From Vitrella brassicaformis CCMP3155 (lineage: Eukaryota; Protista; Chromerida), in NCBI GenBank assembly GCA_001179505.1, contig CDMY01000491.1:2881-66880 (forward strand): a stretch of DNA of 64,000 bases, given 5' to 3'. The notes below the pieces were generated by a model. The model saw only the letters and a list, made by a program, of their open reading frames with translations, was not told the DNA's origin and ran no database searches. Numbering within the stretch: position 1 is the stretch's first letter; every line of letters starts with the position of its first letter. The position numbers and the translations under genes were made by a program. Shown here piece by piece: positions 1 to 64,000 of this stretch.

Positions 1-2
1 AC

Positions 3-968
3 ATCATCGACTTCCTGGGGCCAGGCAATGTCTACCTGTCCATTTATGAGAACGGCAGCGAAGATGACTCGAAGGACTTTCTGGTGAACATGGATGTACT
101 CCTCACTCTCTTCAATGTGGACCATACAATCGTGACGGACATTGAGGGGCGACCACATGATGTTGATGCAGTCGAGTATCTTGCCAAAAAGCGCAACAGG
201 GCGCTCGAGCCTTTGATGGACGGAGACAACGGTTCATTCGACAGGGTGGTCATTCTGGACGGCCTCCTCTTCTGCAGTGCGGACGTCCTCGAGTTGCTAC
301 ATGAGGCCAAAAGGCAGGGGGCTGACATGGCGTGCGGCGCTGACTTCCGATTGCAAGAGGGCGAGAACGAGAAAAGCCGACGTCTTGCATTTGGAGACAC
401 GAAGACAACAATAGATATCACCGGTTCTCACTTCCTTCCTTTCCCCCCCAATGCCTTCAGCCAGCACGAAGCCACCCGAGACCGCCTCAAGCGGACTCTG
501 CCTGTGCAAGTCACTTGCTGCTGGAGCGGGCTTGTGGCTCTCAATCCTCGGCCACTTGTCGAGGACGGGCTCACATTCCACCACCGAGACAACGAAGGCG
601 AAGAAGGGGCGTGTGGTGCGGGTGAGCGCATGTTGCTGTGCCAGGACCTGTACCGCAACGGGTGGAATCGGGTCATGTTAGTCCCAGCTGCCAAAGCCGT
701 CAGCTCGCATGACCACGGATGGAAAGAGACGGATAAGTTGCGCGAATACGAAGAAATGCAAAGGGTAAATCGAGGTTTCAATCCAGAACCCGTCGAGTGG
801 GCGCCTGTAAGTGGTGAGGTCGCGTGTCACGAAGAGGCTAGAGATAAGACAGGCACACACACGTTCTTTGTTGGTGCTCCAAACCATCGTGACAACGGGG
901 CTACTCGTGGACGAGCGAGACTCCTCCCACGAATCTCAGTTCTACAATCTTGGCTTTCGTCGAACTAA
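3..968 (+). CDS. CAP59/cryptococcal mannosyltransferase-1-like glycosyltransferase (GT69), 5'-truncated by window edge
   Basis: Frame open from nt 3: LGPGNVYLSIYENGSED...YLAKKRNRALEPL...FDRVVILDGLLFC..D.LELL...ADMACGADF...QVTCCWSGLVAL...C.AGER.LLCQDL; these are CAP59-family motifs. No intron evident in the visible part. Confidence 0.8.
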   Translation: MIDFLGPGNVYLSIYENGSEDDSKDFLVNMDVLLTLFNVDHTIVTDIEGRPHDVDAVEYLAKKRNRALEPLMDGDNGSFDRVVILDGLLFCSADVLELLHEAKRQGADMACGADFRLQEGENEKSRRLAFGDTKTTIDITGSHFLPFPPNAFSQHEATRDRLKRTLPVQVTCCWSGLVALNPRPLVEDGLTFHHRDNEGEEGACGAGERMLLCQDLYRNGWNRVMLVPAAKAVSSHDHGWKETDKLREYEEMQRVNRGFNPEPVEWAPVSGEVACHEEARDKTGTHTFFVGAPNHRDNGATRGRARLLPRISVLQSWLSSN

Positions 969-1710
969 TGAATTAAGATGACTACGTCAAAAGACAGGTG
1001 TCACGGGCATATGCAATTTGACCATAATTTATGCAATTGTGTGTGTGTGACTTGTGAATGAGATCTGCATCCGCATTTTCCGAGGAATGCAAGCATTGCG
1101 ATTCTACAAACCAATCTTGGACCGTAAACCGTTACGAGGCATTTTGAGACGAATGAGATTGAATTCACGCACCGTTTGATCCCGTCTCCGGCTCATTCTC
1201 AGTGAAGTTCTCAGGAGAATGGTGCTTCGCTGATAAAGGGAGGGAGGTGTTCTAGCAGCACCTGACCCCAGAAATTCGATACAAGCCGCCCACAACGGGC
1301 TGTGGGTGCGTGCGTGTGTAGCTGTGTGTGTGCGTGTCTGTGTCATTCATGACGAGAAGGAGGAAACTCTCTCTGTCCTTTCGGGGCTCGCCGCTCTGCG
1401 GGCGAGGCACGCTCTTACCCAAACTTCGTGTTCGTTCCTAATAGATCATTCTTGTCGAGAGATTTTATATTCGGTACCGTGTTTCTGCATGCAGCCCCCA
1501 CTCTGGCGCGGCGCATGCAGCCGATGTTATATCTTGTGTTGTGCAACCCCATGCAGCCAGTCGCCGTCGTTGCAGGTGATGTAATCATATGCCTCAACGA
1601 GCTGCCACTATCCTCCCTTGCTCGACCATTTTTAAAACCTCCCAAATGTGCCGAAGTGTGCATGCAGCTCATGCGATTGCGGGAGGGGGGAGGGAGAGAG
1701 GAGGGGGGGA

Positions 1711-2010
1711 NNNNNNNNNNNNNNNNNNNNNNNNNNNNNNNNNNNNNNNNNNNNNNNNNNNNNNNNNNNNNNNNNNNNNNNNNNNNNNNNNNNNNNNNNN
1801 NNNNNNNNNNNNNNNNNNNNNNNNNNNNNNNNNNNNNNNNNNNNNNNNNNNNNNNNNNNNNNNNNNNNNNNNNNNNNNNNNNNNNNNNNNNNNNNNNNNN
1901 NNNNNNNNNNNNNNNNNNNNNNNNNNNNNNNNNNNNNNNNNNNNNNNNNNNNNNNNNNNNNNNNNNNNNNNNNNNNNNNNNNNNNNNNNNNNNNNNNNNN
2001 NNNNNNNNNN
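1711..2010. other. Assembly gap (300 N); identical 300-N gaps at 3281-3580, 18372-18671 and 39683-39982
   Basis: Runs of N of identical length. Confidence 0.99.
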
Positions 2011-2340
2011 GGGAGGCAGGCACCTGGCACACATACAGACACTGAGCATGTAAGACGAGACGCGCACACGCACTTCATAACATATACCTGGCACACCACC
2101 TCCCCTGGCCCTGGGGAAGTATACAAGCAGGGCGGCCCTGCGCCATCGGGGTGACACGTCACGTCACGCAGATCTGGGTTTTTTCCGAAATCCAGGGGCA
2201 GCCAAACCTTGGTGTGCCGGACATCCGCCCTGGTCCCTGCCTCCTTTTTGCAGGGCTGCTAATCGTTTCCATGAATGCCTTTTTTTGTGTTCATGGAGAC
2301 GCAATGAATGAATGAATGAATCAATGAATGAACGAATGTC
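2011..2340 (+). repeat. Dispersed repeat family A, copy 1, ending in a (TGAA)n tail
   Basis: Core ATATACCTGGCACACCACCTCCCC..GGCCC..GG recurs inverted at 24390-24560 and 60510-60812; AATG-repeat tail at 2300-2340. Confidence 0.8.
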
Positions 2341-2559
2341 GCACACTACACACAATTAAACGTGAGACATGCACCACAATACACACCGTATCCTGATCCA
2401 GTCAGCCACCTCGCAGCCCCGGAGCGGGCCTGGTGTGTGGCGCGGCTGACGAAGTCCTCAGTATCACGTATGAGGCTCCGGGGTGTTCCATTCAGCGTTT
2501 TCCCATTTAAGCACCGTCCCATTTGTGCGATACTCATCGTATACGAAAGGATCGTCAAG

Positions 2560-4384
2560 TCTCACATACAGCAGCATCATGGCGTGAAACTGGCAACAAA
2601 GTCCGTTGCGAAGGGCATGGAATTGTGTCCCATCCCACTTGGAATATCTGTGACAATCGTCCTTGGTCCACCACCGGCCAAGGAGCCCTCGAGAAAAACT
2701 GAACTAATTTGGCTGCGCCTCCTCCCCCCGGACTCCGATGTCTCCCTGGCAGCCGCCGAGCGACATGACGCCGCCATTCTCACGGCATTCAGGCGCATGT
2801 TCCGCTTCGCTGGTTGCTGACTTCCCTGGCTCGGTTTCCGCACGAGTTCAGCTGCCCATCCGGCTGGAAGGGTTTGGCCTCATCTCTGCAACCACGATTG
2901 CCCCATCGGTTGGAGTGACGGCATCTGGCGTCTCTAGCCGCTTTCGTGGAGCCCCATGGCTGCCACAGGGTGGGCCCGCTGCTCTACTTGACCTGTCCTG
3001 GCACCAAGCAGCGACACCTGCTCTTGCCGCAGTCTCTGAGGCGGTCGGGCTGTCCAGGAGTCCTCCCTCTCCTCCTCCATGTCCTTATCTCGAGGCCGCA
3101 GGTTCGGCTGCAGCAGCGCCTGACCGACCAGCCGCACAAGTTCCGCTTAACGAGCTCTTCAACTCGCTTCCGCCTGACAGCCGAGCGCGCGCCGCCTCCT
3201 GATCCGTCGAGGGCCCCTCTCGTCTGCCTGGCTGTCCGCGATCCCCTCCAGTGACCACAAGGCGCTGAACAACTTCAAGTNNNNNNNNNNNNNNNNNNNN
3301 NNNNNNNNNNNNNNNNNNNNNNNNNNNNNNNNNNNNNNNNNNNNNNNNNNNNNNNNNNNNNNNNNNNNNNNNNNNNNNNNNNNNNNNNNNNNNNNNNNNN
3401 NNNNNNNNNNNNNNNNNNNNNNNNNNNNNNNNNNNNNNNNNNNNNNNNNNNNNNNNNNNNNNNNNNNNNNNNNNNNNNNNNNNNNNNNNNNNNNNNNNNN
3501 NNNNNNNNNNNNNNNNNNNNNNNNNNNNNNNNNNNNNNNNNNNNNNNNNNNNNNNNNNNNNNNNNNNNNNNNNNNNNNNNAGCCTTCTGTCTCGCAGCGA
3601 TGCATCTGCGGCGGGGAGAGCTTGACAAATTTGGCGATCACTGTTACGTGTGTCACACGGGGCAGTAAGCGTGTGACGAGATCTCACAACAATATGCGCA
3701 ACTTGTTTGTTCGCCATCCTGGCTGAGGCAGATGTTCCTTCCAATGTGGAGGTGCCTGTGCAGAGCCTCGGCGTCAGCGCGCCCGACGACAACCCCAACA
3801 GCCAGCGCATACACATCTACTGTGTGATCGACGGCCATGACTACCTGCTCGATGTCGCCATCGCCCACCCCTGCAAGCCTGACGACTCCCCCATCCCCTC
3901 CCACCGAACACTCAACCGACGTAGCGCAAAACTTCCAAGTGGCAAGACGGCGCAACTTGCGGAGAAAGACAATATCGATCAGTATGGACCAACCACCCAA
4001 GCAGCTGGCTTCCGCCTCGTGCCTTTCGCTGCGGAGACATTCGGCAGGTGGGGAGAGAAGACGGTGGACTTCATCAAGACGGTGGACTTCATCAAGACGC
4101 TCATCAAGCGGAAGCCCCGCTCTACCTCCATCCCCCCTATGAGGGCGCACCTTTCCGAGAGAGCGGCATCAACCAACCATTGGAGCCAGCTTACGTCCGT
4201 TGAGCTCATGAAGCACAACGCGTTCCAAGTGGCGAGTCGTGGGCAGGGTGCGAACCCGCGAGGGCCACGCGAGTCGTGGGCAGGGTGCGAACCCGCCAGA
4301 GGGCCAGGAAGGGCCGATGCATTTCTCAAGGACTTCGTCAGCCGCGGGCCGTACAATCGCGGGGCTGTGGGGCGGCTGACATGA
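2560..4384 (+). mobile_element. Decayed CRE-like non-LTR retrotransposon (RT C-terminus, CCHC knuckle, REL endonuclease)
   Basis: Frameshifted pieces: LGISVTIVLGPP, LRLLPP...HDAAIL, QLPIRLEGFGLISA (post-RT motifs); CICG..DKFGDHCYVC (knuckle); YLLDVAIAHP, LVPFAAETFGRWG, HWSQLTSVELMKHNA, ending SRGPY. Spans an N gap. Confidence 0.8.
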
Positions 4385-5132
4385 TGTGGATGTCGTGTGC
4401 ATTGGGGTGCACGCCCCGCTTGGTTGTGTCTGTGCAGTGCGCGACATCCTTATGTCCATTCTCCTTGTGATTTTTGCAGTCGTTGAGCTTTGCTCGTTTC
4501 CTTGTGTGGGGTGTTCCGTTTGCATCGTGCGAACGGTGGTGTCTTTGTCTGAGGCTTAGACGAACATCGTCGCCCGTTCTGTGTACTTGACTCCACATTA
4601 TCTGACCATCTTTGGGTGTGGTATGAGCGTGGCAGTCCGGCCCCCACCGGGCCTGGGCGGCCCAACGAGTGCCGCGGAGATATTTTTTGTCAAGAATGAA
4701 TAGGCAACGGCCAACAGAGTCCAAGACACGTTTCTGTGTTGTCATCACATTGCATGTATCCGCCGTCTTCCTCCCGCGTCGGCCTTTTCTCTTCACGTCT
4801 CTCAGAGGACCTCTGGCTCCCTGTTATGCCTCTGAACCTGACCGCATGGTTTTGGGTGTGTGTCTTGTCGCTTGTCTTATCTTCCACTTAGCTAATTCCC
4901 TTCATTTACTCGTCAATCAGATATTGAATCGAAGCAGTACAGCAGGAGTTGTCATTTATTGCTCACGTCGAGAGGGAAAGGGGCCAGCAGAGGGTAATGA
5001 TAAGTCAGCGTGTCATCCATCAGCGTCAAAGCAACAAAGGACATATAACGACAGGAAAGCATCAAGACGTGGGGGCCATTTCGCCACTACGTTCTCGCCA
5101 ATGTAAAAAGAGAAAAGGACCTACCGCCCTCC

Positions 5133-7406
5133 CTACTTCGTGGACATTGGAGGCTCGTACTCGGCCTCTGTGCCCATAAAACCACCATGTCCGCCGTGTC
5201 TCGCATTGTCGTGATGCCCATGCCCAGGCATTTTCGGCAGGCTCACCTCCTTGTAACAACTGTGTGAATCCTTCCCGTCCGTGTAACCCTGACACACAAG
5301 AAATGATAACGGTGGATCCTCGGGAGGTAAACAGACAATCCAGGCAGTTGCCTACGTGTGGGCAGATCGGCACGGGTGCCTTGATCTCTATCTTTTTGCA
5401 GATGGCCTGCTCCTTCTTCTTCTTCCGCGCGGGCTTCTTGATCTCAAGCTCGAAATCGTCAGGGCAGAACCTCTCGACAGGTGCAGTCTCCTTCAAGTTG
5501 ATGCAGACGCCCACATCGTCGTTGAACTTGGTTCCGTCGGGACACAGAAGGATCGGCTGAAAAAGGGGACAAAGACAAATGCGTGTGATCACGAGAGAAT
5601 ACTCCTCTTTCGTCTTCGTACATTCTTGTCGACGAGCTTCTCACACTTGAGCTCTCCATCTTCCTTCTTCTCTTCTGTGCCTGTGTGTGCAATTATGTAC
5701 ATCAACAATGACAGATGTGTGAAGCGTGCTTTTGGACTGTTCATCTTCATGGACGCGGCAGGCCGGCCTTCTTTACCTTTTGGACATTCGAGCATCGGTG
5801 CACCCCTGTCCTTGCTTCTTGTGCACTTGCCATCCTTGCCCACTGCGCCATTCTTGCACATCATCTTCATGGGAGCGGTGGTAGTCTACATATGCAATAC
5901 ACACGCAACTGTCAGACCGCCCTGCTCTTCATCGTCTCCTCGTCCACAGACGCACCTTTGTGCACTTGTTGCCGTACTTCGTGCTATCAGCCATGTTACC
6001 GTCGGAGCACGTGTATTGCACAGGAACAGTCTCTGCAATTGCCAGAACGATAGGATGCTGCGCCGTTCTCATCCCTTCTGCCTGCCCCGTTTTGCAGTGC
6101 GCACCTTTGTGAATGCACGTTTCGTCCACGAGAGATCCTCCCTTGTTGCATGTTGGTATTCCGGGGGCATGCGAGGTCTTGACGCATTTGCCATGCTTCA
6201 TTTCCCCTCCTTTGTCACAGATCGTCTGCATCGGGGCTGTCTTCTTGGCACCCTTCTCAGACGAGACGCACTCTGCTCCTCCGCTGCCGTGATGACTGTG
6301 TCCGCTGCCCTTCGAAGCCTCCATACTGTACCCTGACGGCGGCAAAACACGGAAGAAAGGGCGGCTGCACCTATTCTTGTCCCCACCCCACCTTTGGGGC
6401 ATGAAGGAGATGGAGAGTATGTCTGGATAGATTCGCATTTGCCATCCTTGCTGCCGGCTCCGTGCTTCATGCCATCGCATGTGATAGTTGGGGCGTAGCT
6501 GTCTGTCTTGGTGCACTCATCGCTCTCCATCTTGTACTCCCTGGGGCACGAGGGCAGGGCACCTTCCTGAGTAATGCACTGACACACGGACGCCTGACAA
6601 CAGAAGCAGACGCATTTTGTGAGTTCTGATTGGCTCGCTCGTCTGCTTGCGAATCGTACTGCGTTCTTCTTTTCGCCGGAGGAAAGGGTGCAGCCAGCAG
6701 GGCAGTGGGGCACGGCACGGCTTTCAATAGATTCCACACACTTGTCGTGCTTCAGCGTCCCGCCCTGAGGATCAAGCAACAGACGACAGACGGCAGACGC
6801 GATCGAGTGATGCGGAAAGGGACGACTGCATTTGGACACGTTACGTGTTTGCAGACGAGCTCAGGCAGGACGTCTGATCTCTTCTGGCACCTGCCGGCTT
6901 CTGTCAACTCCAAACCCTTAGGGCACATTGGCTCTGGCGGAACGCCGTCGACCTTCAGACACTTGTGGGTGCCGCGGAGATCATATCCCTCTGTAGCGGA
7001 CAAACAGCAGGGGACGGGGATATAACAGTGTTACAACTTCAGCTCATGCAACCTTTCGAGACCTGGGCAACGGTGGAATGGGTGGATTTTGATGATCCTG
7101 ACGCATTTGTCGCCTTCAAGCTTCGCATGGGGACCACAGACCAGAACCTGTCGCCGAAAAGTCATAACATTGCATTCTCACCTTCTTCTCAACTTTGCCG
7201 TGATGAAGCCTGCGTACCTTGGGTGTGCTTTCCATCTTGGTGCATACATTCCCCTTGTCTGTGAAGCCGTAGTCACAGCCGCCGTAGCCACCCACATCCT
7301 TCTTGTCTCCGACAGGCGCTGGCTCGCTCTTCTTCGATTGTGCTGCCGCGCCATGGGAAACAATGGCGGCTACCAGCAGCCATACACACCGCCGCTGTCT
7401 CGTCAT
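5133..7406 (-). CDS. Oocyst wall protein (OWP/COWP)-like secreted Cys-repeat protein, multi-exon
   Basis: Signal peptide MTRQRRCVWLLVAAIVSHGAAAQ; many CPxGxxLxxxxC...P..xCP repeats (CPKGLELTEAGRC, CPDGTKFNDDVGVC, CPDDFELE); His/Gly-rich tail GHGHHDNARHGGHGG; stop at 5133. Exon boundaries not fully resolved. Confidence 0.75.
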
Positions 7407-7539
7407 CGATGCCCAACAACGAGTCACCACCCGCTTGGGTTGCCACAGCGTACAAGGGGTCAACCGCTAGGGTTTCTAGCTCGCATGCGTTAATGCCGGA
7501 AACGCTAGCTCGCATAACCGACCGACCAAGATCCCGACC

Positions 7540-7925
7540 ACCACTCACCACCACTCACCCCACCCACGCCGACCGCCCAGGCGAACCCAGGAACCTCAGC
7601 AACCAGCGGCCTGGCTCGGCCCTTCGCGTGGCCGAGAAGCGCAAGAGGAACGTGTATGCCGTCGCCTGTGCACGGGGAGGGTACACGAGTCGTATGGACG
7701 CTGGTCTTCGACTATGGAGACCTTTTTGCACAAGCTAGGCAAGGCAGGGACGACAGGGATTTCTCGACGGGCCGTGCCGTGGCCCGATGGTGGGTCCTCC
7801 TGTCGTATGCAGTCAGGCGTGAGTGTGCTCTTACGGTTTGCGGCAAGAGTGAGGCCGCCACACCATTCATCCGCCCCTTCCCCAGAGACGAGGTCTGGGG
7901 GAGGGGCCCCTATTCACCCCACTAG
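7540..7925 (+). mobile_element. CRE-like REL endonuclease 3' fragment (frameshifted) followed by a (TG)n tract
   Basis: AEKRKRNVY, VWTLVFDYG, VARWWVLLSYAVRRECA, ending GRGPYSPH*; homologous to the C-terminus of the 2560-4384 copy. Confidence 0.65.
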
Positions 7926-8285
7926 GTCTTTTCCTCGCCACACTGTGCTTCCATGTGCCTGTGTTGTGTGTGTGTGTGTGTGTGTGTGTAGGGGTGTGAG
8001 TGTGGGTGGGGGCGTGGGTATGCGTGTGAGGTATTGGTATTCCTGCGTGTGTGCGTGTGTGTAGGGGTGTGAGTGTGAGTGTGGGCGTGGTCTGTGTGTG
8101 TGTCTTGCGGGCATCCTGCTTTTCCCTGCGGTCATGTGTATGGGTGTGCCCCGGGGATGTCTACGGGTCGGCCGCCTGCCGCCCCTCTCCGCCGTGGAGA
8201 CTGGGGCAGCGGTGCGCTCTCACACACCCCCTGCACCCCGTGCGTGGTTATTTTAAGGGCGTGTTTGTGACTGGGGGATCTGCAG

Positions 8286-8560
8286 TGGCTGGCCACCTGG
8301 AGATGGGCGGTATGTACGTATGGAGTCATGGTGCACCACGCACGCACGCACGCCGCCTTCAGGTTGCTGGGGTGGCGCGTGTGCGACGTAGTGTGCCTGC
8401 TCGTATGTTGCTGTCGTTCGCAGCGCCTTGCATTTGCACCTGCTTGCTGCATCTGCCCTCTGCGTGCTGCGTGTTGCGTGTCCGTGTTGCATGTGTTTTC
8501 ATGTTGGACAGACCCATAGGGGACGTCAGGCCGCCTAGGGTGCTCCCTGAAACCGCTGCT
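8286..8560 (+). repeat. Dispersed repeat family B (also 14761-15040; its 3' motif also at ~13060-13095)
   Basis: Near-identical TGGCTGGCCACCTGGAGATGGGCGG...GTCAGGCCGCCTAGGGTGCT.CCTGAAACCGCTGCT. Confidence 0.85.
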
Positions 8561-9297
8561 GCGACCGACCGACCGCTTGGGATGGGTGGGTAGGCCTTGT
8601 GCATGCTTCGCGCGTGTGCGTGCTGCCTATTTGGTGTGTGCTGTGGACAGAGAAGATGTCCGGTAGCGCCGAAAGGTAGGCGCCGGGCTTAGGGACAGGC
8701 GTCTCGTCAAACCCTTAAGCGACCGAAGGGAGCCGCTCCAGCTATGCTGTCCACCCGATTTCTCGGGGAAATATGTCCTCTATGCATACATTCCCCAGTC
8801 ACGTCCCGACCCGTGCTTGTGCCGTATCAGTGTGCAACTTCGCGACGGGTTCGCGTGGCATGGGGCACATGAGTAGCCACACAAGCGGATGTGGCGGGCA
8901 GCTGAGGTGTACCTCTGCGTGAGCTGCAGGGAGGTGTGCGTTTGCGTGTGTGCGCGTGTGTTTTGTTTTGTGTCTTTTTCTCTTTTTTTCCCCTTTTTTT
9001 TGTTTTTTGGAGCGTGTGGTCTTCTTGTGACTCGCTCCAGAAATGAAGAAAGAAAGATCAACCATAAGCAAAGTGATGGTCGATTGAAGGAGAAAGCTCC
9101 TTCAATAAGCACTTCGCCGGAGGTAATGTGGTTAGATGAGAAGAAGAGTTAGCCAGCAGGGACTGACCCATCTTGTCTATCTCGCATCGCATTAGTCACA
9201 GAAGAGGCATCCACTGTCTGTCTTCTTTCCACCTGTAAAGGATGGTGACTCGGTGAATCCCTCCAGTGTATCACTTCCGCGTAGTTTGGGCATTCAG

Positions 9298-10016
9298 TCA
9301 TCCGCGGTCAATGACAGCTAGAATATCTCGAGTCTTCACCAATACATGTGGGAATCTATTGTATATGACCTGCAATCGGTCACGTATCAAACAAGGTTCT
9401 AGTTCTCCTCTCTGTCCACACCTTGCGCCCGAGTCGATCGCCGTAGGCTGTGATTAGGACCCGGTCTTGAGGGGCGATACAATCAGCAGTACTTGTTCCT
9501 GCAGCTGGTTGAAATGTAAGGCCAGGCAGGGGAAAGAATTGCAGGGGTGGTGTTGGAATATGTCAAGCGGCACCTGCCGGTGTGGCAATCACAGTGCCTG
9601 TCACAGGCGATTTGTACTTCTGCATCTGACGGAAGCCACCCTCCAAATGATGCGGAAAGTATCCCTTCCTTTACTCACCTCCTTCGGCAGCAGGACGCCT
9701 CCTCGTGACATCTCCATATTCTCATCCCGCCTGTTCGAGCGAAAAGGCATGTATCTCCCCCCTCGACTGAACACCCTTCCTCTCACCTGATGAGGATGTA
9801 GTCTTGCACGGGTAGGAGTGACTGCGTGCTCCCCAATCCATCAGACTCTACGAGGTGCGCGACAGTCCCACGAAGATCACGGACGCCAAGGCGAGGAGTC
9901 CAGTGGGCTGTCAAAAATGCTGCTTCTACAACACTCAGCAGAGGAATCATCATCAAATGGACGACTTCCTGGGAACTCGCGAGTCGCCGAGAAGCTTTGG
10001 CGAGCTTCTGCAACAA
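9298..10016 (-). CDS. Chaperonin 10 (GroES/cpn10 family), probably plastid-targeted; 5' end uncertain
   Basis: Spliced reading LLPVQDYILIR/RDENMEMSRGGVLLPKE/..GTVIATPAG..QDRVLITAYGDRLGRK/VIYNRFPHVLVKTRDILAVIDRG*; upstream hydrophobic VVHLMMIPLLSVVEAA-F resembles a bipartite leader. Confidence 0.7.
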
Positions 10017-10882
10017 GTAAGGCCACGTTCGTTCGTTCGTTAACGGACACCGAGGTCCCGGCCCCTGAGGGCAGATGCTCTGTCCATAAAAGCGTTTGTC
10101 ATATCAAGGAAACTAAGCTGATGGGTGCAAAGAAAGCCATCGCTTGCGAGAAGCCACGGCCATCAGAAGAAACTGAGCCAACGCACGTTGCACAGGGAGA
10201 GAGCGCGAAGTAAGCAATGACCATGCGAACACCAGTGCATCACAATGAGCAAGATCCCACCAAAAATACACCACACCATCCGGTGCAGTCAGACCATACA
10301 TGCGAACAACACGGCCCCCGTTGAACATGCGGGACCGGCATGACATAGCACATTGCTCGTACAAAATTTCAAACCTCACAACAGCCACATGCTGACCACT
10401 TGCATGAAACACTGTTTCACACTCTCTCCCGCACGAGTCCCGTCATGATGTTTCCTTCCAAAACAACTCATCTACGCAGTGTTCGTAAAAAAAGATCATT
10501 TTTGTCGAGACTTTTTGCTAGCCTGCAACGCGTAATGGTATTCCCCCCCCCGTTGTTGACTAAGAAAAGGCCCGTTTGAGAAAACTGCAAATTCACTGAT
10601 GCTGGAGCTGACGGGCGGCTTGACCGTCAACGTAACTGCTTTTTCCGCCGTTGAGGGTTCATGGACAATTCAGAACTTGCTTTCGTCTTCTCTCCTCGAA
10701 CAGATTTCCCACAAGGGGCGAGTCTCAGTGAGGAAGAGACCCATGGCGAGCGTCATGATACGCCACCATGTCGAGGCCGCCGCTGGAGATGCGGCTGCAG
10801 TACGTACGTGTCTAGACAAGTGTTCTTGAACCTCTTATGGCTCCTTGTCTAGGGTACGGCTTCATGCACTGTTCCACTCTCT

Positions 10883-12630
10883 TCATTCAAATGCATTCTC
10901 TAAGATGTGTCTCGAATGCTCCCATCTCACGGTGGACGCGAATCCTCTCCTCCTGCAAGGCAAACACCACAACAGAAGGCCATTCGCATATATCCTGCTC
11001 CTCTCTCTCGTCATAACCATATCGATCCCCTCTCTTCGTCTTCGAATCCACTCAACAAAGTCGCTGCAGAAACAGGGCAACACACGTGCACGTCCGATAA
11101 ATAATGACTGCACTTCGATGACTGATTGTACGTGTTGTATTCATTTTTGGCTTCAGCAAGGGCCTCAAAGAACGCTTGCATGCCCGCTCCCGTTGCAGCT
11201 GATACACCCACCGCCTGTGTCCCGCCACATACATTTGTACGCTGTTGCCACACATCGGCTGGCACAACAGGATTACCCTCAGATTTCTATAGAACTCCTC
11301 GAGGACGAGACTCATTGAGCGGCTCAAGCTGCGTTCACGAGTGCATCGCCAGTTACACTCCAGTTTGACATACGCCTGTGCTCAAGTTCACCTTGCTAGG
11401 TATGTGATGTCATGGTGGAGATCGTCTCTGTACTTCTCGGGGTTGTTCATCCAATCCAGCGCGAACGAGTGCGATTCGACGTCTGCAAACAACACACGCA
11501 ACCTGAAGTTTAGCTTGCATGTCCTCACACATTTTGTACCGATCTTGTTGAAGCAGAGAACAAAAGGCAGCCTTATCTTGTACAAGACACTGAGTTGCCG
11601 CACGGACACGAGAATGAGGGGGCAGCTGCCCATAGGTGTGCGCATACGAGCGGCATACCTGCAGGCATACAGCATGTTTGACATGAAAGTGACCGGCCTG
11701 TTGCTCCTGGGGGTGTCGACCACATATGCCACGATGGTTGGAAAAGCCAGTGCGAGGGTCTCTAGGGATGACACAGCCGGATACGCTCGCACAGTAGGTA
11801 CAGATACTTCCAGCACACATGGACATGCATGAAACTACGTTGCCCACCAGTAATGATAGATCCACTGGCAGACCTAGATGGAGAAAATACATGCAACAAG
11901 ATTAAAGACGCTCAACGATCGACAAATAACAGAGGGCTCCGATACCAGTTGAACGCTTCGATCTGTCCCGGCGTGTCAATGACAACGTAATCCAGATTGG
12001 GTGCACGAGTTTCCAGCAATGATAAGACCTGGTCAAACCTGCAACGACGCCCACGGAACATCTGCGGTAGGTGCCTTGAACCCTGGTACTTAGTGGAGAA
12101 CAGATTCAAGCTCGTCAGAATGGCGCCATTCGGACCCAAATGATAGCTGCAGGAAAGAAGGGGCTCAGAGTCAACTGGCATTGTTGTCTTGTTTTCTCAC
12201 TGCTTCATGACTTCCTTGTATTTGACCGTGTCACGAATGTCTACGCAATTATACTCCAATAAAGCAACTCTCGGTATCGCGGAGCATATAGTACCTATGT
12301 TGGCTGTGTACGGGACATCCACAGCCTGCACAGAAGATAGCTAAAAGTGGTGACAAAGAGCCTTCCTCGTTAACTACCGCTGGGTCGAGGTTGATCGTGT
12401 ACACGCGCTGCCTTCCCTCTCCTGACAGATGCTGTGACAGCGCATGGAGAAAAGTTGTCTTCCCACTTCCAGCCATGCTGCAACAAAACATGACAAGCAG
12501 ACGAATGCATTCATGCCTCCTTCGACGGTGTAGAGAAGACATTGTACCACCACACCGACCCGATAACCAGAACGACCGTCGGTGAGTTCGTCGACCGAAG
12601 GGGCGAAGAGGAGGCGTCCCTTTCTTCCAT
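10883..12630 (-). CDS. GPN1: GPN-loop GTPase 1 (XAB1/Npa3), multi-exon; 3' end approximate
   Basis: VVLVIGMAGSGKTT, INLDPAV, GPNGAILTSLNLF, IDTPGQIEAFNW, YVVDTPRS..PVTFMSNMLYAC, LPFVLCFNK, MSLVLEEFY, VSAATGAGM. Confidence 0.92.
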
Positions 12631-12654
12631 GCCGCGGTGATTCGGGGGAGTTGT

Positions 12655-12705
12655 CCGCAAATTGGGCTAGTGCCAATTTCCGCGAATTGGGCTAGTGCCC
12701 AATTT
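12655..12705. repeat. Tandem pair of palindromes AATTGGGCTAGTGCC(C)AATTT, probable TE terminus; related copy at 38952-38984
   Basis: Two adjacent self-complementary units; the following GTCTTT.AGAAACAACGCGTCCGG also recurs at ~14417. Confidence 0.55.
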
Positions 12706-13249
12706 GCGTCTTTAAGAAACAACGCGTCCGGTCAGACAAAACGTTCGATCACGATCGTATGGAAGAGAAAAGAAATATCGATAGCGGTGTTGTGTTGGGG
12801 CGATGGACGGGGCTGGGGTGTTCTCATCGAATGAGTGAGCATGACCTATGTGCATAGGCATATGTGGATAGATTCATCGGGACGGTGTGTGGACAAATGA
12901 GTGCATGGATGCGATCGGTTAATAGCGGTGTTGTGTTGCTCGCACTACTACAGACACGTCAATCTGTCGAACAGCTTCGTGTTTTTTTGCCACGTTTGGA
13001 TCAGTGCGTCAAACTGATGTGCCCTAAAGCGGCAAGTTATTGAAAAAGCTTGGCGGTCAGGCCGTCTAGGGTGCTTCCTGAAACCGCTGCTGCCTGAAAA
13101 AGATCGCGCTTGCTTCGCGGAGAAAGTCAACGAACAAGGGTATCTCTGGGCGCGAACTTCTTAAAAATGCATCAACTGACTGAACACACGAAACGCGCCA
13201 GTTTGTGGTGGATGGGATGTTTCTCCCTTGTCCGGTCATGCAGCTGGTT

Positions 13250-14330
13250 GAGCTTGGTCCTTCTTGGGTGCCTTTTCGCAGGTCCGTCAGTGCGCATCAA
13301 CTTTGTCGAGCTTCTGGCCGACTATCGTGTAGTGGATATGCTTGCAAGACTCCTCTCTGCAAATGCGGTCACCATCGACTGTCTGCTGCTTCCCGCTTGG
13401 CGCCGCAGCCTCTTCTCGCCGCTCTCGAAGTCATCGAAGAGGTGCAGGAGCGAATCGACTGTCGAGCCTTCGATAGTATCTGCAGCTACGCCGGTAGGTG
13501 CTGCCAGACACAGCCAGTGTCGGCATTGCAGTTCAGCAAAGTAGGCCTTCACGGCTGCTTTGATGACGTGTGTTTTGCCAGTGCCGCCCTCGCCGGTCAG
13601 GCACATGCGCAATGACGCGACGTATTTGTTGTCCCGCAGGTCTTTGTCGTGGTTCAGCAAGTGGCTGCAGATGATTTGGAACGCCCGCATCTGCTCTTTG
13701 TTCAATCGGTCACGGCTCGCCCACTGAACAGAGAAGATCCTGTCGTCGACCGTCAGGCGGCTTGAATGCGGACGCCGGCTGCGCCAGCAGTCGAGTGAAG
13801 TCGGCAGCATTCATCGAGTGACCACCGTGTGTGAAGAGATTCGACTCGAAGAGAAGCTACTCACTCAGAAGGCTTTCTTCATCTGACGTGGCGCGGCTGT
13901 GGCCATTTCATTTACCTTGTTGCGTTGCTGGTGCAGGTCATCGTTGGGCTGATCCTGGCGGCTCCCATTTGATTGACAAGCCGATTGATAGTCATCGAAG
14001 GCAGTCTTCAATAGCCCCTTCAACAGGCGCGCTAGATTGATACATGTCTATTGATATCATCGCTGGATATCGATAGGTTCACATCCAATTGCATCCAGCC
14101 ATGCATTGATATGCTTCGCGAAGCACGTCTTCAACACGAGCGCAGCAGGAGCGGCAACATGGGGGGTGTCTTTTGTTCTTGGTGCAGCCCTCTGAGTACC
14201 TGCATGTTATCGCCACATCTGTCTTCACGTCTGTCTTCAAGATCTGTATGTTTTTCAAGCTCTCGCCATTGTTGTCTGCATGTTTTTGAAACTCTCGCCA
14301 TTGTTGCATGCGTCTCTGTGACGCTGCATT
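13250..14330 (-). mobile_element. Helitron/Helentron-type PIF1 helicase relic, copy 1
   Basis: LNKEQMRAFQII..H...LRMCLTGEGGTGKTHVIKA...LAAPTGVAADTIEGSTVDSLL (PIF1 motifs I, Ia, Ib); ORF truncated. Confidence 0.8.
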
Positions 14331-15244
14331 GAACCACCACTTCGCACGCTACTTTCCACCCCCGCCCAATTCGCGGCCCGGGGTGCCCACGCAGTGGGTG
14401 CCCCTTACTCGGAATGCGTCTTTATGAAACAACGCGTCCGGCAGACAAAACGTGATCTTATGAGAGGAAAAGGCAAATCAGTAGCCGTGACATGTTGCTT
14501 CTACATGCTATGGACACGGCAATGCATCAAAGAAGCTTTGTGTTTTTGTGTTACGTCTGGACAAAGTGGGCATGTAGCGTGCCTGCCTTCGGGCAGGCGT
14601 GTCCGTAAAACAGTAAATGCGAATGTTTAGGAAAAACATGAAACCAGACGGGTTGCCATATTTTTTTTCCTTTGTTCGGCTGCCGAACGACATGCGAATG
14701 GCATCAGAAGCGAGAGCATGCTGTCTAGTTTTGCTTAACCGAAACAGCTCTCACATACACTGGCTGGCCACCTGGAGATGGGCGGTATGTACGTATGGAG
14801 TCATGGTGCACCACGCACGCACGCACGCCGCCTTCAGGTTGCTGGGGTGGCGCGTGTGCCACGTAGTGTGCCTGGTTGCCGTCGTTCGCAGCGCCTTGCA
14901 TTTGCACCTGCTTGCTGCATCTGCCCTCTGCGTGCTGCGTGTTGCGTGTCCGTGTTGCATGTTAGGGTGCGTGTTTTCATGTTGGACAGACCATAGGGGA
15001 CGTCAGGCCGCCTAGGGTGCTGCCTGAAACCGCTGCTGCCTGCACGCATCGGAATTCCACGAGGAAAGAACCCCGCCTTCGTGTTTGGACTCATAGATCA
15101 GGTGTCTGGTCGACCCCCTTCATTTCAACGTTCATAGGTGATGATCACTGAACGTTTAACTGTCTGGGCAAGTGATGAAAGGCTGGTAACACAAAAACGA
15201 ATCCACACAGGATCATACTCTGTCCAAACGAATCATCGCCATCC

Positions 15245-16345
15245 CTTTTGTCCTCATTGGGTGCCTTTTCGCAGGTCCCTCAGCGCCGCATCGGCTTTGT
15301 CAAGCTTCTGGCGGTTGACAAAAGAGATCTCGTCGACTATCATGTAGTGGACATGCTTCGAACATGCGGTTATCATCGATTGTCTGCTGCTTCACCGCTT
15401 GGCGCCGCAGCCTCCTCTCGCCGCTCTCGAAGTCATCGAAGAGGTGCAGAAGCGAATCGATGGTCGAGCTTGTGATGTTATCTGCAGCCACACCGGTAAG
15501 TGCCGCCAGACACAGCCAATGTCTGCATTGCACATCAGCAAGGTGAGCCTTCACAGTTTTGGTGACGGTCTTGCAGGTGCCGCCCGCACCGGTCATGCGC
15601 AATGGCGCGATGTATTTGGTGTCCCTCAGGTCTTTCTAGTGGTTCAGCAACTGGCTGCAGATGATTTGGAACGCCCGTATCTGCTCTTTGTTCAATCGGT
15701 AACGGCTCGCCCACTGAACAGAGAAGGTCCTGTCGTCGGAACGGCTTGAATGCGGACGCCGGCTGCGCCAGCAATCGAGTGAAGTCGGCAGCATTCATCG
15801 AGTGACCACCGTGTGAAGAGATTTGACTCGAAGAGAAGCTACTCACTCAGAAGGCTTTCTTCATCTGACGTGGCGCGGCTGTGGCCGGTTTCACTTAGCT
15901 TGTTGCGTTGCTGGTGCAGGTCATCGTTGGGCTGATCCTGGCGGCTCCCATTTGATTGACAAGCCGATTGATAGTCATCGAAGGCAGTCTTCAACAGCCC
16001 CTTCAACAGGCGCGCTAGATTGATACATGTCTATTGATATCATCGCTGGATATCGATAGGTTCACACCAATTGCATCCAGCGATGCATTGATATACTTGG
16101 CGAAGCACGTCTTCAACACGGGCGCAGCAGGAGCGGCAACATGGGGGTGTCTTTTGTTCTTGGTGCAGCCACTCTGAGTACCTGCATGTTATCGCCACGT
16201 CTGTTTTTCAAGATCTGCATGCTTTTTAAGCTCTCGCCATTGTGGTCTGCATATTTCTGAAACTCTCGCCATTGTTGCATGCCTCGGTGTAGTTCTCGCC
16301 AGCACTCGTGCTGTGCTGTGCACGTCTCTGTGACGCATAATTGAA
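15245..16345 (-). mobile_element. Helitron/Helentron-type PIF1 helicase relic, copy 2 (more decayed)
   Basis: Direct repeat of 13250-14330; Walker A mutated to GAGGTCKT, APT mutated to ALT, plus a frameshift. Confidence 0.75.
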
Positions 16346-17204
16346 CCACCTGCTCGCCGCCTGTGTATGAGCTGTCTTTGAGACGAGCTGTGCCTAGTGG
16401 AGAACGATATGTGAAGTGATTGTCCGTTGGTCGACGATTTGGAGACACGAAGAAGAGGCTTTCACTTGTAACACACGAAGGTCTGTCCACACGCTACACA
16501 CACATGCACACGAACACGCACGCGATGTCAATCACAGTATCAGTGAGGCGCGTCGGCAGCCACGCAGAATTCGAATCGACTCTCTCTCTCGTCTTGAGAG
16601 TCGCCAGGGAAGGTCGTTTGGAACGACGGGAGTGCTGGAGGGGAAGCAGAAAGGTGAGAGGCAAGATCACTATCAGATCTCGCCCGGGATTACTGGGATG
16701 GCCACCAATCGTGATGAGAACAACAAAGAACGGCTAGAATGATCACCGGAAGGGAAAACAAACGAAAGAACGCTCGTTTGTTGTAGATTGGTGAGGAAAA
16801 AAAAAGGCGATCCCCCTCAGTCTGCGCGCTCATCGTAGGGTAAGAGGACCGGAGCGATGTGGATTTCCACATCGCTCGTTTGCGAGCTGCATTGCTTCTC
16901 TTCCGTTTCTCTCTACCCTAAGCCCCTGTACTCATGCGGAGGAATGAATGAATTTTGGAGGGAAGAAGGGCCATCATCGACCCATTTTCACGTCAAAGTC
17001 ACAAAAAGAGGAAGCGACAGAAGCGACAGTGCGGCGCACTGATGGATGGAACGACAATGGCGGCCCAGAGTCTTCCCTCCCTTCATTAGCGCAGCGGTAT
17101 ACACCACGACATGCGCACGAGAAAACCCTTGATTCACTTCCATACTCATGATTGACGTGTCATCTCATGCACCCTGCAACACACCACGTCGCACGCTGCT
17201 TTCG

Positions 17205-17262
17205 ACCCCCGCCGAATTCGCGGCCCGGGGTGCCCACGCAGTGGGTGCCCCTTACTCGGAAT
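17205..17262. repeat. GC-rich hairpin-containing repeat, duplicate of 14360-14415
   Basis: CCCCCGCC.AATTCGCGGCCCGGGGTGCCCACGCAGTGGGTGCCCCTTACTCGGAAT occurs twice. Confidence 0.7.
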
Positions 17263-19429
17263 CCCGAATAATATTGAGGAGGTGCTCGAAAGCCGCAAGG
17301 ATAAGTCCAGAGGACAGACGGAAACCGAATTCGTCGAATGAACGGATTCGCGCAACGCATAAGTGCATGCGTTCAGCCATTCACACAAATGCTATCAATC
17401 CGTCAGAGAATTCATCCCTCTCATCGTCCCCGCCATCATTCCAACAAGTCGGTCATCACACACCCAGAGCTCCACGTGTCCCTTTTGGGTAATCTTGATA
17501 CCTACGAGGTCTCACGGTATCCAGAGGGATGGTGTAATAAAGGTCCCACCTTCTCTCTGCCCCTGGCGCGCTTCCCTGGTGAGACAAGCAAAGAGAAAGG
17601 GAAACGAATCGACACACAGACGTGGAGACCGAGGCGCCTTTTCTGCTTTCAGCCTTCTTACCCGTCGTCTGTCAAAGCAACAGCCTTGTCAAACGAATCC
17701 GACTCCCCCCAACCACCTCTAGCGCCGATCCCTCCCACTACCGCACATCCACCACACCCTCTTCATACCTTGGCACTCGGCGGCGCGGGCCGGTGGATGC
17801 CCAGCCGAGACTCCCTCATCTGACGAATGAACAGACTAAGTCTTTGACCATTCATTCAGTCTTAGACTTCGTTGCACACAACGAGGAGGTCCCCAAGTGT
17901 AGTCTCGATCGCTGTCTGGTTCCGTTTACTGAGCGCTTTATGCCGCCCGCTATTCCGCCCACATATGCGGGCGGAAGAGGCAAATTGACCCAGTGCACTT
18001 CCCTGTCCGTCTGTCGGATGCGTGGTGTGTCGCCGCCTGCTTGAGCACCCACCCAGTGAACCTCGTCCTTGTATTTACCGTTGGCGTGGTGTGTCGACCT
18101 TGCGGCAGGTATGCTAGCGATGCCACAACGTCACCTGCTGCAAGGCGGACCGCATCATCTTCTTGTCAGAAGCATACAAGCGCCCTGAATGAGACGCACA
18201 ACAAGCAACCGAGACACAATGACAATGGTCGGTGGCGGTGTGGTGTGCTCCTCTCTGATGCCGCTGTGTGTTCCTCGACCACTCATTCACTCATCGACCA
18301 ACTCATCGAGGTGACCTGAGCAGGTGAGTTTCACCTGCTGCCGGGCCCCCAGCAACCCAGCGGCCCCCCCCNNNNNNNNNNNNNNNNNNNNNNNNNNNNN
18401 NNNNNNNNNNNNNNNNNNNNNNNNNNNNNNNNNNNNNNNNNNNNNNNNNNNNNNNNNNNNNNNNNNNNNNNNNNNNNNNNNNNNNNNNNNNNNNNNNNNN
18501 NNNNNNNNNNNNNNNNNNNNNNNNNNNNNNNNNNNNNNNNNNNNNNNNNNNNNNNNNNNNNNNNNNNNNNNNNNNNNNNNNNNNNNNNNNNNNNNNNNNN
18601 NNNNNNNNNNNNNNNNNNNNNNNNNNNNNNNNNNNNNNNNNNNNNNNNNNNNNNNNNNNNNNNNNNNNNNNGGCCCCCCCCCCCCCCCCCCCCCTGACTT
18701 TCGTTGTAGCTTGTGCCTTCTCGGCGTTCTGATTTCTTATGTAGCACAGCAGGATGACCCAGCCCACCACACGATGCGCCCCGTCGGCGATGGAGAGGCG
18801 GGTGCGGACCGCGACCTCGCCCTTGCACACCAGCGCTACACACCCAGTGCACTACCGGGCTCTCGCCGTCAGCTAGGCGACGAATGACATCACCCACCTT
18901 TGTACTATCTGCACGCCCTTGTTCAGCTCCTGCACGTTGGTGACCCCTTCATCAAACGCCAGCGTGTTGAGAGAGTATTTCCCGTCCATGTGGATGGCTT
19001 TCATGTGCAGGAACGAAGTGCTGAGGATGCCGGTGAAGACGGTCTTGCCTCGCTGGATGGCCTTGCGCTGCTACACTGAACTCGAGGATGGATGCGTCGA
19101 AATGCCTCTCCAACGTGCACAAAGTCTTCATCCAGTCTTACAACACACAGCCAGCCGTGGAGAAGTACACAAATGGCGCGATAAATGTGGCCTTCCCCCC
19201 CGTGACATCGCAGCTATCGCCGCCCAGCGTCTCGCTTGTCTTCATTGCATTCATGTGTCGTGGATTGCGTTGCGAAAGGACATGGACTGGAATACAATTG
19301 GGAAATATCATGTCCTGTCGCAACATACGTGGTCCCGAGCAGTTAGGAACATGAATGCACATACCATCACACATATAATTCAGAATTGTGTACCCGACAT
19401 TTTGTCACTACATAACGAGAACACACGAG

Positions 19430-21896
19430 TCACAGTTTTCTGATCTGGATCTGCGACCCAGCAACATCAGCGGAACCGACAGTCAAGTCGCGATCACCCT
19501 AACAGACCAGCAAATATGAGAACAGATAGAACAGAGTTGTTGTGTGTGTGTCTTTTTTTCTGGCGCCCATTGACCAACCCACCTCCAGCATGACTTTGAG
19601 TGAGGTCCTGCCCATGATTGCCGGCTCAATGTCCTTGAGGGGCAGGTTCGCATATAGCGCACAGTACTTGAGCACGTCGAGCAGGGCATCGCTCTTGCGG
19701 AACCGACGCACCACCTGCTTCCCTTCGAAGCGGAATCGCATCTTCACCGACTCCGGGTCAGACTCTAAGCGAGACAACAGCCACCCATCCAAGAAAAGAC
19801 ACAGCATAACGCCATCCCTTCTTCCATGACCTTGTGGCTCTGCAGGTATCTCAGTCGGATCCACTTTCTCGTAGTGCTTGAGTGCCTCGTCAGCCATGAG
19901 GTTGTCCGGGTCGAGATCGATGGGCTCGTCCTCCCTTCCCTCATCCCCGTATTCCTCCGAGACCCCCTTGTTGCTCTTCCCCCCACCCGGTGGTACCATG
20001 CCGTTGGCCGTAGCCCCGGGCGCATTCGCAGCTGAGACACTGGCGTCCTGGGAGCCGACACCTGTGACCTCCGGAGGGCATACGTTGCTTGCTGCAGAAG
20101 TACCCTGAGGAATGGATGAACAAAAAGTTCACTGTTGATGCACATGCAAACTTCGGTTTCTGCAAGTCAGCTGTCTCGCCTGTGGTTTAAAATCTGATCC
20201 GCTGCGGTGCAAGTTGTTCTTGTCGAGGAATGATGTCACTGGGCAAGGCAGCGAAACAGAAGCGTAATGTGCGTGATAAGTGTCGGTTCATGCATATCTG
20301 TGTAACCTACGGAAGTCTGCAGCAGCCACAGCCGTGCTGAACTTCTTCGGCTCCCACGACTGTACCTGTCGTCCTGTCCGCGGATCTAACACAGCTATCA
20401 CGGGATACGAGCGAGGCTGCAACGCACAAAGCAAATTTGTGAATGAGTGTCGTGCATTCTTGACTTCTAGACGACCGGATATCGCTGGATGAAGAGTTGG
20501 CCCTCAGCGGTGTCAGAGGGACGCTGGAAGCCAATCACAAAGCGTGAAGATATCCGCTGGATATCAGTGGATGCCGTGAGGTATCATCTTCACCTGCCAG
20601 AATATAAACGAACTCTGGATAATGTCCTTGACCGTCTCATCAGACCACACATCGCGATTCAACTGAATCCGACCAGAGAAAATGTTGCCATCCTGTTGCC
20701 TGCATTGCTGCTTCCACTACTCACCTCGAGCGACAGGAATTCATCGTGTTTCTGTATGTTTACCAGCACCCACTTGTCCTGACGTTTGGCCTCCTCCAGT
20801 GCCTAATCAGCGACTCACATGAAGACAGCGCCAGTTCACCGAGCTTCTCTTTACCTTTGTCGGGGCTTACCGTTTTGAGGTCCGATACGTACAGGAGATC
20901 CTTCGGGGGTCGGAACATCTGACCCCAGGCTGATTACCACAACAATGCAGACAGGATGAGATGTGAATGCATGTCAGTGCTAGCTACTAGGATTTACCCT
21001 CCTCTCCTGGGTTGGCCGGCTCTCCAAAGTTCATCATGGCGTCCAGAGCCACTGGCAAAGTACACACGACCACAGAGGTGGATACGGACGTACACGGCGT
21101 CTGATCGCTCACTGTCTGCTGCTCGATTGGCTTCCATGCCCATCCGATGCGGGCCAGAATCTGCTACAATGCCAAGGCACGTGAGCGAACATTGGTCGGT
21201 TTTGGTCCAGGGAGATTCCTGTCTTACCGATGAGTCTATCCCTGTATTGAGGCATGGGTGCCCTCACGTCGTCCTCGTCCACCATTCCCTGCGCGTCAGC
21301 CAGCAGTTGTGGAGGTATGTCATCATCCGCTATCCTGCCGCGGCCGTCACCACCATTCACTTGTCCTCCCGCCCGCTGCTGCTCCATCGATGAGAGCACT
21401 TGTCGGAGAGCCGAAGGGATGCCGGCGGGGACGGCAGACGCCGCAAGATCGTGGGGACCCCGAACACTGGAAATTGCATGCACCATCGGTTGCGGCATTG
21501 ATTGGACTGGCGCGCGCGTCACATGATCTCTCTCACCCAGTCATCTGCACGTCGTCATCGTCGTTTTCGCGGTGGTTGGCTGCCGAGTTTGCCTCGAGAA
21601 CAGGGGCTGCAGGAGAGGGACCGCCAATCGAGTACTCGAAGTACAACTGCACAGCACGCTCGGGATCACCACCGCTCATCTAACCAACGATGGAAGACAA
21701 CACGAGTGGACAAAGGCTCCGCGAGTGGCGTAACGTGCGGTTTCTCACCTCGAGATAGTGAGCGGCAGCATCTTGCTGAGCACCTGTGACGTCCATCACA
21801 AAGCAACCACATCATGGAGATATGCATCACTGCCCTACGGATCCCACCTGTGACTTGCATGACGGTGGCAACGGGATCAGGCTCTTCTTGCTCCAT
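19430..21896 (-). CDS. UBA-UAS-UBX domain protein (UBXN7/Ubx5/PUX7-like p97 cofactor), multi-exon
   Basis: UBA-like MQVTG..AAHYLEMSGGDPERAVQLYFE; DDVRAPMPQYRDRLIG; UAS MFRPPKDLL..AKRQDKWVLVNIQ..LNRDVWSDETVKDIIQSSFIFWQ; UBX MRFRFEGKQVVRRFRKSD. Confidence 0.85.
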
Positions 21897-21958
21897 AGCT
21901 ACCCTGGGTTTTTTGGTAGGGCATAATTCCGTGAAATCGCAGGCACTCCTGGCGCATA

Positions 21959-23943
21959 ATGGGGAATTTTGCCTGTCCGGGCTTTTTCGCCGGCGGAGTC
22001 CACAGCAAATACGAGATGGGGAAACGCCTTGGTGTTGGTCGTTTTGGGGAGGTCTGAATGCAACGAGAGAGCTTACAACAAACGATGATTTATGTGTGTC
22101 GGTAGGTCGTCGAGGTGTGGGATAGAAAGGATCCAACGAAAAAATATGCCATGAAAGTGCGCAAGAGGGGAGCGCTTCAATGGACACATGGGATTCAGTT
22201 TCTGTTTCAGATGTCTCCTCCCATTGATGAGACAATGCGGGAACGACTCAGGACTGAAGTGCGGATCATGCAGCATCTCGGTCGGCATCGCGGCCTCGTC
22301 AGCCTTATCGACTATGAGGAAACAGCAAACGGGAGCTTCAAATTGGTGCTAGACTTGTAAGTGAATACATGGAAGGACTCACCACGGGTTCACACGATTT
22401 CGAGATATGCCGGCGCGTACACCAGGTGCGAGGGCGGAGAGCTGTACGACCGGATTCACAAGAAAGGCTGCTATTCCGAGCGTGAAGCCAAAATAGTCCT
22501 CGGACACTTGGTACACGAACGAAGGAATCAAGTACACTCAATCGCTGTACACTCAATCGCTGTGAGCTTCTCTGCAGCTTGAAACCATTTCCTTCATGCA
22601 CAGCAGAGGCGTAATGCACAGAGACCTGAAGGTGGGTTGGAATTCGGAGTTCTTTTATTCCGACTCGTCTCGCTTTGTCCGTCTATTAGCCTGAGAACAT
22701 TTTGCTGACAAGCAGAGAGAGCGATGTGGATGTGAAGATATCGGACCTAGGACTAGCCAAGATCAGGTGCCCAGGAATAGCCATTACACTCGTGCAATAG
22801 AGTACGTAATCGTCGTTCCTTCGCAGCGACTCGGGTAGCTTCCCAAGAGCGAAGTCCATCTGCGGGTCAGATTACTATCTCGCTCCAGAAGTCATCGAGC
22901 AGCAAGAGTACGGGAAAGAGGTACAGGCAAGAAATACGAGCGGCAAAGCAAAGAATTAATTGCCCTCTTTCAGATTGATATATGGGCTCTTGGTGTCGTG
23001 ACATATGTGCTGCTCTCCGGATCGCTTCCCTTCTTTCACAACCGACACCTGCACAAGCTGTATCGGCAGATCGTGGAACGGGACATCAGGTACCTGGCTC
23101 ATACACCAAGAAGCAATGGCGACCCGATATCGACGCGGCCTTTTAATCAACTGCTCCTTGCAGTTTCCCGTCTTCTCAGTGGGGTAATGTGTCCAAGGGC
23201 GCACAAGATTTCATCCTACGCATGCTGCATGTCCAGCCGGAGATGAGAATGACGGTCAGAACAGGAAAATCGCAGTGACTGTATCCAGGTCCCCTCTCCC
23301 TGCTGTTTTCTCTCAGGCAGAGCAGGCTCTCCAGCATCCATGGCTCCGGGGTGTGCCCTCACCCTTCGCGACACTGCCTCCCAAAAGCGTCTCAGACGAC
23401 ACCGAGTCACGATGCGCTCATGCAGTCACGGTTGCTCGTGATGGAGATAATGAGCTGAAAGCATTGTCTACTAGCTCATCGGCCGTGGAACGTTCCAGCG
23501 GATACGAAGGTTCGTGTGACCAAGAACTCAATTGAGTGAATAAAGGCTACCTGTTTTCTCAGGCTCGTCCGTCGTGGAGCAGGCACACACTCATCCAGTG
23601 ATACGGAACATGCAGACGCCTCCAACATTCGACGAATCACATCGCAGCTCGCATGCCTGCCCTTCCGACCAAGGCAACAACTCTGGCAGTCTGCTCAGCT
23701 GTATTCTGCCTGTAGTGAGCTCACTCGCCACAGAGACCGGCCGACATATCGATGCCCTTTTTGTCGACACGTCACACACTCACACTTGCAGACTTCCAGT
23801 ATAGAGGCCGCAGAAAATCCAGTATAGAGGCCGCAGAAAATCATGACAAATTCGGAACCTCTCATGATTTTAATATCAATATCAGTCCCGTGCATCTACC
23901 AGTCCCTCAACACGGGTTTGGGCCCACCGGACGCCTCCAGTAA
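21959..23943 (+). CDS. Ser/Thr protein kinase, CAMK group (no EF-hands seen), multi-exon; 3' end approximate
   Basis: MGNFAC start; LGVGRFGE, YAMKV, EVRIMQHL, CEGGELYDRI, MHRDLKPENILL, ISDLGLAK, CGSDYYLAPEVI, DIWALGV, ALQHPWL. Confidence 0.9.
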
Positions 23944-24362
23944 CACACTGGCTATCTGTCGGTGATTAGAGAGGCCGAGGATGCTCCTGCCCTTTGCGTT
24001 ATACCATTATCATACTCATACCCATACCTGGACCCGTCGTTCGACTTTTTTTGCATCATTTTACCCACCCTAGTACCGCAGCCCGGCCACGCCAGCAGGC
24101 GTCTTGGGACCAAATAACACCTCGAAAACCTCGCAGCGGTACCCGCCTCCACCTGACGGCCACAATGATGTGCGATTTGCAGTGGAAATCTCCTCGAAGC
24201 AACGGGGGCGTCCTTCCGGCAGCAACCACGTCCCTTGCGCTGCCAGTCGTCTGTGTGATGGTGTCTGATCGGTCGTTTGGTCCGTGTTTGGCTTGTCGCA
24301 TGTTTCTGTCATTCATTTCGTATGGTGCGCGTGCCTCTCTGACAGTGTGCGAGTACGTGACA

Positions 24363-24560
24363 GACTCTAGATCAGACGTTCTGGTCGCCCTTGCTTGTGA
24401 CCCCGATGGCGCAGGGCCGCCCGGCTTGTAGCCTCCCCCCGGGCCAGGGGAGGTGGTGTGCCAGGTATATGTTGTGGGTGCGTGTACGTGTCTGTCTTAC
24501 ATGCTCAGTGTCTGTATGTGTGCCATGTCGTGTTGTGTGTGCCAGGTCGATGTGCCTCCC
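24363..24560 (-). repeat. Dispersed repeat family A, copy 2, joined to the GACTCTAGATCAGA motif
   Basis: Reverse complement matches 2011-2155; the 34-nt motif recurs at 37397 and 54191. Confidence 0.75.
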
Positions 24561-26030
24561 CAAACAACAAAGGGCCGCGATCTTGAAGATGTACTTGGGG
24601 GACCAGAGCATGCCTGAGCTTCACCATACATGTATACATGAGACCCCGAGTGCCCGTCTTTTGGCCCGTCTCACCTGCTTGCGCTTTTACCTTACCGAAG
24701 CGGTCTTCCACCCGTCTCTGGACAACTTAGAGTCTCTGATAGGTAGGCTCTTCTGCAGCCTTACCGCCCGGACCTTCTCCTATCCCCAGCGACGTCTGCT
24801 GCCCACGGAAACAGCGGTCGCTGGGGCGGAGGGTGCTCTCGGTAATATTCCTGAAGCTTGAAAGAGCTTCGTAGAGTAGAAAATGTGGTCCCGAGGGGAA
24901 ACATCGGCTTTCAGGGTTTGACTGACATGGTAGCCCGATGGAGATGACCAGTGAGGCCGAGGAGGCTGATGATCCAGAGGGCCGTCAGCCCTTGTCTCCT
25001 TATCAGATTCTTTCTTCCCCTTATCTTTGTCTTTGTCTAATCGGTGTCACCGGGCCCCCCGCAGAAGGTTCCCCCTGGATTTGTGATATTGCGGGAATCA
25101 CTCTTTTGGTTTTCTGGGAGGTTTGCGAGGTTTCAAAAGCAAGTCCAGGGGGTCTGGACACCAATATTAAGTGATTTGGGAGTTTTGGTGTCGCAGGGAC
25201 TTTTCCATGTGTCTTTGTGAAAACTAGGCACCTCGCTCGAGAGACCGCCCATAAAAGATCGCGAAAAGCCCTTTTGCTTGATGAATGAATTTGAAAGGTG
25301 TGTGTACTGGCTGTGCCAGATAGCCATCCAGAACAGCCCTGGCCCTGGTGTCTCGCAGCCGCTCGGCGCGCAGGGCGTCTGTTTTACTCTCTTCGAGTCC
25401 CGAAGTAAAATCCCTTACATTTTCACATCATTCACGTCCAGAAACGATCCCCCAGAGGAAGAAGCTGAAAAAAGAACGCCAATGCGTGGGCGATTTTTTT
25501 TTCATCACTTCGTTTAGTTTATCTACTTTGTTCCCGTGTGCTTGTCCATTGCTTTACGTTGTCCGATTTGGAGGTTCTCTAAGTAATATCCTAAGACCCA
25601 CCTCAGGCCGTACCTAAACCCTAAACCCTAGATCGGGTTCCCCGGGGAAACCTCAATTTGATACTGGCAGACCCTGATACTGGCCGACCCTAATACAAAA
25701 AAGCTTTTGAGCCCTACAAGCCCTTGACTATTTTTGACAGTCCAAACGCCGCAGGCAATAACATATACACATGGCTCTTTTAGAGACACATAAAGCCCTT
25801 CCACGCACCGAGCCCCTACGAGCGGAACGAGTCACGAGCGCAGCGAATGGGGCTAGCGAAAGAGGCCCATCGTTTCGACAAACATATTGCTCGAAAGAAA
25901 GGCGGGCAGTACTTGTTGCCTTGTTACTTATTGCGCGTTCAGCATCACCTGTGGTCAAAAAGCGGCACCAGGCAGACAACGGACAAAAAGGTGGGCTTAA
26001 GCGACTGGCTCGGCACGGGACGTCCTTAAG

Positions 26031-29000
26031 TATGTGGTTTCCTGTCTTTGTAACCAGCCTCCCTGCTTTCTCTCTGTGTTCCCGATGTTGATGATCCTTT
26101 TTTTGCGGGCAGGAGATTTGCTGTATGTCGGGCAGACGGAGCATCCTCCATGCCTGAGAACCTTCCTCCTTCAGTCCGGCTATCGATCTCTTCCACGTCA
26201 CGCCCATCTGAAAAGACGCAGCCTTTCCCCATATTCTATCTGGATTCCTTCACAAGTAGCGCTACCTTTCAGCTGGTCAATGAGGATCCTAAGCGCATGT
26301 CGGGCAAGCTTTACCCGAAGCTGTATGGCGATGTTGAGGCGTTCACACTTGAGGCGTCTGGAAGCGACGGACAGTACATCGAAAACATCGAGCCGAAGAA
26401 GAGTGTCAACATCACAGTCACGTACATCGCGGTCACGTGGAAAGGCGAGCAGCTTCGAGAAGAAGCGGACACTCAGCAGGATGATGGCGGCCATGGGCCG
26501 GAAACCAATGCTGCCTTCGTCCGTCTCCGAAATGACGTGAGTGCCACCGACCTCCACACAGCATTAGCCACTCGCCCGCTCCTCATTTTGTGGTCTCAGG
26601 TGTGGCTGCTGCTGGTGGGGAGGAGTGAGCCTCCGAGCGGGGGGCCTACAAATTTTGCAAATTTAACCTTGCTGCCTACGGAATCCCTCTCCAGATGGCC
26701 CGAGTGTCCATTGTTTCTGGAGACATGCAATTCATCTATCGAACGAATTGTTACCGTAGGGATGGGGTTCCATACGACTCAGGTGCGTTCTGTCGCCTGG
26801 CATGTCACCTTGACGCATTATCTTGGTCTGTCTTTTCATTCTCGCTTAGCATTCACCTGTTCTCTATCACGGCCCCTTGGGTGCAGATGTCATGCTTACT
26901 GCCGTTGTACCTCGCGGCTCCGAGCCTGTGTTTGTTGCCCAAGAAGTGCTACTCCACCCCGTCGTGAAGATGGACCAAGCAACTGCTATCGATTATGACG
27001 GCGACGGAGAGGAGCAACTTCGCTTCGACGTAAGTGAAGCTTTTGGTACCTGGGCACAAGCACTGCGCCTGCTTCGTCTGCTGTGGTGCAGGCCACCGGC
27101 TCGCATACCCATGAGTGGGGGAACAGTGTAGTTGCATACACATTCATGTTAGACGAATCCATTTACGAACACACAGTAAGTCCAATTTGAGGAGCCCATG
27201 GGCTTTTGACCTCCGTATTGGCACGCAGGAATGCTATACTGATGAGAGCGCCTGTGTACGGGAGTTTTCCGCGTCGCTCAAGATCGGTACCCACACTGCC
27301 AGCCTGACTATCGGTGACAGGAAGGGGCGCCTGCTGTCGGGCGAGAACCATGTCGTCCACGTGGCTTCGGTGGACGAGATTCCAGGGTGTGCTCTCTCGC
27401 TCTATGCTGCACAAGATGGACATGATGGTGCCACGTCCGACATGTCCAGATGGTTGGGAAGCGATTCTGAGCCCATCGTTGGCGCACCCTTGCGTCAGGG
27501 CGAGGAGAGTCCTCTGCCGCCTCAGTGGGTTACGTCGAGTATCAATGACCGACCAGGCGGACATGAAGACACCCCGCAAAAGTCATGCCTCGTTTTCCCG
27601 GACGGAGCCGATGCATTTTTTGATTCCCGATTCAAAAGCAACATCATTATACGGGCGTTGGTAGGATGGAAGAAACACACTCACCGACACAATTACTCAT
27701 TGGCAGACGCCATCAGAGACGGTAACCCTCATTGTGGAGACCCCCGTTGTTTTCCTGTGTTGTGCTGGTTCTCAGGGGACGATTGAAATTCTGGATGGGT
27801 CGTCTGACTGGATGATGCTGGAGGTAAAAGGAGGTGACAATTCGGCTGTGTGGATCCAAGGCAAGGAGACGCAGGATGGCTCTCGCACAGTCAGCCTGTC
27901 TCAACAGGGCACAGATAACAGAGCCAGCAACAACCGAGTGAGTTTCGAGGTTCGGTGGCTTGTCGGCGAGGCAGGATCATCCCGAGACGGAGTGTGGCTT
28001 GAGGTCAAAGGAAAGCATCACTGGCGCATAGTGCATAGCCAGAGGTACCATGAAATCTACAATGCTTGGGCAGCGCGAATGGATGCAGGAAGCACTTCTT
28101 GATGAGATGCAGAGATTGGCCCCCCTTCGTTAACAAAGTGACTCCCGATGTGATTCAACCAAAACGCGGGCAAGATGTAACAATTCAAGGAGCAGGCTTC
28201 CTCAACCCTGAAGTAGACGCGGGAAGGAAAGCGAAGCAAAAGCTGCAGCTTGGCCCACGCGTTCGTGACTCCTGGTGCAGAGTTTGGAGAACGCGACGCT
28301 GCTCCTAAACGGCATCGAGGTGAAGCTCGACGATCAAACGGACAGCAACAGCACGGAACCGGGGATACTTGAGTGGACTGGAACACGAATCAACTACCGA
28401 CCACATCCGGTCAGCATGTGTAGCATCTTGCGCTGGCAGCAAATTGCCCAGGTCACGCTGAGTTTGTGTTCCCTTCAGACCACTGAGGACACGGCGAGCG
28501 GCATTCAGATAAGGACGGCAAAGGGAACCTCCAACCTCTACCCTGTGAAAGTTTCAGCAGCAGCGCAGATGAGAGACGTCAAGTACGGACAGCCAAAAAC
28601 GCTTCTAACAGGTCTCTTCGACTTACTCCAGGAGAATACGACAGAGGCAGAACGGTTGCAACAGCAAGAGAGAAAGCTTCTCAGCCCCTTCCTCCGGGGA
28701 GGTCTCGGCCTGACGGGGGACTGGGGCCCAGATGCGAAGACCTTCTTCGTCGGCACAGCACAAGGGAAGCTCATGAGTGTGATGTTCACCAGTAACGACG
28801 AGATAGATCCGCGGTCCTTGAGAGTCTATGACACGATCCGTAGGGCGTACCCGGAGGACTCTCTTATTGGCATCGCCTGTGTGTGGCAAAACCCAGCACA
28901 AAAGGAGGGGTATACAGCGGAGTCTTGCTATCTGTTGCGTTTGGCCTCAGTTGATCCACTTCGCGACCCCCTCGACCCGCACCTTTACGCGGCTCACGCA

Positions 29001-31215
29001 CCGATCTACTATTGGGTCAAGCAAAAAACGCAGCAGGCAGCAAGACACAGGGGAGAAGCGTGGCCGTGTTTGTTCAGTGGAGGAACGGAGTCCAATGCTT
29101 CAAAGGCGAGAATGACTATGCCGCTTTTTTGGGGAAGATCTCTAGGCTGTCTGGACCGAACTTTGCAACTCTAGAGACGCTCGTCGAGGGCCTTCCCAAC
29201 GGCAATGGTGACCATAGCATGAATGGCATACACTTTGACAACGAAGGCAACCTGTACGCTAACGCTGGGTCACAAACAAATGCGGGATGGCCGGGTGAGC
29301 TATCACTTCCAAGAGGGGTGTTTTCATACCGCTCTTGCCTATGTGTCGCTTTGTTGCCAGATTGCGGGTTGGGGCGTAGACAGGAACCATCCGGGGTGAG
29401 TGAAGTGTATTACTATTCATTTTCATGTGCCATTTAGGCTTGGCGGCTTGCCAGAGTCGCATCTGACGGGTTCGGTGCTCAAGGTATGCATGGAGCTGAC
29501 GATGATTAGGCACATGTCTTTTCATTCGCCTTCGACTTTGTCATAGATAGAGGTTCACAATCCTGATCTGAGCAGTAAGATTGAGTACGTCTACTACAAA
29601 ACTCGTGAACCCGTGGAGAATCCGAATCAGGTGCGATGGCCTACGCTGTCTCTTAGCAGCTGTCCCTCATCTTCAGGTCGAGGGAGACCGCTATGACCTG
29701 GCAGATGGCATTACGGGTATTTCAATCTGGGCGACCGGACTGCGGAACAACTATGACTCCACTTACTCAACAAAAGGTCTACTCGTAGCGAGACTCCTGT
29801 AGCACTAGCACTAAAAGACACATGCAGATAGACGGATGGATTGGTATCATCCATATGCCTTCAGGCGAAACCTACGTCATCATGAACGGTCCGAATTCGT
29901 GGCTTGGCGCATCTGTAAACGGCGAACCAGAAGACAGAGGCTGTACAGCAGCAGACTTTGACACATGGTATTCGTGTAGAGCTCAACGGGGCAACGTTTG
30001 TATCTCCGTACATGAGCCGTCTTGTAGGGATGAGATTTACCTTGACAATGTCCGGAATCCGCTTTTTCTCCCCAAACCTTATACTGTGCCAAAAGGGGAG
30101 GAACCCAAACAATGTCAGCCAGTGATAGGCCCGCAATTTGGAGGTCCCGACAGGATATTCAGAACGTCCGAGGGCGCTCATCATGGCCACCCCAATCCAG
30201 CACGAGCACGCAACACCGGTGACACAAGGCAGTGGTAGGTATAACACTCACAGCATCCCGTCTCCAATCACTGTAAGCCCAACGATGATGTGATCGGAAG
30301 GCACCACCATGTCTTGAGGCCCAATATGGAATACACCCCTGGATGGGAAATTCCTTCGTCAACAGTAAGTCGTTGGGAGCACCATAGACGGCAACTTTCT
30401 TGCCCGCTGTGCATGTCGCTGCCTGACTTGTCAGACTGGAGTAACAGAGTACCGGGGGACGTGCTTCGGCGGCAAGCTCCACAACGACATCCTTGTTTCG
30501 AGATGGAAGCAAGGCATTTACTTCCTTGATCTTCGGCAGGAGGAAATAAGGTGAAACACTCATTTCATCAGTGATGACTGGCTGAAAGATCCAGCGAACC
30601 ATGTGTCGATGCATCTTTCTGCCTCCATACAGGACCCTGACAGACGACACAGGGAAGAACCTTGACATTGTCTACGGCCCCGGCTGTTCGATAATGATTG
30701 TCTCTTTCGACAAGGATGAGCTGGCCCTTATCACGCCCGACGAGGAAGCGCTGGATAGCTTCGAAACGAAGGAAGTAGGGGCTGGCGCGGCTGTCATTTA
30801 CGACATCCTCCCGTGGAGGGCACCTAGAGAGTAGGCTCATGCTGAGGCTCATGCTGTGGCCTCATTTATGCACGACCTGCCATTTGCACGACCTGCCATT
30901 TACGTTGCCGCTGTTTCTTGTCATGTAACCCACTTATCTGTCATTTTCAGGTACGACGCGCCTTTCACAATTGGGGGACGCAGGTTTACGAGAGAGAAAA
31001 AGCCAGCTGCGGTTCGCATAGGTGGCGTCGAGGCCGAAATAAGTTCGTATGATGACACCCGCATCGAAGGGATTGTTCGAACAGGGCATACGGGCGATAA
31101 GCCCGCGAAGAAACTCGTTGATGTTGAAGTCATTTTCTCTGATCACACAACAGCACTTCTCAAAGAAGCGTTCATGTTTCTCAATGCACCTCCGCAGTCA
31201 GACCCTGACTTGTAG
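26031..31215 (+). CDS. Large multi-exon secreted protein: IPT/TIG domains flanking a glucose/sorbosone-dehydrogenase-like beta-propeller; start uncertain
   Basis: PPFVNKVTPDVI..GQDVTIQGAGF (IPT); LVEGLPNGNGDHSMNGIHFDNEGNLYANAGSQTNAGWP, GLPESHLTGSVL, WATGLRNNYD, HHGHPNPAR (GSDH-like family); C-terminal IPT FTIGGRRF..VRIGGVEAEISSYDDTRIEGIV; stop at 31215. Confidence 0.65.
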
Positions 31216-33418
31216 TTAGAACGGACTGTTGAAGCACTATGTCTTCAAGCACTAGCGTCGACACGGTTGGAGTCAGCTTGGAGAGACGGGAGAAGTTGCT
31301 GGCTGAGGTATGCGGAAATGATGGCTGCAGTGTTCATTCATTCATTCATTCATGCGTCACTCACACGAGACGAGTACATGTTTGCTGCTGTTTTCTTCCG
31401 TCGGGGCAGACAGGTAGAGTGACTTGCAAACACGAATCATGATCATTTGTATCATCTAGGCCGCCGGGACGGCTTCATTTTTTGGCAACACACACAAGGA
31501 CGTCCTGGCGTTCTCATTTGCATTGCACGCAAACGAATAGATACGCAACCAACTTCAACTTTCACTGTAGGGATGCCGATCGGCTAAACTCCGACCTCGG
31601 GCCATTAATGGCTGGACTAAGTAGCCATGAATTCGGACATTGAGAGAGATGATGGTATCGAATGGTGTATTTGTTTTCGATGTGTGCATATTCAACACAG
31701 TCAATGTGCATGTGAACCAGCTGATGACAGCGTGATCCATGGAAGAAGCCAGTGACACACTTCCGTCCTCTGTCGAACAACTGCAGCGCGATCACGACAA
31801 TGGAACTTTTTCACGCAATGGCGCACCATGATGCATCCGTCCCATCAATCGTCTCTCTCTGCCGCTGCATGCGCATTCATGAGACAGATGGTCGCATTCA
31901 TGAGACAGACGTGGCGTGGCAATCGGCCACGCCACGTCTGTCTGTCTGCCGCCTTTTGTCTTTTTTGTTTATGTGTGCGCTCTCTCTCTCTCTCTCTCTC
32001 TTCGCACACATACAGCCCTGTCAGAGCTGACTGTTGACATAAGACATATACTAAGGAAGCCACCGTGTGTCTATGTCAGAAATATTTATATGCCTGCACG
32101 TGTGTATGTGTGGATGTGTGTGCATTAGAGAAATGAAGGACAAGGGAAAAACACAAAGTCCCCCCATGGATGTCCCACACGGGTGTCGCCCTTTTCGCCA
32201 TATCCATTGTTGAGTCGCCGTGCCGTACTTGAATATAGAAGGCGGTCCAATCTAGGTGACTTAACAGGCCGCCTCGGCTTGCCAGCTCGGGGCGCTAGCG
32301 CGAGACGGGTCACTTTGGTTCACAGTGATCGCAAGGCACGCTGGACCACATGCAGGTCATTTAAGACAATGTCCCACTTATCCGACGCCCACAGTATACG
32401 TTTCCATGGATTGTCAGGATAAGTACCGCTGTCGCATCTCTGACGTTGGGTTGTAGATGTTGGCGCCTGTCGAGAAACTGAAACATGGAATTGTACATTC
32501 AACAACGCCATGTTTCAGATGATGTCCGGGAATCGGCAGCGGTGTCGGCAGATTAGCGGAGGCAATTGAATCTTGCCTTTGCGCAGAGTTTGTGTTGCTG
32601 TCCGTCTGGCTGTTCGCATCTGATTCGCAATTCAGGGTTTGCAGCCACCGTATGATGCCTCGCTCTTTGCGAGTGTTGTGTTCGTCCAGGGCTAGCGAGC
32701 AACCGCGTCCACCAGACAGACACATATACACAGCAATCCGTCAGGATTGCCTTTTTCCTGTCATTCTTCTCGAGCCAGCCAGGTGATTTCGACGTCGATC
32801 ATTCGCTGGCCCCGGCGAGGTTCGACATAGGCCTGATAGAACACACACAGAACAACAACTGGCCGCCGCATGTGCTGTTCTGATGGGAACCGGCCGTCAA
32901 ACACACACACACACACAGAGAGAGACAGAGAGAGAGAGACAGAGAAGGGGGGGAAGAGAGAGGTGGCCTTTCTGGCCCCATTCGCTGCTCCGTTGATGTG
33001 TCACCTTCACACATGCACATATGGACACCGGGAAGGAGAGTCACTGTGAGAGACCGATAATGACTGGCGTCGTTCGCTGCGCTTGCCCTTGATGCTTTGC
33101 ACAAGCCAAGTGATTAAGCACAAAGTCCCACTGCAGGCCAGTGGGGCTCTCTCAGGTTTTCTCCGTCTCTAGCAGCCGTCGAGGAGCCTATGTGAGGCTC
33201 TTCCAGTTTCTCTCTCAAAGGCTTTCACTCAGTGCGTCTTGAGCTACTCTCGGCGAAACAAGTGGGCGGAGGGGCTTGTCTTTGGCTACTATCCTTGCTT
33301 GACTCGCAAATTCATCTTCCTGGACAAGGCTAGGCTTGATGTGCTAGCAGGGACTGCCTGCCTGCCGAAGAGTGTTACATTTGTTTCTGAGGCCCTTCTC
33401 TATCGGCGACCATTGTGA

Positions 33419-35904
33419 CTAGAGAAGGGCGGGAGAGTTCACATCATCGGCTGAAGTGTCCTCGGCGAGACACCCTGAATCTCCTCGACGAGACATCCTG
33501 TCATCTCTTCGCTTCGTTGGTGGCAGGCTGATAACATACACGCCCCTGCCCTTCTCTAATGGCCGTGATTTCGACATCGTTATGGGAGATTGCTCCGTTA
33601 GAACGAGCATTGACGGGACGAAACGTGTGGTCGTACCGTCTCCAGCAGGCAACACAGGGATGGCTTGTTCGTCTGTCTCTTCCGGGACGGGCCGCTCGAA
33701 CAGCCACGAAAGGGCTGATTCCTCTGGATAGACCGTCGACAGCCGCTCACTGGTTTCGACAGTTTCCTTCCTGCCCTTCCTCTTTTCTTTTATCTTCAAG
33801 TCCACCACGCCTGGTGGCGATGGTAAGGGACGAAGAGGGATGCGCTTCAACGGCCGAGACGGGCGGGAAAGGCGGATGATATGCGTTCTTTTCTTGCACT
33901 CATGTGCGAAAGGTCCCATTCTCGAGTAGGTGAACTGCAGCACAGCCCGAGAGGTCCCCTCGGTGGCCGCTTTGCCACTTCAGTGTTGTTCCCATGCTTC
34001 ATCAGGTACACCGGGACGAGGGGGCTCGTGGCTTGCAGAAAGAAGGCAGGGAACACGATAGGAGCAGCTGAAACCGTTTGGAAACACGACGTATCGTTTT
34101 TCCAGATGCAGTAGAAACGCAGGAGCCAGAGGAGGTGCAGCAAGACCATGGCTATACCGACTGCGCCAACAAGCATTGGAATGGCACTGTGGCTCCTTGG
34201 GTCCTTGCGGAACACAGCTGAAGAAGCAGAAGACACCAAGGAAGATGAAATCGCCTCAGGCACGGTGTCTTCATACCTGGTAGTGCTTCTCTCCGCAGCG
34301 GCCATCCACATGCGATCTTCTTTGACATCAAGATAAGACCGTCGTTCCTGTGTGTGACCCGAATCCCCTGTGGTGTGGCCTCATTGCCTTCATCTGTGTC
34401 AGCGATTGCTGTGCTCCATCCCTTAAGAGAGCACAAGGAGGTCTTAATATCGTATATCACCGCTCCGCATCTCCCATCGCGCATGCACCACTGATTACAC
34501 TGCGTGAGCGTGTCGGCGTCGTTGGACCACAGGGTACCGCCGCGGGAGAGGAAGGAGAGGTCTCTCTCCTCAGCAAGACACCAACGGACTGGAACGATCA
34601 TGAGAGAGAGAGATACGAGAGACGAAGGGAGGAAGAAAGGAAGGAAAGAGCAATGAGGGGCTTACCACAGTATCTTGGTCCGGAAGTGCCGTTGGGGTGT
34701 CGCACCTTTGCGTCTTCAACATGTGAGAATATCTTGCACTCGTGAGGCTCTGTGAAGGAGAAATGGCGGCATTGAGGGTGAGCCTGGCAGGTCCGCTGGC
34801 AGTCCGTGGGCGACGATATTGGGAAGGAGGGATAGTCCAGGTGACCCAGTACAGGATGGGTTCGAGGTACAGTCAACTCGCCATCTGGCGAAGGCTGGTA
34901 ACGAATCGACCTCTCGTGGCAGAATATCTGGCCTGCAGAAGGGCTGAAATCCCGCAGACCGTCCCAAAATGCACGGTCTTTCTACCGTATGGGTCTGGTA
35001 GTGTGGTAACATCTGAGTGCATCAGCGCAATCGTCAGCCGGCCATCGTTTTGCTCTACTGCCGTCTTCCTAAAGTCGCTCCGACTGAGAAGGAATGAGGA
35101 TTCAAGCAGCACCCAGTCGCCACCCTCCCACGATTCTAGAAGTCTGCCACTCTCAGAGAAATCCTCCTCGTAGAGAGGTATGAACTGTCGCGTATCGTGT
35201 TCATAGGAGGAAACTCGCACCCAATCGAATTCTGCCTTTCCAGGCAGACATCTTTCGTCGAATGACCCTCCCCAATCCTCGATATAGGGGTGGACTGCCC
35301 ATACGGACTGCTGCACTTCCATTGGCTTGGAGGGGATCCTCACGCTTTTATCAGCACTCGACACATATCTGGATTCAAAAAGCCGGAGACCGTGTGTCGT
35401 TGCCGTCGATGGCACTGCTTGAACTAACCTGATTTCGTTGCCGTCGATGAGCCATTTGACATAGTCTGGCGTCCAGTCGATGGCGAATGTGTGATACTTC
35501 TCGGCGAACGACTTTTCATCGGGGCTGCCGTGCAGCTGTTGAGAAAATATTCGGTTGCCGGCTTCACCTCCGATGATATTGCTTTGAAAATGGTACGCCT
35601 CGTCCTTTCCGAGAACCTCTATGTCGATCTCTTGCCACTCATTGTCGTCTTCCTCACTTTTTCTCTTATACAGAAAGAATGACACCACCACGCCACTACA
35701 GTTGATGGCGCGAAACCGCGACTCGAATCGACCGTACAGGTAGACGTCCTTGGATATTGCCCCTCCGCCCTGCAGGCGTTTCTGACAGCCGCCCCACCTC
35801 CCGTCGAAAATCAAGCCCCCATCCTCAGCAGCAGAAGGGCACTGAGAAGCGACCAACGTCACGCACAAGGCCTCCAACCACACACATTTCACCAGCCGAC
35901 CCAT
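33419..35904 (-). CDS. Type I membrane protein: GH16 glucanase + 2 PAN/Apple domains + TM helix + cytosolic tail
   Basis: Signal MGRLVKCVWLEALCVTLVASQC; YLYGRFESRFRA...GVVVSFFLY..WQEIDIEVLG (ExDxE); HTFAIDWTPDYVKWLIDG; Apple-type CQRTCQAHPQCRHFSF...C...SGPRYC and WCMRDGRCGAVIY...CSLK; TM IPMLVGAVGIAMVLLHLLWLLRFY. Confidence 0.85.
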
Positions 35905-36129
35905 GGGGATCTCCTCGGCTCCCAAACAAAGAAAGTACTGCGTATTTTGTCTGGACTCGAGGTCAGACGCACTGGTTGTTCTATCAAAAGAACATAATAA
36001 TGAGCTGCAGCACAGTTTTATGAGAAGCAGGAGCAGCACAGCCACGATTCGGAAGCGAACGATGTATTGTGAATCGGTTCACTGTGTTTCCTGAGCGTCT
36101 CCTAGTCAAATCCTAGCTGGAAGGACTGA

Positions 36130-36372
36130 GTGTCAGACAGCAATCAGCCAGGCCCCATTTCATGACTGCCAGTGATCGTGCGAGCTTGGACTTGGGACTT
36201 GGTTGTGATGCGCATTCATATCCTTTCGATGTCAGCGTGAGCGTGGCACACAGATGTCGATATATCCTTGACCCGAAAGGATATGAATGCGCATCACAAC
36301 CAAGTCCCGAATCCGAGCTCGCACGATCACTGGCAGTCATGAAATGGGGCCTGGCTGATGGCTGTCTGACAC
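36130..36372. repeat. Near-perfect inverted repeat: 99-bp arms (36130-36228 and 36274-36372), 45-nt loop
   Basis: Arms are reverse-complementary, with 4 mismatches counted by eye. Confidence 0.95.
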
Positions 36373-36799
36373 TGATTATCGCATGCACTGAGTATTTCTG
36401 GATGTGTGCGTATTTGTGTGTATTTGTGTGCATCCCGAATCGAACGTTTCTGAGACCGACCACCCTCCTGGTGTGCAGTCTGGGGTGGCGCAACCACGTT
36501 GCCGTCGTCCTTATGTCCTTCCGCGAGTGTGATGAGGGCTGGTGTATCGCCAGGAGAGCTGCTTGGCTGCGGCCACTCCGGTCCATCTTCGGAATTAGCG
36601 GAAGTCGTGTGCTGAGCCAAACGAGACAGCGAGGAGCTCCAGATTCAGCCGTCGCCGCATTACAGCCGTCGCCGGGTTTGTGACTGGTAACCCGCTGGTG
36701 TAGCTATACACTGTCCTACGTCTAGCTTCCCAGCCAGCTGCCAAGTTGGTCTTGTAATCGCGCTTTTAGAACTGTGTAAGTGCATGCAGTGGGTCTGAG

Positions 36800-37290
36800 A
36801 CCTGATTTCATTGCCGTCGACGAGCCATCTGAGAGAGTCGGGGGTCTACTCGATGACGAATGTGTGAAAGTCTTCGGCAAAAGACTTGCCATGAGGACTC
36901 CCGTGCAGCTGTTGAGAAAAAAGCCTGTTGCCGGCTTCACCTCCGATGATATTGCTCTGAAAATGGTACGCCTAGTACTCTGGCCGGGCACCTCTACGTC
37001 GATCTCTTGCCACTCATTGTCGTCTTCCTCACTTGCTCTCTTAAAGAGAAAGAAGGACACCACTACGCCGCTGCAGTTGACGGCGCGAAGTCGCGACTCA
37101 AATCGGCCATACAGGTCGACGTCCTTGCTTATTGCCCCCCTCCCTGCAGGAATTTTAGACAGTTTCGACAGTTGCCCCATCTCCCGTCGAAAATCAAGCC
37201 GCCGTCCTCGGCAGCAGAAGGGCACTGAGAAGCGACGAGGGTCACGCCTAAGGCCCCCAACCACACACACTTTGACCAGTCGACACATGT
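36800..37290 (-). pseudogene. Decayed partial duplicate of the GH16 5' region
   Basis: Colinear with ~35430-35905; retains WQEIDVE but has frameshifts, an insertion and a 3' truncation. Confidence 0.85.
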
Positions 37291-38229
37291 TTCTCTCTCT
37301 CTCTCTCTCTTATCCCTGTGATCTCCTGTTAACAACATGTGTCACAGTTGAGACAGCAAATGGGGCATGCAGTTAGAGATCTGTGAGTACGTTGCCGACT
37401 CTAGATCAGATGTTCTGGTCGCCCATGCTTCAGAGCTCAGATATCAGATGGGACTCAGAGGAGGCCACCGGGTGCTGGAAGTAGCCTGCTAGCACTCTCA
37501 GAAGCGCACCTCTGACCTTGACATCCCCGGAGCCATATCCAATGCCTTCTTTTCTCCCTCGGCTCCGGCGCCCTTCGTCTCCGACGCATTTTTTAGTCTC
37601 CAAGAAGATGGATGTTTCGGCGAGGAGCGTATGAGGCGTTTGTACATTGCGGCAGCCCTAGAGCGACACAGAGACACTTCGAATTGATATAAAATCCCTC
37701 TGCCTTAAATGTCAGAAAGCGAATGATTTGTCTCCATGTCAAAAACCTGGCCGTTTGGCGCTCTGGCTGTGAAGCCTTTAGCGTTTTTCGGCAGTGTACA
37801 GAGATAGTGTACACAAGCGGGAACTGTACAGAACCGCTCAATTTGTTGTGGTATACGTACGGACGGATGAATTGACTGGCCTGTCTGTCTGTCTGTCTGT
37901 GTGCACGCGTGTGTGTGTGTCGCGTGTGTGTGTGTGTGTGTGTACGGTTGTGTTTAAACACATGGTTTTGGCCTATTGTATCCACGCATGGTTTTGGCCG
38001 GCGGTTGGTGCTGTGTCTCTCATGCGTCAGTGGAGTGGGTCTGCTGCATCCGTTTTACGGTCCACCAGCTCGCAGCCCTGCGGATGACCATGTTCGACGC
38101 CCTAGGCACCTCTGTGACGTTGCAGGTACATATTCGTTCACAAAGCACACTTCTATCCATGCAATCACCACTCTCCCGTGTCGTGTGGATGCAGTGTGTT
38201 CGGCGTGCCTTTTGGCCGTAGCTCATCTC

Positions 38230-38800
38230 CCTGGTACGGATCTCTACCATACTCGCTCGTTGAGCCAGGACCATATTCACTGCTGGCTTGTGTTGCATCG
38301 TATGGTGTGCGCAGGTTGGTTTGTGTGGTGTGGTTGTGAGTTGGGTCGGTTGGTACACACGGGACGTGTCACTCACTACTGCTGGTACGTTACCTGCACC
38401 GGCGCCCACTTACGTGACGCTGCCCATCCATCACATCGGTCTTTCTGTATGGATGGTGGTGCAGGGTGTGGGTCTGTGTTGTGTTTGGCTGGTCGCTTTG
38501 CACGGGGGCGTGTGATTCACTACCATTGGTATGCTACGTGCACACACGCCTTCACACATATCGCTGCCCATCCATCACATCTCTCTCTGTGTCTGGATGG
38601 TGGTGCAAGGTGACCGTCTGACTGTGGCATTCTGTTGGTTTTTGGTCTCTGTGGCGTGTTACGCACTATCCGTTGGTACGTTGCTTGCACCCACACCATC
38701 ACACTTTGCGTTGACCATCCCCGCCATGGACTTGTGTGTGGCTGGTGTCATGTGTGTGGTGTGGTGGTGCAGTGTGTGTTTGTTGACATCTACACGCTTG
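38230..38800. repeat. Degenerate ~150-bp tandem units, possibly repeated exon-intron modules
   Basis: Recurring GCTGCCCATCCATCACATC...GGATGGTGGTGCA(A/G)G and CACTAC...TGGTA(C/T)G. Confidence 0.5.
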
Positions 38801-39326
38801 TGGTGGTGACCGATACGTCTGCCCACAGCATCCGCACAGCGGTCTACCAGCGACGTTCACCTCACTTGCACACTGTTGTGTATGTGTGTGTGCATGTGTC
38901 GTGCATGTGTGGTCGTATGCTTCGACGGTGACATGGCGGGAGCAAGTGTGTCCGCGAATTGCGCTTGTACCAATTTGCGTCTTTCTGAAGAAGCTTAGGT
39001 AGCCTCGAAAAGTGCAACATCCATAAAAAGCAGTAAATCACTGACTGGAGCACGGAACGCGCAACTTTGTGGATGATGGGTGTCCTTTATGCAGCTTGTT
39101 GAGCTTCTCCAATTGCAACTCTTCACGCAGGCAGCCAGGCCATTCCTGGCTCGTTTCTGTGCAGAGCCCCCCCTCCAAGTGTGTAAGCTCTTGGTGCATA
39201 TGTCAGCCCGACCCGCTGAGACATTGATTAAATACTGATCAGTTCCTGATCGTTTGTCAGCCCATATGTAGCGACGGCACTGAAGTTGGTCAAATACTGA
39301 TTGTATGGCCAAGTGACCGACACCAA

Positions 39327-39682
39327 CAAGGCAGACGTTCCGTGGTGGGAGAACCAGTTCCACACCGCGAGAACCGACCTTTCCAGCCAGAACCAGTTCT
39401 CTGCTGTGGAGCACCAGTTCTCTGCTGTGAAGCACCAGTTCTCTGCAGTGCAGAACCAGTTCTCTGCAGTGCAGCACCAGTTCTCTGCAGTGCAGAACCA
39501 GTTCTCTGCAGTGCAGAACCAGTTCTCTGCTGTGGAGCACCAGTTCTCTCTGTTTGAGACATGTACATGAAGAGATCCGACGACTTTGAGTCAATTCAGA
39601 GGTCATATGTACACCAGACGTCACACACACGAGGCCGCGGCAGATCAGAAGGATATGCGATATCAAAATGCCCTTCGCCCGC
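39327..39682 (+). repeat. Cassette containing a 21-bp minisatellite (CAG(A/C)ACCAGTTCTCTGCAGTG), copy 1
   Basis: About 8 units at 39387-39549; unique flanks are shared with 44645-44988. Confidence 0.9.
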
Positions 39683-40267
39683 NNNNNNNNNNNNNNNNNN
39701 NNNNNNNNNNNNNNNNNNNNNNNNNNNNNNNNNNNNNNNNNNNNNNNNNNNNNNNNNNNNNNNNNNNNNNNNNNNNNNNNNNNNNNNNNNNNNNNNNNNN
39801 NNNNNNNNNNNNNNNNNNNNNNNNNNNNNNNNNNNNNNNNNNNNNNNNNNNNNNNNNNNNNNNNNNNNNNNNNNNNNNNNNNNNNNNNNNNNNNNNNNNN
39901 NNNNNNNNNNNNNNNNNNNNNNNNNNNNNNNNNNNNNNNNNNNNNNNNNNNNNNNNNNNNNNNNNNNNNNNNNNNNNNNNNNTGCTGGGCAGCTACGCCA
40001 ACGAGACCATCACAGGTCAGCTGCTACCTTTGTACACATGAGCACGACTGGCAGATGTGAAATGTTGTGTGTGTCCCTGTTTGTGTGTTGTGTGTGTGGA
40101 ATGAATGCAGACATTCTCAGGATTATCGCCAGCTCCCCGCCCCCGAGGGAGGCCCCGCCTGAGATGACCTTTTCTGACGATGATGACGACAGCGATGAGG
40201 AGGACGACGAGTGAGACCCGCATGTCGATTACTAGTGCGTAGACACATCCAGGACACCCCTACATTA

Positions 40268-40400
40268 TGTGTCTCTCTGGCGTGTGTATGCAGGTCGATT
40301 ATCGCTACCTACATTTTGTATTTTCGTGGATCTTTTTTCAACTGCTCGCCGTGTCACGTCATGCCAACCCCCTTGACAGCATCGAATCGACGCCTTGCTC
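40268..40400 (+). repeat. Local duplication (second copy 41421-41555)
   Basis: ..ATCGCTACCTACATT..ATTTTCGTGGATCTTTT..GACAGCATCGAATCGACGCCTTGCT occurs twice. Confidence 0.8.
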
Positions 40401-42307
40401 GACAGAGGGATGTCTGCCAGGAGCAGACGGCGAGCCCGCATGGGCAGAATCGACAATGGCGATGTGCCGCCATCGCTGCGCAGCGCAGCACTCGCGTGTC
40501 TAGATGAGGCGAACTACATGTCAGGGCTGCACACCCGGTATGCGCACACGCACGCACATGCAGCGAAGAGCAGCCTGCAGGAAGACAGAGAGCGTGTGAA
40601 ATGCGTCGTCTCATCTGGCCTTTGTTTCTGCGATGGCGCATGTCTTTCTGTGTGCACAGGCGTGACCAGCTGACGGGTGGCGAACCAGCTGACGGAGACG
40701 CCGACCAATCGCCAGACCAACAGGTCAGAAAATACTTCAACCTCGCCTTCTGAGGAAAGGTGCTCTCACAGCCCTTTGCTGCTGCTGTTGTGTGTGTGTG
40801 CAGGGTGCGGGTGGCCTAGAGGATGTTGGTGAATCGCAACCGTCTGCTGCTGCGCCACAGGCTGGGGGCGGCGAGCAGCCACTCACGGCAGCACAGGCGT
40901 CTGTGTTCGCCGGATATCTCCAGTCGCTGCAGGTGGGAAACGAACCATTGCCACCCTCACAAACTCACACATGCATCCCTTCACTCCCTGCTTGTGCGGT
41001 GTTGGTCCCTGTGTGGTATCAGTCTGGGGTATCGGAGGCGCACGAGACGCGAGAGACCCTCGAAAGCCGAGCGGCCCAGACCCAGCCAAGACCACCGTCC
41101 CCGCCCCTTCCCCCACCCCCTTCCCCTGCACCCACCCCTCCCTCTCAGCCCGATGCCGCCCCGAGGGTAGACGAGGAGGAGTACAGAGGACTTCGAAAGC
41201 AATGCAGACGCACACGGGCACAAGGACCGCCCAGTTGGTGACTCGCTCGGCTCCTCGCCCCAGCGCCAGGAAATAGTCCTGGAAGAGCAGCCATTCCCTT
41301 CAGCAGCGGCAGCAGCGGCCCGGCTGGTGAGCGCTCCCTCGGCAGTCCCCACGATGCATCGACCAGGGGGCATCCGCCCTCGAGTTCTCACTGGCAGAGG
41401 GGGATTTCATTTTGTCATTCATGTGCCTCTCTGGTGTGTCTATGCAAGTCGATCATCGCTACCTACATTCTATATTTTCGTGGATCTTTTCCGCAATTGC
41501 TCGCCGTGTCTCGTCATGCCAAGCCCCCTTGACAGCATCGAATCGACGCCTTGCTGGATAGGATGCCCTCAAGATCGGAGCAACGCGCCGTTCCCTCACA
41601 TGAATGAATGCAGGAGAAGCTTGAGACATGTGAGAGGCAGCTGGTTGAGGCGCTCTCCGAGTGTTTGTCTCTTCTGGATCATCGACTGGTTTATCACCAA
41701 CATAAAGGTCCGGCCCTGCACGAACATCATCATCAATAAAAAGAGTCTGTACGTGTCGTTGGTTGGGCTGACGAAGTGACTGGCAGGACAGCGAGTAAGT
41801 ATTCTCCCGTGGCCTGATGCTGCACCTCGGCGCAGCGCCATTGCATTCGGCTACAAGATGTTACTGAACTTGGGAGACCAAGCCAGCTGTCAAGTCGTCT
41901 GTGTGTGAGAGGGAGTGAGAGAGAGAAGCGGAGGAAAGGCTGGACGGCTGGATGGGTGTGTCCCTTTGTCTTGTCTGTCTGTCCGTCTGTCTGTCTGTCT
42001 CTCTGTCTAGAGGAGCATTTTGCATTTATGGCAGTAACTCAGGTGGACGGATCTCTCTGTGTGTGTGAATGCCTGCATTGCATCTATGTTAAGTGAAGTG
42101 CATACCTCGGTTTCCCTGCCGCCCACCGCACTGCCCATTCACCTCACCAGCTTGATGATACACATGTGCAAGGACAAAAGGCAAGTCGACACAGGCAGGC
42201 ATCACATCACACGAACCAGCCAGCGCAAACAGTCAGCACTTAAGCCAACACCATGTATCACCCCACCAAAAGCGAGTCATCATTCTCTCAGCTACCGGTT
42301 CAATCGG

Positions 42308-44017
42308 TCAGTTGATGCCCAGCGACACCCACTGCTGGCCTGTCTGGCCGGTGACGTAGCCCAGCCGGCCCCACTGGAACTGGCAGTCGTCATTGCCCTC
42401 CTCGTTGTTGAAGCCCTTGACCACCTCCAGCCCGTGTTGCCGCACCTCATCCAGCCGGGCGCGATGCACCACCTCGCGGAACCCCAGCCGCCTGTGTGTG
42501 TGGCGCTGCCCCGCGTCGACAGCGAAGCACTGCAGCTGCGGCACACGCACCATCTGTCCGTCCGGCCCCCGGCTCCACCCGCCCACCACCTCCCGATTGC
42601 TGACCGTCTTGGTCGCCGCCCACTCGACGAAATGCTCGACGGCCCCCCGGACGCGCCGCTTGATTGCCGATGCGTTTGTGAGGTAGCTGTCGATGGCGGT
42701 GAGTGCGGCGGGTGGGTCGTGCAGGAAGGCCCCGATCTTCCATGCGATGGCGGCGGCCTCCTGTGGTCCGAATGAGAGTGGGGAGAGGGAGGGCGGGTGG
42801 GGGAGGGAGGCGTCCTCGTCGTTGTGGTCCACCAGAGGCAGAATGCGCGTCATGAGGATGTCGGCGTCGCGTTGGGGGCCGAGGGCGGCGTTGATGGCGT
42901 CCATGACCACGAAGGGCAGCTCGTTGAGTACAGCCACGTACTCCTTCAGCACCAGCTCACGCCGCTTGCGCTGAAGGGGTGTGTTGGTGGGAAGCACGTT
43001 TGTTGAGAGGTCGGCTCCCGCCCGCAGCAGGGACCGCACCATCAGCTTGCGGTTGCGAATCCGCTCAGCTGTCTCGTCCCGCATGTCGTCGCCGTCGTCG
43101 TTGTCGTTGTCGTTGTCGTCAAGCAGCTCTTCCAGTTGACTTGCGGCACCCCGGAGCGGCGGGGAAACACCCACCTGTGCATGGCTGATGTCAGCGGGAG
43201 TGGCGAGACGCTCGCACAGGTAGTCCACCACCCAGTGGCTTGACCAGGTCGTTATGCCGGCAGCATACCGCAGGATAAGACGCAAATTGGCCGCCGGTAT
43301 GGGGTTGCCGTGCTGCACCAGGGTGTCCATGTACTCGTACGTGAAGGCCTTGGACAGAAGGGGTCGTGAAGTAGCTGCGAGGAGCACCGCAACGCCGCTC
43401 TTCGACGGATCATGCTGCAGCAGCCGGCGGGCCACACCGATGAGGGCATCGCCATAGGCTTGCGATGGCCGGAGGGGAGAGAAGCCGTCAAGGGGCAAAG
43501 ATATATGGTTGACCTGATTTGTGGCCAACAGCACCTCCACTGCGTCAATGTTGCCCGTCTCGGACGCCACACGGATCGGCCGCATGCCCTCGTGATCTAG
43601 CTCGTGATCGGGATAATGGAAGTTGACGTTGGCCCCGCAGCTGATGAGCGCCTGAAGTATGTCCCGCTGCAGTTGGCGTGACGACCACGGTGTGAGCAGC
43701 AGGGGCGTCTTGAGGTCCGAATCCATCCGCCACACAGAGGGGACGCTGCCGGTCGGGTCGTCAATCGCCAGCGACAGCAGCGGCACCCACTTGGTGCGTC
43801 GATGGACTCCAGATGCCTTCTCGCGGAAGCCGACCAGCGCGTCGGGATTGGCTCCTTTGGTCTGGATGAGTCGTGTGGCGATGGCGGGCGTTAGCTCACG
43901 GCGCAGAATACGGTGGACGAGCCGCTTGGTGGCGGGGCCGGTGTCTGTCTGCCAGCAGAGGTCGATGCCGTCACTCGGTAGAGGCAGCTGGGCGGTGCTA
44001 TCGGGCTGATCGGACAT
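42308..44017 (-). CDS. Intronless ankyrin-repeat protein of the expanded Vitrella-type family
   Basis: 569-aa ORF; LIQTKGANPD, ILQALISCGANVN, PIRVASETGNIDAVEVLL; characteristic tail AINAAL.PQR...LSFGPQEAAAIAWKIGAF...KGFN..GNDDCQFQWG (family recognised from memory). Confidence 0.75.
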   Translation of the reverse strand: MSDQPDSTAQLPLPSDGIDLCWQTDTGPATKRLVHRILRRELTPAIATRLIQTKGANPDALVGFREKASGVHRRTKWVPLLSLAIDDPTGSVPSVWRMDSDLKTPLLLTPWSSRQLQRDILQALISCGANVNFHYPDHELDHEGMRPIRVASETGNIDAVEVLLATNQVNHISLPLDGFSPLRPSQAYGDALIGVARRLLQHDPSKSGVAVLLAATSRPLLSKAFTYEYMDTLVQHGNPIPAANLRLILRYAAGITTWSSHWVVDYLCERLATPADISHAQVGVSPPLRGAASQLEELLDDNDNDNDDGDDMRDETAERIRNRKLMVRSLLRAGADLSTNVLPTNTPLQRKRRELVLKEYVAVLNELPFVVMDAINAALGPQRDADILMTRILPLVDHNDEDASLPHPPSLSPLSFGPQEAAAIAWKIGAFLHDPPAALTAIDSYLTNASAIKRRVRGAVEHFVEWAATKTVSNREVVGGWSRGPDGQMVRVPQLQCFAVDAGQRHTHRRLGFREVVHRARLDEVRQHGLEVVKGFNNEEGNDDCQFQWGRLGYVTGQTGQQWVSLGIN

Positions 44018-44320
44018 GGTGATGGACTACGTCTGCAACACAGGACTCATCAGTGCTTGCCTTCATCCCTTGCTGCCATCTCTTGTGCATGCATTTCGTG
44101 AAGCGTACCTGATTGAATCAACAGTCGATGTGGTCGCCTGCTGCACTTGATGCCGTCACACAGATGGTTGGTTGGTTATTGTGTTTAACGAGACTCGTGT
44201 CTGTAACCCCGAGGGGATTCTGTCCATGTCACGCACTAAACTAGCAGCATGCACATGCATAGAAGCATGCACACGGCCTATCTCCCCATCCCGCCCAGCC
44301 ACTCGACATGCCCGTGCCCC

Positions 44321-44618
44321 ATGATGGTAGAGAAGCGCGAAGATCTGCAAAGCTCGCTTGAGCTCGCAAAAGGGGTCCTCGATCAGGCCTGTCTGAGGTT
44401 GAAGGCCACCCTGATCACTCTTGGTGAGGTCAGCCCAACGCCACGCAGAGAGAGGACCAGCCACCACATCTTCCGTTCAGTTTGTGCATCTCCCCCCGCG
44501 GTGCAGCCATGCAGGAAGACGTGGGCAGCCACTGCTCGTTCGCCTACTGCAAGCAGCTCGACTTCCTGCCCTTCCTCTGCAACAGATGCGGACAGCTCTT
44601 CTGCAGGATTCACAGAAG
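44321..44618 (+). CDS. 5' exons of an AN1-type zinc-finger protein (ZFAND1/2-like); continuation unresolved
   Basis: Spliced ..LITLAMQEDVGSHCSFAYCKQLDFLPFLCNRCGQLFCRIHR, followed by a GTAAGT donor. Confidence 0.7.
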
Positions 44619-44644
44619 GTAAGTAAGGAGCCGATGGCGTCGCC

Positions 44645-44988
44645 AAGGCAGACGTTCCGTGGTGGGAGAACCAGTTCCACACCGCGAGAACCGACCTTTC
44701 CAGCCAGAACCAGTTCTCTGCTGTAAATCACCAGTTCTCTGCAGTACAGCACCGGTTCTCTGCAGTGCAGCACCAGTTCTCTGCTGTCCAGCACCAGTTC
44801 TCTGCAGTGGAGCACCGGTTCTCTGCTGTCCATCACCAGTTCTCTCTGTTTGAGACATGTACATGAAGAGATCCGACGACTTTGAGTCAATTCAGAGGTC
44901 ATATGTACACCAGACGTCTATTCACAACACACACACGAGGCCGCGGCAGACCAGAAGGATATGCGATATCAAAATGCCCTTCGCCCGC
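44645..44988 (+). repeat. 21-bp minisatellite cassette, copy 2, lying just after the AN1 exon donor
   Basis: Same flanks and unit as 39327-39682; about 7 units. Confidence 0.9.
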
Positions 44989-45289
44989 CACTACTCTACC
45001 CAAATGCAAGCCACACACCCACATCCATCAATCCATCCCTCCCTCCACACCCACCCACCCACCCACAGACGTACGGACAGACAGACAGACAGCTCGACAG
45101 ATAGATAGATAGATAGACAGATTGACTGACTGACCCTTCTGGCTCATGGGCTGGATGGAGCCGGCTGTGTGGCTGCCTGCCTGCCCTGTCTGATGAGCTG
45201 GATGGATGGGGTGGATGAACTCATCTATCGACCAGCAAGCCAAGGACACTCACACACATGCGATGGACACCGATCCACACTCAAATCAA

Positions 45290-46200
45290 GTCGTCCCCCT
45301 CATCCTCGCCGCCCATGATCATTCGCGCCGCCTCTCGCTGCAGGTCTTCAAGACCGGCGACGGGCACGTCGACCTCGAATTTGAGCTTCGCTGCCACCGT
45401 ACGGAATTCAAGCAGACCGGCCTTGGTTTCGATTGGCGACCCTCCGCCCCCGGCGGGCGGCTTGAGGCCAAGCAGCATTGGGATGCCCGCATCCATCACG
45501 CCGTCGAACACTCGTAGCTGTAGAAGTCGAACAACCTGATACAAACGACGCTCTGGATCGAGCAAAACATGACAAAGTGTCGCATGTATGCTCGTCAGTG
45601 CATCGCTGCCGTTCCTTACCCAGAAAGATAGCGTCAGCCTCGAAGGTGTCGTCATAGTGGGCGAGCACGAAGATCACAAACAGGTGCAGAACAGTCCTGG
45701 CCATACAGGGACAGCATTAATTCATGTGTGCGTATGGATGCATGTGTGTGAGTGTCTTACTCTTTGAACGAGAGTGGGGGGCCGCTGACGCTCTCGAACA
45801 ACCTGCGCTTGGTGAATGTGTTCAGCGGCTCGGTGTATCGACGACACCCCTTCCATCACCATGCCGCAGCCACCGACTCCTCCATCCCTCGCCTGCCCAT
45901 CTTCACTCCCTGCAACCCCACCAGGGCCGGCGCCATCAAAATCGAGAATGTCTACATCGTCGTGCACAACATCCCCAGCCCCATGCGCTATGAGCTGATG
46001 ATCCTCTTCGCGAGTGCCGACCTCACCTCCCCCAGTCACGGCAAGCCGGCCGGTCTGGACGCCGTCAGCAGCCGCCTCATCGAATTCCTGCGACTGCTTT
46101 GGGCGGGCATCGAGATGGACGTCTATGACGCCGAGGAGGGACGGATGAGGACGATGCTGGTTCAGGAGGGACGGATGAGGACGATGCTTGTAGTGAGGGT
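45290..46200. CDS. Hypothetical protein or gene relic, strand ambiguous
   Basis: Codon-like periodicity with open frames on both strands (45752-46450 on +; a spliceable frame on -); no recognisable domain. Confidence 0.3.
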
Positions 46201-46249
46201 TAACTTCAGTGCCGAATCACCCTACAAGCGCCACATTGCCAGAAAACTG

Positions 46250-46590
46250 ACCCAGGGGGGTGGGAAACTGTGTTCTGTGCGGAAAACCGGGGCCCCATGC
46301 GGAAAACTGAGCCAGGGGCCCGGAAAACTGGTGATCTGCAGTGGAAAACTGACCACCTGCGTGGAAAACTGGCGCTCCCACGTGGAAAACTGGCCATCCG
46401 ACGTGGAAAACGGGTTCTCTGCCGCCTGTACCCAGTTTTCCATTGCCTGATGCCAGTTTTCCACTGCCTCTACCCAGTTTTCCAGTCTCTCCACCCAGTT
46501 TTCCATTGCCTGATGTCAGTTTCCAGTCAATGTGCCAGTTTTCCAATCGATGTGCCAGTTTTCCGCTGGATGTGCCAGTTTTCCAATGAA
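46250..46590. repeat. Two opposed arrays of a 9-10-bp core (GGAAAACTGG, then CCAGTTTTCC) at 20-21-bp period
   Basis: About 9 units at 46250-46410 and about 8 inverted units at 46430-46590, with variable spacers. Confidence 0.9.
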
Positions 46591-46999
46591 TGTGCCCTTA
46601 ACCCAAGAAACCCTGGACCCGATAAACCCTGCGACCCGAGAAACCCTGCTTCGGAAGGCTGTCGGCAAGATTCCTGACTCTCTGCTGTGTTCGGGTGTTC
46701 AGACAAGCTGTGTGCTTTTCGCGCTGTGGCCAGTTTTCCAGTAGATACACTCGAGATCTAACGCAGCACGCACCAGTCAATGCTTTCTGAAGTCAGAGAG
46801 AGAGTTGGAGAGAGCGCGGGCTGTACACTCGCGGTGTCCAAAGCTGCATGAGGTATCTACGGTCAATCGGTTGCTTCGTCTGGATGACTATTGTTTTGCT
46901 CTTGTCGTCAAGGAAGTAGACAGACAAGAGGGAAGGATTGTGAGGGTGCGGCATGTCGGCATGATGCATGTCGGCCGTGAGGAGCATCGCTCTCGAAGG

Positions 47000-48960
47000 A
47001 CGGCTCTCCTGATTCCCACAAATACCCTGACGCCCTCAAGCCAGTCAGGTGGGTTGACACACACACACACACGTGTGCGCAAGAGAGAGGATGACCTCTT
47101 CGCTTGCTCTTGCTCACCCTCTGCTGCCGCCGCCGACTACGCCAATCGATTCACACCGCATTCGCTGCCTCCGTCCGTCCCCACCCACCTGAAGATGCAG
47201 ATCGAAGGGCTCTGGACATCAGTCAAGCTCAAGGTGAACGCTGCAAAGGCCGCTCGTCTTGTCGAAGCATTTCGGCGCCTGCCAGCATATCAGCTCTTCG
47301 ATCAGGACAGCGACCCGCTCGCGATTCAGCAGGTGGGCACCTCGGAATGAGCCGGGGAGGACTTGGGTTGCCCATCGCTCATGTGTGTGCTGCAGGATGG
47401 CCGCGTGTCGGTCCTGGAGGTCTGGAAGTCGCCACAAGAGCTCTCCTCGGGCCGTGCCAATGTGCGCAGCACGTTTCTCTTCATGGGCGTTGACGAAGCA
47501 CGCACCCTCATCGTCCCCGAGCTCATTTACGAGGAGCTTGAGGCCGGTAGACCTGCAACACACACACACACACACACTCTCACACAAAAACCCCCCCCCA
47601 CACACAGACGCTGACTGTCCTCTCACCTGATGTCCATATGTGTCTTCACACAGGAGGCCGCGGTGTTGCGGTGTTCAACACGCCTGTCATCGTCTCAATC
47701 GAGTCGTCTGCCACGTCCAGTGACTGGAGCATCCTCACTCGCTTCCAGCTGCATGTCTTCAACCACGAGGGTAGCCTGAAGGGCGGCAAACACGCCGAGG
47801 TCGATTTCCTCGGCAAGAAGTTTGGCTCACAGCAGGACAAACAGGTGAGATTTGAAACGGACGAATGCACAGTTACTTTACCTGCGAAGCCATTGTGTGT
47901 TCAATGCAGCTCTTCTTGCGTGGGCAGCTGGGTGAGGGCGGCAATTTCCCGCCGGACAAGGAGCCTGAGGACGAGGCTCCGCATCATATGCAGGAGGCTG
48001 ACGACGAGCTCTTCGTCTCCATCCCGTGCGCCACTCACCGCAATGAGCTGTCATCTCTGCGCCGCTCGGCAGCGGAGTCCGAATGGGACACCGAGAGCCA
48101 GCCCATGCGGGATTACATCAGCAGGGTCAGTCGGCAATCAATGAACACACAGATAGCATCCCCTTGTGTGTCGGTCCCTTCCTGTCTTAGGTATTCTTCT
48201 ACCTGATGGATCACCACGAGAGTGGTTTTGAGCCTCCACAAGAGTGTTTCCACGCTGACGTCCTGGCCGACTGGTTCTTCAAGCCACTCAGGGAGATCCT
48301 CTCACTCGACGACCTGGAAAATTAGCCTGCGGGTGGATGTCAATGGCGCATCGATGTGATCTACCTGTTCTCTTGCAGAGCTCTTCCCTGATAAGGTGGC
48401 TGAGCTGAAGCAGCGTCAAAAAGACCGTGACGAACCGCTGGGTAATAGTGAGACAGACACAAGAGATTACGGCATATCTGTCTGCGTGTCTGTCTCACTC
48501 AGGCAAGCGGAAGTACACAGACGGCGATGACGACGACGACCGCGATGAGGACCACCTTCCCGACAGGGCAAATGGGGATGGGAGCGGTCCCGGCGGCATC
48601 GACAGGACGTCTACCAAGAAGACCAAGACAGAACATAAGCCAGCTGGGGAGCCGTCTGGTGCTCGTCGCCACTCACCTGCCGCTCACGATCTGATGATGG
48701 CGTCGCGTCGCACCACTGCATCTGCTGCAGGTAAGAAAGCTCACATTGAGGCGGCTCCGTTCATTCTTTCGCTATGCACAGGAGAGGTCGATGATGAGGT
48801 GACGGTTGAACAGAATGTGAAGTGCGCCGAGTGTGGTAAGGTGACACACGATTGAGATGCCGATGATGATTGACGGTGTGCCTTTGTGTGTGCAGGCTGC
48901 ACACTGCTTGTTTCTTCTGAAGCCGTCTGTTTGCCCCTTCTTGATTTTGACACGTTCTGA
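47000..48960 (+). pseudogene. Multi-exon hypothetical gene convergent with the transposase; in-frame TAG near 48323; start uncertain
   Basis: Consistent GT-AG splicing gives ..LRSTFLFMGVDEARTLIVPELIY..FFYLMDHHESG..LDDLEN*PAELFPDK..acidic DGDDDDDRDED..KCAECGC..*. Confidence 0.5.
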
Positions 48961-49096
48961 TTGCTTGTCTGTGTCGGTCATCAATTGAGAGACGGTTTGA
49001 GTCTGTCATGACGTGAAGTATACATGTACAATGGACATGTATGTGGCTGAAGCAAACCTCTATATGAATCGCCAGTCTATCAATGCATCAACATGA

Positions 49097-52000
49097 TCAT
49101 TTGCCAGAGAAGAAGCGATTTACACACTGCCAGAAGTACCCTTTGCCGTTGGCGTAAAGGTCCTCCTCCTCCTCGGATGAATGCCGTTTGTATGTGCGCG
49201 GTGCGAGGTAGGATGTGCTGTCATGGAAGCCCAGGTACTGCACCCGGATCATGTGCTGAAGTGTCTGGCCGGTGCTCTCGTAGCCCGGCATCAACTCACC
49301 TGACACACCACAAACAGACATCCGTGGAATCGCCATATCAACACTGAATGCCTCCGTATACCTGCGTCGTCCGTCCGGCCGCCCCCGTGGCTGCTGCAGT
49401 GTCTGAATGCGTGCTTCAGCTCTTTGTGTTTGGCCTCGCTGGCCTGAGTGATGAATGGTGCAAGAGAGCCGTGGCAGATGAGGGCGAATCTGCCGTGTTC
49501 CACGATCCAGTGGAGGCAGGTGGGGAGGTCGGGCTTGTCGACCCCTGCACGGAAGAGGCGGCACCACCTCTCCATGAAGGCGACAGCCGAGACGCCGTAC
49601 TGTTCAACGCGGCTCTGAGAGGGCTTGATGCTCAGCAGCGTGATGGCCATGCCTCTGAAGTAGAGCAGCAGGGCATGCAAATCCCACCCTGCACACAAAG
49701 AGGTGTCGACGTGCATGCAGTGTAATGATTGACTGGCCTGGGCGGACATGGCCTCGAAGGTGCGGGTGGGGGGGTTGATGTCGCCAGTGAGGTTCATACG
49801 CCGGATGCGTGACATGTCCATCCAGCTGTCGGTCGGCAGCGAGCACAGGTGGCATCGATGCGTCGCCGATCCGCCACTCAGGCCCAGCACCAGTGGGAAG
49901 GATGCACCGTCTGCACCAACGCGTACGCTGGCTGGCTTCTTGAGGTGTGTGTCGATGAATGTGAGGGTGGCAGGCTTGATCTCGGCCTTGTGGGTGTCGA
50001 TGAACTCGCGCAGACGCTTGGCGACGTCAGGACGCACATTCAATCGTCCTGAAAGAGAAAATGCAATGAGCAGACGTTGTGCAATACGTGTGAAGCCCAA
50101 ATGTGAGAGACGGTACCGTGAATCGTCGAGCGGCGCTGCCTGCCCTCCGCGTCGGCCACCCACACCTCAATGCCAAGCTCAAGACGCTCCTTGATTTTGT
50201 CCACCACTTGAGTGAAGATGTGTTGGAAGGCGTCCCACGACTCACGCCCTGTAAAACAGCACATATAGAGGTCCATCGCACTTTCACAGTGAATCATACA
50301 CTCACCGCGGAACACACACACTGGATGCAGCCAGCGAGGCTCGAACAGCTGCTCATTGCTTAGGCCGCCCAGGCGAACGTAGAGTGCGACGGCTTTGTTG
50401 TCCTCTGTGACAGACATCCGTGTCAGACCGGTCCCATCGAAGAGCAGGTCCATTTCGATGTGGTTCACACCCGGCTTGATGCTGGTGGGTGCGGCGTATG
50501 CAGGCAGCTTGAGGAAGGCGCGCAGAATTGGGCCGATCTCGGCGGCCATGCACGTGACCGTGCGGCCGTCAACGTCAGCGTCAACCCGATACAACTCAAT
50601 GCCGATCTCGCGGTCCAGCTGCTTGATGTCGGTCTTCACGCTGTCGAGTGGCTTGAGTATGCGTGGGACGAACGCCGATATCGTGCGGCCGTCAGAGGTC
50701 TCCGTGCGGTCGAGAAGGATGCCGCCCCGCATGCGGTATCGCCCACCGTGCTCCGTCTCTCGACAGCTCATGAACGGCGACAGGGCACCGTACTTGGCGT
50801 CTGAGATGCAGGCGATCAGCTTAATGGCGGTGGACATGCGGATGGGGTAGAGGTCCTCAACACACTGGCAGACGTGCTTCTGCACCCGCACGGCAACCTC
50901 GCGGCCGCATGCATCGGCGAGGAAGTTGATGAGGGTGTACCCATCGCCAAACACGAACTGCAACAGCACAGACAAACGATGAGAGGAAGAGATATCCGCT
51001 GCCTCCCTATGTATGTCTCTCACCTCGCCAGGGCGAAACAGGCGTGTGTCGAAGATGGCCTGCTTCAGTAGCTTCATGGCGAATTGGAGGCGGATGGGCA
51101 GGTCGGCGAACTTCTCCACACGGACCGTGCTGACTGGCGCTTCCTCACTGTCTGTCTCGCTGGGCTCACTGAGGTCACGGCTGGAAGGGAGAGGGGCAAT
51201 CAGGCAGAGGATCTGACGCAGCTGGCCGTAGAGCCGTTCTGTCGTGCGGGGCGATGTGGGCTCCTGGGTGCGCGAGCGTAGACGGATGTCCTCTCCCGCC
51301 TCGATCTTGGCCGCCCTCTCTTCTCCGTCACGGCCACTCCGCTTGAGTGCACGCAGCCAGAGGGCGACGTAGTGGCAACCGCAGGGGATGGCTTTGGGTT
51401 TCCTGAGTTGCAGCCGTTTCTCGAGCCAGGTCTCGAAGAAGAGATAGTCTGGTGCGGATGGCTCCTGGCCGAGAAGCCGCAGGCCCTCCTGCATCGGCCA
51501 CATGGCGCATCTCGAATGCCCGCAGCTCATCCTCCAGATTGCTGGTGGCAGACAGCCTGACGATGGAGTCGTCCGTCTCGGCGCACGATGATGCCAGCAG
51601 GGCGTCGATGGCGGACACACCGGGCTTGATGGTCACTCGGGCGACCTTCAGGAGTCGGTTGAGGAGGTCACTGGTGCTGTTGGGCATGGCGGAGAGATCG
51701 CGGGGTTGTGTGTTCTTGCCGGCCCTCTGGTTTGCGGCGGTGCTCCGGGATGCGATGACCGCTGCCCGCTCCTGAGCGGCACTCTCGACTGCCAAGACGC
51801 GGCGGGTGTGGTAGCGTGGCTGAGGTTGGGCGGTGGCGGCTGCAGCGGCAGGGGATGCAGGGGCCGGCTCGTCGCCATCGATGTGGCGGGCTTCTTCCGC
51901 CAGTCGCCTGCGAAAGGCGGATGACGACAGCTCTGACAAAGAGCAGAACAGATGGAGATTGGTGTACGTTTATCCATTCTTTCGCATCTGGCTGGTCTTC

Positions 52001-52302
52001 TCACCCTCCTCTTCGATGGACAGGTGCATGCTGCCTTCTGGCTCGCCAGCAGATCCATCGCCGTCCTCGCCATCCCAGCCACCTCCCTCCCCATCGCCCC
52101 CCTCCATCTGGGCATCATCGCCATCTGCCTCGCCCCCCTCCATGATCTTGTCCTCGGCATCTCCATGGTGGTCAAGGTCGTCGTCCTGCTGCTCGTCTTG
52201 CTGCTCGCCCTCCCCGCTGTCGGTGCGGCGCTTCTTGGGGGGGTGGGCGTTCTGACCCTTGGGAAACATCCCGGTGTTCTTTTGCACTTTGGTGCGGCCC
52301 AT
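49097..52302 (-). mobile_element. RAG1-like/Transib-superfamily DDE transposase, spliced, with one apparent frameshift near 51500
   Basis: D1 LLFDGTG (50436-38); KAVALY..PVCVFRGRES; D2 VGADG (49909-11); GLSGGSATHRCHLC (CxxC 49843-54); EQY..AF..W..LF; LHWIVEHG (H-x4-H); GSL..TQASEAKHK (E 49435-37); introns at 51933-52004, ~50250-50310, ~50050-50117 and ~49300-49360. Confidence 0.85.
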
Positions 52303-52486
52303 TGTGGTTGAAGAAGGAGGGATGAGTTGGAGAACTGTAAATGCGGAGAGGTCGAGGTCCCCATTGCAGAAGCCATGAGGCAGCGACACTTGAAGGCAGG
52401 CAAGAGAGAGCCTCTGCGGAAGCAGTGGGGGCGGGAGGGGGCTGATTGATGAGTTGGCTTGGTTGTTCGGACCGGTTGGCGATGTC

Positions 52487-53073
52487 GGCCCGTCTCTTTG
52501 TGTGGTGATTGCCTGTCACCCTCTGAGTGTTTCTGCCGGGCGCTTTGTGGATTGGCGGTCAGGGTGGAGAGAAACGAGTGATCGGTCGTGTGTATCCGCC
52601 AGGCAATCGGTAATAACTCGGTGAGGAAGTCGAGCAGCGGCCCGTCTCTTTGTGTGGTGATTGCTGTCACCCTCTGAGTGTTTCTGCCGGGCGGTTTGTG
52701 GATTGGCGGTCAGGGTGGAGAGAAACGAGTGATCGGTCATGTACTTCGTGTCGATCAATCACTAATAACTCCATGAGGTGAGCACCAATCGGCACGCCCC
52801 TTTGTCAGGGTGTTCAGCAGAGACACCCCGTAATTTGCACCCGACGGATTTTTGATTGCGTGTCTCGTTGCAGAGATACGACGCCAACAAGCCATCGGGT
52901 ACATGGGATTTCTCAGGAAATCGTTAATAACTCTTCACGGTTGATGGCTACGGGGCTCATTTTTGGTGAGTGTGATGCTGTTGACATGCTTGACATTTCC
53001 ACCCGAGGGATTTTTGATTTATGGTCTGGGTGCAGAGATATGGCACACCCCCATACAAATCTCCCCCAAAGTG
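52487..53073. repeat. Subterminal direct repeats upstream of the transposase plus a candidate terminus (minus strand begins CACTTTGGGGG at 53073)
   Basis: ~105-bp repeat at 52487-52590 and 52638-52742; CACCCGA.GGATTTTTGATT at 52838 and 53000. Confidence 0.6.
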
Positions 53074-53339
53074 AAAAAGGTGGCGGCTCAACCCGGTCGG
53101 TCAGTTTGTCGTGGATCAGAGAGCCACATTGCAGTGACTGCAAGTTGCTGCCCTCATGCGTCAATCATTCGTTGATTCATTCATTCATTCATCCATTCAT
53201 TCGCTTCCTGGGCATTCTCGAGTCTGTTTTGAATGAGAAGGAGTCTGTTTCTCGTGAGAACGTGTTCTCGGTGGGCCCCAGGAGATCAAGACATGGAGGT
53301 TGAAGCCAGTCCAGACCATCAACACCATCGGAAAGTAGT

Positions 53340-53973
53340 TATGGTCTTAATACAAAAAAGACACATCGCGCACCCACTTCTACACGGACGCAGTGACCTT
53401 GCCCTTTCCTGCTCAAACTTGTGGGGTCCGCTGTTCGGGCGCAATGCGTGATCCATTCCGGGAACGGAGGTGACCGACAGGCGACATTGCGGGCCTGGAC
53501 TTTTTGCGGGTCGGCCCGAGAACTCAACCGCCCACCACACCCAGGTCAACCGCAGCAACGCACGTCGGCCGGACGGTTTTGCAGCTGCAGGGGCGGAGCG
53601 CGACAAAGATCGCAAGTACGGTGCCAACTGTCGGCAGAAAGGCTACACCTTCGTGCCCCTAGCAGCGGAGACGTTCGGCCGTTGGGGTGGCGAGACCCTC
53701 ACTCTGCTTCGCCGTCTGGCGCAGCGGCGCGTCCCCCCACCCGCCAGCTCTGCAGAAGACCGTGCATTTTTTCATGAGGGTGTCATGAACCATTGGGGGC
53801 AGTGTTTGTCGGTCGCGCTGATGCGCTGGAATGCTTTTCAAGTGTCCTGCCGCGCTCATCATGCGGCCGATGCTCGGACACAGCAGCGGGCGGGTCTGTT
53901 TCCTGAGGACCTCATCTCTCGAGGGCCCTACAGGGCACAAACCCGCACGTTTGCCTGCCAGGACCGGCCGTGA
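53340..53973 (+). mobile_element. CRE-like REL endonuclease 3' fragment
   Basis: GRSDL, EVTD, AERDKDRKY, FVPLAAETFGRWG, HWGQCLSVALMRWNA, ending LISRGPYR; followed by a TG-rich 3' region. Confidence 0.8.
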
Positions 53974-54304
53974 GGGATTGATTTGGGGACGTGTTGTTAT
54001 GGGTCGGGCTTGGGTTGCGTGGTGGTTTGGTTGGTTGGTTAACTGGGTTTGGTAGGGCATATGATAGTCGCTTGTGTGATTGCGTTTGATGGGCTGTTCG
54101 GTTTATATCAGAGTGCTGCTATCATCCATGCCGTATGGTGCGCATGTGTTTCTGCGATCGCTTGTGTCTTTGCGTGTGCAAATCCATACCGACTCTAGAT
54201 CAGACGTGCTGGTCGCCCATGCTTCCGTGTAAACGATACTTTTTGCGGGCCTACCGTTTCGCAAAAAAAAGTCCAAAAACGATCGTCGCCTACTGTTTTC
54301 CATT

Positions 54305-54934
54305 ATGGGAGAGGAGGTATTGTTGGGTGACGACGATTGTCTCCGTACTAAAATGCGGCTTCGGGCCATGATGGAAAAGACCAAAATGTAAGCGAAGAGT
54401 GGACGCGAAGATACTGGTGACCTGTTGCTGCCTTCTCTTGCAGGTGTCCATGGCTGAAAACAGAGTGCTTCCGTGGGGCACAATGCAACTTCGCGCATTT
54501 TGAATCGGAGCTTCGGCCTCGCCCAGAAATCCCCGTGAATGACGTACAAAGGAAAGATGCGGTGACTCACGAAACCTTTCCAATGTGCAGGAGAGCTATT
54601 TTGACAGCTATGTCAAGGCCAACAAGCTGCGAAGGAGGGCCCTCAAGAGAGAAGGAATGGAAAGAGCAGGTGGACCGAACATGTCCCAACAATTCCTTTT
54701 CTATGTCCAACTCCATGTTTGTTCTGTGACCACGCAAAAGCCTCATGGAGTGCTGGCAGCACGAGCTCCTCTCCCAAACTCGGAGAGGGACTGCCGGGCC
54801 CCATTTGTGGCACAGGAGAGGCAAGATGTTTTCTCTTCTCTCACTTGCAGCATCGCGGCAGGGTTCACAAGTTCATTTCGGATATGGTAATGAAGGAGCT
54901 CAAAGGAGCAGCTCCCGATGCCTATGAAGAGTGA
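54305..54934 (+). CDS. Small CCCH zinc-finger protein, multi-exon
   Basis: Spliced MEKTKMCPWLKTECFRGAQCNFAHFESELRPRP (C-x6-C-x5-C-x3-H with KTK and FAH..ELR hallmarks); C-terminus ELKGAAPDAYEE*. Confidence 0.75.
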
Positions 54935-56784
54935 GCGAATTCTGAGCGCACGCCCTTCCTTTGGAAAGACAAGCGCAGTGAGTGAGGAAGCCTCTCTGCC
55001 CCATCCGTTCATTAAGCGCATTAAGCGTCTTAGTTGAGCTTTCGTTCCTGCGAAGGCGACTGGGGGAGATCCGTGTCCGTGTGTGTGTCCGGCTGCGCAG
55101 CTCTGGACCGACCTCCTCTGCTCTCTGTCTGCTAGGATACCTTTCCTACTCTGTGAGGGTCGTGCCTCTGTGAGGGTCGTGCCTTGTGGGCGTCTGCGAG
55201 TGTACTGGCTGGCCGGCTGAGTGTGTGCGAATACGTACATTCTGTAAGGCCATGGTCTAATGTGCGCGCTGGAGTTTCCTCAGGGCCGTGTGCATGCCCC
55301 GTCGCATGCCCTAGGCGGCTAGCGAAGGCCTAGTCTCATGTTTGTCCATTCGCTTGGGTTTCAGGTCAACTGCTCCCGCAACACGCTAGCTGCATCAAAC
55401 ATCAATTTATCATCGACCACATGCTGATGTACGGGGGGGTTGGCTGACGTGCATCGTTGAACATCCTTACCGGATGATGGAAGTGTTGGTTGCGTTTGTC
55501 TTCGGCGTCTGAGTGCTCGAAGCCCCTTTTTGCGGAGTTTCCCTTTCCTGTGCCATTCTCTCCCTCGAGTCGTTTGTCTGGTTTGTGCCCAGGCGCCCGG
55601 CGGACGGTGACAAGGAGCCCTGGTATGACATTCATTCACGTATGTCTCATTCGGTCCCATGCCACACGCCCGCCGACGCATCCATCTCCGCTAGGCGGAT
55701 GGCACACGTCTGGTGCTCATGGTGGTGTGTGTCGATTTGTGACAGTTTTCTTTTGTCTGTTTTGGTCACTCATGTCGGCAACTCGTCGAATGATTGCCGG
55801 AAGTCGTGCTCTGGATTCGGTTTCCAGGCTTTCATCTTTTCGTTCTTGACGAGTGCTGGGAAACTACTCTGACCGAATTGCTTTAGCAAGTACCCCAAGA
55901 GAGCTTCGAGTTTGGCCGGTCCATCGCCCTTCAAAAACACGCCATTCGGGTCAGACTCTTGCAGATCCAGTCATTCAAGTTGTCTCTTGCACGCCCTCGT
56001 ATGGCATCACATACAAGTCGTATGAAGTGCTTTTCAGGTATGGGTAGTTTAGGCGTGCTGCCTTGACCTGTTTGATGACGTCACATCCGACTTGTCATCG
56101 AATGGGCGGAGGGTCACTGTTGGTTTGAGTACATACTGCATAGCAGCCATCTGTGTTGACAGCCTGTCTATTGGGCTGCTGCTTTGCGTGTCATGCCGTG
56201 GTTGGTGGGGTGTATGACCCTCCCTTTGATTCGTTGCTGCCTGTGGAAGCATAACTATGCTTGCTGTGTCATCGGTTGTATGTGCGTGCTGACACACTCG
56301 ATTCGTTTCGTGCCTCTTGTATCGCTGAGACACTGCCCACATTATCGTAAGGTACTGGACCTTCCTTAGAACTGGAGAGAGTGGGCATGCAGTCATCGTT
56401 GAAACCCCATGCGGGCCGATTCTATAATTTCTCCGATCTGGACATATGATTACGGTGCTGGAGATGTCACTCAATCTGTCACGTGTATACATGACGGGAA
56501 AACTAAGCATGTCTCCAACCAGCTGGAAGACACCTGGACCGACGGTGAGACACCAGCTGCAATCATCTCGCACTTTTCTACGCAGTCCCTCGGCAGGACG
56601 GAAAAGGATAAGTATGCTTTGGCTTGTCGCCTTTATCCCTCCTCTCAACAGCCTCCATGAGGTTGTCTCAATAATTGCGTCGGGGAGGCTTGAAGCATCC
56701 ACTTACATGAATTTCATCAATTGAGCACGTCAGCTCTAATGCAGGTGTACACAGACTCACGTTCATAAATCGATCCATCTTTCA

Positions 56785-57748
56785 CTAATTGAGCAGGATC
56801 AGCCACGCGATTGCGACGTAGAAGAGCCACACGGGGTAGACTGCTAGTGCCTTGCGGTCCTCGGCAACGAGTTCCGACATGAATCCGACAGAAGCTGAAG
56901 AGATGAAATGAAAAACAGTCACCATGTTCGTGATTGTGTCTGTGATCGCTTCCTGCCTCCAGTCGCCCAGTGGAGGGCGATAAGCATCAGGATAAACTGC
57001 AGATACAGTGGACGAGATTCACAGGACGGGGCGTATCGTGTGGTGAAGTGCCACCGTGACAGCCCTCACTTTGACGATAGATCCGATCGACGAGGGAAGG
57101 AAGAGGCACGCAAACGCTGCCAGGACAAGGGGACAGATGCAGTAGCCGAGGACGCAAACGCTCTGGAAGAAAGATCTGCATGAACACGAACCAAATTAAT
57201 CATGAACTTCACTGGCACGACATTTTCCTACATCTTTCCACCAAGCAGCAGGGCGTTGAATGTCACCACGACAGCACCCAGCCACACAATGACATAGACG
57301 AGGCCGAATACCACCTCTTGCTGATTCTCTGGGGCATTTGCCCACAGAATGCTAGGACAAAACACACGTGAAAGGAAGCGTGGGTGGCACGGCGTGGGTT
57401 GCATACATCGAAAGGATGAGGCATAGGAAGAGCGGTCCCCAGAGATCCCCTGCACACCACAAGCACAGGGGGACTTCTTAACCCGCCATTTCACCGGTCC
57501 TGCCTACACTGCTTTAGCCCAGCGCCAGCCTCGGATCGAGAGCGCGGCAGCATCACGTAGTACAGTTTCTTGCCGACGCTGCGGAGATCTCGCATCTAAG
57601 CACACATGTGAGAAGGATGGGAGAGACACAGGCTGGATGTACGGCCTCGTACGATAGTGTCGACGACGGGCTCGTCTAGCGTTCCGATGCAGTCCACTGC
57701 TCTCTCGGATGAGAGGGGGGCATCCATAGACCCGCGAACGTGTGTCAT
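56785..57748 (-). CDS. YIPF6: Yip1-domain protein, YIPF6/Yip4-like, multi-exon
   Basis: [89 protein letters not shown]. Confidence 0.9.
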
Positions 57749-58959
57749 TTTCGATTTCGTGATGCGAGAGTTTCAGGGAGCACCCTAACCAGAGCACTAG
57801 ACGGATGGGTTGTTGTTTGACGCGAGCTTTGGCAAGCTTTTTCATGAAAACCCGTGGGAAAAATTCCAACCATTGCCCGCACCCTTTTGAGCACACCAGC
57901 AGCACACAGCAGACCCCCCCACCTCAGGGGCGTCCAGGAGGAGCGAAAAAAACGGTGAAAACAGCACCAGAAGCGGTGAACACAAGACAAACAGAGCGAG
58001 AACCAAAGGGACACTGCAGAAGGCACGTAGGAGGTCACACACCAGCCAACGAAACCCAATGGAGCACGCTGGGCACAAGAAAAGCAAAAGAAACGGCGAA
58101 AAAAGCACCAGAAAAGACCGCCGCACGTCTTCCCCACGAAAAAATGTGTCCCTGAGCACCCAACGCCGTCTCAGTAGATAGAACAAACAACTTTGCAGGC
58201 GGAGGCAGAAAGCAACGGCGAAAAAAGGCAGCACGAGGCCGTCTCCTCAATGTCTCGCACAAATGATAATCTGGCGTCTCTCCACTGCATTCCACCATAC
58301 CGTTGGTTTCTCTGCTCTTTTGTGTCGTCTCTCCACTACACATACACGCTAGTGCAGTAATGAAGTGTTGCTGTTGTACGAATTTGGTGCACTGTCATCA
58401 GGGCTTGGATGGGCTGCAGAGCTTCCTCTCTCAAGAGAATCCATTTACCAAACGAGTCCACAGGGGCTACTCACGTCAACATGTCACTCTATCAAAAGTT
58501 GTTTTCCTCTGCGTTGCAGCTATCCAAGACCGTATTGAGCATGTCCCAAAGCCCCTCCTCGCCCACGGCTCGCCATTCCATCCCCATCTTACTCTCCCCT
58601 TCCGATCACCGCACCCTGTCGCTTGCCCAAGAGCTTCATCAAGCTCTGAGCTTCTGCAAGCAACAGCCCAACCCCGATGAGCGCCGTAGCGTCCCTCCCG
58701 GTCAAGAGAATTGTCCTTCCTCTCTCTATTCCCAGTGCCTTTCTATTGGTCTCCACGGCCACGGCCACGGCGCATGCAAGGGTTGCCAACACTATTGCAG
58801 CCCTCGGAACAAGTGATGGGGACTACGAGCTAATACGGCACAGTATCCAGCCCCGAACACTTTCCAGCCGTGTGGGAGCGCTCTTAAAAGAGCGAATCAA
58901 AAGTTTCTTTTGATCGACGAGACGCTAAATTAGCGTCGACTGAAGGGCCGCCCAAGCCG

Positions 58960-60242
58960 CAGGTAAGTGACACAAATAGCGACTCTCTCATGCGATCATC
59001 CGGGCATCATACTTATTCTCAGGTGTCGTCGTCTGTCATGCTCGAGATGTTTCCGAACACTCAGCCAGCTGCAGGCCAGCCGACCACGGAGACAGCCACG
59101 CGGGGTGAGGAAGGTGCAACGGAAGCCACCGCCATCGACCTGGAGGAGGACGAGCTGCTTGAGCAGGGCAAAGGTGCGAGCAAGCAAGCCAAGTCTTCTG
59201 CCTTCTGCTGTGATGTGTCTTTGATGACACAGATGGTGACGCATTGTTCGGGACGGAGGGAGGACCAGCTGGGCCCCCGCAGAAGAAGCGGCCACATAAG
59301 AGTCGGTACCAGGCTCGGATCGAGTTGAAGGAGAAGATGATTGGACAAGGCTTCTCAGAGGAAGCCGCAGAGAATGCCAGTCTGCTTGCGTATCCAAATG
59401 CAAAGAATCCGCCAAGTGAGCAGCGGCTTGTGCCCGGTCTGATGTGTCAGTGCGTTGTGTGTCTCTGTTCTGTGCAGAGGCCAGGAAGGTCAAGGCCACC
59501 ACAGGGGGCGGGCAGGAGGCACCAGCGGCGAAAGCCAAAAGCAAAGCCCCCGTGGTCCCGAAGCTCCCGCCGCCTCCGTCCAAGCAGCCGAGCGCCTCGT
59601 TGGCAGCCTCCCAATCCAGCACCGAGCCGATGGTCCCTCCAGCTGCACCGAAGGCCAAGGCAGGGGGGAAACCACTGGGACGTGAGAAGAGCGACATGAG
59701 CAAATGTAAGTACATACCCGACTTCTGCTCGACAAGTATGCGTGTATGCGTGTGTGTCTCTACACAGACGAAGGCTTGTCGGCTGGCGGGGCCGCACGGC
59801 CCAAGGCCGCTGCGGCATCTGTCCAGCCTTCTGCGTCTGCCCCCGCCAATGCCACTGAGTAAGGTGAGGATACACGAGACTTCACGTGATGGAGAGCTGT
59901 TTGTGTGTCCTTGCAGTCAATGTTTGGATGGTGAAGGAGACAATGATAGCGGAGAGGAGGAGCACGTATCTGTGGATGGTGAAGGAGACAATGATAGCGG
60001 AGACGAGGAGGACGAGGACGGCCGCGCCGACGCCTGTGGCTGCGAGGAGGACATGCGTGAGTGGCTGGATATGCAGCAGGATCCTGAGAATCAGTATGAT
60101 ACGAGTGAGGATGAGGTGGTGTATGTGTGTGAGGCCTGTGGTGGTGCTGCATACGTTGATGAGGAGGGTGACGGCCTCGTCTGCTCCGAGTATGGCTGTG
60201 ACTGGACGGGGGACATTCCTGATATATACCCCTATAGTGAGT
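58960..60242 (+). CDS. Hypothetical multi-exon protein with Pro/Lys-rich and acidic regions and a C-terminal zinc ribbon; 5' part unresolved
   Basis: GT-AG-bounded exons; ends YVCEACGGAAYVDEEGDGLVCSEYGCDW. Confidence 0.45.
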
Positions 60243-60509
60243 AACTCGTGTGATTGATAGATCAAAACGGTTGCGAGTGGGTTGTGTCTGATCGATCAAT
60301 GAAAAGCGTTGCCCCTCCTTCAACTTGATGGCATGTCCGTACAGCGCAGCACATGCATCAGCAAAAGTCCAAGTCATTACACAAGTCCACTTACACTTAC
60401 AGCGAACTTAATCGTCAGTCAGTGCCGATACTATCCTAAAGACTCTGTTCCGATCTCGGAAGGAAAGAAGATCTATGGAATCCGTGCTGGTGACAGTGAC
60501 AGCGTTCAT

Positions 60510-60812
60510 TTTTTCATTCATTCATTCATTCGCGTCTCCTATGAACGCATGAAATGCATTCATGGAAACGATTAGCAGCCCTGCAAAAACGAGGCAGAGA
60601 CCAGGGCGGGTGTCCGGCACACCAAGGTTTCCCTTGGCTACCCCTGGATTTCGTAAAAGGCCAGTTCGTTTTCACCCTGATGGCGGCAGGGCTGCCCGGC
60701 TTGCATACTCCCCTGGGCCGGGGGAGGTGGTGTGCCAGGTATATGTCGTGGGGGTGCGTGTACGCGTCTGTCTTGTATGCTCGGTGTCCGTGGGTGTCGT
60801 GTGTGCACAGGT
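60510..60812 (-). repeat. Dispersed repeat family A, copy 3, with (TGAA)n tail
   Basis: Reverse complement aligns with 2030-2340. Confidence 0.8.
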
Positions 60813-61162
60813 TGGTAGAGGGTCCTGAAAGAAGATCATGGAATCCGTGCACAATGACAGCGTCACTATGCATTGTTGACACCCATGTCTCGACCCATGT
60901 CATTGTTGACAAGATCGCGTTGGCGGTGCTCCCGGGTCGGCTTGTGGTTGTGCCGATGGAGCGGTGTCTAGTAGTAGAATGGGTGAGTGATGTAACTTTG
61001 AACGACGGACACTATGCCAACCTCCAGAGGGCCCGAGTGGCCACACTGGAGCGTGAAAAAGCTTCACCAAGCAACATTGAATCAACAGTTCAACAGTCCA
61101 ATGCCAGCTCATTCAGTTTTAACATCATTTTCCCCGATCTTGCTCCTGTTTTGTCCTTCCCT

Positions 61163-61623
61163 AATGTGAGGAGGCCTGACGTTTGAGCAGGGTCAGTGCG
61201 GTGAAGGGCGCGCCTTACGGCTCAGACCGGTTATCTGAGTGGCGGAGGAGTTCGTGTCGTGATCCGAATTGTCCCGAGTTCGAACCCAACGCAGCTACTG
61301 AAAGCGCCACTCGAGTCAATACCGCCACAGGGTCGGGGCCGAGTTGAGTGTTTGAGAAATGTGAGGAGGCCTGACGTTTGAGCAGGATCAGTGCGGTGAA
61401 GGGCGCGCCTTACGCCTCAGACCGCTTAGCGCCACTCGAGTCAATACCGCCACAGGGTCGGGGCCGAGTTGAGTGTTTGAGAAATGTGAGGAGGCCTGAC
61501 GTTTGAGCAGGATCAGTGCGGTGAAGGGCGCGCCTTACGCCTCAGACCGCTTATCTGAGTGGCGGAGGAGTTCCTGTCGTGATCCGAATTGTCCCGAGTT
61601 CGAACCCAACGCAGCTACTGAAA
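61163..61623 (+). repeat. Compound tandem repeat (A-B-C-A-C-A-B); unit B carries Pol III A/B-box-like motifs
   Basis: TGGCGGAGGAG at 61240 and 61560; GAGTTCGAACCC at 61276 and 61596. Confidence 0.8.
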
Positions 61624-61792
61624 AACTCACTTGGCATGTCAGTTTCATAGCTGCTCAATTCGTGGTTAAGGGTAAGATTGTCCGTGTGTCCATGCGCTGG
61701 GACGGTCGATTACATGTTCGCATCTAAACTATTGACAGCAACGATCAAAACATTCGCTACCTACCCATGCTCCACCCACCCACACCCTGCAA

Positions 61793-62110
61793 TCAACGAG
61801 GGTGGAAAGGCCCCCGCTCTAGCGGCAGCCCCTCAGCAAAACCCGCCCTCTCCTGCCCATTCCACCTACTTGCCCGCCACGCCCTGCTCCGCACCATGTG
61901 TGCGTTGCCCTTTTGCAGCAGCACACTAAGTCGAGCCCACCACCTCTCCACTGCTGTCTCACGAAAAAACTCCACATCGCCCTCCTCCATATAGACAGGT
62001 GGCCGCATGTGCCGGGCCATACGGTTGAGAAGGGCAGCTGCCTCGTCCCCCCACCGCCCGTAGCTCTCCGCCGATAGTGGCTCAATTCTAGAACACGGCA
62101 GAGATGCTGA
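61793..62110 (-). mobile_element. CRE-like REL endonuclease 3' fragment
   Basis: IEPLSAESYGRWGDEAAALLNRMA..VERWWARLSVLLQKGNAHMV, ending LERGPFHPR*. Confidence 0.75.
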
Positions 62111-63439
62111 CATCTCCCTCCCTTCATCAGCGCAGCGGTATATCATCAATGATGAGGTGAAATGCTCTTCAGTGTCATGTTTCTTCTCGTGTGTTAACTG
62201 TCCGTGTGTCATTTCATGCCACCCTGTAGCATTCCCTCCCTTCAACTGCTGGGCTCCGAACAGCACCATTGTCGACTGCAGGGTGCGGAAGGCGCATGAA
62301 TATGACACATGATACATCTCACGTGTACATCAACACATCCGCTGAGAAAGATCACAGACAGTGACAAAAACTCCTTCCTCCGCTTCGCTATCCGAATGGC
62401 CCAACCCGCCAATGACCATTCGCATGGATACAGGACCGGCTGCTGTGCAGCGCGTCTTCCTCTCAGGCGTGGGAGTCCTGGCACCCTGCTGAAGCTGTCA
62501 TTCATGTGTGTTTTCACTCGTGCCACAGCAACATGACGTCGCAGCACCTCGCGAGTGCACACGAGTCCAAGCACGAGTCCCGGGATTTGTTGTTCGTCGA
62601 GTTCCTCTCCCGACCGTTTGTAAACACTGTAGCCTGTGCGGGCTTAGCTCACTCAGCCTCTTCATTCGCCTTCTGATGATATGCCCTCAGCTTCCCTCGG
62701 GTACGTAGCCTCACAGAAACCCATTGTGGTCACTCACTACCCCTCATCATGCAAAAACACGATGGCGACTCTGCTGTTCAGGCAAGGCGATGGCCTCCGA
62801 CTTCTTGCTGTTGTGTTTCTGACCAGTGTTCGGGTGCCTGGCTCCCCCTTGCCTTGGCTTCTCTGCCCCTCCGCCTTCTCATGATGCGCGTCCCAAGAAC
62901 GGTCCCCCTATCAACGGTGGTGGTCGTGGGCGTCCCACCTTCACCTTCCAGCATCGTCGCATCGCCACCAACAACATCCACACATGGTGAGCACCACCAG
63001 TCACATTGTCAAGAGATCTGTGCGCTCAAGTCGCCCTCTGTCTGTCTGTGTGTCGTTTCAGGGCTCTTCGGAACTGGGATTCACAGTGCCTACAAGCCTG
63101 TCTAACGCAATGGCGTCAAGGACAGAGCGTCCAAGCGATACGACGCCAAGGGGAGGTGATCAAAGTGATGGCTGGGCGAGCTTCATGCTACCGAGGCGAA
63201 GTAGCATCCCAGCAGCAGACGCGGATCCAGCACCGAGACGAGTTGGTCTGAAATCGCGCGTGAGATCACCGACGACCCCGAACGCGTGCCGCCCTTTTTC
63301 TCTTCCCGTCTTCCATCATGCTGACTGACATGGTTGGTACACCGAATCTCTCTCGTGGCTGCAGTCGGACTGCCTCTATCCGACCGCACGTGTGGCTTGA
63401 TTTGCCTGCCACTGTCATCTCTTGAGTGTGCTCACTCCC

Positions 63440-64000
63440 TCATGACACGTAAGCACATACACGCACATGCACAAACACGCACACATACACGAACACGAAC
63501 ACATACATGAACACGTATCCCTCTCCCGCAGATAGATGCGTGTTTTGAAAGGCGGCGCAGGGCGTCCATCGTCCATGTCCATGCTTTCTCGCTCACAAGC
63601 ACGTCATGCCGCTTCGGACCCCACGTCTTTCCCAACTACGCACTCTGCCTTTTCCCCTCCTTCTTTGCTGGCACGCCCGGTTGACCTCGGCCAACCGACC
63701 ACGTCACCACAGAAGGATAATCACATTGCAACAGTGCTCAGTGAGTAGACGACGCATATACATACACATACATATACACATACACATGCACATGCACAAG
63801 CGGCAAGACATGCACACGAGTGAGGATGGTCGAGTCGATCTTCTCGCCTTCTCCCATGCAATTATGTAATCATGTAATCATGCAGTCATGTAGTGATACA
63901 CCCTCAGCAGCAACACAGGTATACACACACACACACACACACACATGTAACACACCCCCACACACATTCATGCACATAGAAAAGTGGATGCTGTGCCTGC
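63440..64000. repeat. (CA)n/(CATA)n-rich low-complexity tracts
   Basis: Direct inspection. Confidence 0.7.

Follow-up and report, generated by a model that had tools for sequence, protein, structure and literature searches.

Does a protist gene that resembles RAG1 belong among the relatives of the vertebrate recombinase, or to some other branch of the transposases with the same catalytic and zinc-binding residues? The origin of RAG1 has been traced via Transib-type transposases. Few lineages are on record outside animals, namely one RAGL from a pelagophyte and Transibs that occur here and there in plants, in fungi and in "bacterial" contigs of doubtful status (PMC9435367). The window analysed here is a stretch of 64,000 nucleotides from Vitrella brassicaformis CCMP3155, in which a first-pass annotation had read one gene as a spliced RAG1-like transposase. 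The reading that we favor, with a probability of about 0.62, is that of a spliced and transcribed nuclear gene whose C-terminal half is a very divergent DDE catalytic domain of the Transib superfamily in the broad sense (the RAG1/Transib/Chapaev clade), present as an immobile relic or a domesticate and not as a RAG1L/RAG2L element.

The gene is located on the minus strand and contains five GT-AG introns, all in phase 1, the joints of which were identified in spliced RNA contigs from the runs X5, X6 and X1 (Table 1). The first-pass annotation counted one intron too few, having proposed four. In the product of exon 1, an acidic tract comes after a basic stretch, PPKKRR, which is a putative nuclear localisation signal. 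Both the codon use and the intron size of the gene are those of the neighbouring genes.

Table 1. Coordinates of the transposase-like gene, its motifs and the neighbouring gene in the window.
Feature	Position	Strand	Remarks
Exon 1	52005-52302	-	start codon 52300-52302; frame open, codon log-odds positive
Intron 1	51933-52004	-	72 nt, GT-AG, phase 1; joint 51932/52005 in X5 RNA contig
Exon 2	51024-51932	-	X5 contig gapless, zero letter differences; contains the frame break
First ATG of ORF2	51501-51503	-	frame open from ~51632
End of ORF1	51328-51330	-
Intron 2	50958-51023	-	66 nt, GT-AG; joints in X5, X6
Exon 3	50306-50957	-	candidate first catalytic Asp (DGT) and ILKPL stretch
Candidate D1 (DGT)	50436-50438	-	exon 3
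Intron 3	50249-50305	-	57 nt, GT-AG; joints in X5, X6
Exon 4	50117-50248	-	helix following third strand (RESWDAF...); RNA joints both sides
Intron 4	50049-50116	-	68 nt, GT-AG; joints in X5, X6
Exon 5	49362-50048	-	C-terminal catalytic half: D2, CxxC, LH, HxxxxH, E
D2	49909-49911	-
CxxC	49843-49854	-
Alternative intron in exon 5	49655-49737	-	minor; 83 nt, GC-AG; X5 only
Histidine of LH	49675-49677	-
HxxxxH	49495-49512	-
E	49435-49437	-
Intron 5	49300-49361	-	62 nt, GT-AG; joints in X1, X5, X6
Exon 6	49097-49299	-	stop codon 49097-49099; 67-aa tail without CCHC zinc knuckle
Neighbouring gene	47195-48325		convergent; 276 aa

Exon 2 contains a real +1 frame break. The codon log-odds leave the ATG frame for the +1 frame between ~51540 and ~51480, and the break is present both in the RNA contig, which is unbroken across the exon, and in the DNA contigs, which agree with the window. 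The gene is thereby divided into ORF1, with 300 codons, and ORF2, with 717 codons, of which the latter retains every catalytic and zinc residue. Read through the one break, the product amounts to ~959 aa. The codon statistics and the RNA and DNA contigs bear out the first-pass proposal of a spliced protein of ~950 aa with a single frameshift at ~51500. We also considered a 130-nt GT-AG intron at 51489-51618, which would restore a single frame of 916 aa. This intron was rejected because the RNA contig is unspliced at these positions and the sequence in question has the coding statistics of the ATG frame.

All of the motif strings quoted in the first-pass annotation were recovered in the translated gene. 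A CxxC motif follows D2 at a D-to-C spacing of 19 (D2-x18-CxxC), an LH motif is separated by an insert of 55 aa from HxxxxH, and a glutamate is located 20 residues past the second histidine (HxxxxH-x19-E). The claim that the catalytic and zinc residues are intact holds for D2, CxxC, LH, HxxxxH and E; the candidate D1, 134 aa upstream of D2, was recognized from its DGT motif, and the alignment in this part of the protein is not significant. The gene accordingly shows C(2)C soon after D2, and LH with H(3-4)H before the glutamate, the two motif features of the CMCT group or Transib superfamily in the broad sense. RAG1 is not singled out by these motifs, since every lineage of the CACTA-Mirage-Chapaev-Transib (CMCT) group has C(2)C, LH and H(3-4)H (PMC12730594, PMC4079192). 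The ordered motif architecture was obtained in a fraction of 5.5e-5 of 200,000 shuffles, a value that is not decisive by itself since it was drawn from a scan of very many windows, and that to this extent is compatible with an orphan host gene. AlphaFold predictions made without an alignment for exon 5 and for a 462-aa piece reached a pLDDT of 34-37, and the models were unusable.

Direct searches with the gene were blank throughout. No piece matched Pfam in three rounds; the RAG1 models PF12940, PF26100, PF26101 and PF26104 gave nothing at E-values up to 10 with any piece, and DUF1280, Transposase_21, DUF1258 and Plavaka did not match the protein. Nor were matches obtained in NCBIfam, in PDB (phmmer, four queries), in a word-indexed search of 5.8 billion proteins, in an exhaustive phmmer search of 1.84 billion representatives (with a 526-aa ORF and not the exon-5 ORF as the query) or in metagenome and viral locus searches. 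Exact look-up of the two large ORFs retrieved none on record, and published 30-36-mers of the "bacterial" Transib contigs found no match in an exact search of the genome contigs. The chromerid genome papers do not mention such an element.

Similarity was seen at the level of a protein language model. The exon-5 ORF scored 0.92-0.96 in Atlas against clusters with RAG1 domains and with Chapaev (DUF1280) domains, the top scores being 0.96 with 197 and 0.95 with 188 shared features, where a score of 0.96 is attained by about 1 in 100 shuffled proteins. Among the 100 nearest clusters, approximately 24 contain the RAG1 families RNase H, ZnC2 or ZnH2. Others contain DUF1280, which represents Chapaev and groups with RAG1 (PMC3985635). 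Plavaka and Transposase_21 were among the weaker matches, and exon 4 by itself yielded noise only.

For sequence comparisons, we used a family of CthTransib_0091-like transposases from 25 metagenomic loci together with 98 relatives. This family is related to RAG1: its profile has RAG1 as the best match in PDB (E 0.006), and PF12940 is the most frequent Pfam match of its members (8/60, best E 2e-4). BLASTP returned two collinear matches between our protein and the family, one at D2/CxxC (E 2e-4) and one at HxxxxH/E (E 0.008). The Smith-Waterman score from D2 to the end was 68, versus 32 +/- 4.6 in shuffles (Gumbel p ~2e-5), and hmmsearch with the family HMM gave P 0.002 for the protein. With the same HMM, the exon-5 ORF ranked first of the 797 ORFs in the window, at a window-wide E of 0.17. 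The HSPs against the 98 members concentrate on the two homologous blocks, which account for 70 and 34 of ~125. By hhalign the probability was 3% (P 0.014), and an unrelated stretch at the start of exon 3 fitted the same D2 block nearly equally well (P 0.009), from which it follows that single-block scores near 0.01 may arise by chance.

The part of the protein before D2, which includes D1, gave p ~0.1 against the family, with no alignment at D1. As judged from sequence comparison, homology support is confined to the C-terminal catalytic half. Three of the blocks that had been aligned to human RAG1 in the first-pass annotation (the DNA-binding region, D600 and the segment preceding D2) fall within this p ~0.1 part and were not upheld. 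The two remaining blocks are the ones recovered by BLASTP at D2/CxxC and HxxxxH/E, with support that applies to the RAG1-related family. The broader claim of a DDE transposase of the RAG1/Transib/Chapaev clade remains the most likely reading, given that the motifs are in place and that Atlas, BLASTP, Smith-Waterman and the HMM agree with it.

The sole sequences with formal similarity to the protein (E 2e-4, p 2e-5) are the CthTransib_0091-like Transibs, known as "Subgroup I / bacterial-type" (Tao et al., 2022; PMC9435367). They have the same D2-x18-CxxC with G-L at +9/+10, the same P....W.DMS past CxxC, and the same LH and HxxxxH-x19-E, in the latter of which G occupies +9 and F occupies +14. 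However, they consist of a single ORF of ~700 aa with a CCHC knuckle at the end, whereas the gene in V. brassicaformis has five introns and no CCHC. The insert between LH and H(4)H comprises ~140 aa in CthTransib_0091, which makes the present one ~85 aa shorter, and the D1-to-D2 distance is 78 aa in the family as compared to 134 aa here. Finally, the present protein has an N-terminal part of 460 aa that is unmatched.

It is possible, if unlikely, that the gene does not represent Transib proper but another CMCT lineage, which could resemble Chapaev or CACTA/Plavaka or be a new one from protists. The shared zinc motifs, the DUF1280 clusters that equal the RAG1 clusters in Atlas score, and the weaker matches to Plavaka and Transposase_21 are all consistent with such a placement. 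The Chapaev3 transposase Garfield_BM (PMC4079192) resembles our protein in having C(2)C, LH and H(4)H; its D-to-C spacing is likewise 19, and it also contains a GL.GG....C.LC block. In a manual comparison of GL.GG.....C.LC, 7/14 residues agree with Garfield_BM versus 4-5/14 with Transib/RAG1, and the short insert is closer to that of a Chapaev3 transposase (108 aa) than to that of CthTransib_0091. However, Garfield_BM has DSS at D1, 13-14 residues from H to E and a Cys-rich N-terminal zinc finger, whereas our protein has DGT, 20 residues and an N terminus without a Chapa zinc finger; DGT, the 20-residue spacing and E-x3-K suit RAG1L/Transib. By manual inspection, the D2 block looks slightly nearer to Chapaev3 and the D1 and E blocks nearer to RAG1L/Transib, and the placement inside the CMCT group was made by manual block comparison of this kind. 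CACTA/EnSpm, Mirage and Plavaka, which were weak neighbours in Atlas, carry both C(2)C and H(3-4)H in the interval from D2 to E (PMC12730594). The formal statistics all refer to the RAG1-related family, and the manual comparisons covered Chapaev3, Transib and RAG1L sequences. CACTA transposases have H(3)H, and DxPA at D2.

A quite improbable explanation is that the gene is not derived from a transposase and that an orphan host gene has acquired the motifs and the weak matches by chance. The blank searches of curated models and databases, the low hhalign probability and the comparable P-value of an unrelated region are what would be expected from such a gene. Against it, independent methods agree on two blocks and on one family, the D-to-C and H-to-E spacings are identical to those of the family, the HSPs pile up at the homologous blocks across the 98 members, and the BLASTP and Smith-Waterman statistics and the rarity of the top Atlas score among shuffled proteins argue in the same direction.

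One could also imagine, as a very doubtful scenario, that ORF2 is a domesticated Transib-type recombinase of the protist, translated alone or after +1 recoding and acting on host DNA. It would then be comparable to the domesticated transposases of ciliates that take part in programmed rearrangement, and the interest in the locus would be much greater if ORF2 were indeed a working host recombinase.

The RAG1 and RAG1L proteins (ProtoRAG, AanRAGL, FcoRAGL) have the same order and spacings of the catalytic and zinc motifs, and E-x3-K past the catalytic glutamate. In a manual comparison, 8/25 positions from the HxxxxH-to-E spacing to E-x3-K are identical to FcoRAG1L, and a KPL motif and an A-I-K-L...S...Y stretch recall RAG1L. 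However, RAG1/RAG1L differ by an insert of RAG2-binding size (alpha11-alpha12), a RAG2L partner and RSS-like terminal repeats, all of which are lacking here. Of the N-terminal features described for RAG1L (PMC4411706, PMC9435367), the RING/Chapa zinc domain is absent, there being no cysteine in the first 239 residues, and the nonamer-binding GRP motif is found nowhere in the protein. The CCHC tail of AanRAG1L, FcoRAG1L and CthTransib_0091 is likewise absent, with a single cysteine encoded in the tail at 49100-49299. The RAG2-like partner of a RAGL transposon has six kelch blades and, as a rule, a PHD finger. The neighbouring protein matched neither kelch nor PHD, with a weak match to COMMD9_HN as its only one (E 0.022), and no kelch ORF was found near the transposase gene; a ProtoRAG-like two-gene reading was therefore rejected. 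These differences, including the short insert, also speak against the first-pass view that the protein is "more RAG1L-like than minimal Transib." Hence, in spite of the resemblances above, the RAG1-domain clusters in Atlas and the presence of a convergent neighbour, a RAG1-like (RAGL/TransibSU-type) gene as a protist relative of the RAG1L-RAG2L transposon is the least probable of the readings, given the missing domains, the lack of a Pfam RAG1 match, the N-terminal alignments that are not significant and the neighbour without kelch or PHD.

We return to the hypothesis of a divergent, immobile member of the Transib superfamily. Elements of the CMCT group have terminal inverted repeats (5'-CA/CAC...) and duplicate 2-5 bp of the target, with 5 bp for Transib, 3-4 bp for Chapaev and 3 bp for CACTA. 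No credible pair of terminal inverted repeats with a target duplication was found within 40000-62000; the best inverted pair matched at 19/24 positions without a duplication, and a shuffled control was comparable. The lack of terminal inverted repeats, together with one +1 break in a frame of ~959 codons, indicates that the copy is unable to move itself, and hence that it is a family member disabled in the recent past or else one that the host has retained, i.e., domesticated. By analogy with Transib and RAG1, the intact enzyme would have had a fold like that of RNase H on which three acidic residues bind two metal ions, and the Cys2/His2 zinc site may have steadied the insertion domain. Such an enzyme could have nicked the DNA at the transposon ends and formed hairpins on the flanking DNA, whereupon the excised element would be re-inserted with a short target duplication.

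If so, a protist lineage beyond the reach of every curated model would widen the sequence space of the Transib superfamily, and with its compact zinc-binding insert and unrelated N-terminal half it could be useful for rooting the Transib/Chapaev/RAG1 tree. The evolution of RAG1-RAG2 is not directly addressed, because no RAG1L-specific or RAG2-like feature is present.

Some additional observations concern the transcripts. The locus is steadily transcribed, with introns and codon use like those of the host, which is of note with regard to a domesticated ORF2. Intron 1 was retained in one X6 contig. The alternative GC-AG intron had a depth of 19, versus 60-105 for the main form, and was covered by 27 nt on one side; if used, it would shift the frame ahead of HxxxxH and E.

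A multi-exon gene occupies 52302-49097 on the minus strand, and we read its product as a transposase of the Transib superfamily in the broad sense. Assembled contigs of public sequencing runs (coded X1-X6) were aligned to the gene. X2, X3 and X4 gave a single unspliced contig of 5621 nt that is identical to the window, and these runs thus behave as DNA. The contigs of X5 and X6, together with X1 at the 3' end, omit five stretches exactly (see the table), which indicates that the transposase gene is transcribed and spliced. The first-pass annotation, made from the sequence alone, was right about a spliced gene with GT-AG introns, but it counted four of them where the contigs give five. Use of a minor GC-AG joint in X5 would shift the frame. 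The GC3 of the gene is 0.77 and its introns are 57-72 nt long, with values of 0.74-0.80 and 51-107 nt in the neighbouring genes.

Coordinates of the transposase introns and of other features in the window
Feature	Position	Strand	Description
Intron 1	51933-52004	minus	GT-AG, phase 1, skipped in run contigs
Intron 2	50958-51023	minus	GT-AG, phase 1, skipped in run contigs
Intron 3	50249-50305	minus	GT-AG, phase 1, skipped in run contigs
Intron 4	50049-50116	minus	GT-AG, phase 1, skipped in run contigs
Intron 5	49300-49361	minus	GT-AG, phase 1, skipped in run contigs
Minor joint	49655-49737		GC-AG, in X5
Convergent neighbour	47195-48325	plus	RNA-supported introns, encodes 276 aa
Convergent neighbour, wider stretch	47195-48960	plus	276-codon ORF ends at 48323
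Neighbour introns beyond that ORF	48442-48502; 48731-48781; 48836-48895		spliced
Dense repeat array	46230-46750		repeats of about 20-21 bp; GGAAAACTG at 46232-46414, complement CAGTTTTCC at 46435-46600 and at 46729
Tandem array	52486-53040		151-162-bp unit, four copies; units 1 and 2 97-100% identical
Ordinary eukaryotic genes	84-965; 34876-36045; 42311-44017		CAP59-type mannosyltransferase (E 6e-33); GH16 glycoside hydrolase (E 6e-27); weak ankyrin-repeat ORF

A 130-nt GT-AG interval at 51489-51618, which as an intron would yield one intact frame of 916 aa, was rejected. The X5 RNA contig crosses 51024-51932 with no gap and no difference from the window, the DNA contigs match the window, and codon log-odds, with the downstream exons as the training set, are positive in the ATG frame to about 51520 and then in the +1 frame. 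The interval is therefore coding and the +1 break at about 51500 is genuine, confirming the single frameshift proposed at first pass. The frames on either side of it, which overlap by about 300 nt, are ORF1 (300 codons, containing the basic residues PPKKRR and an acidic stretch) and ORF2 (717 codons, starting at ATG 51503). Reading through the break would give a product of about 959 aa, close to the 950 aa originally estimated.

Standard searches returned no match, be it in Pfam (whole ORFs and clean exons, E up to 10), in NCBIfam, in a PDB phmmer search with four pieces of the protein, in a word-indexed search of 5.8 billion proteins, in an exhaustive phmmer search of 1.84 billion representatives with the 526-aa ORF, or among metagenomic and viral loci. 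Two pieces of the protein, modelled with AlphaFold from the single sequence, reached pLDDT values of 37 and 34. When the protein was shuffled 200,000 times, the ordered motifs DG[TSM], D-x16-19-CxxC, LH and HxxxxH-x19-21-E arose in a fraction of 5.5e-5. The two zinc motifs had been taken to mark the Transib/RAG/Chapaev group; Chapaev, Transib and RAG1 do have C(2)C and H(3-4)H in the segment from the second Asp to the Glu, but so do EnSpm/CACTA, Mirage, Plavaka, ESTA and Lanisha (PMC12730594). C(2)C, LH and H(4)H have been named as characteristic of Chapaev (PMC4079192), and Kapitonov and Koonin placed Chapaev and Chapaev3 within the Transib superfamily (PMC4411706). Since the motifs are common to many lineages, they assign the protein to a large group, not to RAG1.

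The ESM Atlas places the ORF containing exon 5 (49291-50163) well, among coherent neighbours. Its best match shares 197 features with it (score 0.96) and the next one 188 (0.95); the second is an arthropod cluster with RAG1_RNase_H in some members. Of the 100 nearest clusters, about one in four has RAG1 RNase H, ZnC2 or ZnH2 families, and further ones have DUF1280, which is the Chapaev transposase and groups with RAG1, with CACTA and Mirage grouping elsewhere (PMC3985635). The 526-aa ORF pointed only weakly, and in several directions, to Plavaka, RAG1 and CACTA, and exon 3 alone gave noise.

For a direct comparison we used relatives of CthTransib_0091, a sequence printed in the supplement of PMC9435367. 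Exact words from it and from another "bacterial" contig were absent from the genome contig collection. The degenerate pattern GGD.KFL.L..GL found 88 metagenomic stretches, 25 of which run on into CxxC and clearly belong to a CthTransib_0091-like family; its loci are L007:2870-5053, a single open frame of 728 aa, and 24 others, among them L003, L010, L015, L031, L037, L039 and L062. The members are multi-copy, RAG1-related, single-ORF elements (about 700-728 aa) with a CCHC tail, of the same kind as CthTransib_0091 (PMC9435367). In assembly WLWD01, at least 17 nearly identical copies lie on contigs of up to 548 kb; so many copies and such large contigs suggest that the host is a eukaryote, not a bacterium. 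None of the 98 relatives of the L007 frame in the protein collection has a precomputed Pfam domain. The profile of a 60-sequence family alignment (A1) has RAG1 chains as its best PDB matches (E 0.006 and 0.021, at the D2/ZnC2 and ZnH2/E regions), and PF12940 RAG1 is the commonest Pfam match among its members (8/60, best E 2e-4); by these matches, the alignment ties the family to RAG1. The more distant locus L039 matches DUF1280 at E 0.007.

When the spliced protein was compared by BLASTP with four ORFs of the family, D2/CxxC aligned with 14/37 identities (E 2e-4), and another match, collinear with the first, covered HxxxxH/E (E 0.008). The Smith-Waterman score from D2 to the end was 68, against 32 +/- 4.6 in 1000 shuffles, none of which scored above 52 (Gumbel p 2e-5), with p 2.5e-4 for the whole core. 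With all filters off, hmmsearch gave P 0.002, and both domains fall on homologous profile positions; hhalign gave P 0.014 and a probability of only 3%. Among 797 window ORFs of at least 50 aa, the exon-5 ORF ranks first with the family HMM, at an E of only 0.17. Matches to the 98 family members pile up at query 650-700 (70 HSPs) and 800-850 (34). The start of exon 3 (50850-50957, FVFGDGYTLINFLADACG...CQC) also matches the D2/C(2)C block (hhalign P 0.009, 11 BLASTP HSPs), with a fit roughly equal to that of the real block, either by chance or as a trace of an old internal duplication. The part before D2 gave p about 0.1, with the D1 motifs unpaired in its best alignment. The N-terminal alignments to RAG1 proposed at first pass were consequently not upheld, and of the catalytic and zinc residues described as intact, D2, CxxC, HxxxxH and E stand, with D1 a candidate by its motif. 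Sequence support covers only the C-terminal catalytic half.

Blocks were also compared by eye with sequences printed in papers, without statistical evaluation. The first Cys lies 19 positions after D2 in the window protein, CthTransib_0091, FcoRAG1L and the Chapaev3 element Garfield_BM, and 18 in AanRAG1L; the Glu lies 20 positions after the second His in the first three and 13-14 in Garfield_BM. The D1 motif is DGT, compared with DG[TSML] in RAG1L and Transib and DSS in Garfield_BM. D1 and D2 of the window protein lie 134 aa apart, including a short internal duplication (FIDTHK/FIDTHLK). In the HxxxxH-to-E block, the protein has H+8, G+9, L+11, F+14, E+20, A+21 and K+24 in common with FcoRAG1L (manual). 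The GL.GG.....C.LC block agrees at 7/14 residues with Garfield_BM versus 4/14 with CthTransib_0091 (manual), and at 5/14 with RAG1.

The proposal that the protein is RAG1L-like did not survive. There is no Cys in the first 239 residues and hence no RING or Chapa domain, the GRP motif is absent, and the 67-aa tail lacks the CCHC knuckle in which AanRAG1L, FcoRAG1L, CthTransib_0091 and L007 all end. The insert in which RAG1L has its RAG2-binding helices is shorter by about 85 aa; LH to H(4)H spans 55 aa, versus about 140 in CthTransib_0091 and 108 in Garfield_BM. In the 276-aa neighbour protein neither kelch nor PHD gave a signal, and the sole match is a weak one to COMMD9_HN. The window protein is not a RAG1L. 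Earlier work has described a RAGL in a pelagophyte, which the first-pass annotation had mentioned, as well as Transibs in plants, fungi, ctenophores and "bacterial" contigs (PMC9435367); we found no report in the literature of such elements in alveolates. Among transposases of this known kind, the one in the window is a new form, unusually compact and divergent.

By analogy with Transib and RAG1, the enzyme would combine a DDE centre of the RNase H-like type with a Cys2His2 zinc module, and this centre would nick the transposon ends and hairpin them. Terminal inverted repeats or target duplications were not found around the gene or the two-gene block. The locus combines expression, splicing and intact D2, CxxC, HxxxxH and E codons with one frame break and no transposon ends. 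The copy is either a member of the family that was disabled recently or a gene retained by the host, from which ORF2 is perhaps still made.

The transcripts of the transposase gene and its convergent neighbour overlap at their 3' ends. The neighbour transcript has a second open frame of 199 codons in the +1 frame, and this gene may also have a frame break or a retained intron. Just upstream of its 5' end, the two sides of the dense array form a large imperfect palindrome, perhaps part of a promoter or a set of transposon-like subterminal repeats. The tandem array lies directly upstream of the 5' end of the transposase gene, and the X2-X4 DNA unitig terminates within it, at about 52517.
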